NCBI RefSeq assembly: GCF_001194135.2
Contig: NC_068983.1
Coordinates: 157,506,764-157,570,763, forward strand
DNA from: Octopus bimaculoides
Taxonomy: Eukaryota
Direction of reading: 5' to 3'
DNA length: 64,000 bases
Shown here: positions 1 through 64,000 of the stretch, piece after piece
Layout of the letters: each line of letters starts with the position of its first letter
How positions within the stretch are numbered: the stretch's first letter is position 1
Notes under the pieces: generated by a model
The model's database searches: none
What the model saw: the letters and a program-made list of their open reading frames with translations, nothing else
What the model was told of the DNA's origin: nothing
Program-made: the position numbers and the translations under genes

Positions 1-321
1 TTGACATTAACACCCCCACCCCCAATAGGGGCCTTCATTCCCACATTTTAAAGCTCCATGAGCTCCATTTTGCAGGAGCAAAATCTTTTTCACAGGTTCC
101 AGAAGACTGAAATTTTGGAATATGCGCATAAAGATCAATAGTATGGGATACATGTCTCACGATTAGAATTTTTTTAGGGTGTGTAAAGAGGGAAAGAACC
201 CTCATGTGCAATTTTGATGAAATTCGAATCATATGTATTCCAGTTCCTTACAGAAAATATAACAGAAAAGTCTCATTTTTCAATTGCATGTAACACGGGC
301 AACGCCGGGTATCTCTGCTAG
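1..321 (+). mobile_element. 3' end of a non-autonomous Helitron-like element (truncated by the window start)
   Basis: Ends in a GC hairpin (CGGGCAACGCCGGG), then TATCTCTG-CTAG at 318-321, followed by T. This is the canonical Helitron 3' terminus. A homologous copy lies on the minus strand at 47005-47250. Confidence 0.75.
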
Positions 322-677
322 TATTATAATATAACTCAGTTAAGTTAAAAACGTTTTTATGGGGTAGGGGTACCTATTACTGAGAAGAAATAATATTTTA
401 CGTAAAAGTACAATGAGTATTTTTATGAAATAAAAGGAAAAAGTATTGCCATATTTTTGTAAGTTTCTGTGAGAAAAAAAACCGATTCCAAAACGAAAGA
501 CTTCTGCCCTCTCCTCCATTTTCTCCCAAATTGATTTATTTTTGTAATTTTTTTTTTTTTTTGCCAAAAATACCTATTTCCGGATACGGAGGTTCCGAGA
601 AATTGCCAAAAATCGGCATTGTGAACTTTTTCCCCTCTTTACCCCAACTTCTTCAGTTTTGACTTTTTTCCCCAACA

Positions 678-724
678 CTAACCCTAAAACCCTAACCATA
701 ACCCTAAAACCCTAAAACCGTAAC
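678..724 (+). repeat. Degenerate telomere-like array (CCCTAA/CCCTAAAA) inside a partly palindromic repeat (about 360-1090)
   Basis: CTAACCCTAAAACCCTAACCATAACCCTAAAACCCTAAAACCGTAAC is seen directly. Flanking inverted motifs AAGACTTCTGCCC (about 497-509) and GGGCAGAAGTCTT (about 1061-1073). Confidence 0.7.
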
Positions 725-1277
725 TGTAAGTACAGAAATGTTTTGAAATTTTTGTCCGAATCATGATGTCTGTATTTTTTCGCATATTTACAAAAAATAA
801 TTCTTAAAAAAAAATTTTACAAAGACTTTTGGAAATTTTTTTCAGAATCACAATCTCCGTATTTTTCCACATATTTNNNNNNNNNNNNNNNNNNNNNNNN
901 NNNNNNNNNNNNNNNNNNNNNNNNNNNNNNGAACAAAACTTTAAAATGAAGGAAATGGGGGTGGGGGTGGTAATTTAGAAATGTCGATTTTTGACAATTT
1001 TTTTGGGGGGCGAGGGTGTCCAAAAAAAATTTTTTTAAAGGGTGGTTTTTGGGGGTGGATGGGCAGAAGTCTTGCCCAACTCCCACCCCTTTATTTTCTC
1101 ATTTCCATTCTTACATCTGAAATAATAAGACCATTGCTTTTTGAAAATATAGGACATTCCTGCTTTACCATTTGGTGAGAATTTTCTTGTCTGTCATTGC
1201 CATTTCTGGATTTAACAATAAAAGTGTACTTTTACTCATATTAGCTAGAACAAGGCCATCAAGTATAAGTAAAAGCA

Positions 1278-1870
1278 TGGGTGAAAGAAAGAAAGACTGT
1301 GCTGGATTTTAAATTTGATGTTTTAGAAAAAGCGGGGAAAAACTCAGTCATATTGCAAAAGCATTAAAATTTGCAATGTCTAAAGTGGGATAATACATGA
1401 CAATAAATAAAGCCTTGTTCTCTGTTAAAAAAACAGTTCTCTGTTAACTACTCAGAACACAGTTTTTTCAGAGATCTAATATTTAATATTGAATGGTTTC
1501 TAAATGTAAGTGAAAGCAAGATATTTGTTCATAGAAAGAGGAAAGTGCAACTTTCAGCACAAACATTCTCTGGCTTGTAAATGTGGGTTTGAAAGGTTTA
1601 GAAGCTCCTTAATTTGCACAACATTAACATGTCAAATGAAGATACCAATGTTGATATAAGTTATCCTGTGGAGCTGAAGAAAAGGATTGCAAAAGAGGGC
1701 TGCATGGTAAAACAAGTGAATAACATCAATGAGACTGAGCTGTCTTGAAAGTGCATGCCTGCTAAGACTCTTATTTCTTGTGAAGATAAGCAGCAGTAAG
1801 CTGTAAAGCTTCCAGAAATTGATACTTCTTGTGGGTGAAAATATGAAGTTAAAGCCTAAAAATTGGAAGG
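1278..1870 (+). mobile_element. Degenerate pogo/Tigger (Tc1-mariner superfamily) transposase remnant
   Basis: Manual translation gives a CENP-B-like HTH start (..KTVLDFKFDVLEK..KLSHIAKALKFAMSKVG). It also gives a DDE-domain segment (ELKKRIAKEGCMVKQVNNINETELS*KCMPAKTLIS..MKLKP) resembling the pogo QIFNADETGLFWKRMP..KLKP motif. Stops and frameshifts are present. Confidence 0.65.
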
Positions 1871-1896
1871 CTTTCAGGAGACTATGTGCTTTGGCA

Positions 1897-2129
1897 GGCG
1901 GCGAGCTGGCAGAAACGTTAGCACATCGGGCGAAATGCTTAGCGGTATTTCGTCTGCCGTTATGTTCTGAGTTCAAATTCCGCCGAGGTCGACTTTGCCT
2001 TTCATCCTTTCGGGGTCGATAAATTAAGTACCAGTTACGCACAGGGGTCGATGTAATCGACTTAATCCCTTTGTCTGTCCTTGTTTGTACTCTCTGTTTA
2101 GACCCTTGTGGGCAATAAAGAAATAAGAA
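1897..2129 (+). mobile_element. tRNA-derived SINE, family A (CORE-like central domain)
   Basis: A box GGCGAGCTGG, B box GAGTTCAAATTCC, central GCCTTTCATCCTTTCGGGGTCGATAAATTAAGTACCAG and tail AATAAAGAAATAAGAA. Further copies at about 25060-25190, 28385-28561, 47955-48165, 52642-53245 and 63903-64000. Confidence 0.85.
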
Positions 2130-2139
2130 TGTCTGAAGA

Positions 2140-2450
2140 GTTGTCGATACTGTGTATCTCCTTACTAGTCACTGCAACAGAAAAACAGTTGTATATGAAG
2201 TAGGGGTAATGTCAAAGGACACCAAAGAGCAGTCAAATGTAAAGAAGAATATAGGCATGATGAGAGTTGCTTTCAGGACCAGATTCAGCAACCATAAATC
2301 CTCCTTTAATATTCAGGGGAGACACAATATCATATCTCTGGCTAAGTATATATGGTTGTTGAAAGAAAGCACCATGGATTACAACATAAAATGGAATGTC
2401 TTGGAGAAGTGCAAGCCTTATTTTAATACAGAAAATGGTTATGGCTTGCC
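2140..2450 (+). mobile_element. Penelope-like element GIY-YIG endonuclease remnant
   Basis: ORF 2152..2622 contains NIGMMRVAFRTRFSNHKSSF..SLAKYIWLLKE..DYNIKWNVLEKCKPY, matching the PLE GIY-YIG pattern YIGxTxxxFKxRxxNHKxSF..LSKYIWxLK..WxIL. Confidence 0.75.
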
Positions 2451-3164
2451 AAGAATAAGAATTTTATTAAAAATTTTCTTAATCTGCACAGCTATCAAAA
2501 CTGCAGAAACATTTTCAGCCTGTGCCCACATGAGAGAAAGTATGTTGGCTTATCTACAGGCCCCCACTATAATTATAAAATCTAAGATCTCCACCATCGG
2601 TCCTCCTAACATCACATCCTAAGAACTCAATAAAGGTTTGGCCAAACTACACACACATGGACACACATATGCATATGCACCCAAACATGGAGTTAAGGTT
2701 TGGGCACCTGTCCAATTCCCTCTCCAACACCCTCTTACACATATATCAGCCCTGGAGCCATACCAAACCCTTAACTCACCACCATCTCATGTTTTACACA
2801 CTAAGTCACTTGTCACACCACAACTCAAGTATTTTGGGGCTAAGGGAGTTAACTCTTGATAAATTCCTTGCAACATTATTTTGTTTTTTTTAATAGCAGC
2901 CACAAGCCAGATGTCGCTCATCTCCAGTAACAAAGAAGGGTCACAATGGTTTTCCCATAGCTACCATTTCTGAAGAGCACCTGTATTAGATAAGCATCCA
3001 ATTATCTAATATCTGGTGCAAAACCAATTGGTTAGATCAGCTGAAATGGATCTATAATACTGTATACTTCAATTAATATACCTACTTTATTGACTATTAT
3101 ACGAGTGGTTATTTTTCTTCATTTATGGATTCTTAGACAACTATGTGTATGTATATGTGTTATA

Positions 3165-3188
3165 TCTATCTGTCTATCTATCTATCTA

Positions 3189-3252
<64 letters not shown>

Positions 3253-3275
3253 CCTATCTATTTATCTATCTATCT
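3165..3275. repeat. Compound (TCTA)n/(TCTG)n microsatellite
   Basis: Seen directly. It explains ORFs 3090..3284 and 3143..3346. Confidence 0.95.
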
Positions 3276-3463
3276 ATTTATTAATATTTAGCAGAAGTAA
3301 CAGAGTAACTCAAAGTCCAAAAGGTTTGTGTGTTGGCACTTTTTGATAAGTGCCAACACGTGAAACTCTTGAACCTTGAGTCACTCTGTTCCTTCTAAAT
3401 ATAAATAAAAATATACATATAATCATATTTTGAGTTCTATTTTTCCTGTTTGTATCAACATAC

Positions 3464-3505
<42 letters not shown>

Positions 3506-4149
3506 TTTAATGTCTGCTTTCCATGCTGGCATGGGTTAGATAGCTTGACTGGAACTGGTAAGCCAGAGAGCTGCACCAGGTTCCAGTCTGTGTCATCATC
3601 ATTGTTGTCATCGTTTAACATCTGCATTCCATACTGGAATGGGTTGGATGATTCTGGCAAGCCCCAATCTGAGCTACAGCTGGATGCCCTTCCTAACGTC
3701 AACCACTCAGAGAGTGTAGTAGGTGCTTTTTATATATATAATCCAAGAGAGTTAGGGGTTGAGGATCCAACCCACTAAGGGATAATATCTATCCAATATA
3801 CAGCTGGGAAGGTACCCAATTATTGTTACACTAGTGTTATACCAAGTGCAATAAGTGGGTGTGGGTAAAAGGGTTTTTTTAACCCTAAATTTATATAGCA
3901 ATAAGAAAATATGAGGTACTCATCAACTTGCAGACACTGTATTTCGTTGATTAATCTGTTTATTTTATAACTAAATTGACAAAAAATACAATATACAGAC
4001 ACTTATGACATACCATGTCATAACAACAATTAAGATTTCAAATTCAAAGGACATTTAGCAATTGGAGAAGGCCCTTCTCCAATTGCTAAACTTTTCCACC
4101 ACCCTCGCTTCTCTGTTTACCTTTTCTTTTTCATGGAAGAGTTTGATTT

Positions 4150-4568
4150 TATTCTCAGTCTCTAAGAGAGGTAAGGCTTTTTGCTGTCATTAGGCTCCTT
4201 ACGTAAGCGATTCGAGATCTTTATCCTCCATCTCATTAAGGATTCTTCTATCTCGGGGAATAATGTTCTTGTGTGTGGTGGATTTCTTCTCTGGTACAAA
4301 CATAATGCATATGGTTTGCATTATAGACATGAATTCATTGAATTTCATGTCAGTGTCTTGCATGGACAGACTTTTCAGCCAGTTTTGCTGGAGTATCTCT
4401 TTGTTGATGGACATCCAGTTAGCTTTGTAGAAGTTCAGATTGGATCGCACTTGGGATGCAGCAGTGTTGCATGATTCTTTACTTAGCTTTGGACCGAGTG
4501 GGTAGACAGTGATATGTTTATGTTGTGGATAAGGTCTATATTGTTTGTGAAGCAGAGGTCCAGGATGT
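4150..4568 (-). mobile_element. CR1/L2-type LINE ORF2 fragment (end of the APE endonuclease plus linker)
   Basis: Minus-strand translation TLTRNNNILDLCFTNNIDLIHNINIS (APE C-terminal LDLxFTN motif), followed by LNFYKANWMSINKEILQQNW..FVP (ORF 4199..4450). Confidence 0.75.
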
Positions 4569-4569
4569 T

Positions 4570-5400
4570 GTTATTTCTGGTTAGTGTATCATCATCATTA
4601 TCATCATCGTTTAACGTCTGCTTTCCATGCTAGCATGGGTTGGACGATTTGACTGAGGACTGGCAAGGCAGAAGGCTGCGCCAGGTTCCAATCTGATCTG
4701 GCAGAGTTTCTACAGCTGGATGCCCTTCCTAATGCCAACCACTCCGAGAGTGTAGTGGGTGCTTTTATGTGCCACCGGCACGAGGGCCAGTCACACAGTA
4801 CTGGCAACGGCNNNNNNNNNNGCCCTTCCTAATGCCAACCACTCCGAGAGTGTAGTGGGTGCTTTTATGTGCCACCAGCACGAGGGCCAGTCACACAGTA
4901 CTGGCAACGGCCTCGCTCAAACAGGTGTTTTTTATGTGCCACCTGCACGGGAGCCAGTCCAGCGGCACTGGCAATGACCTCGCTCGAATGATTTTCTAAC
5001 GTGCCACCAGCACAAGTGCTAGAAGGCGATGCTGGTAACGATTACACTCAAATGGTGCTATTTACGGGTCACTAGCACGGAGGCCAGACAGCTGCTCTGG
5101 CAATGAACACGCTCGGACAGTGCAGTTAGTGCTCCACTGGCGCAGGTGCCAGTCATCGAGTATAGTTCAATTTCGATTTCGATTTCACTTGCCCCAACAG
5201 GTCTTCGCAAGCAGAGCTTAGTGTCCAATGAAGGAGGTGGCACGTAAAAAGCACGAACTACACTCTCAGAGTTGTTGGCGTTGGGAAGGCCATCCAGCAG
5301 TAGAAACATTGCCAGATCAGTTTGGATCCTGGTGAAGCCTCTTGGCTTGCCAGTCCCCAGTCAAACCATCCATATCATGCCAACCTGGAAAACAGACACT
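4570..5400. mobile_element. Cluster of family B SINE/LINE-tail repeats with (GAT)n tails, in both orientations
   Basis: Motif GAGTGGTTGGCRTTAGGAAGGGCATCCAGCTGTAGAAAC..CCATGCTAGCATGGAAAGCRGACGTTAAACGATGATG appears as minus copies at 4570-4990 and a plus copy at about 5265-5415. There is a small N gap at 4812-4821. Confidence 0.75.
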
Positions 5401-5723
5401 AAACGATGTTGATGATATATATTAGTATATATAGATTAGTATATGTATATATATGCATATTTGTATATCTAAGATTAGTCTGAACTAAGACCAGTCATTC
5501 TGCTAGAGGATCAGCAGAAGGAAGAACCATTTCCTTTAAACACATTCGTAACTTATGAACCATTTCCCCTAAGCATATTCTTAAATGACAGCTTTTTAAC
5601 ATTTTAAAAGTCTATTTGATTTCTCATGTGATGGAAACCAAATTTTATTATTTTTTATTGCTATTTTCTTATGTTTCTAGTTTATTTCATGGTCTTGAGT
5701 GAAATTTTTGCTGTCATAGGCCC

Positions 5724-6120
5724 AGGCATGTCTGTGTGGTAAGAAGCTTGCTTCCTAATCACATGGTTCCAGTTTCAGTCTCACTACATGGTACCTTTGG
5801 CAATTGTATTCTACCATAGCCTCAGGCCAACCAATCTTTGTGAGTGGATTTGGAAGATGGAAACTGAAAGAAGCTTGTTGTATATATATGTATGTATGTA
5901 TTTAAGTGTGTGTACCTTTGTGTTTGTCCCCATCACCATCACTTGACAACTGATGTCGGTGTGTTTATGTCCCCGTCACTTAGCGGTTCAGCAAAAGAGA
6001 CCAACAGAATAAGCACTTGGCTTACAAAAAATAAATCCTGGGATTGATTTGCTTGACTAAAACCCTTTAAGGTGGTGCTCAAGCATGGCCACAGTCAAAT
6101 AACTGAAACATGTAAAAGAA
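5724..6120 (+). mobile_element. tRNA-derived SINE, family C (head, AAACTGAAAGAAGC, microsatellite linker, 3' module ending CAGTCAAATRACTGAAAC)
   Basis: The same two-module architecture recurs at 10915-11280, about 26170-26425, 27197-27570, 27640-28185 (minus), 43415-43670 and 58215-58360. Confidence 0.75.
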
Positions 6121-6429
6121 TAATTGTATCGAACCACTCTTCAGTGTTTTAAAATGTTTCTCAATCTCCTGTGATGCATTGATGACTGTGGACATCTTAA
6201 CATCTGGAACCGTGACATCATAACATCCTCTCTAACACTGACTGATCTCATGAAGTTTCATCTTTTTCTTGTCACAATTCAAAACTTCAAATATATTTAG
6301 CTTTTATGCATTACAAATGCAATGAATGAGAATGCAATTATGCATATTGTAGCTAATAAAATATTTTGTGCAATATGAGAAAAATTAGGACACATTTATT
6401 CAACTTGCTTCTTGATAACTGAAATTTTA

Positions 6430-7115
6430 TAATGAATCAAGGACCATTGCCCCAGTTCAAGTTGTTATAATGTATTCTTGTCACATGCTGGTATTAGTAT
6501 AAACAAACATAGAAATGCTTCATGAATTTCTAGTGCAACCCAATCACCTCATGAAATCTGCATAGAATATCTAATCAACAAGAAGGAGATGCCTGCCTAT
6601 CATATGTCACAAAGTAAGTTTAAGTTGTTTTTTTTTCATTTTATGAGGAGGGGTTATATCGTGTTAAAGATTGCTGAGTGAAATTATCATAGATTTTTTT
6701 TTTTTTTCAGATGAAGAATGCCATGGAAAAAATAGTAAGGAAAAGAAACTAGTTAGGTGGGATAGAAAGATAAAAGAAGTTTCAAATTGAGGAAAAGAAT
6801 TATCGGAAACCAGAGATTGCATGTCAACTGAAAATTCTTAGTTGAGAAATCTTAAGATTTCATGCCCTTCTTGAGGACATTCACAATGGTGAAAGGAATT
6901 GGTGTACCAGGGATGGTACATCAAGGCATGCTACTTACCTTCATGGAGAAGGAGATGGTGTCCAGGTTTATAGAACTGCACTGGAAGTGGAATCCTTTAA
7001 GGACTTGCTAGCACCTTCATTTGGCCTAGGAGCTAGTGATAATACCTTGACTGCTGCAGCTTCACAACCAGTTGAAGTAGGGCCTTCAGAAGATATGTCC
7101 ATTCCAGAAGACTAA
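6430..7115 (+). pseudogene. Decayed coding remnant with a GT-AG intron (6614-6710), possibly a piggyBac-like transposase C-terminus
   Basis: Strong donor AAA|GTAAGT at 6614 and polyT-CAG acceptor at 6710. The downstream segment CTRDGTSRHATYLHGEG..QVYRTAL weakly resembles the piggyBac C-terminal cysteine-rich domain with a deletion. Multiple stops. Confidence 0.35.
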
Positions 7116-7549
7116 GAAGGACTATGTGTGATCAGTGACATATGTATGAAGTACTTAACAGATCATCTGTCTTGTGAAACATGTATAACATCAAATCTTG
7201 TACATCATCTTCTTGAGTTAGGTACTTGTTCGCTTGGGGTTTAAAGATAATATTGTGTTTTGCAAAAGATGAAGTTGGACATCAGTTTAGTGCAGTTGTG
7301 TGCAAGAAACAAGCTAAAAGTAGGTGTGAAATAAAGAGGCACTTGTGTGTTAATTTACAAAGAGCAAACATCAGATGAATATAACGATCCAAAACTGATT
7401 GCAAAAGGTTTGTTAAGGACACAGAAACTTTTGAAAGATATGAAAAATTAAAATGAAAAATGAAAAAAGAAAAAAAGAAAGAAAAATGAAACAGAGAAAG
7501 ATCTTTCCTTTACTAACTTTCCTTTGTTCAACATCAGAACTGTTTTTTG

Positions 7550-7860
7550 TAACATTAGAAATGAAAAAGCTAGAGAAACATATTACTATGGAAGTGGTTT
7601 TCTATTTGAGAAAACATGACGATCTCAAATATCCAGATTTAGTTAACCCAGATACAAATGAATGCAATTTTTTTTCAACTTTAAGTGTCTGCTCCATTAC
7701 TGGAGCAGCATTTATTACCAAGAGATCAAAATGCAACAACATATTTCAAACCTGACATACAAAGTGATCTAATTCTGTTTCTTATCAGCCCAGGTTCAAT
7801 CACAGATAATAACAGAAATTAAGGTGGCTGAGCACTTTTAATAATCGCTGATAGTAATAT
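7550..7860 (+). mobile_element. hAT transposase remnant (ZMYM1-like/DUF4371 region)
   Basis: Across frameshifts: MEVVFYLRKHD..NECNFF..LLEQHLLPRDQNATTYFKPDIQSDLI..AQVQSQIITEIKVAEHF..IIADS. This resembles the hAT NATYxSPxIQNELI..EIKxAxYFSIIADE motif. Confidence 0.55.
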
Positions 7861-8784
7861 TGTTATTAGTCCAACTATTCAGTTTTATTTAGCATTGTTC
7901 ACCAATCACAATTAAGCACTATCACTTAATTGTGATTGGTACGTATGGCTGATGTAGGATCAAGAAAGATTACAATTGATAGCTAACACTTTGAAGACAT
8001 CAGCTATACAGATGAAGTCCTTCCAGCTCTTGCCAATAGAAAAAAACAAAAAAACATTAAAATGAAACTCAAAGTTTTATTAATTAAGTTGTGGGCAATG
8101 GGACCAGATTTGAATAGATTTGAACATAAAATCTAATCATGACACATTAGTTACTTCATTTATATATATAAATTCAAAAGTATTGACCAAATACACCACG
8201 TGTACTTTTGAATTTATGCATAACTGGAAGGGAAAATCCTTATTCACTTTAGTAAGTATGTGTGAGTGTCCATACACACTGTTAATGCAGAGGTATGCTA
8301 TCCCCAACTCTACCTTGGTACCTTTGTTATCAAAGTACCTTGATTTTACTGGATCCTGAAAAGTTTATAATATATATATTAAATATATACAGTGAAATTT
8401 AACTTGTGACAGAGTAAGACCAGTTGCTAAGCTCAGTAAGTCCATGTAAATGTTGCAAGGGTTCAGAAAGTCCCTGTACATGAATTAGTTTTGAGTGAGT
8501 CAAGTGTTACACACCACTGAACCCACTTTTCAGTGCAATCAGCTATAACACCAGTGGTGCAACAGAGGTTGAGATAACCAGAAACAAACTGAGCTTTAGG
8601 TTTGTTTACCTTCTTCTCGAAAGACGTTCAAAGAAGAACTAGGGGCCCTTCGTTCTCAGTGGTTCACATGCTAGTTAACCCATAGCTTGGATCCTGATCC
8701 ATGTCGGAGTAGACCTGGGAATAATAATGGCTAAAAGGTGGTTACACACTCCTCAAAACTCTGGAACTCATGAACGAGAGCCCC

Positions 8785-9113
8785 AGGTTTTGCTTTCATA
8801 TCTGGAATTTCTTCTCTAACTTTACTATAAATTCAGTAAAAAGAACTAGATAATCAGCAAGTAGGATTTCTCAAGAATCGTCAGCCTCAAGTTCCTCTAT
8901 GAGGGCCTGTAAATTTATGATAAATTGAGAGGGTTGAGGACTGTGCCTTGATAAACTTCTACCTTCATGCTAAAGTCATTATGACCATCACTTTACTGAC
9001 ATCACCTTTGTATATAGTTTGTACAGCTTTCAAAAGCCATTCACATACTGACATGCTGACAAATACTTAGTGGTTTACTCTTAATCAAAAATTTCTCTTG
9101 CAGTTACCTCATG
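8785..9113 (-). repeat. 329-bp near-identical copy of the decayed RTE reverse-transcriptase fragment at 23173-23502
   Basis: The two copies match base for base except one 1-nt indel (TAT/TATT before GAGGGCC). The minus-strand translation resembles RT (VCEWLLKAVQTIYKGDVSKV..VYQGTVLNPL..). Confidence 0.9.
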
Positions 9114-9375
9114 GCATGGTTTCTAAAGACGGATGCCCTTCCTAATGCCAACCACTTTACAGAGTGTACTGGGTGCATTTTACATGGCACAAACACCACC
9201 AAGGTCACCAAGTACTTTGCAAGATAAGACCCCACAACCGGGGGGGTAAGTAGCATTGAGGGAGGTGGCTTTGTACCAGGTGATGAAAGGTTAGAGTGTG
9301 AGTAGAGGGACAGAAATAGATGTCTTGCATTAAAAGAGATACATGGTTATGTTAGCTGGAAAAAGAGAAAGGACA

Positions 9376-9421
<46 letters not shown>

Positions 9422-10914
9422 AGATGTGTCAGGGGGCATAGATTCAAGTTACAGGGTAGTGTATATGACTGAAGTGAAACAGAGGATTAGATAGGTGGGT
9501 GGGCAGGTATCCAATCCTCTGTATGAAAGTGCAAAAGGAATGTAGTAGATAGGGGGAAGGAATATAGTATGAAAAGTGGAAATCTGTTTGTAGAAAATTT
9601 GCCTCAGTAAATTCCATCTGACCCATGTGAACATAGAAAAGTGAACATCTAAAACAATGATAATGTTGATGATGATGATAAGTTACAGAAAACAGTAATG
9701 AAATGGAATGATTTATACAATTCAATGAGTTACCATGGAGCAAAGGCTTAAAACTTTTTCCAATATTCTTCCAGCAATCAAAAACTGAGGGTTGTCAGTA
9801 ACGATATGAATAAATTAGAATTTCTAATAGACCCATACTCTGACACCAACCATAGAAACCAAAATCATACGAGAGTTTCAAAATATTAAAATTCTTGGCC
9901 TAGAGGATTAAGAATTTCCAGAGGGCATTTGCATAGGGAAGGGAACTGGCTACTTGGTACATCTTTGTTTTTACTCCAGAAACTTCTTGCCAATGTCTTT
10001 CTTATTGGCATTAATCACACTGACTGCTTCAATCTAGAAGGACCTGCTGTGCAGTTATGGGTGTTGCCTATCTTTCTTATACTATATAATACAAAGATCT
10101 TAAAATTGTATTGAAGGCTATAGGCAGCACAGCACAAATCTTTTCCAGTTTTCTAAATTGTTGAAGTAACATGAAAGTCTTATCTTGACACAATCAACTA
10201 ACATTTACTATGCTTTCTGACTTTCTTTTGAATATGATTCTTTTCTCTAATTTATCTTAATGAGATACTACACATTAAAATATTGCACACACTACCAGCG
10301 CTCAAGTTAGAATCTTTGGATTTGCTCATGTTTCATTCCTGACAATTTGCTTTTCAGGCCTTTAATTTTATGGTATAAAAACAGTGGGCTTTTCTTTGTA
10401 AATACCAGACTCAAAATACAAAGAAGTCATGCAAGTAAGAGAGGTTATGCACTTTAACTGATCTGTCAAACACTGTTCTAACTATAAATGAAACTCAGTA
10501 TAGCTTTTAACTTCGTTCTTACAGTAGTTATTTAAAATAACCCCTAAAATCTCATATACATCCTTGGACAAGATCATCTTGATGCCACTACACAGTGTAT
10601 AACAGAATCTAACACTGCCAACCTACAATCAATATCTGATGCAAATGCAGTCCAAATCTTATAACACAAATACAAACGTGTATCACATCACTATCAACAT
10701 TCTCCATGGTCAAGTATCAAAATTGTAAAATAAGGAAAGTATTAATTTATTTTCAAGTAGGATATCAAATCAACAATGAATCCTATGAATCCTCAGTGGT
10801 GACCTCAATTTCTCTGTCCTGGATGTTATTACAAACAACGCTCTCTGCATAAGCTGCATATACACAGCATCTAATGATCATTTATGGAAAAGAAGAAAAA
10901 AAAAATCAAAGTAC

Positions 10915-11280
10915 ATAGGTCCAAACATGGCTGTGTAGTAAGAAGCGTACTTTCCAACCACATGGTTCTGGGTTCAGTTCCAGTGATTTTTTCTGTAGTC
11001 TCAGGCCCAACCAAAGCCTTGTGAGTGGATTTGATAGACAGAAACTGAAAGAAGCCTGTCATATATATGTATATATATATATCTGTGTGTGTGTGTGTGT
11101 GTGTGTGTCTGTGTTTGTCCCCCTATCACTGTTTGACAAACAGTGTGGGTGTGTTTCAATCCCCGTAACTTAACAGTTTGGCAAAAAAAGTGCTAAGGTC
11201 GACATATTCAACTATAAATTCGTCAAGGTGGTGCCCTGGCATGGCCACAGCCTAATGACTGAAGCAAGTAAAAGATAGAC
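10915..11280 (+). mobile_element. SINE family C copy
   Basis: CATGGCTGTGTAGTAAGAAGC..GGTTCAGTTCC..GAAACTGAAAGAAGCC, then (TA)n(GT)n, then GTTTGTCCCC..CTAATGACTGAAGC. Confidence 0.8.
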
Positions 11281-11927
11281 TTAAAAAACACATAGAAAAG
11301 CAAGATAAAACAGATGTTCCCAAAGACAATATATCCAATTTCCTAGAAAATCCTAGACAGAGCAAACCAATATCCTCTCTTAGATAACTCATGTTCCAAA
11401 CAAAATCAAAAGATATAGGCAAAATGGATTTTTGTTCTTTGCACACAAGTAGACTTTTGTAATGTAGTGAAGGTAGCCCCTTAGCATATTTGCAGTTTGT
11501 AATTGCCGACAAACATTGGCTATATTTGTACCAAAACTCTGTTGAAGAAAGAATGGATTAAGTAATTTTAAAAGTTCTTAAAGTTCTTTACAAACCCTAT
11601 CTATGAGACAGCTATTTATTATTACCGACTTATAACGGTATCAGTAGTTTCCTTCTATCAGTGTTACCGGATATTGTCAAAATCCTTATCAGCAGTATAA
11701 TATAGATTAGATAAAAAGGAAAACAAATTTTTTAAAAAAGAGAATTAAGAGAAATTTGTTTTCACAGTTACATTGCTGGAGTTATCTTCGTGGGAGGTTT
11801 TATTGTAGGTTGAGAAGGAACTGTATTAATGGTGGTTTGTCATAGGCTGTGTTCAGCAAGACCGTTTTGTGTAGGGAATTTATGAGAAGGTTAATAATTG
11901 AAGATTGTTTTTTGTGTGGAGGAATAA

Positions 11928-13404
11928 TCTATATATATAAAAATGAGAATGTGTGTCTGTCTGTCTGTCTGTCTGTGTGAATCCCTAAAACTCGAGAACT
12001 ACGCAACCAATTCCATTCAAATTTTACAGATGCCTTACTTAGGGTTCCAGTTGTGTTTTAGTCAAAAAAAATTTTAACTTCTTGCAGAGTTCGAGCCCAC
12101 GGCAACATAATATCTCCTCCACTATTTAAGTATTACGTGTCAAAAGTGAAACAAAAACACTCATGTCAAATACTTTCACTTTAAAAATGAACCTATTCCA
12201 CTAACTGAAACAATCACATTTTGATACTGTAATGACAGATACTTTCAGAGAGAGAGAGAAAGAGAGAGAGAGAGAAAGAGAGAAAGAGAGAGAGAGAGAA
12301 AGAGAGANNNNNNNNNNNNNNNNNNNNNNNNNNNNNNNNNNNNNNNNNNNNNNNNNNNNNNNNNNNNNNNNNNNNNNNNNNNNNNNNNNNNNNNNNNNNN
12401 NNNNNNNNNNNNNNNNNNNNNNNNNNNNNNNNNNNNNNNNNNNNNNNNNNNNNNNNNNNNNNNNNNNNNNNNNNNNNNNNNNNNNNNNNNNNNNNNNNNN
12501 NNNNNNNNNNNNNNNNNNNNNNNNNNNNNNNNNNNNNNNNNNNNNNNNNNNNNNNNNNNNNNNNNNNNNNNNNNNNNNNNNNNNNNNNNNNNNNNNNNNN
12601 NNNNNNNNNNNNNNNNNNNNNNNNNNNNNNNNNNNNNNNNNNNNNNNNNNNNNNNNNNNNNNNNNNNNNNNNNNNNNNNNNNNNNNNNNNNNNNNNNNNN
12701 NNNNNNNNNNNNNNNNNNNNNNNNNNNNNNNNNNNNNNNNNNNNNNNNNNNNNNNNNNNNNNNNNNNNNNNNNNNNNNNNNNNNNNNNNNNNNNNNNNNN
12801 NNNNNNNNNNNNNNNNNNNNNNNNNNNNNNNNNNNNNNNNNNNNNNNNNNNNNNNNNNNNNNNNNNNNNNNNNNNNNNNNNNNNNNNNNNNNNNNNNNNN
12901 NNNNNNNNNNNNNNNNNNNNNNNNNNNNNNNNNNNNNNNNNNNNNNNNNNNNNNNNNNNNNNNNNNNNNNNNNNNNNNNNNNNNNNNNNNNNNNNNNNNN
13001 NNNNNNNNNNNNNNNNNNNNNNNNNNNNNNNNNNNNNNNNNNNNNNNNNNNNNTTTCTGCAATGTGGTGCATAAATTGTCAAGTAAATGAGACGCATCTT
13101 TGCCTCCAATGATTCACTTGCAAAGTGTTGAGTAAAATTATTTCGTTGCAGACCTCCTTTGAGTCTTTTTATTATCACTGCGACACACATAGTCCCCAGT
13201 TGGTAACATTGATTTCAAGGCCCTCCTAGATGAGAGACTGGCATTCCACTTAATGTCTATGTTCCATGCTGGCATGGATTGGAGAGTTATTAATGTAGAA
13301 ATATGGTATCGTAGCTACTAACAGTTGAGGGTTGCGTAGTCTAGACGGCGTTTTTAGATTTCATTATTCTCTTTAACCCGGGCAAAGCCGGGTATTTCTG
13401 CTAG
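11928..13404 (+). mobile_element. Non-autonomous Helitron with both termini, inserted between A and T; interior partly an assembly gap
   Basis: 5' A|TCTATATATATAAAAATGAG followed by (TGTC)n. 3' hairpin CCCGGGCAAAGCCGGG, then TATTTCTG-CTAG (13401-13404), then T. (GA)n tract and N gap at 12308-13053. Confidence 0.85.
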
Positions 13405-16239
13405 TTAATTATAATCCTATGATAAGGTTATTATTATTTTTATTGTGTAGTTGTTACATAGGGGCTCCTCCTTTTGTTAATTTAGTGAGAGAAGTTATGT
13501 TGTACAGTTCTATATATAAATATACATTAAACGTGCTACTCCAGCATCAACAAAGAGGGTTCTTCAAATTCCACATGTAAATTAAATGAGATAAAGAGAT
13601 CAATCCTTTAATAAAATACTTCGTGAAATGCAGATGAAAGATGCCCTCTTGGGTTAGAGAAATGGAGCAAACCTATTATCCTATTTATTTGTGTAACAAA
13701 GAGTGATTGTCCAGAACAAAAGTGTGGTTATCTACAGCAGAGGAAGCCTTTCCCCAACATTGGGATATATTTTAATCATTGTACTGTTTTGAGTTATGAA
13801 TTTGTTTTGTAGTTTTTGTGATATTGTTCGTTGTTTTAAAACAAGTTGATGTGATCAGTGTTAACACTGATTGTAAGTTCCATCTTTCTACTCTGACTGA
13901 CCAGTAGAAAGCACAGTTGAATTGGAAATGGGAAGAAACCAGTGGTTTGATAGTTAGCATGAACAGGCATCATTGGAACAATTGTCTATTTCAAGTTTAG
14001 TTCAATAGACATGCTTTCTCTCGTAGCTTCTGTTTATACAATCATGTTAAAGCTGTTATTATGAAGACGAAGCAGTATCTTACTTGCAATGAGGTATACA
14101 AGGGTTATTTTATTTACTGGCACACCTCTGGAAACATGTTAACCATCTCAAAAATCAAGATGCTATACATAAAGAAAATTATGTACAGGAGCTTATAGCT
14201 TGGCATCTGAAGAAATAATACCAATCTAGTCAAGAGTTTATCACTGGTGGCCAAAATTTTACACATCTGCCTTTTATGAAAAAGCTTGGTCTCCTTGCTG
14301 TGAAAATTCTTCAGTAGTCACTTCACCGAGTCTGGATTCCCCCACAATTTGTGTAGATATATGCTAAATGTTGCTAAGACATTTAAAGAAATACCTAGAT
14401 GAAATATAGCTATCCAGGAGTCTTTAAGCAGCACATTGGTTTGACTATGCTATAAAGTCAGAGTTAAGCCAATGATTACATTTCAAGTGTTGTTAGAAAC
14501 CATTTTTGCTTTTACTGCTTTCTATAGAGGTTAGTGGAAAACATGACTAATAGTTTGGTTCAGCAAAAAACTTTTCATAATTCTCAAGCTAATAGCCAAT
14601 TTCTAGAAATCCTTAGCTCTGCTGGTTCAAGAAGACCTTAGAAGTATAGCTACATTGATCCAAAATGTAAAATAATCGGAGGTTAATCTGTTGGCTTATA
14701 TCAAAGTTAAGGTGTTATGTAAGATGAGTTAAATTTTCAATCAAGTCTAATGGGAGCACTATTCTGCTGACTTTCAGTAGTAAAGATGGACAGTTTTTTC
14801 CCAATCAGTCTATGATCCCATGAATGGGTTTAATATCACTAATTTCACTTTTCTTTCAAGTGAGTAGAATTGTTGTGAGAAGAGTGATAAGATTCTAAAA
14901 TTTTCTCATGGACTGATATTAGATAATAGGAGTGTTAAACTATTTATTCAAAATCTGTTTGTTGAAGTATTTGTTTTAATGCTTGGGCTAAGTACTTTAC
15001 AATCAGGTCCCTGAACTTTGAACTATTTTATTATAAAAATTGATAAAATTCTGTAGAAATGGAGAGATTGCATTGACATGAATAAGTATCCAAACTTTCA
15101 AACAATAATTCAATGTTCTTCTAGCTTTGAAGCATTTTGTTGTTATATTTCCATTAGAAACACTTGACTTGGCAGATATATCAGAGTCTGTAACTACTTT
15201 TGTTTTGCTTAAAGTTTGATCCCTCTGTACTTAGAATTATTACACCCCTATTTTGAGGATGTATTGCCTTTGACAAATAATTCAAATAAATTGCTGAGTC
15301 ATTTTGCAAAATCTTTAGCTGTTTCAATTACAAACCTTTTTCCAATTTATCCAGTTAAAAGTGTGATACTGGATATTTTTAGTTAATCAAAACAAGAGAG
15401 CAACACACATAACTCTTGCAGGTTTTCCAAACTTAGTGGGATTGATCTTCAGTTTGATGCTCTGTAAGTTAATGTAAGTAGCATAAAGCTGGGCCGAGAG
15501 GGAATTTCAGAAGGTTGTATTTAGGAGAATGATAGGGAAAAGTCTATAGTGTGATTGGGAGTTGAAATACAGTAAAAACAATAAGAGAAGGAAAGATGAG
15601 TGTTTCAGCTGAGTGGAGGTAGTATGCAGTTTGTACAAATAGGAACAGAGATTGTAGTAGTAGTAGTAGTAATAGTAGAAGAGACAGAGAAAAAACAGTG
15701 AGTCTGGCCCAGTCATATTGGAGATTGATATATTCATAACATTAGCATGAGAGATCATCAAAGCTAGCAGTTGTAGCAAATATTTTTTAGGAGCTTTAAT
15801 TGTATGTGGTTTGTGTGCAGAGGTGTGATATGTAAAGTAATATATTATTTTTGAAGGAAGTTTAGGGTTTCAGTTTATGGAGGTACTGCAAGTTTGGGGA
15901 GAAGAATTAGCTGGCATACAGATAACATATGTAAGAATGGTTGAAGAGTGAAGGATATTCTTTTTTATTTCACAATATTACTATAGCTCTCAGTTTAAGT
16001 TGTTGTGGTACCTTACAAATATTATTATCATTATTTCTGAATGAAGATGATCATAGTTGAAAACTAAAGCAAAAGAAAGTTTACTGTGGTAGAAACTTTG
16101 GAAGAGAAGAAACATACACATCTGTTTTGAATGGAGTGTGCATTTATGTTGAATGACTAATTGCTGTATGAATTTATATAAAAAAAAAACAAAAAAACAA
16201 TAAGCAATGATGTTTTTACCAGACAAAATTCAATCAATT

Positions 16240-16470
16240 TTATTTATGGCTAAAAAACATAACTTTGTCTTTCGAAGTAGCTTTTGCAAAAGCTGCTCGA
16301 ATGCAAGCAAATACAATTTTTGGTGGTTGAGAAGCATTGACAGCTTCATGGATACCTTGTTTACTGTAATATTCTACTAATGGACTGGTCTGTGAATGGT
16401 AACTCTCAAGACGCTTTTTTAGTGTTGCTTCATTATCATCAGCTCTTGTGATGAGAGATTCACCGGTTAC
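16240..16470 (-). CDS. AK2: Adenylate kinase 2, exon 5 (last coding exon): [35 protein letters not shown]
   Basis: Acceptor polypyrimidine-CAG at 16472-16471, phase 0. 231 nt including TAA. Matches the AK2 C-terminus (human [32 protein letters not shown]). Confidence 0.97.
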
Positions 16471-17898
16471 CTGGGTAGAGAAAAAATACAATATTAATAT
16501 TAGTTTATAAATTCAACACATTAAAATTTCTTAATTCCCTAAACATGTTCAATGAAGATTAATAAAACTTATAACCCAGTTTAATGACAAAAAAATAATA
16601 CATTATATTTGACAAGGAAACTTGAAAATTTGATAAGAATCTATGCTAATATAAACAATCAAATCAACAGTCTCTTTGATAATGTACAGTAAATGTTTGG
16701 ATAAACTAAAAAAAAACAAATCTTTATCATTATCATTGTTCAAATATACACTTTCCCATGCTTGGATGAGTCAAACAGAATTCAGTGAGATAGATTTTTC
16801 TGTGGTGGGATGCCCTTCCTGTCACCAACCCTCACCTATTTCTAAAAAAGGTAATATTCCCCATTGCTGCACATGTTTACATGGAAAAGTGGAAACTCCT
16901 TTACAACTATCTCATGACATCAAGACACATACACACACAATGAGTTTCTTTCGGTTTCTAACTACCAAATCCACTTAAAAGGCTGAGGTCAGCCTGGGAC
17001 TATAGTAGAAGACAGACTCAAGGTGCTAAACAGCTGGACTGAACCTGCAGCCACATGGTTTGGAAGCCAACTCTTAAATCATGTGTTGTACAGCTGCCTG
17101 TATTACAAAGATAGATAAGATATTCTAACTAAAAAACATAGGATGGAAAAGAAAATGTATCACAGTCTAGGAAACCTTTGATAATCAGGACATTTAAACA
17201 AAAATAGAGTGAACATATGTAAGAAATGTTTATAAGTAGAGATTGATTAAAAGTATCTGGATTAAAGTACTAACGAGTACAAAATGTGTAAACAAATGGA
17301 TCAAGAATGAAAACATTACTTGATTACATTAATCAAGCATTGATGACACAACAAAAATTTGCACATAAACTGTAAGACAAATGATATTTCATTATTACTA
17401 TCACGTATTATCGTATTGCCATTCATCATAATCGTTTCTTGATTTAAGATAAATTAATAGGGAATTTAGAAATAACTGATGATGGAACTATTCTGATATG
17501 TGCGTTGTATTGTAATCTAAACTGGTGTAGTATTTGGATTTAGCAATGGAACTACATTGTCTTCACTGTCTCTTCTATAGAGTAAAGTAGTGGTAGTAGA
17601 ATCTCATAAACAGTGGTCTAGCTACCTCCAGTTGTGTGACACAATGAGAGATCTTTTATATTGCTGGTTGTCTTAATAGAAACAGCATCCCTCAAATTAT
17701 ATTTTACTATTTTTAAAAAAAGAATGTTGGACAATGTAGTCTTTGAAATGCAAAAAAAAAAATGAAATAGTCATAGCTGGAATGTTAGGAGTGTAATTTG
17801 AGAGAGATTTAGATGCTATTTTTAGCAGAATATTAATTGCAATTTTTCATGGTTCTATAAAATATGATCAAAAATAAAATGATAATTAGAAAACTTAC

Positions 17899-18066
17899 AT
17901 CATCAATATTATCCACTTTAGGAGGATTAAATTTTACATGATATGACCGCCCACTTGCAGGATGGATCCTTCTTCCTGTGATACGTTCGATCAATAAGGA
18001 GTCATCTATAGAAAACTCAATCACAGAATCTAATGCAGTTTTCCGCTTTGTCAGTAAATTATCAAG
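17899..18066 (-). CDS. AK2: Adenylate kinase 2, exon 4 (LID domain): [56 protein letters not shown]
   Basis: AG at 18068-18067 and GTAAG at 17898. 168 nt, phase 0/0. Long-form AK LID motif HPxSGRSYH. Confidence 0.97.
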
Positions 18067-18869
18067 CTGAAAAATAAAATTAAAAAATAAAGTTACATCT
18101 GTCTCAATAATTTTAAATGAATTTTAGGAGTTTCTTTGATTATTTGTTTAGAGCAATTTAGTTATTCTGTTGTTTTTAGTCTTTTGGCTTGATACTTAGA
18201 AATAGTAGGGAAGCAAAAAGTTCATTAGACTGAGAAGAAATAATAATGTCCTTAGCACTTTAAACTTGCTGGCTTGGAATTCCAGGGCCACAACTGTTTG
18301 ACTACATCTCACCAGTCTGGTATTCCATTATGCCACTACTTCTGTTTGCTACTATGATTTACATGAACTTCCTGCACCAATCAGCAACTGTTTCACATTG
18401 AAAGACACTGTTGTGATTTTTACTAAAGTTTATGAGAGATCTGAGTGACAGATTTGATTTTAGTGATAACAAGGGGTTCTCAACGCCTCTGATTATAACC
18501 ACAAAAGTAATTTCAAAAGCAAATATGATATGGTAGATGGTGATAACAAGCCACAAGATGTTCCTATACAAAATTTACAGCCAGCTCATGATAGGAAAGC
18601 GAAGGGACCTGCTCAAAGGTGGGGAGAAAGAGGCATTGTGATGTTACTAATGCTTACCTTTGGGTTAGTAATACTGACGGTTCTTTTCTGATGATGATTT
18701 CAACTCTACTGAACATCCCAGGCTTAGAAATATCCTAGGCAACCTTACTGCAAGGTCAGATAATGTGGATTGGCTTGTTGTTCTAAATGCATACATTGTG
18801 GCCACTGTTAGTTGCTACTGGTGTCAAAGCAGCTAAGCCTAATAATTATCATGTAAAGAACTTTAATTT

Positions 18870-19660
18870 AGTAACTGTGGTGAAGATGAAGCCTATATTG
18901 ATCGCAGAATTGCAATAGAAATCTAGCACTTAAAACAGATTATGATCAATGCTGGTGACAAAAAATTAACTTCATCATCACTTCAGGTTTCAATAAAATA
19001 TTTGTCAGAGACTGATTCATGACCATCTGAAGTTTTCTGCACTGTGTAAATGAAGATGAACCAACTGTTGATAAAGATAATAAAATCTATAAATCTAGAC
19101 CTGTGTTCAATTACATTTTGGAAAAGTTCAATCATTATTACACACCAAAATAGAATCTCTTACTTGATAAGGGAATGACCCTCACAAAAATTTCTCAGTC
19201 AGTAAGACAATAACAAACCCATCCACTGGGACATAAAAATCATATCTTGTTTGTGATAGTGAGAATGGGTAAATATGTAATGCTGAAATACACATTTGTA
19301 GGGTAGTCAATGCAAAAGAAGGGGATAATCTTGGAGTGACTGGGAACTTTGTCTGCCTACTCAAAGCATTTCATTATCAAGATTAACATATGTATTAGGA
19401 CAGATATCAATTTGGAATTGAACTAATCCAGTATTTGGACAGGTGCCACAGCATTACATTGACACCAATCAAACCAACAAAGGCTAATTTTCCCCAAAAT
19501 ATAATAAAGGCAAAGGCTCAAATAACAGAGAGATGGAGGGGCCAATTGAGGTACCTCATCATCTCTCTGTTCTTTAGTTCTCCACTCACAAGTGTATCAC
19601 AATATGATGCTAAGAAGAGTGCCAGTTCTATGCCCAAAACTCATTACTGCATACAGTAGG
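18870..19660 (+). mobile_element. piggyBac (PGBD4-like) transposase remnant in AK2 intron 3
   Basis: Manual translation KDNKIYKSRPVFNYILEKFNHYYTPK*NLLLDKGM..VCDSENG*ICNAEIH..LGVTGNFV..YLDRYQFGIELIQYL..ANFP follows the piggyBac KIRP..NLSIDESM..CDSxxGY..YxDxYY order. Many stops. Confidence 0.65.
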
Positions 19661-20639
19661 TACCTAGAAGGAACAGACAAGAATGATCAGATGACTAGTA
19701 AATATCACTACAAGTGGCTTCACAGGATGATGGCATGAGGACACTTACATTTTTGTTGTATACTTGAGTATATATGTAACAATTTTGTTGAGTATTTTAA
19801 TCACCAACACCTGTTGACAACACCTTCACCACTGTTAAGGATGTTGGCCTGCATTCAGTAGAGAGAACCACCATACCAATACAAACAGCTTATATGTTGT
19901 CAGCTCAGAGGCCAAATGCAGAATACAAGGATTTTCCAAAGAAGGAAAAGAATCCTGATATATTATATCAGGATTATTATATCCATTGGCAATGGATATA
20001 AATCTGTTGGAAAGGAATACTGGATGTAATTAAAGAGAGAAGATGAAAGGAGTAAGAGAAGAGATGTCTAATTACAAATGAGACATAGCTTATTTAATTT
20101 ATTAACATTTTCTAAGGTTTAATTGATGAATGTCAGTTTTTCAGGGATTTTCATGTCAACGCTCAGGAATGGAAATCACACTCAACAGAGGGTCAGGAAC
20201 CAAAGAGTTACTCATCTTAGACTAAGGCATTCTATTACTTAACCAAGAAAGCAAATAGGATATCAGCTGCTGCAGGTTGTTGGGTACAAAAAAAATTCTT
20301 CAGTGTGTGTGTGTGTGTGTGTGTGTATAGAAAGAGAATAAGAAGGAAGATAAAAAGTAAAGAGAATAGTAAAGCAAAGGAGATAAAAGAATAGAAGGGA
20401 AAGATGAAGTGAAAAAGAGATGTAGATCACTGTGGAGTAATTGTTATTTTCTATTAACGCTTAATTGTTCACACAAATTTGAATGGTCAACATCAATGAA
20501 ACTAGAGAAAATGAAAAGTGTTAGAATGGACTGAGGCAGGGAAATATTAGGTGAAATGAATGTTCTCTAATATAGATAGCAATAATGATGACAAAAGGAG
20601 GTGATGAGGAGTTGAAGAAATTACATAGACATGTATACA

Positions 20640-20812
20640 CTCTCTGAGTGGTTGGCGTTAGGAAGGGCATCCAGCTGTAGAAACTCTGCCAAATTTAGAT
20701 TAGAGCCTGGTGTTGCCATCCGGTTTCACCAGTCCTCAGTCAAATCGTCCAACCCATGCTAGCATGGAAAGCAGACGTTAAACGACGATGATGATGATGA
20801 TGATGATGATGT
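20640..20812 (+). mobile_element. Family B repeat with (GAT)n tail
   Basis: CTCTGAGTGGTTGGCGTTAGGAAGGGCATCCAGCTGTAG..GACGTTAAACGACGATGATGATG. Confidence 0.85.
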
Positions 20813-21405
20813 ATACAACATTAACCCTCCAACTCACTATCACTTCTAAAATATTTCCTGCCTCTAGCACACTATAGCTGCTGAGACAACAAAGGTACGG
20901 CTAAATAGTGGCCTGCTAAGAACAGAAGTTTTAAGTTTCCTCAAATCACACCTAAACCCTTCAGCAGTCAGGTTACTTTATCAAATGTAATGATTATTTA
21001 TTCACAAAGTTTTAAATTAATCATGTATTATCATGTAGCTTTTAGATTTTAATGATGTCATTGTTTAGTTTTAGGATGAAAATTGCAGAGTAAATATGAG
21101 AGACCAAATCTGCCTTGTTTGAACATAAAGCATATAGTATATTTGGGCCTGATATAGTTGGTTTAAAGGGTTAAAGGAAGGATGTGTTGGACAATGTAAT
21201 CCTGGTTATAAAAAACTGGAATGGCCTACTCAATCATAGGGTTAAACAACAACAATATTACAACTAAAAATTATAATCATTATAAATCATTATAATTATC
21301 AACATCATCATCAGAAAAAAAAAAAACGGAGGAACTGTGAATAAACAGAACAGACACAAAAAACAATATACATAATTTAGATAACTAAAAAGAAAAAATG
21401 CTTAC

Positions 21406-21596
21406 TGCTTCTGCTTGGCTAACATTCCTTGGAAATCCATCAAGCAAAAATCCATTTGCACATGCTTCTTTATCCAAATTCTGACTGATTATTTCAATGA
21501 CTAAATCATCACTAACTAGTTTTCCCTCATTAATTACAGTTTTAATTTGTTCTCCAAGCTTTGATCCAGAGGCCACCATAGCACGTAACATATCCC
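21406..21596 (-). CDS. AK2: Adenylate kinase 2, exon 3 (NMP-binding domain): (G)[35 protein letters not shown]
   Basis: AG at 21598-21597 and GTAAG at 21405. 191 nt, phase 1/0. Contains the AK signature FLLDGFPR. Confidence 0.97.
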
Positions 21597-22845
21597 CTAA
21601 AAAAGCAAATTTTATAAACATTTAAATTTTACAAACACACAAGACAGACAGGTAGATACCTGTAAACAACTTTATCTCTTAAAAATTTCATATTGCATTA
21701 TTTTCATAAATGCAATGTTATATTTGTATACTGCTGCAGGTGTTGTGTTGTAAACTTCAACCTGTAAACACAACACTTAATTTTACTTGTCGAAAACTAA
21801 TTAGGAAATTAAAATAATGAACTAATTATGACTAGCTGTAACTTGCTATCATTAAAATTTCATTTTTATTAACAAAACATTTTCTACATATATTTTCCCA
21901 TGCTGGATGTCCATACTATTGCTGGGTGGGAGACTTAACCCACTGACTGGTTTAATACCCAGATGGGGTACGCTGGGTGCCTTTAGCAGAGTCTATTCTG
22001 TTGCAAGTGTTTGGACTAAGTTTCCAGTTTGAGGACATCTTCCTTCTTCTCACCTTCAGAGGCCCTATCACAAGTCATGGGTACTACCTTACATCCTATC
22101 TAAAAGATAAAAAAAAAACTCACTCAACTAAGAAAAGAGTGAACAGTATTTTGTCAATGAAGCAATCTTGATAAAAAGTTATGTACACTGCTCAAGGGCA
22201 CATAACTGCTGAGGCTAGTAATCCAGCACCTTATCTTTACAGCTTTTGTGCTTAAAAGTTGGCAAAACAAGGTTGTTTCTTATCAAATTACTTTCTCCCC
22301 ACTGAAAAAGTGGTGATTGATGAATTGACTGGATTTAGATTGCCTTCTCTTCTATTACACTTATTAGACTAAAGCAAATCATGAGGGGAAAAAAGCTCTC
22401 AGAACACAACGAATTGTCAGTTGCACTTTATGAACTTCATATTACATCATCATCATCTCCACAGTGTGAAACTGTACTGCTCTGGTATACGAGTTTAACA
22501 CTTTGCAAATGACTGATAAATCACTGTCACCAAATAATTGAAGTACTGGATTAACAACTATTTTCAAGTAGTTGATTTAATTCAACATAATTTTACTAAT
22601 TGCGAGTAAAGTGACTTCTAAGTCTTATAAGGGAACATGCTATAGTCAATTACTTTAATCACAATGCAGAGGGACAGAGTGATTGGCCGTGAGAGTTGAC
22701 AGTAGTATGATAGATAAAGCAAGGCCCACATTGTGTTACCATGCAGCAGTATCATACAATCTGTTCTTCACTCAAAGGAAAAAGCTTTTTACAACCAGCA
22801 GAGGTAATAATTCTTTAAAATCTTTTCAGTTTGTTCTTACCTGGG

Positions 22846-23502
22846 TAATATACATTCAGAACAACCATTAATTATGTCACCTTGGCAACAAAAACTATTA
22901 ACTACTTTTAGTGAGCTTTCTGAGCATTTAAAAGAATTTATTTCTGGTGCACTGTTAGTGCTTATTGTCACTGTTGCATGTGTCACATACAAAGCCCACC
23001 TGTGATTCTGATACACCTCTTGTGTATGCATAATTTACATTAAGTATAGCATGCAGAGTTCCTACCAACTGAGCCAGACCATTTTCCTTGACAGTACCAG
23101 GGTCCTGTTTTTTTTTTACTACTTATTAGCACCATAGTCTTTGCTAAGTTTATCTTAAAGTCTCTCAATTCTAGGTTTTGCTTTCATATCTGGAATTTCT
23201 TCTCTAACTTTACTATAAATTCAGTAAAAAGAACTAGATAATCAGCAAGTAGGATTTCTCAAGAATCGTCAGCCTCAAGTTCCTCTATTGAGGGCCTGTA
23301 AATTTATGATAAATTGAGAGGGTTGAGGACTGTGCCTTGATAAACTTCTACCTTCATGCTAAAGTCATTATGACCATCACTTTACTGACATCACCTTTGT
23401 ATATAGTTTGTACAGCTTTCAAAAGCCATTCACATACTGACATGCTGACAAATACTTAGTGGTTTACTCTTAATCAAAAATTTCTCTTGCAGTTACCTCA
23501 TG
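22846..23502 (-). mobile_element. Decayed RTE-clade LINE reverse-transcriptase fragment
   Basis: Minus-strand translation parallels the better-preserved RTE at 23945-24818 (..KKFQI*KQNL..SLKVVNSFCCQGDIINGCSE versus KLEVVDSFRYLGDQVSSGGGCAE). Confidence 0.7.
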
Positions 23503-23944
23503 AGAAGATGGCATTTGTGGTACCCCTTGAGGGTATAAAACCAAACTGCATCTTATCTAGGTTAGTTCTGTTCCTAATCAATTGTACTATAACTCTTTCC
23601 TTGAGCTTCGTAGCCTGATGCAATAACTTGATGGCTTTGTAATTTTTTCTTGCTAGTAAATATCTCCTTTACCCTAGTAGCAGCTCACATTCACATTGGT
23701 ACTGTTATACCAGTCAGTGGGCACAATATTTCCCTGTGTTACCTGATTTGTGACCGTTTGGCATGTATCCCATTTTGCCAGATATTTTGATCATCTCAGT
23801 GACTATCCCAGTTAGTCCAGTAGCTTTTCCTACTTTTATATCTAATCCCTATCTACCATACTGTTGTCAATTTGAGTTGCTGTTCCCCCACTTGGGTCAA
23901 TATTATAGCTTTATGTATGTGTGTGTATATATATATATTCATAA

Positions 23945-24818
23945 TTGACAGGGTCCCCCGATCCCTTATCTGGTGGTCAATGAGGAAACTAGGGATAGAT
24001 GAATGGTTAGTGAGAGCTGTGCGAGACATGTACAGGGAAGCTGTCAGTAAGGTGAGGGTTGGCAATGAGTACAGTGAAGAATTCCGGGTTGAGGTAGGGG
24101 TCCACCAAGGTTCAGTCCTCAGCCCCCTCCTATTTATCATAGTCCTCCAGGCGATAACACAGGAATTCAAGACAGAATGCCCCTGGGAGCTCCTCTATGC
24201 TGATGACCTAGCTCTAATTGCTGAGTCACTATCAGAACTAGAGGAGAAGTTTCAGGTGTGAAAGCAAGGATTAGAATCAAAGGGCCTAATAAGTAGGAAA
24301 GTAGGCAAACCACAAACCCCTTCAGGTAGATGGCCCTGCTCGATCAGTAGAAAAGGTGTAGGTAGAAACTCTATAAGACGATGTCCCCAGTGTAAGCTAC
24401 GTACACATAAGAGGTGCAGCAATATGAAAGGAAGGCTAACTAGCAAGATAGTTTTTGTATGTGGCAGATGCTCAGGAGCAATAAACACTGAAAATATGCA
24501 GAGAACTACTTCTGCCACATTCCAGGGAGAAAAACTAGAAGTAGTTGATAGCTTCCGTTACCTAGGTGACCAAGTCAGTAGCGGAGGAGGGTGCGCTGAA
24601 AGTATAGCTGCTAGAATAAGAATAGCCTGGGCAAAGTTCAGAGAGCTCTTACCTTTGCTGGTGACAAAGGGCCTCTTGCTCAGAGTAAAAGGCAGACTGT
24701 ATGATGCATGTGTACGAACAGCCATGCTACATGGCAGTGAAACAGGGGCTGTGACTGCTGAGGACATGCATAAGCTTGCAAGAAATGAAGCCAGTATGCT
24801 CCAATGGATATGTAATGT
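23945..24818 (+). mobile_element. RTE-clade LINE ORF fragment (RT core with PHD-like Cys-rich insert), one in-frame stop
   Basis: DRVPRSLIWWSMRKLGIDEWLV..GVHQGSVLSPLLF..LLYADDLALIA..FQV* then, in the same frame, KQGLESKGL..WPCSISRKGVGRNSIRRCPQCKLRTHKRCSNMKG..CGRC..FRYLGD..LYDACVRTAMLHGSE. Confidence 0.92.
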
Positions 24819-25499
24819 AAGTGTCTCTTCAAATTGAGAATTGTTTGCAGAAAACAGTTATTTACACTCAAGTTAACCTTGGTGAAGCAGTTGTGATGGA
24901 AACCTTCCATCAGCAATCATTTGCCTTTTCATGTATCAAAGATATAACCTCTAATGTATACTTCCAAGTGATTGATTTTGGCACTATGTATTTGTAAGTA
25001 TAAACTAGAGTAATCGTACAGAAATTCGAAGTCAATATTCTTTTCTACTCTAGGAACAAGGCCTGAAATTAAATCAACCCCAGTATGGAAGGGGTACTTA
25101 ATTTATCAACCCCAAAAGGATGAAAGGCAAAGTCAACCTTGGCGGAATGTGAACTTGGAATGTAAAAACAGACGGAAATTTGGAGTCAATATTGACTAAT
25201 TGATGAATTTGTAACAGATTTGATCATTCAAAACATAGATTCAATTACTTAAAAGCTGTGATAGAAAAATTTATAATGGAATAGATTTTAAATCAGTTAA
25301 TTAGTTAATAGGCAAAGCACACAAGAAAATTATGCAAATTAACTTCAACTTTAAAAAGAGGAAAAGGCAAATTCAAACCTTCACAACCATTAATTTCTAG
25401 CTTTAACACATACTAATAAACAGCCATTTCCCTAAACTTGGAGAATTGGCTATAACCATTGCCTCCTACATCCAATGCCTTGTAAAAAAAAAAAAAAAA

Positions 25500-25746
25500 G
25501 CGCCCTTTTAAAGCCTAGCCAGGCTCATGGGCCCGGTTTCCCAGTTTCAATGGCGTATGTGTTCCCCAGCTGGATGGGACGCCAGTCCACCGCAGCGTTA
25601 CTCATTTTTGCCAGCTGAGTGGACTGGAGCAACGCGAAATGAAGTGTTTTGCTCAAGAACACAACGTGTCGCCCGGTCCTGGAACCGAAACCACAATCTT
25701 ACAATCATGGTGCTGACATCCTAACCACTAAGCCACGCGCCTCCAC
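25500..25746 (-). mobile_element. tRNA-derived SINE, family D
   Basis: Minus strand GTGGAGGCGCGTGGCTTAGTGGTTAGG (A box)..GGTTTCGGTTCC..GTTGTGTTCTTGAGCAAAACACTT..TGGACTGGCGTCCCATCCAG..CTTTAAAAGGGCGC. Second copy at 33984-34230. Confidence 0.85.
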
Positions 25747-26452
25747 CCAATGCCTTGTGCTTAAGCAAAATACTATTCACTATTTATTAGAACACCACTA
25801 TGCATTTGAAGGAGCTAAAAGACACTGCCAGTAAAATCAGGTTCATAATTGGAACAGCAGATATTTGATTAAAGATAAGAAAAAACCCCAGCATACCTGC
25901 AGCTCTATTGTCAGAACCACTTCCTTTATTTGGCTCTATGTCAATAAAAATAATACCGAGGCAGGCTTATGTTGCAAGAAAGATCTTCCAGCCAAGACCA
26001 GCCTACCTTTTATTTAGATAAAGTATATAACACTATGTAATCCAATTTCTTTTTTGATACAGTAATTTAAAGAAGATCTAGTGCTGTTTCTTGATTGGTC
26101 TTACTGTTAGATCTATTTTATAACTTAAGTGAGTTTACCATTATAAAACAAATATAAATTCTAATAAAACATCTGATATTAGTTCTGAAAGAAGCCCATT
26201 GTGTATATATAAATGTTTATGTTTGTGTGTCTGTGTTTGTCCCATCCACCATCAATTGACAACCAATGTTGGTGTGTTTACGTCGCCATAAATTAGTGGT
26301 TTGGCAAAAGAGACCGATAGAATAAGTACTAGGCTTACAAAGAATAAATTCTGGAGTCGATTTGTTCAACTAAAGGTGGTGCTCCAGTATGGCTGCAGTC
26401 AAATGACTGAAACAAAAATAAAAGAATATATTTGAATATATAAAGATCTTAC

Positions 26453-26498
26453 CAGTTGATAAATGACACACTTTATAGTGATCCGCCAGTAATGGAGC
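26453..26498 (-). CDS. AK2: Adenylate kinase 2, exon 2 (46 nt): APLLADHYKVCHLST(G)
   Basis: TTTTACTTTTAG|GCTCCA..TCAACTG|GTAAG. Phase 0/1 exactly bridges exon 1 and exon 3. Homologous to human APRLAENFCVCHLATG. Absent from the ORF track. Confidence 0.95.
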
Positions 26499-27196
26499 CT
26501 AAAAGTAAAAATTAACACTGTTTGATGAAGTAATTAAAGTATATATTGAGTTAAGCATTCTCATAAGACAAAATCAAACTACAGAACATGCCAAATGCAA
26601 TATCATAAAATATAAGATATTTATATTTATTCAAGGAATATTTAGACTAGTAATTATGAGCAAGCGGCTAATAGAGCTTCTGCTTACTTATCAAATACAT
26701 AACAGCTCATGTTTACGCTTCCAATTCACTCACAATTAGGAATCTCAACAACACATTATTACTTTCCTTCATTGTTACAGTTAATGTTTGCATTCTTCTA
26801 TGCCTTCAAGTCAATGCTCAATAAAATTAAACACTAATCTTACCAGTAACAATAAAATAACTGCTGTAAGACTATGAAAGCAAACAGCTTAAACAATAGA
26901 GGTAAAATGGTTCTGAAACTCTCCTTTGTTTCAGCTCTCCATTCAAAGAGATTTACTAATGTATGTGAAGAGCTTGTCATTTAAACTTTCCACACAATCC
27001 ATGTCTATAAAATTCAGAAAGCAAGTTTGGGCAAATAAGTAATAAAACTTCAGGGGATCTTGAATTAATGGTAGAATAAAACAAGAGATAATCACAAACT
27101 AGGATACTTTAATTCTATCATCTTAAATGTAGAAGAAAAGAAAAAAGTATGGAGTGGTTAGTAAAATATAAAATGTATCCAAAAATACAAATGAAA

Positions 27197-28185
27197 GGAG
27201 TGACTGTGTGATAAGAAGCTTGCTTCCCAATGACATGGTTCCTGGTTCAGTCCCACTGCATGGCACCTTACACAAGTGTCTTTTACTATAGCCTCAGGCT
27301 GACCAAGGTAGATTTGGTAGATGGAAACTAAGAGAAGCCCTTTGAATATAAATCTGTGTGTGTGTGTTTGTATTTGTCCCTCACCATTACTTGAGAACTG
27401 GTGTAGGTGAGTTTACATCCCCATAATTTAGCGGTTCAGCAAGAAAGACTGACAGAATAAGTACCAGGCTTAAAAAATAAAGAGTACTGGGGGTCGATTC
27501 ATTTGACTAAAATTCTTCAAGGCAGTGCCCCAGCATGGCCACATCCTAATGACTAAAACAAATAATAAAATAAAAGAAAAGAATAATGCAAACAGCAAAA
27601 TAAGTTTTCCTGATAGCTTACAATCTTCATCTTTTACCCTTTACTTGTTGCAGTCATTAGACTGGCCATGCTGGGGCACTGCCTTGAAGAGGTCTTAGTC
27701 AAATGGATCTGCCTCAATACTTAGGGTTTTTTTCTTTAAAACCTGGTACTTATTCTAAGGGTTTCTTTTGCCAAACTGCTAAGTTATGGGAACGTAAACA
27801 TACCAACACTGGTTAAGAGGTGGTGGAAGATAAACACAGACACAAACACACAGATATATTTTCTTTTATTCTTCTACTTGTTTCAGTCATTTGACAACAG
27901 CCATGCTGGAGTACAGACTCAAAGGACTTTTAGTTGAACAAATTGACCCCAGGACTTATTTTTTAAGCCTAGTACTTATTCTATTGGTCTCTTTTGCCGA
28001 ACTGCTAAGTTACTGGGATGTAAATATACCAACACAGGTTGTGAAGCGATGATGGGGAGGACAAACACGGACACAAAGACATACACACAAATATATACAT
28101 ACAACAGGCTTTCATAAGGCTTTGGTCAGCCTGAGTTTATAGTAGAAGACACTTGCCCAAGGTGCCACACAATGGGACTGAACCC
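27197..28185. mobile_element. Three family C SINE copies: one plus (27197-27570) and two minus (27640-27850, 27870-28185)
   Basis: TCTTCAAGGCAGTGCCCCAGCATGGCC at 27514-27540 is the exact reverse complement of 27664-27690. Confidence 0.8.
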
Positions 28186-28261
28186 CCAAAATTTATAGTG
28201 AACCAATAGAGTTTATAAACTCACGTTAGCTTGCTTCCATTCTGTATTTGTTTTTTAACGC

Positions 28262-28297
<36 letters not shown>

Positions 28298-28384
28298 CAC
28301 TTCAAATTTTTGCCAACCTCACCTTACTGACAATAATAATTATAATAATAGTTTCAAATTTTTCCACAAGGATAATCATTTTGG

Positions 28385-28561
28385 GGGAGGGGATGAGTTG
28401 ATTACATCGACCCCAGTGTTGATCTGGTACTTATTTTATCAACCGCAAAAGGATGAAAAGTAAAGTTGACCTTGGTGGAATTTGAACTCAGAATGTCGTG
28501 ATGGGCGAAATACTAATAAGCATTTCATCTGGCGTGCTAACAATTCTGCCAGCTCGCTGCC
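28385..28561 (-). mobile_element. SINE family A copy
   Basis: Reverse complement of GGCAGCGAGCTGGCAGAATTGTTAGCACG..GAGTTCAAATTCCACCAAGGTCAAC..AATAAGTACCAG. Confidence 0.8.
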
Positions 28562-28579
28562 TTAATAAGAATAATAAAT

Positions 28580-29300
28580 GAAGTGCTTATGTTCAAGAAC
28601 AAACATTGAGGACAAACTATGAGAAGTGCAGAAATGATAAAACAACTGAGCGCGACAAATTCAGAATCTGTGGTGAGAGAGGGCTGAAACAATGTTGCAC
28701 ATTGTTAGTGAATGCTCAAAATTGACACGAGTGTAATAAGAAAGGTTACATAACAATGTGGCAAGAATGATCCACTTGGAGCTCTGTGGAAATTATGGCC
28801 TAGAAAGATCAAAGATATGGTATGATCAAATCCCAGGAGTTACTGAGAAAGAGGATTGCAATGATTCAGTGTGACCATCAAATTAGACATTGGAAACCTG
28901 ACATTATTGTAGTGAACAGAAAGGAAAAAAAACATGCCAGATAACTGACATAGCATTCCTGGTGACAACAGGATCAAAGAAGAAAAAAGGGAAAAGTGAA
29001 TAACTACGATAAACTGAAGTGGGAAATATGCAGGTTATGTGCAATGATGAGAGTGAACTTGATACGAACAGTGATTGGCACACTTGGAATTATTAGTACC
29101 CAACCACCAGCACGGCTCAAAAAGATTGGTACAAATGTAAAGATAGAACACCTACAAAAATCATCATTGCTTGGAACTGCAAGAGTTCTCTGCAGGGTTC
29201 TTGAAGTATGATCAACGAACAAGTGTTGCCTTAGTCTGCTGGCTGTGGGCAGTGGACACTTTCCATCATACCCAGTAAAATAAGCTGAGAGTTTTCATCA
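28580..29300 (+). mobile_element. 5'-truncated R4/Dong-clade non-LTR retrotransposon (CCHC finger plus restriction-like endonuclease)
   Basis: Across frameshifts: RICGERAETMLHIVSECSKL..HNNVARMIH..DIIVVNRKEK..ITDIAF..YDKLKWEICRL..VIGTLG..IEHLQKSSLLGTARVLCRVLEV* (stop at 29211). TAA-rich tracts on both sides. Confidence 0.85.
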
Positions 29301-29931
29301 AAATAATGATAGTAACAATGATAACAACAACAATAATAATAATAATAATAATAGTATCTGAAACACCTCAGACCAGTTTAACCCTTTTGATATCAACTTG
29401 CCTGAAACCATCACAGGTTCTATGATACAAACTCATTTTAAAATGATCTTTATCAAAACCTTTCATCGAAAATTTCTTTGCTAATTTATGTTCCAAACAC
29501 CAGCTTAAAATAAAGTTATTTTAATAAATTCTTCATTATTTAAAATTTTAATTGAAACAAATGAAGAGTATTTCAACAGAAATATGGTAACAAGAGGCTT
29601 AAGCAAATCAAAACTTATAACGAAATGCTGATGAGAGCTTCTTAAAACAAGTTTAAAAGAAAGAAAAAAGGATGAATACTTTGAGCAGCTCTTAACCACT
29701 CCAGCCCAGTCAATCCGTATTAGATTTGGAATGTGCAAAGGATGAAATGAAAAAGACAATATCTTCCCAAAACAGAAAGTAAAAAGGACTAAGCACTAGC
29801 TTCAAAAACCACTGGAAGTGGATATTAAGAGGTTTCTTAATGTTTCACCACAATCTTTAGGGGGGGGGACGACAAGAATACAAGCACTTGACATGTAGAA
29901 AATAAGAAACTCTGATGAAATTATCAAAACA

Positions 29932-29981
<50 letters not shown>

Positions 29982-32900
29982 GGAATCTTTAGCCAAGCAG
30001 ACTAGAGATAGAAGTCTAATGACTTGACTTAGGGGTTGTTATTGTTGTTTAACTTCATGTTAGCTCATACCAGATCTATGAACATCCTGGCTTTTTTGTG
30101 TATTAGAAATACATTGTGAAATGTGTCCAGTTCTTTTTTTAAAGATAAATGAGTGTAATTTGGAGAATAGCTGACTGTTACTTTTAGTGTTGGGATGTAA
30201 CACAATAGCAATCATGGGCAAACTGCAGTGTATGGAACTTTCTGAATTTTTTTTCTTTCTTTTAGTAGTGCAGCCTGTCTGATGATGTATCAGTCCCATT
30301 TGGCCTGCTTCTTGAAAAGGTTGCCCACACCTGTACTATAGTAACAAGTAATATTTGGCTAGTGATCACGTGATCAGTCAGTTAACAACCTTCCAGTTAC
30401 TGTGCCCAAATATATGGGTGTATTAATTTCAGAATACTACAAAAATGTCAAATGGAACACTGATCAATAAAAGCAATTGTTTAACTATATTTCATTTGAA
30501 AAATCATAAAATATTATGACAGCATTGTAGATGACACAAATGTCATATTAAAAATCAGTAACTTAACAGTTTTTACTGTCATGCTTGGAAATGATTAATT
30601 ATGATACACTAACTACATTTGTGGGAGAAATTTCTGGATTGTTTGTAAATATTTTACACAGGCAGCAACATATGCAAAAAATTTTCAAGTAATTGGCATT
30701 TCTATCTACAGCTCTTTTTCTATATGGGTAAACTGCTGCTATTTAATCAAAACAGGCTTGAGCTAACCATGATTTGCCAATGAGGTTCAATCAGAGGGAA
30801 ATATAACCATAGCTCTCCTTTTGTCTGCAAACAATTAAATTTTCCTGTGAGCATGGAAATATATTTTGGGAAATAAATTCTTAATTTTTTAAAATTATCT
30901 CTCTGTTCAGTGAGAGTTAACAATTACTGCTGAGTCTTTGGTTTTTTTTTAAGGAAATAGCAATTAACCCTTTTGTTACTGTATTTATTTTGAGATGATC
31001 TGTGTTTCTTTCAATTGCTTTAAATATAACAAAGAATTTAGTACAATAACTTAGTTATCATTCAGCTAGTGTTAGGAGCATAAATTGTGACTAAGGTTTG
31101 GTAGAAGATTTTAATTCAAAACTTATGAAAACAAGTTATTTGTACTTTAAGGACTTGTAATTACATTTAAAAAATTCTGTTAGTTTAGATTTTGCCTGGA
31201 CAGTTAAACCAGATTGAGCCATTACAAATAGTTCTGGGGTTTCTATTTGTACTTGGCTTTCATTTTTGTATTCCATAATCATCTTCAGATACCGAACAGG
31301 TATAAAAACATATGCTGTCAAATTCTTTATGAAATAGTACTCTTCTTGTAGATTTGATCATGAAATGAGCATGTTTTATAAAACATAATCAGGAGATCGC
31401 AACAAAATAGTTAAAAAATCTGCAGACCTAGCAGTTGCAAAGGAAAATAACCTGGTTATAAATTAACTTTGCAAGATAATGCAAGTAAGCTGTAGTGATC
31501 AGACATACAAGCATTCACAAAATAACATTAATTTTATCAATTTTGATGAGTTCAACATTCCTTGAGGTCTAAAATAAAAATACTAGATACAATAAGAAAT
31601 GTAATTAAGAGCTGTATTTAACAATTAATAACAAGGTGAAATAAAACTTTATTGTTTAGTTTAAATACTATTCATATGGCCTTAAAGTTTGAAGAAAATC
31701 AAAATCATGAAAAATAAATTTCAAAGTTTCATCAACAAGTGATGTTAAAGAAACCCCGAAATACGCTAGTTAATTATTAACACAAGACTGGAAATATGGT
31801 CTTGTCAATTTTGGTGGTTCTGAAAGCAATTTTTTTGCAAAAATAATTGATAATTACCAATTAATTAGCATATAATAAAATAATGAAATGTAGCAATAAG
31901 CAACTCAGAAGTAAACACTAGAATATAGCTAAAAGGCAAAATTCTCTGTAAGAGGAGCTTTGTCTTTTTTTTTTTTTTCAATCTATAGAGAAACAGCTAA
32001 ACTAGCCCTGTTTGTAAGGAACTATATAGGTTACATAAAAATATATATTGTCATCTAAAATATTAGAGCTCAAAGTTTACCATTCATAGATCATATGTGA
32101 ATTCATTCATTACAACTTAATAGATATAATTCAAATTTAAAAGATAATCATACATGTATTTAGGTCATACAGTACTTGAGAAATATTTGCTAAAAGAACA
32201 ATTGTAAAAACTATGAACACCCAAATCTGAATTATCTATGTTTAAATATGTTAAAGGTTGCTGATTATTGTTTGGAACAAGAAGCAGGAAATTAAAACAA
32301 TATGATGTAACGACCACCTGCAGAAAACATGTTATAACCCCTAATGGATTACAGATCACTAGTCATTGTCTGATATGTTAACAGCTAGCTACGCACTCAG
32401 ACAATCTATCCTTCTTTTGTCAATTGATTATAAGTCATATGGAAGAAGTGAGTAGAGTGAACTAACTCAATCAGGAACTGAACTCAGATGCAGACTCGCT
32501 TTTCTGGGAATGTCACTACTTCATCAAATTTATATAAGAATAAAATAGAGCACAACAAAAGTAAAATGAGCTAAGGGAAATAACTCAACTTGATCAATAG
32601 CATTAATTTAGATAAATACTTTAAGAGGTGATGTACTGATATAATTTCATGAAATTAAGAATTAATTTTACAGCAAATTTATTTACACACTTCTGATCTG
32701 TAATTGCTATCAGAGGGACAACTTTGAACATGTTTCAGTCTTAGTGGGCCTCATCAGCATAATATAGCTACTCAAGCCTGTTTTGATCATTTGAGAAGAG
32801 TTTTTACATATAGAAAAAGTTAATTTTAGGACAGTAAAATGTGCATAATTTTTTTTTTAAATGAGCAAAGGGAAATAACTCTAGTGGATCACCAGCATCC

Positions 32901-33983
32901 TTTTTATGTTCATTTTCTCCTGCTTGCATGACTTGGCCAGGCCTTCTCCAGCATAGCAGCTTGCCACTTGTTGCCTTCCAATGTTATCTACTTAATGAGA
33001 CTGAGTCTGTTGAGATGGTCTTCAGTATGTCCTCCCAGGTTTTTTTCCACAGCTACCTTCCACTTGCATGCATTAATACTTCTTTGCTCAGCTGTTATCA
33101 TCCAAACACATTAAATGTCCAACCTACTATAATCTTTTCTCCTGAGCACAACATTTGATTCCTTATATCCAATTTTTCTCTCAGTTCATTTGTACATTAT
33201 TCATGTACTTTAACATTACACACCCAGCTGTGCATGCTATATTTTTTTCCAGCCTCTGCCCAAAGCTTATATTTTGCTTACTATGCAACATTACACTTTA
33301 TACACAAGCACCATATGATTTACCCTTTATTCAAACAGAGAATCTCTCTCTTGCTAGTAGACATGAATTTAGATAAATATGTTAAGGTAATGTACTGAAT
33401 GGAATAGATTGTGAGTTAAGTCTTTTGTAGGAAATTTGTTGTCTCAAAACACTTTTATTCTAGATATTTCAGCTAGCTATCGAGAACAGGTGTCAGACTT
33501 GTAATCACCCAATGATAATGTAAGGTTACGCAACTGATTCTGTCACCAATATTTTTAACTTGATCAAACCTATATGGTTCTGTTGTGCTTTTAAAATTTT
33601 ATAGACAGTGGAGGATGGATAATCTTCCTGATCCTTACAGGCCCTCCCAAACTGATACAGTTGATTATATTTGGATTAAAGTTTTGTAGGCTGACAACCT
33701 TATGAAGCAAAATGTGATGCAAATGGATGAAGATAGCTGATAGCTGAATAAAAAAGTACTGATCACTTAGTGTAAATTGAGCTTAAAGTAGAGGAGGCTG
33801 ATGAAGATATAGGACAAGCTTTTTCCTAATATCACTTCACTTTCTTACTACCTGAATGCATTTCTTTTGTTATCCATCCTACCTTCTTTAATACTGTCCT
33901 CGATACCCACTTTTTGCATTGATCACCTTCAACCACATCTCTCTCTCTCACTAGTCTTTTCCCTACTTAAATAAATAATAAAT

Positions 33984-34230
33984 GCGCCCTTTTAAAGCCT
34001 AGCCAGGCTCATGGGCCCGGTTTCCCAGTTTCAATGGCGTATGTGTTCCCCAGCTGGACGGGATGCCAGTCCATCGCAGTGTTACTCATTTTTACCAGCT
34101 GAGTGGACTGGAACAACATGAAATGAAATGTTTTGCTCAAGAACAAAACGCGTCGCCCGGTCCAGGAATCGAAACCACAATCTTACGATCATGGTACTGA
34201 CACCCTAACCACTAGGCCATGCGCCTCCAC
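33984..34230 (-). mobile_element. SINE family D copy
   Basis: Close match to 25500-25746. A/T-rich tail TTAAATAAATAATAAAT at about 33967-33983. Confidence 0.85.
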
Positions 34231-37200
34231 TTTTCTCTACTTACTGTACCTTTATTACTATTCAGCCACTCTTCCTACCTTACCCCGAACTCATACGTAT
34301 CACTGGCTATCCCCACTCTTAATCCACCATAAACTACATCCATCTCTCAACCCCACTCAATTTCTACAGGTGTCATCTACTCTCCCCTACTTATTATCCC
34401 TCAACACCTGTTCTTCATTATATTCATCCCTTAACCCATTCCCTATCTCTAACTCCCCTACATACTCTTACAATCTCAACTCACAAACACTTCCTATTCT
34501 CCTGTTCCCACTCACATCTACTCCCTTCCAACTTTGAGGATCCACCATGACAGCTCATCACCACTATTTTACCTCTTTCTAGTTCCACTCTGGTTATTCC
34601 CACCCTTTCTTCCACAAGTTGAGTAGCCATATAGTTCCTCTACAGCAAGAAACCTCTGTTTTGAACATTTCTCTCATACATTATTCCACATCTCCCAGCC
34701 TTAATGCCACCTCTATCTCTACTGTCACCTCACTCAGTCGAAGATCTTAATCTTGCAAGATGTGTGGCAATCTCACAACTGCTGGTGCACTGAAAAAAAA
34801 AAAGCACCCAATACACACTGTAAAGTGGTTGGTGTTAGAAAGGGCATCCAGCAATAGAAATCATACCAATGCAGACATTGGAGCATTATGTAGATCTCAG
34901 ATGCATTGGATCCTGTCAAACTATTCTACTATTTGAAATGTTTAAGATTTATCATGTAAATGTAATTTGAAGCTGTATTAAATTTCTACTTCAGTTTTAA
35001 ATGGATAAAGTGTACAGATTAATTTTCAGTTACCATATTTATAATTTACATTTTAATATTTATAACTTTAAACAGGATTGCTTTTCTAATTAGAAGTAAA
35101 AATTCAGTACTGCAATACACAGTATATTTGTTAAGAGTATCACTGACATAGGTATAAATCTTTGAAAGATGCTATTAAAACAAGTCTAAATATTTATAGC
35201 AGCTATGGGACCATATATACTTGGATGTTTTCATGCATATACTAGGTAATCATTAGTATCACTGCTGTAATCCTTGTTTTTTTTTTACTTTTCTTTTCTT
35301 TCCTTCATTCACCGAACACATCATTTGGGGTTCTGCTACTGATACAGCATTTAGGATTGTATTTTGAATTTCGGTTCCTCAAAAATAGTATCTGGTTGAA
35401 AATATTCGACATAAATATATATGGCATCTATGCAGTGCAGTTGCTACACACAGCTCATTTAAACAGCATCCAAAAGGCCATTTTGACAAAGATTCACTCA
35501 CTGACATGCTATACTCGCTGGCTCACACGCAATATTTCTTTTCTATGCCTTTCCTACCACTACAACTACAGCTTCTGCACTGGACTAGTAAACTGCATAC
35601 ATTCACCCGAACTGGTTTCTCTTCTTTTCATTCAAAATTTCTCTCTCACCACCGGATGTCGTACACAACACATTTCCTAGTCAATCCTTTTCAAATTCCT
35701 CTGGAATCCAACCGACACTCGTGTCACGTTTATTTTATTTGCAAAGGTTACTGAGAATTTCAAACTAAACATGGACTGCATCGAGTTTACTCGTCCAGAA
35801 GGGCCGGCTGAAATCATCGGCGCTGTTTTCTTCTTGTGACTAACGATAAAAATAATTGTTTGCTATCTGTATATTGTATGCCGATTAGAATAATCTGTGT
35901 AGGTACTTGGTAGGGTGTTAAAAGATTAAGCTATATAAGTTACGAGGAAAGCATATCACCGGTGTCTATCTAGATTTCTTGATGTAGACGTGTAACCAAA
36001 GTAGAGGCTCCAAATAGCATCATTCAATATCACAGACAGAAAACTAAGTGACGACAGTCGTTTACATTAGCCCTGATTGAGCAGAACTATGAACAAAGGC
36101 GCTCCAAACACGACCATCACATCGTTTTAGGAACTACATTATTCGAGATGTTTTTTTCTTTTGCTAAGACAGGAGGGTGTAGATTAAGAGATTTGGCTGT
36201 TATTTCTAGCAAGTCGAGCAATCCAGTTAGTTCACAGCGAGTGTTCCAGCGTGGCGATAGTTTGCAAATACATCTGTATATTCTCAATTATTTTAATTTT
36301 ATTTGTAGTTTTGAAATGAAAAGAAAAAAAATCGAGTTCATTTTTTTTCCTTGCCTTCCCAAAACAGTTTACTCAGAACAACTAGTAACTTAATATGTTC
36401 TAAAATATATAAAGTTTAACGATCCTATATTTTTAGAGAAGGAGACATGCATGCCCTTCTCAAGGACACTAGCGGCACAAATCATGTGAAATAAAATGGC
36501 TTAAAGTGATAATCAAGTCGCGAGGTTGTTTGCCGTAGAATTTTACTTTGGAGCCAACGAAGAAATCTCTAGATGATCAATCAACGGCTAAAAAATAGCA
36601 GTCAAATCTCCCTCGTATCAGAACTAACTGTCTTTCCATAAGGAAGTGACACATTATACAATTCAGTTTACATACTCCTAAAAAGATGATGTAGCCATGA
36701 CTGGAATGTCTTTGATAACAGGTCTGCTCAATCAAGGTTAATCTAGGACTAAACAACCTTGAAAGTGATAAAAAAAACAACAAAACCTGTTCAAAAGATA
36801 GGTTTTAAAAAGGTAGCTTGTCGACCTACATACTTTTAATTCATGTCATAAAATAAGCATTGATAATATACACGAGACCTACTAAATAGATTAGATATTA
36901 AATTGGTCGTGTCATAAAAACATTAATCTGATATTAAGTAAAATGAAAAAAAATGTTGTAAATAATATGTTTAAAAAAAACATTTGAATGTCGTGCATAA
37001 ATTACTTTCTAAGTAGTAGTATCTAGTAGAATATGTATTTCATTAATAAATAATGATAATTTCTATTTAAAAATTAATGTTAAAGGTTAAAAGGTTAATA
37101 AATTGAAATATATTACCAAAACTATAAATATCTCTTTTGAAATTATGTTGCTTCATCTATATCTACTAATATAGTTAATAATTATCGATTTAACTTTTCA

Positions 37201-37655
37201 ATAAGAAAAGGACAAACAGGTTATAAAGGTTGTGCTATTTTTGAACAGAAAAACAGTATTCTTCGATTTTAGGCTTTTAGAGAGATAATTGCTAAGATTG
37301 GAGAGAACATGACACGTCCANNNNNNNNNNAACAATGTTGGCGTGCTTATTGAGACGATATTGTTTGAAGCATAAGAATGTATTATTTTAAATATATTCA
37401 GATAGAAAACGCCCTTCACAGTAAGTGTATTCTCACTAAACTTCAAAAACAAATCACGCACGTAGGTCAACAGTCATTTATACTAAATCGATTTTTCCAA
37501 TAAACATGTTTCACAAAGATTGTGGCGGCAATATCAAAAAATTCAAATATGATAATTAATTCTTCAAAACAATTTACTTTTATAGGATAATATATTTTTA
37601 TTAAACCATAAGTAAAAAGGAAAACATTGGAAATTAAAAAAAAAAAAAAACTCAC

Positions 37656-37760
37656 TTGAGTTCCTTTGCCAGAACCTGGTGGCCCAAGTAATACAGCCTT
37701 TACTCCTGGCGTCTGCTCATCTGGTTTTTCAGCAGTCTGTACATTTTGTAATGGGGCCAT
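37656..37760 (-). CDS. AK2: Adenylate kinase 2, exon 1: MAPLQNVQTAEKPDEQTPGVKAVLLGPPGSGKGTQ
   Basis: ATG in GCC-like context, P-loop GPPGSGKGTQ, donor CAA|GTGAG at 37655. 105 nt, phase 0. Spliced CDS 105+46+191+168+231 = 741 nt = 246 aa plus stop. Confidence 0.97.
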
Positions 37761-37904
37761 TATTTAACTTCTCCGCCAAATCTTTTAAACTCGAAGGAAG
37801 GGAAGGAAATGATTTTAAACGATAAAGCAGTCAGAGATGTAATTTTTAACTTTTGCAGTTGGACCCTGCCGTCAATAAAAAGATACGGAGAGTGCTTGAA
37901 ATTA

Positions 37905-37914
37905 ACGCATGCGT
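37905..37914. promoter_or_regulatory. NRF1-like palindrome ACGCATGCGT in the AK2 proximal promoter
   Basis: Contains the CGCATGCG core of the NRF1 site about 145 bp upstream of the ATG, in otherwise CpG-poor DNA. Confidence 0.5.
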
Positions 37915-38699
37915 GATTGTTATGAAAGGGACATAATTTACTTCATGTAAATTTATTTAGGTCGCTTAATTTTTCTTGTTCAACGCAAAACTGGTTTTTG
38001 AGACTAATTATTCAATGGACTTTGACAATATAAAATAAATATTTTCCAATAAGTACAGTCTTCTCTTATCAAAAGTAAATATTAAGATATTTGTTCTGTA
38101 GGCAATTTTATAGTTATATGGTTATATTTGTTAACGATCACAAATATTGATTTTTCATATAACCATAATGTCTGAGATGCGCTATTATAAGAAAAAAAAA
38201 CAGGTTGTAATTTTCTACTGCATTAGTAATTGAAATAAACTGTAATAGTAGTTGTTGTTTAGTCCTAGGTCAACTCTGATCAAACAGAACTATGACCAAA
38301 AAGCTTCTAGCCGTGACCATCCTGCCTTTTTCTTAGATGAAGGGAACCAAAAACCGTACCATCCAACGTTTCCTTTTCTGTTCTGTTAACTAATTTGTAT
38401 TACCAGAATTGCAGGTTATTGGCGGATTAGACTGTATATTAGTTATACTAATTCTCATTCTCATCAATTTGTAGTTGCTAAAGGTTTCTGTAACTTTGGA
38501 TTGATTGGCAATGATCTAGTTGATGTGTGTCTTCATTTAGTTTTAATTTGTATGAAGGTCTAAGACCAATTGATAATTTCAGGACATCTATTGCTTAAAT
38601 TCCTTCAACTGAAGATAAAATTTGTCCTACTAGACCAGTGGTTATTCAGTTCAAAAACGAGATTTATAAGGAATTAATAAGATTATAGAATTAGGATTA

Positions 38700-38910
38700 C
38701 ATTAATGATAATAATGTCCAGGGTTGTAATATTGTAATAATAATTGACAAGGTTGAAGACCAGACAAATCTTCAATTTGATCTGTTAGCTGTTATCCAAT
38801 GGGCGGAGAAGCATAATATGCAACTAAACGAGAAAAAATTCAACCTAATCCACTTCAGTAAAGAGACTGCATTCCAACAACCATACACTCTTCCGTCGGG
38901 CGAAACCTCG
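38700..38910 (+). mobile_element. CR1-type RT C-terminal fragment
   Basis: Translation IIDKVEDQTNLQFDLLAVIQWAEKHNMQLNEKKFNLIHFS matches the post-YADD LQxDLxxxxxWAxxxxMxFNxxK pattern. Confidence 0.7.
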
Positions 38911-38965
38911 TGGCATCTAGCACTGTTAGAGATCTGCGTGTTACACTGAATTGTTTCATTGAATT

Positions 38966-39134
38966 GTTCAACTTATAGCTTTTGAGAGACACTGTTGGTG
39001 CTGGACTGCTGACAAGAAAATTTATGACTTACTACAGTCTCACCTGACTGAAGTAACAGATTATGCTCAGTCAGAAGCGTACTTAGCTGTTCCAGTGCTC
39101 CAACCCCGCAATCACGCTTTAATATTTTGGAGTG
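38966..39134 (+). mobile_element. 169-bp repeat (second copy at 44502-44670), probably a hAT C-terminal dimerization-domain remnant
   Basis: The two copies differ at only a few positions. One frame is open in both: IAFERHCWCWTADKxxYDLLQSHLTEVTDYAQSExYLAVPxLQPRNHALIFWS, similar to hATC ELxxYLxxPxxPRxxxxLxWW. Confidence 0.5.
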
Positions 39135-39882
39135 CCCAAGAGCTGACTGTATCTCTCCCAGGTGGTGCTATTAAATTAGATATGTCCTTGTCGAACTTCA
39201 GCCGAAACTTATCTAAGTAATCTGTATGAAGGTGTTAAAAAAGCACTGTTCGTTTAGGCACGACAAAAAGATTAGAGGCTTCTTAGGTGCGCAGATTATA
39301 AAGTACTCTTAATCATATACAGACATTTAAATTTCCATCTCTGAATATAAAAACCATCTGCATGGAAATGAAAGGTGCCAAGTTTTTCTCCATGGTTGAA
39401 CTATTATCCCTGTACTGGCAAATCGACCCTGATGAACAGATCAAAGATGTATGTACAACATCACTCATGGTCTTCCAGGGTTGACAGATTGCAAATATAA
39501 GTTTTATCTCCATATATAATATATAAACATGTACTACATCTTTTAGAACATTGAGGAATTTTATAAGATTTTGCTGGCAGATTTTTTAGATTAACGTAAA
39601 CATTAATTTACATGAAAGAAAATTACCAGAGAACTTTCATCTAGTACTTTCCAAATCTTTCTGTTAAAACTGGATTGAAAGCATTTGGGGAAACAATTCT
39701 AGTGTAATTTTTCGCATAACATTGAAACAATTTTAAAAGGAATCATTAGCGTTGGTTTTTCAAGGTGATGTATATGTTGCAACATTGTCAAAGCTTCAGA
39801 GGAGAGAAAATACAGTTGTTGAACGTCTAAGGCAGCGATATGTAGCGTACACTCAAGTGAAATTCCTCTCTCCCTTATTGTA

Positions 39883-40575
39883 TGTACGTACATACGAACG
39901 TAGTAGATAACAGCTAGCCTTTGGCTGCTATTTGGACCCCGTTGTGTCCACTACTTGATTGGTTGGTATTGGCACAATTTTTCTCTTACTCTATCGCGCC
40001 AATATGCAGCGTATAACCAGCCGAAGCCCCTAAATAAGATCACGTGAGACAACCTGTTCACAATCCAATTTGAGCCTACTGTTACTTATAACAAACCCAG
40101 CTACTCCTCGTCTCGAGGTCTTTGGTTCCAGACCTTTTAAGGTCCAGCCACTGACCACACAAAACACAGCCAGTTCCAGCAACAACACTCGTCCAACAGC
40201 AAAACGACCGAGTTTCAACACAACACTGTTCGTGAATTACTTCACCAGGGATCAACTGCAAATATACAACCTGCGAGCCAGACGACAACACCCGTCCAAC
40301 AGCATTACGGCAATCTCTTTCTTTGTCGCTACCATCATCTTAACGACATCAACATCTCTACGTACACAGCTCAACCAGCAACACTGCACATGTTCTAACA
40401 CAGCACTGTTCGTGAATTACTTCACCATGGTTAACAGCAAATACTACCTGCAAGAACTCCTGTACAAGTAACTCAGGCAGCAGCATTACAGCTACAACTT
40501 CGTACGACACGTACCGCAACCAGCTCTGTATCATCGCCACAACTTCTTGATACAGTATTTCTATTACCGCGTACA
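39883..40575. mobile_element. Possible solo LTR
   Basis: Termini TGTACG..CGTACA. ATTG lies at 39877-39880 (2 nt before the start) and at 40576-40579. Internal CCAAT/ATTGG boxes, CACGTG, and a duplicated CACTGTTCGTGAATTACTTCACCA. No AATAAA found. Confidence 0.4.
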
Positions 40576-40698
40576 ATTGACTACGAACTGGTATTTCTCA
40601 TTCTTGTGTCTATGAACATTCGTCTAACTTCTCATTATCGACTCTTTCACTTTCTCCATTATTCTTATATGTACTTAACGCATCCATCCATGCCTATA

Positions 40699-41396
40699 GG
40701 GCTTTCCTATAAGGTGTTATNNNNNNNNNNNNNNNNNNNNNNNNNNNNNNNNNNNNNNNNNNNNNNNNNNNNNNNNNNNNNNNNNNNNNNNNNNNNNNNN
40801 NNNNNNNNNNNNNNNNNNNNNNNNNNNNNNNNNNNNNNNNNNNNNNNNNNNNNNNNNNNNNNNNNNNNNNNNNNNNNNNNNNNNNNNNNNNNNNNNNNNN
40901 NNNNNNNNNNNNNNNNNNNNNNNNNNNNNNNNNNNNNNNNNNNNNNNNNNNNNNNNNNNNNNNNNNNNNNNNNNNNNNNNNNNNNNNNNNNNNNNNNNNN
41001 NNNNNNNNNNNNNNNNNNNNNNNNNNNNNNNNNNNNNNNNNNNNNNNNNNNNNNNNNNNNNNNNNNNNNNNNTATTCCTGTCTGAAGTATCGTCCGATAC
41101 TTCAGACTTATCGTCCGATGAATTTACTTTGTTGACATTCTTCATCGACAGAATTTTTATTCCTTTCAACCTTTCAGTCAAGTCCGCCTTTCTTCCAGTA
41201 ACATACTGTCCATATAATCTTAAATATTTCTTTAACTCAGGCACAGTAAATACTTCGATAGCTGAATCATCAAGCTGCTTTATATCCATGATAAGACGTA
41301 AAACAATAACAATGGCGTGGGTTAGCCTCCGGAAGTTTAATTATCTACATGGAGCGCCGCCTAGCCAAGGGAGATAACCTACTTATAGGAAAGCCC
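40699..41396 (-). mobile_element. TIR DNA transposon with GGGCTTTCCTATAAG termini, TA/TATA target duplication, encoding a SAP-domain ORF; interior partly a gap
   Basis: TATA|GGGCTTTCCTATAAG at 40695-40713 and CTTATAGGAAAGCCC|TATA at 41382-41400 are exact reverse complements. ORF from 41289 (minus). Confidence 0.85.
41072..41289 (-). CDS. SAP-domain protein N-terminus (transposon-encoded; runs into the assembly gap)
   Basis: MDIKQLDDSAIEVFTVPELKKYLRLYGQYVTGRKADLTERLKG fits the SAP pattern TVxELKxxLRxxGxxxxGxKADLxERL. Confidence 0.7.
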
Positions 41397-41837
41397 TATA
41401 CACGCATACACTTTGTTCTCATAACGGCCTGTCTATTATTCTGTATACATGACGCACACAGACACACACATGCTAACCTATCGATAAAACTTCCCTCTCA
41501 AATATCCTACTCGGTTGTATAGTGATGTCAGGGTTACCATTTTATAGTGGTAATGTCGATTAAATGACACACTATAATTTAATGAGTATGAGAGAAAGAA
41601 GGGTCACCATCTTGTACATAACAAGAAAATAGAAATTCGCGAGACATTTGTAATAAGTCATAGCATATTTATTACTGGAGGGAATGCATTAACATATAAG
41701 GTTAATTGAAGGAAACCTTGTAACATTACATGAATATATTCTGTTTGCAATCCCATGTCTCCAAGTGAGGCGAAAGTGCGCACGAGCTAGTGTGCATGTG
41801 GTAGCTTGGCCTAATGCACGTCGAAGAATCAACAAGC

Positions 41838-41880
41838 ACTGAATGGCGCGAATTTAGAAATTCCTTCCTTTATATAAAGG
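41838..41880 (-). promoter_or_regulatory. TATA box (TATATAAA, 41876-41869) and TCAGT initiator (predicted +1 at 41840) of the LTR
   Basis: Palindromic CCTTTATATAAAGG at 41867-41880 lies 37 bp downstream of the HSE on the minus strand. TCAGTG occupies 41842-41837, and AATAAA is at 41673-41668. Confidence 0.7.
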
Positions 41881-41913
41881 ATGCACCGGAAGTCCCCGAC
41901 TTCCACGTAAACT

Positions 41914-41948
41914 GGAAGCTTCCAGAATGTTCGAGAACTTTCTAGAAG
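41914..41948. promoter_or_regulatory. Heat-shock element, seven perfect alternating nGAAn units
   Basis: gGAAgcTTCcaGAAtgTTCgaGAActTTCtaGAAg. GAA at 41915, 41925, 41935 and 41945; TTC at 41920, 41930 and 41940. Confidence 0.9.
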
Positions 41949-42079
41949 CTCGAGGGAGATTACTCTCGTTAAATCCCTTTTTTGTTTTGCTTTCTAACGT
42001 GACCGCCAGGGTTCACTACAGTTGTGTCTCTTCTCCTTTTCCTCACTGGCACCTTACATGTATTATTATAGCCTTCTGA

Positions 42080-42835
42080 ACAGAGTCATTATTAGATGGT
42101 TTCACCATGCTTCACCTCGACCATGTATAGATGCACAACCTGCTGGCTGCATGTGGTGCGTGAAACCATTTTCAAAGATTCTTATTTCAATTTTAGCACC
42201 AAATACTCAGGTGACTGGGTTGATGCCATTTCTGTGTCTAACGTTGGTGGCCTACTCAGCTTGGACGAATTTCACGTCTCCATTGCCCTCAGAGTGGGAG
42301 CTGACATCTGCATGGGTTTGAGCTGTTGTTGTGGCAAGCTCTTCGACTCCACAGGCCTCTATAGCCTTTCTTGCTGCCTGAATGCTGGTCACTTCGCGTG
42401 TCACACGGAGTTAAACCTTGTACTCAGGAGGAGCTTGGCCTGTGCAAACGTCCCCTCCATCTTGGAACCATCTGGGTTGTCCAGATGTGATGAGAAAAGA
42501 CCTGACGGCTTCACTCTGTGTCCCTGGTTGAGAGGCTGATGCCTTGTCTGGGATGTTACAGTTAGTGACTCCTTTGCTTCTCATATCTTGGATGCTGCGG
42601 CCAGGGCGAGATCTACAGCTTCTGTAGCTGAACAGAACAAAATCCTGAAGTACTGCGATCTGTTGGCCAACTACATTTTCCATCCTGTGGCATTCGAGAT
42701 GTTTGGTAGGGGTTGGACAACTGACTGTGATATTCCTGTCTTCACTGGCAGCTCGTCAAGCAGAGGAAACTTGTGAAGCTTGTGAGGGCACTTCGTTGTT
42801 CCAGTGCATCAGCCTTGCCATCACCCGCGGCAACC
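42080..42835 (+). mobile_element. CRE-clade non-LTR retrotransposon 3' fragment (zinc finger plus restriction-like endonuclease)
   Basis: [99 protein letters not shown], with the RPDG..WDVT endonuclease motif. Confidence 0.85.
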
Positions 42836-42855
42836 CAGGTTCGAAATTTCCCCAA

Positions 42856-42903
42856 GACACCTGAAGAAGGCTAGAGGGTATATCAGCTGAAACGTTGTTA
42901 ACA
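42856..42903 (+). ncRNA. Degenerate minimal hammerhead ribozyme motif in a Penelope-type repeat
   Basis: GACAC-CTGAAGA-AGGCTAGA..TCAGCT-GAAAC-GTT. The 3' strand of stem I appears eroded. Confidence 0.4.
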
Positions 42904-43414
42904 ACAAACAAGATGAGGACAAATATCTGTCGAATGTAAATAATGTACATAATTCCTCATCTCTTAAATATAGAACAGTCATTATAAAGGTTTCCCAACG
43001 CCCCAAAATTTTCAACCTAAGGGGGTGAATTGCTTTTTTTTGNNNNNNNNNNNNNNNNNNNNNNNNNNNNNNNNNNNNNNNNNNNNNNNNNNNNNNNNNN
43101 NNNNNNNNNNNNNNNNNNNNNNNNNNNNNNNNNNNNNNNNNNNNNNNNNNNNNNNNNNNNNNNNNNNNNNNNNNNNNNNNNNNNNNNNNNNNNNNNNNNN
43201 NNNNNNNNNNNNNNNNNNNNNNNNNNNNNNNNNNNNNNNNNNNNNNNNNNNNNNNNNNNNNNNNNNNNNNNNNNNNNNNNNNNNNNNNNNNNNNNNNNNN
43301 NNNNNNNNNNNNNNNNNNNNNNNNNNNNNNNNNNNNNNNNNNNNNNNNNNNNNNNNNNNNNNNNNNNNNNNNNNNNNNNNNNNNNNNNNNNNNNNNNNNN
43401 NNNNNNNNNNNNNN

Positions 43415-43445
<31 letters not shown>

Positions 43446-43670
43446 GTATGTGTGTGTATATGTTTGTGTGTCTGTGTTTGTCCCCCCAACATCGCTTGAC
43501 AACTGATGCTGGTGTGTTTATGTCCCCGTAACTTAGCGGTTCGGCAAAAGAGACCGATAGAATAAGTACTAGGCTTACAAGGAATAAGTCCTGGGGTCCA
43601 TTTGCTCGACCAAAGGCGGTGCTCCAGCATGGCCACAGTCAAATGACTGAAACAAGTAAAAGAGTAAGAG
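43415..43670 (+). mobile_element. SINE family C 3' module after a gap
   Basis: (TA)n(GT)n, then GTTTGTCCCCCAACATCGCTTGACAAC..GCTCCAGCATGGCCACAGTCAAATGACTGAAACAAG. Confidence 0.85.
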
Positions 43671-45639
43671 AGTATATATTAGTTTCCTTCATGTCTTTAT
43701 TGAGTCAAGTGCCATATCTATCAAAATACACTCCTTTTTTTTGTGGAATACAAGATATGAACTTGTACGTGTTTTAAACAATTTTAAGATACTTGTTTCC
43801 TATAATTTAGTTTCCAGTAGCTCACTGCCTGGCATACAAGAAGTTGTGATTACGTTGCCTCACCGTGTCTCTTCATTTGCAAGGTATGCTATTATATTTT
43901 AGTTATATTCAGAAGCGATGTATGTATAAATTTATTATTCCTTATGTAACACTGATTTTCTACTTGCATATTTTGGTACACGATTATGAATATATCAAAA
44001 CTGAAACATTTTACTATTTTCTACAGCACTGTTTGACCCCTTCTAATGACGGGAACTTGCTAACATGCAAACTAAAAGAAAGCTTTGGAATGAAAACAAG
44101 CAGTTTCAAGAAGCATAGACTGACAAGTACTTCATCACTGAAAATACTTCAAAGAAGATCATATGCTTAATTTGTCAAATACGCTTTGGGGTTCCTAAAG
44201 AATATAATTTACAAAGACACTATTCGACGAAGCACAAAGACTATGAAGCTTTAACGGGAAAGCTAAAAATGAAAATCTGCAGCCCGCCTTGTGTGATTGA
44301 ATTCACGATATGGTCCTTTGGACAAAAAAGGTTGTGCATCCTTGGTCTAAGGCATGCAAATATCTCTATAAATGTAAAAAAAAATTGTATATCATGTCTC
44401 AGAAATGGAGCTTCTAGAAATGCTGTCTTAGTGTCGATGGAATTAAACCTTCACAATGATTAGTGGCTTAAACATGATACAATCTGTCAGTAAATTACAT
44501 CGTTCAACCTATAGCTTTTGAGAGACACTGTTGGTGCTGGACTGCTGACAAGGAAGTTTATGACTTACTACAGTCTCACCTGACTGAAGTAACAGATTAT
44601 GCTCAGTCAGAAGTGTACTTAGCTGTTCCAGCGCTCCAACCCCGCAATCATGCTTTAATATTTTGGAGTGTCTCAGCACTTTTTAGAGGGGAACAGTAGT
44701 TTCCCTTGGCGCCATGTATCATTTAGGGAGAGGCCCCCTCCATTTTCTTACTGGTTCACTTTTGTGAATTATGTTTGTTTTTATTGAATTATTGCAAATA
44801 AATTATACACTTAGATATATCCTTTAGGAAAACAATAAAAAAGGAAATCGAACAGTTTGTAGCAGTACTCAGAACTAAAAACCCTGTCAGTTCTGTAAGG
44901 AGAAAATGTCCACAGCATTTCAATTTCCATCCTTTTCAGATGATCTTAGCCTATATTTCAGACAAACGTTGTACTGCAACATTTGTGTAGGTATTAAGAG
45001 AAATGGAAAATTCTATGCAGTTTCTCGTCAAACCATTGTTATAAACTGAAATGTGCGGGAAATATGAAACAAAGGAGAGAGAGAACACTCGCAGAGGATT
45101 GAAGAGGATCACAGAAGATGGCAGAGCATCACAGCGGTTCAGAGAGGACGGTAGAGGTTTACTTGGTTAACCGGTACTCATGCCACTCTAAACTTGTGTT
45201 AAAAGAACATCTCTTGCCAAGCATACCTTCTCACATCTTGCCGAGCATAACATTTCCTTCTCTTGCTATATAAAAAGGCGTACTTTTTTTTCTATCCCAT
45301 GTACACTATCTTTCATAATTTATTGATATTGATAATTTTTTCGACCTGCAATTTCATTTCCAATTATGGTGGAATGTTTTAAAACCTATGAGCATTGTTC
45401 ACTTTTCTGCAGATACCTTTTTGCATGACGCCTCATTCTAGCCTTGCGTTTCATTTCTGTGCATACTTTCCATGACGTCATTTCTTTGTCAGTTTTTATC
45501 CACTATTATGCATACATCATACATTGTTCTTTTGCATTTTAGTGGTTTTTGCTACCCATTTTTTGACATGAATATTACCATTTAAAGGCATTCAGCTTTT
45601 CTGCATCGTTGGCTTCAAACATGTATGCACTCTTCATAT

Positions 45640-45728
<89 letters not shown>

Positions 45729-45899
45729 CATACACATACACACACACATATATAGATATAATATTAGGAATAAAAATCCAAGTTTACAGGTAAAAACTCA
45801 ATTAAATTCAATTTATCAAAANNNNNNNNNNTTATAAGGATTTCGTAATGAGATAAAAAACCAAGGCTGTGTATAATATAGAACATTTATAAATAGAAG

Positions 45900-45947
45900 G
45901 TCTTACAGCTGTTTCCAGGATATTTATTATATTCCTTCATCGGAGAC
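45900..45947 (-). ncRNA. Minimal hammerhead ribozyme motif (Penelope-type repeat)
   Basis: Minus strand GTCT-CCGATGA-AGGAATATAATAAATATCCTG-GAAAC-AGCT-GTA-AGAC. Stem I GTCT/AGAC is perfect, the stem III loop AGCT is palindromic, and the cleavage triplet is GUA. Confidence 0.6.
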
Positions 45948-47004
45948 AGTGTGAGAGGATGGTGAAGCAATAGTTAGTTTACATAAGATAGGAAATAGAG
46001 AGTGAATGTAGGGATATTGTATTTGTAAATCCATTGTTTAGGCAAAATGGTGTACATATAAGATTCCAATACCTTGTGAGTAAAATCCAATAGTCTTTAA
46101 GATTGGTCATTGCGTTTGTAAATCCATTATTAAGATTACAATTTCCTATGAGTAAAATCCAACAGTCTTTGAAATTGGTCATTCCAAATACAGAGTCTAT
46201 ACACAGTGTTATTGAATCAAGAGTTCTGTTTATTTAAACAGAACCCTCGGAAAGATGAAGTTTAGTGGTTGAAGTCTGGTTTTGGAAAACTAACATTATT
46301 TTTTTAAAACAGAAAAGGCAAAAATGTGGTAAATACAATTGCCAGCTATGAAGTCTCACAACGCATCGCTGAAAAGATGAAACCTTTTTACAGATGGTGA
46401 TTTATTTTAAAGACTGCTTATTAGCGGTGTTGGATATTTTTTGTGCAGAAGAAAAGGTTTTATTTGAAATTAACAGCCTCTTTTTAAAGACGGTCACTCG
46501 GCGGATTGAAGAAATATCAGCAGATGTTAAAAATCAATTAATCAACACCTGCAGTGAATTACAACATTTTCCAATTGCAGTCGATGAGAGTACACGCATA
46601 TCATGCTCAAGTCACATGACCAGTCGTGATTATCAACCAATCAGTTTGCAGCAATATATCATGAACACCATGCAAACTCACCAAGCAAACTCACGCCAAA
46701 AGCAACCACGGAGGTTGAGAATCATCAGAGAACACACATCCTTACCTCTCGCCACAAACAAGCCAGAGTGCAGCCTAGTGTAGCAGAAACAACAAGTTTT
46801 CCATTGCTGAATCCTGCGAGAAATCAAAGGAATTCCTCATAAACTTGGACCAACTCCTTTTGACTTCTCAAGCCTTAATCATTACTATGTATATTTATTA
46901 CACTAGCTCGATTCAGATCTCTTATATTCTCTACCAGCAGTCATTAGAACTTTATTTTCACTTGTTCTCCATTTCAATAAAGCTTACAGTAATAATATGT
47001 TATA

Positions 47005-47250
47005 CTAGCAGAGATACCCAGCATTGCCCGTGTCACATGGAATTGAAGAATTAGACTTTTCTTTTATATTTTCTCTAATGAACTGGAATACCTATGATTC
47101 GATTTCATCTAAATTGGAGATTAAAAATTTTAATGAGGGTTCTTTCCTCTTTACACACCCAAACAAAAATTCTAATCATGACATATTTATCCCATACTAC
47201 TCATCTTTATGCCCAGATTCCAAAACCCAAATCTTATAAAACTTATTCAA
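47005..47250 (-). mobile_element. Helitron-like 3' fragment, same family as 1-321
   Basis: Plus strand A|CTAGCAGAGATACCCAGCATTGCCCGTG is the reverse complement of the hairpin-CTAG end. ORFs 35..232 and 47094..47360 are mutually similar. Confidence 0.75.
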
Positions 47251-47284
47251 AGGCTTTTGCTGTAACCTTTTCGAGGCTTTTATC

Positions 47285-47928
47285 TGTAACCTTTTCGAGT
47301 CAGATTTGGGTCAGGGCTGATTACAGAGGAAAATCCTTTGTTCAGCCCGACCTTATTTAGTTAGTAAAGATATAAATACACAACCACAAATTGGTACGCC
47401 CCTCTTTGGTCTCTCAGCCTCAGGTCAAAGAGCATCTCTGTTTCTCATTTCAAGTATGGCCCGTCATCGCGTGACAATGCAGCTCTTGCACTTTCTACAT
47501 GTCTGGACTCTCTTATTCTTTCTGTTGTGGTGAAATCCTGACACCCCTGTGGGATAGCAAGTGAACTTTCCTAAACCTTATAAAGGCGCATGCGTACTGA
47601 TAGTGTGAGGTACAATGTGGTGTGTGCAGTCGCATTTGTGAAGGCAGATGTAGAGGTCGTTGAGAAGAGATATAAGTTTGTCACGTGTTTGTTACTGATT
47701 TAGTTTTTGTAGTGTTATAACACTTTTACAGAGTAGTCTATATCCAAACTCAAGGATATAATATTTTCTCTCTCCATCAGACCTCCTAGCAGTCAACAGA
47801 AGATGAACTTCATTACCTGCAGACTGGACAGCAGAACAACAAATAACCTGTATACAATTACAATAAGTTGTTTCTACTTGTAACAATGATAATAACGCTA
47901 TAATAAAGGCCATTTCAACCAACTAACA
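47285..47928 (+). mobile_element. Possible solo LTR
   Basis: Begins TGTAACC and ends TAACA, with TTATAAA at about 47578 and AATAAA at about 47903. No target-site duplication found. Confidence 0.35.
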
Positions 47929-47954
47929 ATTAATAGTTTCTTCTCTTTATGGCT

Positions 47955-48165
47955 GCGAGCTGGCAGAACTGTTAGCACGCCGGGTAAAAATGCTTAGTGG
48001 CAGTTCGTCTGTCTTTATGTTCTGAGTTCAAATTTCCCCGAGGTCGACTTTGCCTTTCATCTCTTTGGTTTCAATAAAATATGTACCAGTTGAACACTGG
48101 TGTCGATGTAATCAACTTAGCCCCTACTCCAAACCTGTTGACCTTGTGCCAAAATTTGAAACCAA
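47955..48165 (+). mobile_element. SINE family A copy
   Basis: GCGAGCTGGCAGAACTGTTAGCACG..GAGTTCAAATTTCCCCGAGGTCGACTTTGCC.. Confidence 0.8.
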
Positions 48166-49719
48166 TATTTTTCTTCCTTTATACATACACACACAATGTA
48201 TATTTGTGTACATTGAAAAACATTTCTACGAGGATATATGTGATACTTAAAGATTTGCAACATGTAAGATAAAGAAATGTTCTAGTTAAATCTGTTATGT
48301 GACATGTATCCATTATCGTTATAAACATAATGAAAAATAAAGCAGATAATTATATAAAAATGATGCATGTGTGTATGTATGTATGTATGTATGTAGGTAG
48401 GTAGGTAGGATTTAAACACAAGGACGATGTACCTTTGCTGAACATGTATACAGTGTATATATTATGTAATGGAGCCTGGTGTTGCCATCCGGTTTCACCA
48501 GTCCTCAGTCAAATCGTCCAACCCATGCTAGCATGGAAAGCGGACGTTAAACGATGATGATGATGATGAGTAGAAGGAAATCAGAGCATACCTTGCGGAA
48601 CAAAGTGACAAGGTTCCATCTGGAATTTGAGTTGGCCCTGCTTGGGCATTCAAACTGTCAACTTTTTATAATCCCAGGCAAAACTTTCTAGAACCATCGA
48701 AATACATTTTGGTGGGAAGCCTACATAACTTTTCTTTAATGTTTGCCACCGTTAACCGATAAATGTCAATTGCTACTGATAGACCAGTTAACATTTACAT
48801 GTGCATTCTGTCCTCTCAAATCTGATCCTACCTTGTGGATTACAACATTGTCAATTTAAATAGTTTTTTTTTACTAGATACTGAGGCAGAATATGGTGAC
48901 CTTGCTTATTTCTGCGATGTACGCTGGCTTAGCTGAGGATCAGTGCTAAAAAGAGTACTTGCCTTACACAAAGAAGTGGCGATATTTCTCGAAAGCAAAC
49001 CTTGGATAGTTCACATTTTCGAGATCCTGATTGGCTTGCAACTTTGGCATTTATTGTGGATATTAGGAAGACCTGGGATAAGGTGGTGAAGCATGACCTT
49101 CGAACATTATGCCTCACTGAGGCAATGACTAGTGACCGAGACCTTTGGAAATATGCTGTGCGTGAGAAGACCCAGCAAGCCGAGTGAGACCATAACCTGT
49201 GGCCTATGTCGGGGAACTTGGATGTTAACATCCCTTAAGAGGTATATATCCTCATAATAATAATAATAATAATAATATATACGTGTGTGTGCGCATGCAT
49301 GCATATGCTCGCATGTGTGGATGCGACGGGCTTATATTCATACACATGTGTGTGCATGAATAGATGCATACATATCTGTGTATATATACATACAAATGTA
49401 TATTTGTATATGTGCATGTATGCATGTGTGGGTATGAGCACATATACGTGAGTGTGGAGGTATACATATATGTGGGATCTAGTCGGTTTGGCTGCCAGCA
49501 TCAATTCTGTTCAAATTGATTTCATATTCAGTGTAATGATACACTTTCATTGGCTAATGAATGATGTGAAAATCATTTGCACTATAAATCAATAAATAAA
49601 GAGTTTGTAGTGGATCTTGCGGGTATGAAGTGGATTTGATCCACCATAGCCAAATTTAAATTAACACTTCAACAGAACTTTTCTCATGGTGGAACAATGG
49701 TTTTTTTCTGTGACAGCAG

Positions 49720-50300
49720 GCCGAAATAATATCTTCGACTCTATAGGCCCCAATAGCCTTTCTTGCCACCAGAATGCTGGTTGCTTCATGTGTCATACAG
49801 AGTTAAACCTGATACTCAAGAAGAGCTTGGCCCAGGCAAACATCTCCTCCATCTTGGAACCATCTAGATTGTCCAGATATGATGGGAAGAAATCTGACGG
49901 CTTCACCATGTATCTCTGGTCACAAGGCAGATGCCTTGTCTGGGATGACAGTGAGCGGCTTCTTTGCTTCTGCTCATATCTTGGATGCTGTAGTCAGGGT
50001 GATCCACAGCTTCAGCAGCTGAGTGGAACAAAATCCTGAAGTACTGTGATCTGTCGGCCAACTACATTTTCCATCCTGTGGGGTTTGAGACGTTTGGTGG
50101 GGTCAGACCACTAACTGTGAGATTCCTGTCTTCACTGGTAACTTACTTTGCAGGGGTAACTGGTGAGGCTCTTGAGGCGCTTGGCTGTTCTAGCACATCA
50201 GCCTCACCATCATCCGTGGCAGCACTTCAAGCGTGCTGGCGTGTCTCAATAGCCATTAGAGAGGTTTCGCTGTGCCCCCAAGTTTTGAACCCAAGGTGGT
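49720..50300 (+). mobile_element. Second CRE-clade 3' fragment, related to 42080-42835
   Basis: FDSIGPNSLSCHQNAGCFMCHTELNLILKKSLAQANISSILEPSRLSRYDGKKSDGFTMYLWSQGRCLVWD, and nucleotide similarity through AAAATCCTGAAGTACTG..TTTTCCATCCTGTGG. Confidence 0.8.
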
Positions 50301-50489
50301 GAATTGTTTTGTTTTCTTTCTTTTTTCTTTTAATTTTTTCAATTGTATTCTCTGTTTCGTCCACATGTAAATAAATTTAAATTCATGTTTTCACAATCAC
50401 ATACACAAAAGTTAATATGGACATTTGCCACTTGAATGTTGACGTGCACAGCAATGTCTAAAGGGACCATTCTACGGGACATATTTTGA

Positions 50490-50820
50490 TAATTTTTCAG
50501 ATTAACACCTGCATGATCTTCACTAGGGTGTTAGGGTTAGGGTTTTAGGGTTAGTTTTAGGGTTAGGGTTTTAGGGTTAGTTTTAGGGTTAGGGTTTTAG
50601 GGTTAGGGTTTTAGGGTCAGGGTTAGGGTTAGGGTTAGGGTTACGATTAGGGTTAGGGTTACGGTTAGGGTTAGGAACAGAATTCCCTAACCCTAACCTT
50701 AAAACCCTAACCGTAACCTCTACCCTAAACCCTAACCCAAACCCTAACCCTAACCCTGATCCTAAAGCCCTAACCCTAACACCCTAGCGAAAATCGTGTG
50801 GGTGTTAATCTGAAAAATTA
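50490..50820. mobile_element. Foldback element with head-to-head telomeric arrays: (TTAGGG/TTTTAGGG)n, AACAGAATT spacer, (CCCTAA)n
   Basis: Perfect 20-bp inverted termini TAATTTTTCAGATTAACACC (50490-50509) and GGTGTTAATCTGAAAAATTA (50801-50820). G-arm at 50523-50675, C-arm at 50685-50787. Confidence 0.85.
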
Positions 50821-51294
50821 CCCATATTTCTGATGAGTTAAAGACCAACTTTGATTTTTGATATCTTTTTCATCCATGAATTTCAGTTTTTGCTTTTTAA
50901 TTTGCTCTACGTCTGAAACAACAATAATAATGGCAACAGCAGCAGCTGGAATTCTGGAGTACCAGGCGTGGGAAATGACGGTCTGTATGTGTTATTATTT
51001 TAGCCAGAAATCTGCACTCATCCAACAGATTTGTGATTAAAAACCGTGACTGTACCGTCTATTTGGAGGAGAGAATACAGAGAAACTTGTACCGAAGGAT
51101 CGCCGAGAATACATACTAGACAATATTATCCAACACATCCCTCTCCACTTTTAAAGGAAAATTTGAATGCTAATTCTAGCTTTCTCTCAGCTGGTAGATT
51201 TCTGTTTGCGAAAGTAGCAAAGAGTTACCTACCTTCGTTTTATCAATTTGCATTTTAATTTTGATGTGAATGAACTTCGATTCATTAAAGAGAA

Positions 51295-51421
51295 ATGACC
51301 AAATATTTAAATATTCACCCGAACCTAATTAAGGAAAGGAAAGGTGCCACTTTCGATCCATATACATTAACTTGTTTACTGTGGGATGGCGACGAGGTCG
51401 TAAAGCATAAAAGAAATCTAG
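51295..51421 (+). CDS. ACOX1: Peroxisomal acyl-CoA oxidase 1-like, coding exon 1: MTKYLNIHPNLIKERKGATFDPYTLTCLLWDGDEVVKHKRNL
   Basis: Matches the ACOX N-terminus (human [25 protein letters not shown]). Donor CTAG|GTAATT at 51422. 127 nt, phase 1. Confidence 0.9.
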
Positions 51422-51952
51422 GTAATTTTCGTTTTCATTTTTTAAAATATTGTCAATGTTATTCTTTCATTCCAGTCAGCTCTAATGGAGCAGATCCATA
51501 ATAAATAGCCGTGATTAACACATTTTGTATAACTCGGACTACGTTCTCCAATGCGTCCTTTGGTGTAATTTGTGAGAGCTTGATTTGTATGTCTACCGTT
51601 TATATTTTACTGTATTTGATTACGAAATCTTGAATTATTTTATAACTTGTATGTCATCGTTGGTAGTTCACCTTACCGAGGTGTCAGATCACCTTTTAGA
51701 TATTGCTCTACTCGTTAAGGGTGCTTGGCTTTTCCATCTCGTGTTGGCTCACTTCAATATATTCTGTTGAATCATGTGGTGTGCGACCAATTGATGCACT
51801 TGATGCTGCATTGATGTATTTTTTTTTGGGGGGGGGTGTTTCCTCTTGTAAAATATATTCCTTTCTACGTAATTGTTTTGACCTCCCGACACTGTAGTAA
51901 GCATGTCAGATATTGCAGACAGAAAAAACAGTAGAGTATTATTTATTAGGGG

Positions 51953-52156
51953 GAGATGGAGTATATGTAATCTGGGTATACCCCCCCCCCCATTTTGTTT
52001 TTTTTTTACGGAATCCTATGTTTCAGACCATGGAGAATCCGATTCTGGAAAAAATTTTTTACATGATCGGAATCTCCATAGCCTAAAACGTGGGATTCCG
52101 TAAAAAAAAATTAATAAATAAGGGGGGAAAGGTTCAGATTACATATAGTCCATCTC
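51953..52156. mobile_element. Palindromic MITE-like foldback in ACOX1 intron 1
   Basis: GAGATGGAGTATATGTAATCTG (51953-51974) pairs 21/22 with 52135-52156. Nested pairs TTTTTTTACGGAATCC/GGATTCCGTAAAAAAA and ATGGAGA/TCTCCAT. Confidence 0.8.
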
Positions 52157-52641
52157 TACCATTTATTAATTGTGTGTTACTTTAATTAGTGCTGTTTGAT
52201 TTTTTTTTAATATTTTGAGAATGATTAGTAATTATGATAAAAACAATAACTTAGTAATAAAAAACGCCCACTTGAATGACACCGTAAAGATGTTCATTAA
52301 TTTATTGAGGTAATGAAAAGTTGTAAACAATCCGATAAAATCATTTAAAAAGTAATCACAACATAAATAAATAAACACTAATTAACTATAGTTGAGATTA
52401 GTGGGCATGGTTGATGAGCTTAAATAAATAAACACTATTTAACTATTGTTGAGATCAGTGGGCATTGTTGATTTACTTGTTCAAAGCAAAAGAGATCATT
52501 GTTGTAGAAACAGAAAAAGAAGCGAAACAAGTTATGAACAGCCCATTTGTATAATGTCATCTTCAGGCATGGGTGCTTGGGTGCCTCATGGGTCTAGCGC
52601 TCTAAAGCTAAACTGTATATAGTGTGGTGGTTTGCTTATCA

Positions 52642-53245
52642 GTATTTCGTCTGCCCTTACGTTCTGAGTTCAAATTCCGTCGAGGTCGACTTTGCCTTTC
52701 ATCCCTTCGGGGTCGATAAATTAAGTACCAGTTACGCACTGGCGTCGATGCAATCGACTTAATCCCTTTGTCTGTTCTTGTTTATCCCCTCTATGTTTAG
52801 CCCCGTGTGGGCAATAAAGAAATAAGAAACGTTAGCACGTCGGGTGAAATGCTTAGCGGTATTTCGTCTGTCTTTACGTTCTGAGTTCAAATTCCGCCGA
52901 GGTCGACTTTGCCTTTCATCCTTTCGGGGTCGATAAATTAAGTACCAGTTACGCACTGGCGTCGATGCAATCGACTTAATCCCTTTGTCTGTTCTTGTTT
53001 ATCCCCTCTATGTTTAGCCCCGTGTGGGCAATAAAGAAATAAGAAACGTTAGCACGTCGGGTGAAATGCTTAGTGGTATTTCGTCTGTCTTTACGTTCTG
53101 AGTTCAAATTCCGCCGAGGTCGACTTTGCCTTTCATCCTTTCGGGGTCAATAAATTAAGTACCAGTTGGGTACTAGGGTCGATGTAATCGACTGGTCCCT
53201 CCATCAAAATTCCGGGCCTTGTACCTAGAGTAGAAAAGAATAAAT
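52642..53245 (+). mobile_element. Tandem array of SINE family A, 217-bp period, about 2.7 units
   Basis: GTATTTCGTCTG recurs at 52642, 52859 and 53076. Each tail AATAAAGAAATAAGAA runs directly into the next unit's ACGTTAGCACG. Confidence 0.9.
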
Positions 53246-53439
53246 ACTGTAGGCCTCAGGGTTAATATATAGTTTAACTCCATGTCCCCCCCCCCCGCAA
53301 AAAAAAGCCCAGTCTAGTAGGTGTAAAAAAATGTGTAGAAAATGAATATGAAAACAAAAATTTGCGCAAACGAACTGGATGTGGAGAGGATCCAATGTGA
53401 TATCTGTTTTACAGCCTTGTGACCAAAGAATTTTACACT

Positions 53440-54000
53440 CCGTGAAGAACGACTATGAAAATGATTTTAGAAGCTGTGCTTGATGCAGTCAACAAAGTAG
53501 TAAAACTGCAAGATTACCTGAAAAAGTTCACTGTTAAGGGTACCATCTACTCACTTGGGAATGCTTGAAATAATGTTTATAAATCAACAGTAACAAATGC
53601 CTGGCACAGAATTTGGCCAATAACGATGTTTGATGAAAATGACTCTATAGATAATGAGTTAGGAGGATTTTGTGTCACCTTACACTAAAAGTTTATTTTG
53701 CGGAATGGTAAGAAGCTGACACTAAAGAAATGCTAAACGTTGACAATGATGCATTTGTTGTGCATACCTTGAGTGATGAGGAAATTGCTGAAATAGTGTT
53801 AAATACAGATAGGAATGAAGACAGATAGGTGAAAGAATTCCTATGGACAATATGATGAGAATTTGTGGTCAGTTAATAACTGACCTTGAACACTGGGTAT
53901 TAATCGGTGAGCAGCAGATTAGGAGAGTTTACTCAAAGAGACATTGCTTAGACAGAAACATATGCTAATGAGACAGATGACACTTGAAGAAGTCTTTAAA
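53440..54000 (+). mobile_element. Tigger/pogo transposase C-terminal remnant
   Basis: LQDYLKKFTVKGTIYSLGNA*NNVYKSTVTNAWHRIWP..VVHTLSDEEIAEIVLN resembles the TIGD/jerky-like xTIKDAIxxxxxAWxxVxxxTxxNAWxKLWP..LTDEEI. Confidence 0.6.
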
Positions 54001-54775
54001 AATGCCCTCTCTTGTAGTGCTACTTCATCACTTGAGAATCCTGTTCCTTGCCCATCATTGGAGGTTTGCCTGCAGCCTGAAGATGAAGTTGGTGATACTG
54101 TCAGACCCTGTTCTACAACTTAACTGCAGCTACATATTTAGTCTAGTTTGAATCAATTTATGGCTCTTGCATATGAATAAACTGTAATACCATTTGTAGT
54201 CTTTCCTTATTCAAATTAGTGTGAATACTTATGTGTCACTCTACAGAAATATTATGGTAATCTGTATATCTGTACTTGTGGATCATGTATTTTTGTTTTA
54301 AATTATCCCAATATATGTATTTTGTTATTTGTAATCTTAGTTACCACACTATTTCATTTACCAGCATATTACTCTACAAATACTTATTTTCCCCACTGAT
54401 TGTGAGTGCGTATACATGTGCTTCTGTTACCATAGTAAGATATCTATTTTGATGTCTAGTTTACAATCTGGGGCAGCTGACTTTTATTCTGAAATTCAGA
54501 ACACAACTGTCCCTCAAGGGTTCTGGACAAAGGATTGTGTACCTGTATCAACAAATAAAGAACAATAGAGCATTGCCAGTGCTAATACTGTCGCCATTAC
54601 TGTCATGAAAACCCCATAGGAACTGTAAAGGGATTACTAAAAGAGCATAGAAACAGTGGGTGTCATGAGGTCACTTTAGTTCTGTCTTGTTGAAGACTGT
54701 CCAAGCTCTTTCAATGTCGTGCCACTAGAAAATGCTCCTCCAACCTCAGCATCCTCATCAAGTCCTGTATATATA

Positions 54776-54835
<60 letters not shown>

Positions 54836-54846
54836 TAAATATATAT

Positions 54847-55300
54847 ATATAATTGTTAAACTGGACAGCAATCATTAAGGCAAGGCAAACATCTCAAATC
54901 ATATACAATATTATTATAGGAAGAAATTCAAAATCTTACAGCTGTTTCAGGGATATCCGCAAGTATGGGATATTCTGTCATCAGAGACAAATAGGGAAGG
55001 ACTCATGCGCTGGTCTATAATTTTGGAAAGTTGAACTATGAACTTTCATGCTTCTTTTTTCTTCTTTCTTTCCATCTCCTTATTCTTTTACTCCCTTCCT
55101 CTATGTCATCATCTTATTAATATATATCATTCTCATTTTCCCTATTTTTTCCCTATTTGTCTCTGATGACAGAGTATCCCATACTCAGGGATATCCCAGA
55201 AACAGCTGTAAAATTTTGAATTTCTTCCTATAATAATATTGTATATGACTTGAGATATTTGCCTTGCCTTAATGTTTGCTGTCCTATTTAACAATTATAT
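54847..55300. repeat. Inverted pair of 152-bp Penelope-type terminal repeats (54847-54998 and 55149-55300), each with a hammerhead motif
   Basis: The arms are highly similar reverse complements with a 150-bp spacer. Each contains CTGATGA..GAAACAGCTGTA (minus at 54933-54988, plus at 55159-55214). Confidence 0.85.
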
Positions 55301-56136
55301 ACCCACTGCATCAGAAATCTGCCATGGCTTCATAACTACCATCCCGGCTATAACCTTGGAGCCCCAGTCCAGTAATCCGTTACATCACTTACCTAGCATA
55401 CCTAATCATTTAGATCACCCGATCACAGGTGTATTAGTTTGATGCTCAGGAAAGTGAGAAAGTCTTTTAAGTTTCAAGCATATGCTCTTCAACAGAAAGG
55501 AATGTGAGAAAATAGAGAGAGAATAAAAAAATAAAAAAACTGGTGGATTTAGCGATCAAGCATGGCAACATATGCATATATATATCTTTTATTTTTTATC
55601 TTTTACTGGTTTNNNNNNNNNNNNNNNNNNNNNNNNNNNNNNNNNNNNNNNNNNNNNNNNNNNNNNNNNNNATATGCAAGTAAAAATAAATACAAAAAAA
55701 AGGGGGTTTGTATGATTGTGTATAGAGGAATATATTATTTTGTTTAAAAGAGTTCCAACACTGTCTGTTTTTTATGTTTTATTTATATTCCTGCAAAACC
55801 AATGTGGGATATAGAATATGGAATATACAATATATAATATAATATACGATATATAATATAAAATAAAAATGGATGGTACAATGAAATAAAGTATTGAATG
55901 TCTTATTGAATATATGGAATATGTCTTATTGAATAGATGAAATATTGAGTGTTCAATATAAAGGATTAAATATATAAAGGCGAATACGTATTTTCAATAC
56001 CTTGTGGTATTTCATCATGGCCGGTATGACAGACTTTAAACAGACTGTGTTTTATATATATATATATGTATATATACATATGCATATATATATCTTTTAT
56101 TTTTTATCTTTTACTGGTTTCAGCCTAGAGCTGAGG

Positions 56137-56690
56137 TCATGCTGGTGCACCACCTGTAGTTACTCGGTGTTGTTTTTGATATTGTTTTTGGTGAAGTAGC
56201 GAGTTGGACGGAGCTGCTCTTCTTTGCATCTCCTGCCATGATGTGGGTTCATCTGGTATCTCAGACAGAAACCTGTCCAGACGTTCCTTGAAAACTTCCA
56301 CATCAACACCATGTAAATCTCTAAGGTTGCCCGGAAGGATGTTGAGCAATTGTGGGCCCTTGAAACCCAGACTATTGCAGTACTGTGTCCTTATTTTAGA
56401 TGGGAAAGATGGGATCTTTGGTATGATGCAGTGCTGTCCAGTTTGAGGATTAGTATAGCTGTCAATTCCAAAATCGGGAGCTAAACCCTCCAAGATCTTC
56501 CAAATATATATCATCACATATCTCTCTCGTCTTCTCTCCAGGGAATAGAGACTCTGCTCCTTTAGCCTCTCTCAGTAGCCCATCTTTTGCATCAAGTCCA
56601 TCTTCTTTGTGTATTGGTGCTGGATTGCTTCGAGTTTCACAGTTTGTTTCACGCTCTCTGGGGACCATAGTTGGGAGAAAATGTGTTTAT
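56137..56690 (-). mobile_element. CR1/L2-type LINE ORF2 C-terminal fragment
   Basis: (LSLERRRE)..MMIYIWKILEGLAPDFG..NSLGFKGPQLLNILPGNLRDL..VFKERLDRFLSEIPDEP, the typical post-RT tail. Confidence 0.85.
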
Positions 56691-57419
56691 TTAGAAATAT
56701 GTTGATAGGTAATAGAAAGGAAAGACAAGGAAGACAAAANNNNNNNNNNNNNNNNNNNNNNNNNNNNNNNNNNNNNNNNNNNNNNNNNNNNNNNNNNNNN
56801 NNNNNNNNNNNNNNNNNNNNNNNNNNNNNNNNNNNNNNNNNNNNNNNNNNNNNNNNNNNNNNNNNNNNNNNNNNNNNNNNNNNNNNNNNNNNNNNNNNNN
56901 NNNNNNNNNNNNNNNNNNNNNNNNNNNNNNNNNNNNNNNNNNNNNNNNNNNNNNNNNNNNNNNNNNNNNNNNNNNNNNNNNNNNNNNNNNNNNNNNNNNN
57001 NNNNNNNNNNNNNNNNNNNNNNNNNNNNNNNNNNNNNNNNNNNNNNNNNNNNNNNNNNNNNNNNNNNNNNNNNNNNNNNNNNNNNNNNNNNNNNNNNNNN
57101 NNNNNNNNNNNNNNNNNNNNNNNNNNNNNNNNNNNNNNNNNNNNNNNNNNNNNNNNNNNNNNNNNNNNNNNNNNNNNNNNNNNNNNNNNNNNNNNNNNNN
57201 NNNNNNNNNNNNNNNNNNNNNNNNNNNNNNNNNNNNNNNNNNNNNNNNNNNNNNNNNNNNNNNNNNNNNNNNNNNNNNNNNNNNNNNNNNNNNNNNNNNN
57301 NNNNNNNNNNNNNNNNNNNNNNNNNNNNNNNNNNNNNNNNNNNNNNNNNNNNNNNNNNNNNNNNNNNNNNNNNNNNNNNNNNNNNNNNNNNNNNNNNNNN
57401 NNNNNNNNNNNNNNNNNNG

Positions 57420-58770
57420 AACCAGATGGCTACACCAGGCTCCAATCTGATTTGACAGAGTTTCTACAGCTGGATGCCCTTCCTAACGCCAACCACTCCG
57501 AGAGTGTAGTGGGTGCTTTTACGTGTCACCCGCACAAAGGCCAGTCAGGTGGTACTGGTGACGGCCACGCTCAAAATGGTGTATTTTACGTGCCACCTGC
57601 ACAGGAGCCAGTCCAGCGGCACTGGCAATGACCTCGCTCAAATGTCTTTTCATGTGCCAGTAAGGCGATGCTGGTAATGATCACACTCAAATGGTGCTAT
57701 TTACATGCCACTGGTATGGAAGCCAGACAGCTGCACATCTTTAATTTTTACTCTGTCTCAATCAAATTGGTTCTTGATGTTCAAACTCAATTCTCTCTTT
57801 CCCTATTTCTCTGTCTGTCTCTGTTTCTCTCTCTCTCATGTATATACACATTTATGGTAACATGCCCTTGCTCTTCTGTAAGTATTCACATTTTTATTTT
57901 TATAGCCTTTTATTTTATAGCCTTGCACACATGTTGTAAACATGAATGTTTGTATTGAATAACAGTAAACTTTTTACATTAATTCATAAAATGAAAGTTT
58001 TATGTATCATATTTCTTTGCTGTCATGAATTTTCAAATTTTCTTACCATGTTGTTCAGCAAGTAAATCTGTCCTGAAATGATTGTTTTACATGCCAATGA
58101 ATAAAATAATTCTCATATGTATATTGGACTGCCATGCAACTGAGAAGTGAACTATGAGCACACCAGTACTATATGTGTGTGTGTGTGTATGTTTGTGTTT
58201 CTTGTCTGATGCATTGTGGCTGTGTGGTAAGAAGTTTACATCTCAACCACATGGTTTTGAGTCCAGTCCCACTGTGTGTTTTCTTCTATAGTGCTGGGTT
58301 ATCCAGAGCCATGTGAGTGGATTTGCCAGAGAAAATGAAAGAAGCCTGTTATATGTATATATATATATATATATATATCATCATCATCATCATCATCGTC
58401 GTTTAACGTCCGCTTTCCATGCTAGCATGGGTTGGACGATTTGACTGAGGACTGGTGAAACCAGATGGCTACACCAGGCTCCAATCTGATTTGGCAGAGT
58501 TTCTACAGCTGGATGCCCTTCCTAAGGCCAACCACTCAGAGAGTGTAGTGGGTGCTTTTACATGCCACCGGCATGAAGGCCAGTCAGGCGGTACTGGCAA
58601 TGGCCATGCTCAAAATGGTGTATTTTATGTGCCACCCGCACAAGAGCCAGTCCAGGGGCACTGGCAACGATCTCGCTCAAAAGTCCTTACATATGCCGCG
58701 GGCCCAAGTGCCAGAAAGGCGTCGCTGGGCACAGGGGTCATCACGATTTCGCTTTCGCTTGCCCCAATAA
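57420..58770 (-). mobile_element. Two long family B repeats (57420-57730 and 58375-58770) plus a family C head at 58215-58360
   Basis: CCAGATGGCTACACCAGGCTCCAATCTGATTTG..GGATGCCCTTCCTAA..GAGCCAGTCCAG is shared with 4570-4990 and 62808-63007. Confidence 0.8.
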
Positions 58771-59646
58771 GTCTTCGCATAAATATATGTATGTACATAT
58801 ATTTATGTGTGTGTGTGGATGTTTGTGTCTCCTTGTTTTGACATTGTGTGATTGTTGTAAATGAATGTCATTCATTTCCAGTATCCTGCATAAACATGTC
58901 TGACCATGGGGAAATATTGCTTTGCATGGTTTGGTGATAGGAAGGGCATCCAGCCACAGGAAAAGCTGCCCCAGTAAAATTTTGTTTGACTCTTGCAAAT
59001 GTGGAAAAGTGGATGTTAAAGTGATGATGATAAGGATGTTATATGATTCACTGATATAACTTAACCTGTCCATGAAAAATTTGACGTTCAGTCTCTGGTC
59101 AGTGCTCATCAAAGACATTCTAGCTATGACCATTCCATCATATTCAAATAATGTATCAGCATTATCCAACATGTCTTTTCACTTCAAAGTGAGTAAAGTG
59201 TGGTTAAAGGGATATTTAGCTGCTATTTTTAACAGCTTGAGGTGCTGAAAAGTTCCTAGCTTTGAGTAAAAGAAAATACAGGAGGATCAGTTAATTAAGA
59301 TTTTATTAAACATATTCCCCTCTCAAATTCACACACTTATTGCAGTGATCTTTCAGTTTTTTTAAGCCCTGTAAAAGAACTCAGAATGTTGGGAATCCAC
59401 CCAAGCCTTTTTGCAATACCCTTAAAGCCAGGAATTTTTCAGTACCACCACCACCACCACCACTCCATATATGCCTCTCTTTGATAAGACCAATTTGATT
59501 GAAAGTACAGATATTTGAAATTGCAAAGAGAGTCATACCTGTTTCTTTTTTTGACTGATATAGATTAATTTTTATGCCCAAGTGTTTAATAGCCTCACAA
59601 TATGAATTTATAAATTTTAATCTTAAAACATTTTATTTTACATCAG

Positions 59647-59800
59647 TTGCATTACTGGAAAATGACCCAAATCTTCAAGATGAGAATTTATCAGACTTTT
59701 TATCACAAGAGGAGAAAATTGATTTTGCCATAAAGAAAACTATATATCTCTTCAGAAAACTTGGAATGAATGAGAAAGAATATTACATGTTTTTATTTCA
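59647..59800 (+). CDS. ACOX1: ACOX1-like coding exon 2: (V)ALLENDPNLQDENLSDFLSQEEKIDFAIKKTIYLFRKLGMNEKEYYMFLF(Q)
   Basis: TTTTACATCAG| at 59646 and CA|GTAAGT at 59801. 154 nt, phase 1/2. Resembles human [25 protein letters not shown]. Confidence 0.92.
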
Positions 59801-60061
59801 GTAAGTTATAACTTTGAAAAGATTCTTAAACCTTTTATTTTTAACTTTTTAGCATTCACCTTGTCCTGTCCAAAGTAATGCTTTTTTATTCACATGTTTT
59901 GAATTAATCTTGCATTATCTTGTAGCTTTTGAGATTTTGATGAGGTGTATCAAGCCACCCAGTAACTTAAATGAGCTTTCTATTATTGTGCGAGTAGAAT
60001 ATGCCTGTTCCAGTCAATGGATGTAGGTGTGATAGCTAACTTCAAACTATATTATCTGAGA

Positions 60062-60635
60062 AGAATTTTCGGATCTATTTTAAAATGGGGGCCACATTTT
60101 TCATTAATGTTTTACGTAGTGTTTTTGGTACGGAAAGACTTTCAAACTTCGTATACTTATCTATTTTGTGTGATAGAACAGAAAAATATTTTTGTATTCG
60201 AATTTATTTCATGTAAAAAATTGTCTTATTTCGATAATTTCAACCAATCACTGACAAATATTCAGTTGTTTACATTTACTCCTTTGACTGATTAAGCGAT
60301 GTAAAGCGTATTTAATCTCCATACCTTCGTTTTATTTGCTTTTTTCATTTTAAATTTGCTTTAACCCTAACCCTAGGGTTAGGGTTAATTGTTTCAGAAT
60401 CGTTTGTTTATGTAGTCGGCACTTAATGTATATCGGCTGAATGGACGTCAGTGATTGGTTGAAATTACAGAAATACGACAACTTTAACATGGAATAACTT
60501 ATGGATTTCTTTTTTTTTTAAGAAGACTAAGAGAAAAAGATGTTTTATATGACACATTCTACCAGTGTTCCAAGTTTCAAAGTGTTTCGTTAATGAAAAA
60601 TGTGGCCCCCGTTTTAAAAAAGATCCGAATTTTCT
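60062..60635. mobile_element. Nested-palindrome foldback/MITE with a central telomeric palindrome, in ACOX1 intron 2
   Basis: Outer inverted pair 60062-60107 / 60590-60635. Perfect 21-bp inner pair 60235-60255 / 60447-60467. Perfect 28-bp palindrome TTAACCCTAACCCTAGGGTTAGGGTTAA at 60361-60388. Confidence 0.85.
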
Positions 60636-61251
60636 AATAACTTACGCCCAGGGGTTAGTACTTATAGAGAAAAGTCAGCAAGTTTTTTCTTATAACCACC
60701 CTAATCATGAACATAACATAATAATTACAAGAGGCGTTTACAATGAGCTCTGTATGTTTGTGTCTCCTTGTCCTGACATGATAGTTGTAAAATGGCTGCC
60801 ACTGTCATACAAGCAGCGTCATTCATTTTCAACATTCTGTAAAATATGTCTGGATATTTCATGTATGTGGTGATTGAAGAAGCTATTTCACCCCCAAATC
60901 TTTCATATAACAACAATTTATTGTTTATATTCAGTTTTGAGTTCTTAAATAACAACTTTTGAGAAGTCAGTTGTAAACTGAATCAACTCCAATATAATAT
61001 CAATACTTGTTTTATTGTGTCAATGAATTAAAGGATTAAACTAATCTCTCTAAAATTTTAATTGTGTACTAAAATACAGTAATATTGTAAAAACTCATAG
61101 GCATTTTCTCTGTCCTTCTTATAATCAGTTTTATAAAGTAGCTAATTTAATGTGTTATAATTTTACATTTTTATTTATATAGTTTGTATCTGCTATATAA
61201 AATTGAAAGGTTGCGATCAATTTGAATATTTTTCTTGTTTTCTACTTCCAG

Positions 61252-61412
61252 AAACTTCTATCCTTTCCAGCAGCTAGGTTTCCCTCTTCACTTTGTTATG
61301 TTTACTTCAACATTAAAACTCTTATGTAGTCCTGAACAGGCTAACTACTGGCTACCAAAAGCATCCAACTTAGAGATACTTGGATGTTATGCTCAAACTG
61401 AATTGGGACATG
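61252..61412 (+). CDS. ACOX1: ACOX1-like coding exon 3: NFYPFQQLGFPLHFVMFTSTLKLLCSPEQANYWLPKASNLEILGCYAQTELGH(G)
   Basis: TTCTACTTCCAG| at 61251 and G|GTGAGT at 61413. 161 nt, phase 2/1. Contains the acyl-CoA oxidase signature YAQTELGHG. The gene continues beyond the window. Confidence 0.95.
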
Positions 61413-61488
61413 GTGAGTTTGAATTCTGGGTTAAAAACAGCATGTATGCATGCATGTGCACGTGCGCACACACACACACAATCACACA

Positions 61489-61525
<37 letters not shown>

Positions 61526-62807
61526 ACATATACAAGTGTGTGTGTGTGTGTGTGTGTGCATGCTACTGTGCATAGGATGGGTAGTATATTTGTTAAATTT
61601 ATTTTAAATGTTCTACATTATTGAATTTGTCGATTCATTCAAAAATGATTTTTATAATATTAAAGGTAGTTACAGACAATGTTAAAAGGGCTCTTGTAAC
61701 CTTGGGTTATTGCAAAAAATCAAAAGAATTGCTATTGAATATTTCCAGCAGAGTAGCAAAGTTGTAAAAGCAAAAATACTGAAAATAATAATCAAAGCTG
61801 CCTCCCATGTTATGACATACCCTCATCACTATTATCTTCATCATATGTTTGTTTTTCATGCTGGTACGGGTTAGATTGTTCAATAGGAGTTGGATCAAAT
61901 TCCAATATCTGCTTTGGCATGGTTTCTATAGGCTGGATGCTCTTCCTGACACCAATGACTTTAAGAGTGTACTGGGAGCTTTTTACATGGCACCAGCACA
62001 AGTGAGTCACCAAATAACTTGCACAATAAGAAAAAGAAACTTTAGTGAAGGGGGAATAGTTTTGAGAGAGGTGGCTTTATGCCAGGTAACGAGAGGTTAA
62101 AGTATGATAGAGGCACAGGAATAGGTGTCTTGCTGTAGGGAGATACATAGTTGCCCCAACTAGAAAAGAACAAAGATGGTGGTGAAGTTGTGTCAGGGTG
62201 CACCCTCAATTTACAACAAGGTGAATATAAGACATGTTTGACTAAAACTGGTAAGCCAGAGAGAAACTAGTGCAGCCTCCTGGCTTACCAGTTCCAGTCA
62301 AACTACCTAACCCATGCCAGAATGGAAAGCAAATGTTAAATGATGATGTATTGATAGGCAAATAAGTTTGTGGGAATGAGAAAGAGAGTGGCACACTTTT
62401 TCGTATTTTTTTTGTGTTTTTTATAGCCCTCAGTACATGTGATGCATATTATTACATATATCTCTACCCATTTAAAATGTGAATCCAGTTTGTAATGCAG
62501 GCCCACACTATTTCATATGTCAGTTAGACATGACCTTGTAAAACATGTTAACCTATGCATGATTTTATTCTGTGGGATTTTTTTTTATCATTGTATTTAG
62601 ATGATGGAAGCTGTGCTCTTCACTATGAGTGAGCTATGAGCAACTTATAAATTTAGGAAAAAGCTTGCAGTAAGATCAGCATGCAGAGTGGTTCTAGTTT
62701 AGTGATGTACTTGGCAATTTTGTACTTTTCTAAATATCCTTTGTAATTGACCCTAAATGTATGAACTGCAAGTAAATCTATGATCTATTAACATGGAAGA
62801 ATAGTGG

Positions 62808-63007
62808 TGTCATCATCATCATCATCATCATCATCATCGTTTAACGTCCGCTTTCCATGCTAGCATGGGTTGGACGATTTGACTGAGGACTGGTGAAACC
62901 GGATGGCAACACCAGGCTCCAATCTAATTTGGCAGAGTTTCTACAGCTGGATGCCCTTCCTAACGCCAACCACTCAGAGAGTGTAGTGGGTGCTTTTACG
63001 TGTCACC
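62808..63007 (-). mobile_element. Family B repeat with (GAT)n tail, ending at a gap
   Basis: (CAT)n-CGTTTAACGTCCGCTTTCCATGCTAGCATGGG..GGATGCCCTTCCTAACGCCAACCACTC. Confidence 0.85.
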
Positions 63008-63411
63008 NNNNNNNNNNTTTTTTTTTTTTTTTTTTTTTTTTTTTTGTATGTGTTGAATTTCTTTTCTGGGATGAACATGCTAGTTACCTGCTTTTCAAAT
63101 TTGACTTTTCAGAAGTGGTCCGTTGGTTTCCTTTGTCTTAAATATACAAACCTCTCATGTTAATGTCTCCTATAGAATCACTTTTGTTATCTCTATTATT
63201 TTTAATCTTATTTCTATTTTTATTTTTCCTCTTCCTGCTTCCTAATGCTTTGTTAATATCAATATTTTAATAAGAATAAGTTTTTAAAATTTCTCACATA
63301 ACCTTTTACTTGCCTCACTACAACATGTAACTAATCCATTTTTTAAAATCTTTACAGTCTTTCTCAGTTATTTTTTTTATATGTAACAAACTGAATTAAT
63401 CATCATCATCA

Positions 63412-63446
<35 letters not shown>

Positions 63447-63902
63447 AATCATCATCATCATCATACATCCCATTCTCTGCTGGCATGGGTTAGATGGTTT
63501 GACAGGAGCTGGTTAGGCAGAAGACTGCGCCAGGCTTTGCGGTTTTTACAGCTGGAGGCCCTTCTTAACTCTAACCACCAAACAGAGTGGAGTGAATGCT
63601 TTTCACGTGGCATCAGCACATGGTATCGTTTTTACAGCTGGAAGCCCTTCCAAATGCCAACACCTTTACAGTGTAGATTGGATGCTTTTTATGTGGCACC
63701 AGCACCGGCAAGACCACCAAGTAACTTGCAAGACAAAAATCCTTTGAGAGGGTAGGGTTTATTGGAGGAGGTGACCTCGTGCAAAGAGAATAATCTTGAT
63801 ACAGTAATAATAATTACACTCTACTTGACACTGAGAAAATTTTTGTCTTCTTTGTACATTCAATTGTTGGACTTGTTACCATTGTTACTATAGTATAATA
63901 AG

Positions 63903-64000
63903 GTGGTGAGCTGACAGAATCGTTAGCACGTCAGGCAAAATGCTTAATGGCATTTTGTCCATCCTTACATTCTGAGTTCAAATTCCACTGAGGCTGACTT
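63903..64000 (+). mobile_element. SINE family A 5' part (truncated by the window end)
   Basis: GGTGGTGAGCTGACAGAATCGTTAGCACG..CTGAGTTCAAATTCC. Confidence 0.75.

What the first reader, a model, noticed from the sequence alone, without database searches (positions are those of the whole stretch)
41518..42020. Solo LTR carrying a complete heat-shock promoter (7-unit perfect HSE, TATA, Inr, polyA): candidate heat-activated retrotransposon in a cephalopod
Seen: a 503-bp block with TGTAGTGA..TCACTATA termini (minus strand) and a GTTG direct repeat on both sides, i.e. a clean solo LTR. Inside, in U3-R-U5 order, are gGAAgcTTCcaGAAtgTTCgaGAActTTCtaGAAg (41948-41914; 21 specified bases in perfect 5-bp phase), an ETS-like CCGGAAGT (41886-41893) with its inverted partner GACTTCC, TATATAAA 37 bp further on, TCAGT with +1 at 41840, and AATAAA at 41673-41668. 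Established: three nGAAn units bind one HSF trimer and longer arrays bind cooperatively, as in hsp70 promoters; the plant copia element ONSEN acquired HSEs in its LTR and is heat-mobilised. Inference: this is the footprint of an LTR family that captured HSF control. Full-length relatives could be heat-inducible and could spread heat-responsive promoters through the genome. I am not aware of such a family in molluscs, but could not search.
Basis: partly seen in the sequence, partly recalled or inferred. Interest (0 to 1): 0.9.

Follow-up and report, generated by a model that had tools for sequence, protein, structure and literature searches.

The report
Repeat unit carrying conserved heat-shock promoter
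A 503-base mobile-element remnant (most likely a solo LTR) belongs to a family of tens of copies, found under four species labels, whose members keep a seven-unit heat-shock-factor binding array beside a TATA box; the family was probably heat-switched when it spread, but no coding relative or heat response could be shown.

Summary
The termini, the 4-bp CAAC/GTTG duplication, the perfect 7-unit HSE (41914-41948), TATA, TCAGT and AATAAA are all there. About 9e-8 such HSE arrays are expected by chance.

Public DNA reads show the block is one copy of a dispersed family. It has tens of copies, mostly 80-95% alike, with sharp ends at exactly 41518 and 42020. The family occurs in the source organism and under three other species labels. 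This copy is present in all 13 runs of the source organism that hold it, and it sits inside another repeat whose other copies lack it.

Across the family, the 21 specified HSE bases almost never vary (1-4.5%), while the 12 spacer bases vary freely (17-24%). So the HSE is a selected family feature, not a local accident.

Not shown:
- No second LTR, no shared primer-binding site or polypurine tract, and no gag/pol.
- Sequences beyond both ends differ between copies.
- The 3' terminus is TA, not the canonical CA.
- RNA data give no start at 41840, and no heat-stress data could be identified.

Verdict: a solo-LTR-like relic of an old family that carried an HSF-type promoter. It resembles ONSEN in logic, but its membership and its heat response are unproven.

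The parts
41518..42020 (-). 503-bp repeat unit, read as a solo LTR in U3-R-U5 order on the minus strand
   Evidence: Depth of raw DNA reads laid at >=80% identity is 20-70 inside the block and about 0-3 just outside both ends. Contig alignments from organisms A, B and C start at 41518 or end at 42020; one organism D contig begins at 41513. There is no second copy in the window.
42021..42024 (-). Target-site duplication, upstream copy (CAAC on minus, GTTG on plus)
   Evidence: The family-defined ends fix the boundaries, so a 4-bp match has a chance of about 1/256.
41514..41517 (-). Target-site duplication, downstream copy (CAAC on minus, GTTG on plus)
42013..42020 (-). 5' terminal repeat TGTAGTGA
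   Evidence: Other subfamilies and other species have the same terminus: loose-end consensus ...GGGGTCACTACA on the plus strand.
41518..41525 (-). 3' terminal repeat TCACTATA. It is the inverted repeat of the 5' end at 7 of 8 bases, ending TA rather than CA.
   Evidence: No variant shared by 50% or more of reads or contig depth is listed at 41518-41525 in the family.
41914..41948 (-). Seven-unit perfect heat-shock element array (TTC/GAA units alternating every 5 bp). Four of the seven units read AGAA.
   Evidence: In the family, core bases vary at 1-4.5% and spacer bases at 17-24%.
41888..41904 (-). Palindrome GGAAGTC-ggg-GACTTCC with an ETS-like ACTTCCGG; less conserved than the HSE cores
   Evidence: Family variants at 41888, 41897 and 41898 reach 15-60%. 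Another copy keeps the palindrome (X35 loose end).
41869..41876 (-). TATA box TATATAAA, 38 bp downstream of the HSE array
   Evidence: Other copies and organism C keep it: CTTATATAAAGGAAGGAA from the loose ends.
41838..41842 (-). Initiator-like TCAGT. The predicted start is A at 41840, 34-36 bp after the TATA box.
   Evidence: Sequence only. No RNA evidence: there is no cover at 41780-41811 and at most about 3 reads at 41812-41843.
41668..41673 (-). AATAAA polyadenylation signal in the same orientation as the promoter
   Evidence: No variant at >=40% is listed here in the family. No poly(A) end was seen in RNA.
41766..41803 (-). Hypervariable segment of the family (in the predicted R region)
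   Evidence: Read depth drops to 1-6 here, and loose ends run into unlike sequence at 41766.
41073..41517 (.). Left flank: part of another, more abundant repeat into which the unit inserted
   Evidence: Depth is 150-350 at 41068-41469. Contigs of organisms A-D join about 41433-41498 to about 42019-42081 without the block.
42021..42130 (.). Right flank: continuation of the same host repeat
   Evidence: Same joints. An X1 contig with 0 differences spans 41965-42070.

Best explanation
The block is a solo LTR, or an LTR-like terminal unit, left by an old retroelement family that carried a heat-shock-factor promoter in its U3.

The proposed mechanism has three steps:
1. On heat or proteotoxic stress, HSF trimers bind cooperatively to the 7-unit nGAAn array at 41948-41914.
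2. They recruit RNA polymerase II to the TATA box 38 bp downstream, so transcription starts near 41840 on the minus strand.
3. In a full-length element this would make the genomic RNA. In this solo copy it would make a short RNA of about 170-190 nt ending after AATAAA (41673-41668), or the copy would act as a heat-responsive enhancer.

Shown here:
- Family membership, with sharp ends and a 4-bp target duplication.
- Insertion into another repeat.
- Presence in every run of the source organism that holds it.
- Selective conservation of the HSE cores across the family, seen in organisms A and C; the family itself occurs under four species labels.

Inferred:
- LTR-retrotransposon origin.
- HSF binding.
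- The start site.
- Heat induction.

The family looks old and mostly or wholly reduced to solo units.
For: - Sequence features are all present in U3-R-U5 order.
- The HSE array is far beyond chance: and 9e-8 expected.
- Raw DNA reads at >=80% identity give depth 20-70 inside 41519-42012 against about 0-3 outside. Most reads are 80-95% alike.
- The ends 41518 and 42020 recur in contigs of organisms A, B and C, and at 41513 in one organism D contig.
- The same 5' terminus, TGTAGTGA, is seen in several subfamilies.
- The locus is held at 66-84% of words by 13 runs from 9 samples of organism A.
- Zero-difference contigs span both junctions.
- Other copies of the flanking repeat lack the block.
- HSE core positions are variable at 5 of 21 against 9 of 12 for spacers (Fisher p = 0.006). 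The mean variant share is 1-4.5% against 17-24% in four runs, including organism C (Mann-Whitney p <= 0.0013).
- The TATA box is retained in other copies and in organism C.
Against: - There is no second LTR in the window.
- Loose-end consensus beyond both ends agrees at only 0.44-0.67 over 5-13 contigs or reads, so no common PBS or PPT is visible.
- A six-frame composite of the block found no predicted protein from other copies that could lead to an interior.
- The 3' terminus is TA, not CA.
- The TATA-to-initiator spacing of 34-36 bp is slightly long.
- RNA reads and contigs come from diverged copies read through inside longer transcripts. There is almost no cover at 41748-41843 and no poly(A) end.
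- Part of the spacer-versus-core contrast could come from 10-bp register shifts in a periodic array. By hand, this explains at most 3 of the 9 variable spacer positions.
- 21 weakly supported variant rows were not displayed.
Confidence: 0.55

Rival explanations
1. The family is not LTR-derived. It would be a short non-autonomous mobile element that moves as a 0.5-kb unit, for example a MITE-like derivative of an integrase-type DNA transposon that makes TGT...ACA-like ends and 4-bp duplications. It would still carry the HSE promoter.
For: - Flanks differ between copies at both ends, and no interior, PBS or PPT was found.
- It has short terminal inverted repeats and a 4-bp duplication.
- All sampled copies look like stand-alone units.
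Against: - The inverted repeats are only 8 bp, matching at 7 of 8.
- The unit has a one-directional TATA...AATAAA layout typical of U3-R-U5.
- A large excess of solo LTRs is common for old LTR families (general knowledge).
- Read-based loose ends beyond 42020 agree better (0.63-0.77) than contig-based ones (0.44), and they read GAGGG or GAGGAGGGAG next to the end. This is weakly polypurine-like.
Confidence: 0.2
2. The GAA/TTC array is not an HSF site in vivo. It would be a periodic palindromic motif kept for another reason, such as another factor or DNA structure, or simply inherited. The 'promoter' would then be a chance assembly of common AT-rich motifs.
For: - No binding or expression data exist.
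- TATA-like and AATAAA strings are frequent in DNA of about 35% GC.
- RNA shows no start at 41840.
Against: - Seven perfect units have a chance expectation of 9e-8.
- The conserved bases are exactly the ones HSF reads, while the spacers drift, in two organisms.
- The spacers differ between units, so recent slippage is excluded.
- The TATA box at the usual distance is also conserved in the family.
- Silence in unstressed tissue is what a heat-shock promoter predicts.
Confidence: 0.12
3. The HSE conservation reflects selection by the host after insertion, with copies co-opted as heat-responsive enhancers or promoters of nearby genes. It would not reflect selection on the element's own replication.
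For: - The family is old and shared under four species labels.
- One diverged copy lies in a transcript conserved between organisms A and B.
- There is precedent in Caenorhabditis Helitrons that supply HSEs (PMC6927752).
Against: - Tens of dispersed copies are unlikely to be individually constrained.
- The transcribed, conserved copy has lost the G of unit 4 (41932 C>T).
- The window copy sits inside another repeat, between assembly gaps, with no gene in sight.
Confidence: 0.1
4. The solo state is an assembly artefact: a full-length element collapsed onto one LTR in a fragmented draft scaffold.
For: The block lies in a 1,970-bp piece between two N gaps.
Against: - Independent contigs with zero differences cross both junctions into the same flanks (41470-41556; 41965-42070).
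- Near-identical reads have a depth of only about one copy.
- Both flanks belong to one repeat that is continuous in other copies.
Confidence: 0.03

Closest known systems
ONSEN (ATCOPIA78), the heat-activated Ty1/copia retrotransposon of Arabidopsis and relatives
   Same: Heat-shock elements sit in the LTR and place the element's promoter under HSF control (PMC13602373; PMC6927752 citing Cavrak 2014 and Ito 2011). Here too the HSE is a family feature located in the presumed U3.
   Different: - ONSEN is a plant element with a known coding interior and demonstrated heat-induced transcription and transposition.
- This family is in an animal genome. No interior was found, the copies are old, and no expression or binding data exist.
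- The array here (7 perfect units plus a TATA box) is an hsp70-style proximal promoter.
HSE-bearing Helitrons of Caenorhabditis
   Same: An animal transposable-element family that carries HSEs and has scattered HSF-1 binding sites through genomes of several related species (PMC6927752).
   Different: - Helitrons are rolling-circle DNA transposons without terminal repeats or target duplications of this kind.
- Their HSF-1 binding is shown by ChIP. Binding here is only predicted.
hsp70-type heat-shock gene promoters
   Same: Contiguous inverted nGAAn units a few tens of bp upstream of a TATA box, and cooperative binding of HSF trimers (established knowledge).
   Different: - No chaperone gene follows. 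The unit has its own AATAAA about 170 nt downstream and ends 150 nt later.
- It is dispersed in tens of copies with a target duplication.
- Whether the module was captured from a host gene could not be tested.
Drosophila TE families enriched for HSF sites
   Same: Animal TEs, LTR elements among them, that carry predicted or ChIP-supported HSF sites (PMC6649756).
   Different: Those are mostly single or few motifs found by genome-wide statistics, not a 7-unit perfect array with a matched core promoter conserved across a family.

Membership tests
LTR retrotransposon (solo LTR) | Dispersed multi-copy family whose copies share the same two sharp ends | tested here: met
   Depth is 20-70 inside and about 0-3 outside. 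Alignments start at 41518 or end at 42020 in organisms A, B and C, and at 41513 in one organism D contig.
LTR retrotransposon (solo LTR) | Target-site duplication of 4-6 bp directly flanking the unit | tested here: met
   CAAC at 42024-42021 and at 41517-41514. Other copies of the host repeat lack the block, although those empty sites are imprecise.
LTR retrotransposon (solo LTR) | 5'-TG...CA-3' termini within short inverted repeats | tested here: inconclusive
   The ends are TGTAGTGA...TCACTATA: TG is present, but the 3' end is TA, and the inverted repeat matches at 7 of 8. No variant shared by 50% or more restores CA in the family. TG...TA is a known non-canonical type in plants (from memory, not tested).
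LTR retrotransposon (solo LTR) | U3-R-U5 organisation: promoter and poly(A) signal in one orientation, with transcripts starting and ending inside the LTR | tested here: inconclusive
   TATA, initiator-like motif and AATAAA are in the right order. RNA shows no start near 41840 and no poly(A) end.
LTR retrotransposon (solo LTR) | Full-length relatives: two LTRs flanking a PBS, gag-pol and a PPT | tested here: inconclusive
   There is none in the window. Sequences beyond both ends are heterogeneous, with agreement of 0.44-0.67. The protein route found nothing. A whole-genome search was not possible with these tools.
HSF-controlled (hsp70-type) promoter | At least three contiguous inverted nGAAn units in 5-bp phase | tested here: met
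   Seven perfect units at 41948-41914; chance expectation 9e-8.
HSF-controlled (hsp70-type) promoter | HSE close to a core promoter | tested here: met
   TATATAAA lies 38 bp downstream and is conserved in other copies.
HSF-controlled (hsp70-type) promoter | HSF binding and heat-induced transcription | not testable with these tools
   No run could be identified as heat-stressed, and the RNA runs examined show no initiation.
ONSEN-like heat-activated LTR retrotransposon | HSE is a conserved feature of the family's LTR, not of one copy | tested here: met
   Core triplets vary at 1-4.5% and spacers at 17-24% in four runs from two organisms.
ONSEN-like heat-activated LTR retrotransposon | Heat-induced transcription, extrachromosomal DNA and new insertions; Ty1/copia interior | not testable with these tools
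   No interior was found and no stress data exist. The copies are mostly 5-20% diverged, which argues against recent activity.
MITE or integrase-type DNA transposon derivative | Terminal inverted repeats of tens of bp and no internal one-directional transcription unit | tested here: not met
   The inverted repeat is only 8 bp (7 of 8 matching), and the TATA...AATAAA layout is directional. The 4-bp duplication alone is compatible.

The most novel reading that the evidence does not exclude
An LTR retroelement family put its own promoter under heat-shock-factor control, spread tens of complete heat-shock promoters through the genomes of a group of related species before they split, and kept the HSF-contact bases under selection. 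Some copies may still fire on heat stress and lend heat responsiveness to neighbouring genes, and rare full-length copies may still be mobilised by warming. It would be an animal counterpart of ONSEN, in a lineage where none has been described in the literature searched.
Probability: 0.3. Interest if true: 0.75.

Novelty: new member of a known kind. Interest (0 to 1): 0.55.

Why it matters
If the family is really HSF-driven, it would be a clear animal case of a retroelement tying its replication to the host heat-shock response. That strategy is well documented for ONSEN in plants, and HSEs are known to ride on Helitrons in nematodes.

The family would also be a ready-made set of tens of dispersed heat-shock promoters. 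Their effect on neighbouring genes could be tested directly with heat-stress RNA-seq. This bears on how marine invertebrate genomes respond to warming.

The contrast between conserved cores and drifting spacers is already evidence that the motif was functional while the family spread.

Tried and rejected
- **Second copy or paired LTR in the window:** none (repeat finder; blastn of the block against the window).
- **Shared PBS or PPT from soft-clipped read and contig ends at 41518 and 42020:** the flanks are heterogeneous. In one search I started the stretch exactly at the end, so no loose ends were reported there. One search repeated it with flank included.
- **Fetching other copies through spurious ORF calls:** a six-frame composite of the block searched against 5.8 billion proteins gave no hit.
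- **The look-up of encoding contigs with the flanking 147-aa ORF**, to learn the record or organism: not on record.
- **Rfam on the whole window**, looking for ribozymes of Penelope-like or retrozyme elements: nothing.
- **Pfam on 10 window ORFs:** only an RVT_1 fragment at 23872-24261, unrelated to the block.
- **RNA evidence for a start at 41840 or a poly(A) end near 41650:** none. The cover comes from diverged, read-through copies.
- **Candidate LTR pairs elsewhere in the window:**
  - 25485/33969 are SINE copies with a 12-bp duplication.
  - 8785/23173 lack TG...CA ends.
- **Ten-bp register shift as the source of the spacer variation:** checked by hand. It fits at most 3 of the 9 variable spacer positions.
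- **The bacterial promoter/terminator scan** is irrelevant to a eukaryotic element.
- **Literature searches** for an HSE-bearing TE in cephalopods or molluscs found none.

Full report
**1. The observation**

Read on the minus strand, the block runs from TGTAGTGA (42020-42013) to TCACTATA (41525-41518). CAAC lies directly on both sides (42024-42021 and 41517-41514), which is GTTG on the plus strand.

Inside the block, in order, are:
- the array cTTCtaGAAagTTCtcGAAcaTTCtgGAAgcTTCc (41948-41914);
- the palindrome GGAAGTC-ggg-GACTTCC (41904-41888), with CCGGAAGT at 41886-41893 on the plus strand;
- TATATAAA (41876-41869);
- TCAGT (41842-41838), with the A at 41840;
- AATAAA (41673-41668).

The array has seven perfect alternating units, and four of them have the preferred AGAA form. 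It is unique in the window. None of 100 dinucleotide-preserving shuffles gave even a 4-unit match. Only one other 3-unit site exists in 64 kb. From base composition, 9e-8 seven-unit arrays are expected. The spacers of the repeated 10-bp units all differ (ta/ag, tc/ca, tg/gc), so the array is not a recent slippage product.

Two corrections are needed. The termini are inverted repeats at 7 of 8 positions, giving TG...TA rather than TG...CA. The window also holds no second copy of the block.

**2. It is a member of a dispersed family with sharp ends**

About 1.9 Gb of raw genomic reads was read from each of three runs of the source organism (coded organism A), roughly one-fold single-copy depth. 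Laid at >=80% identity, they give a depth of 20-70 over 41519-42012 and about 0-3 immediately outside. Most reads are 80-95% alike (for example 5/9/61/104 in the identity classes for X21). The family is therefore old and has tens of copies.

Contig alignments begin at 41518 or end at 42020 in organism A and in runs labelled as organisms B and C; the one organism D contig listed at that end begins at 41513. Diverged subfamilies keep the same 5' terminus, seen as ...GGGGTCACTACA on the plus strand. A segment at 41766-41803 is hypervariable.

The window copy differs from the family majority at about 15-25 positions. Examples are 41663, 41682, 41716, 41753, 41819, 41878, 41949 and 41983.

**3. The solo state and the insertion are real**

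The block lies in a 1,970-bp assembled piece between N gaps, so assembly collapse had to be considered. Three results argue against it:
- Independent contigs with zero differences cross both junctions: 41470-41556 and 41965-42070.
- Thirteen runs from nine samples of organism A hold 66-84% of the block's 31-mers.
- Near-identical read depth is about one copy.

Both flanks belong to another, more abundant repeat (depth 150-350 on the left). In at least seven other copies of that repeat in organism A, and in several under each of the other species labels, sequence like 41433-41498 joins sequence like 42019-42081 without the block. These empty sites are paralogous and imprecise. One lacks about 27 further bases. 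Together with the 4-bp duplication at family-defined ends (chance about 1/256), they still show an insertion.

**4. The HSE belongs to the family and its contact bases are conserved**

I laid reads and contigs on 41880-42070 and listed every variant at >=8%. Nine of the 12 spacer positions are variable: 41918, 41923, 41928, 41929, 41933, 41934, 41938, 41939 and 41943. Some of these reach 45-85%.

Only 5 of the 21 core positions are listed (41922, 41930-41932 and 41947), mostly at 15% or less (Fisher p = 0.006). The mean variant share at core and spacer positions is:

| Run | Core | Spacer |
|---|---|---|
| X1 (contigs, organism A) | 0.9% | 18.3% |
| X21 (raw reads, organism A) | 4.5% | 24.1% |
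| X23 (raw reads, organism A) | 2.4% | 17.3% |
| X18 (contigs, organism C) | 1.2% | 20.2% |

Mann-Whitney p is 0.0013 or lower in every run.

Most core losses hit unit 4, whose G lies in a CpG. Losing unit 4 still leaves two 3-unit sites.

Three caveats apply:
- 21 weakly supported variant rows were not displayed.
- Read duplicates inflate some X21 counts.
- In a periodic array, a 10-bp misregistration would mimic this pattern. By hand, such shifts predict at most three of the observed spacer changes (41943 T>G, 41938 C>T, 41933 G>T). No 10-bp indels were reported.

The TATA box is also kept in other copies and in organism C (CTTATATAAAGGAAGGAA). The ETS-like palindrome is retained but varies more.

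This pattern is what selection for HSF binding during the family's spread would leave.

**5. What could not be shown**

- *No interior.* Beyond 41518 and beyond 42020, the consensus of clipped contig ends agrees at only 0.44-0.67. The flanks therefore differ from copy to copy, and no common primer-binding site or polypurine tract is visible. Read-based consensus beyond 42020 is somewhat better (0.63-0.77) and reads ...GAGGG or ...GAGGAGGGAGTTA next to the end. That is only a faint hint of a polypurine tract.
- *No route to other copies.* A six-frame composite of the block against 5.8 billion predicted proteins gave nothing, so I could not fetch DNA of other copies.
- *No transcription from the predicted start.* No RNA run holds more than 4% of the block's words. 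Raw RNA reads and RNA contigs cover 41588-41747 and 41844-42003 from diverged copies only, and 41748-41843 has almost no cover (none at 41780-41811, at most about 3 reads at 41812-41843). The best-covered case is a diverged copy read through inside a longer transcript: 784 nt at depth 103 in X34, with an orthologue in organism B.
- *No heat data.* Silence without stress is what a heat-shock promoter predicts, but it is not evidence. No run could be identified as heat-stressed.
- *No check of the organism.* Names are coded, so 'cephalopod' is unverified.

**6. Most likely mechanism**

HSF trimers bind the array on stress and drive RNA polymerase II from the TATA box 38 bp downstream. Transcription would start near 41840. 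The TATA-to-initiator distance of 34-36 bp is slightly long.

In a full-length element this would give the genomic RNA. In this solo copy it would give an RNA of about 170-190 nt that ends after AATAAA, or an enhancer effect.

I put 0.55 on the whole statement. By component:
- family, insertion and solo state: about 0.95;
- selection on the HSE: about 0.8;
- LTR-retrotransposon origin: about 0.65-0.7;
- present-day heat inducibility of at least some copies: about 0.5.

The rivals are:
- a stand-alone non-autonomous element with 4-bp duplications (0.2);
- a non-HSF role for the array (0.12);
- host co-option as the source of the conservation (0.1; not exclusive of the main explanation);
- assembly collapse (0.03).

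**7. Comparison with what is known**

The logic matches ONSEN, whose LTR HSEs place it under HSF control in Arabidopsis (PMC13602373; PMC6927752 citing Cavrak 2014 and Ito 2011).

In animals, the closest documented case is the spread of HSEs by Helitrons in Caenorhabditis, with HSF-1 binding shown by ChIP (PMC6927752). Drosophila TEs are also enriched for HSF sites (PMC6649756).

My searches found no HSE-bearing TE family described in cephalopods or molluscs. The library is incomplete, so this is absence of evidence only.

On membership:
- The solo-LTR tests for shape, ends and duplication are met.
- The TG...CA test is only half met.
- The interior test is unmet or inconclusive.

I file it as working like an ONSEN-type HSE-LTR, not as a proven LTR retrotransposon.

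**8. Verdict**

This is a new member of a known kind (a stress-promoter-bearing terminal repeat) in a lineage where none was found in the literature searched, and with an unusually complete and selectively conserved HSE.

Interest is 0.55. It is a well-founded and cheaply testable candidate, but it is old, it lacks a coding relative, and it has no functional data.

Noticed in passing
window 41068-41469; other copies diverge at 41381-41400: The left flank is a very abundant repeat (read depth 150-350). At 41381-41400 many other copies run into a perfect palindrome, GGTTCGTCCATCGATCGATGGACGAACC. The same palindrome also interrupts some copies of the HSE family at about 41977-41991. It looks like a small, highly mobile foldback or MITE-like insert.
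   Followed up: partly
window 42789-42986: This short segment has word depth of 10^5 to 10^6 in contigs under the three other species labels. It is one of the most abundant repeats of these genomes, probably a SINE core.
   Followed up: no
family copy elsewhere in the genome (aligns to window 41588-41714 and 41837-41994): A diverged copy of the family is read through inside a longer, well-expressed transcript: an RNA contig of 784 nt at depth 103 in X34. An orthologous transcript is seen in organism B (1399-nt and 621-nt contigs in X30). This copy has lost the G of HSE unit 4 (41932 C>T). It may be an exapted UTR or lncRNA segment.
   Followed up: partly
window 8785-9113 and 23173-23502: Two direct copies of 330 nt, 99.7% identical, lie 14.4 kb apart with unrelated flanks and no TG...CA ends (AGGTTTTGC...CCTCATG). 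This could be a recent duplication or an assembly duplication. An N gap (12308-13053) lies between them.
   Followed up: partly
window 25485-25746 and 33969-34230: Two SINE-like copies are 92% alike. The first has an A-run at one end and a 12-bp target duplication, ccaatgccttgt. They are not an LTR pair.
   Followed up: yes
window 23872-24261 (+): An ORF fragment with a reverse-transcriptase domain (Pfam RVT_1, E = 4e-11). It is unrelated in sequence to the HSE block, and its class (LINE or LTR) was not determined.
   Followed up: no
window 52626-53276, also 1929-2145, 47988-48125, 63901-64000: A 217-bp unit containing a tRNA-like SINE core (...GTTCTGAGTTCAAATTCCGCCGAGGTCGACTT) occurs three times in tandem at 52626-53276 and as dispersed copies elsewhere. 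Rfam and the gathering thresholds gave no hit.
   Followed up: no
window 61246-61258: The only other perfect 3-unit HSE in the window (TTCCAGAAACTTC); about 0.85 are expected by chance.
   Followed up: no
window 42340-42832 and 49732-50221: The right flank of the block contains a further repeat with an 81% identical copy 7.4 kb away. It overlaps a 147-aa ORF (42096-42539) with no Pfam match and no gene on record.
   Followed up: partly
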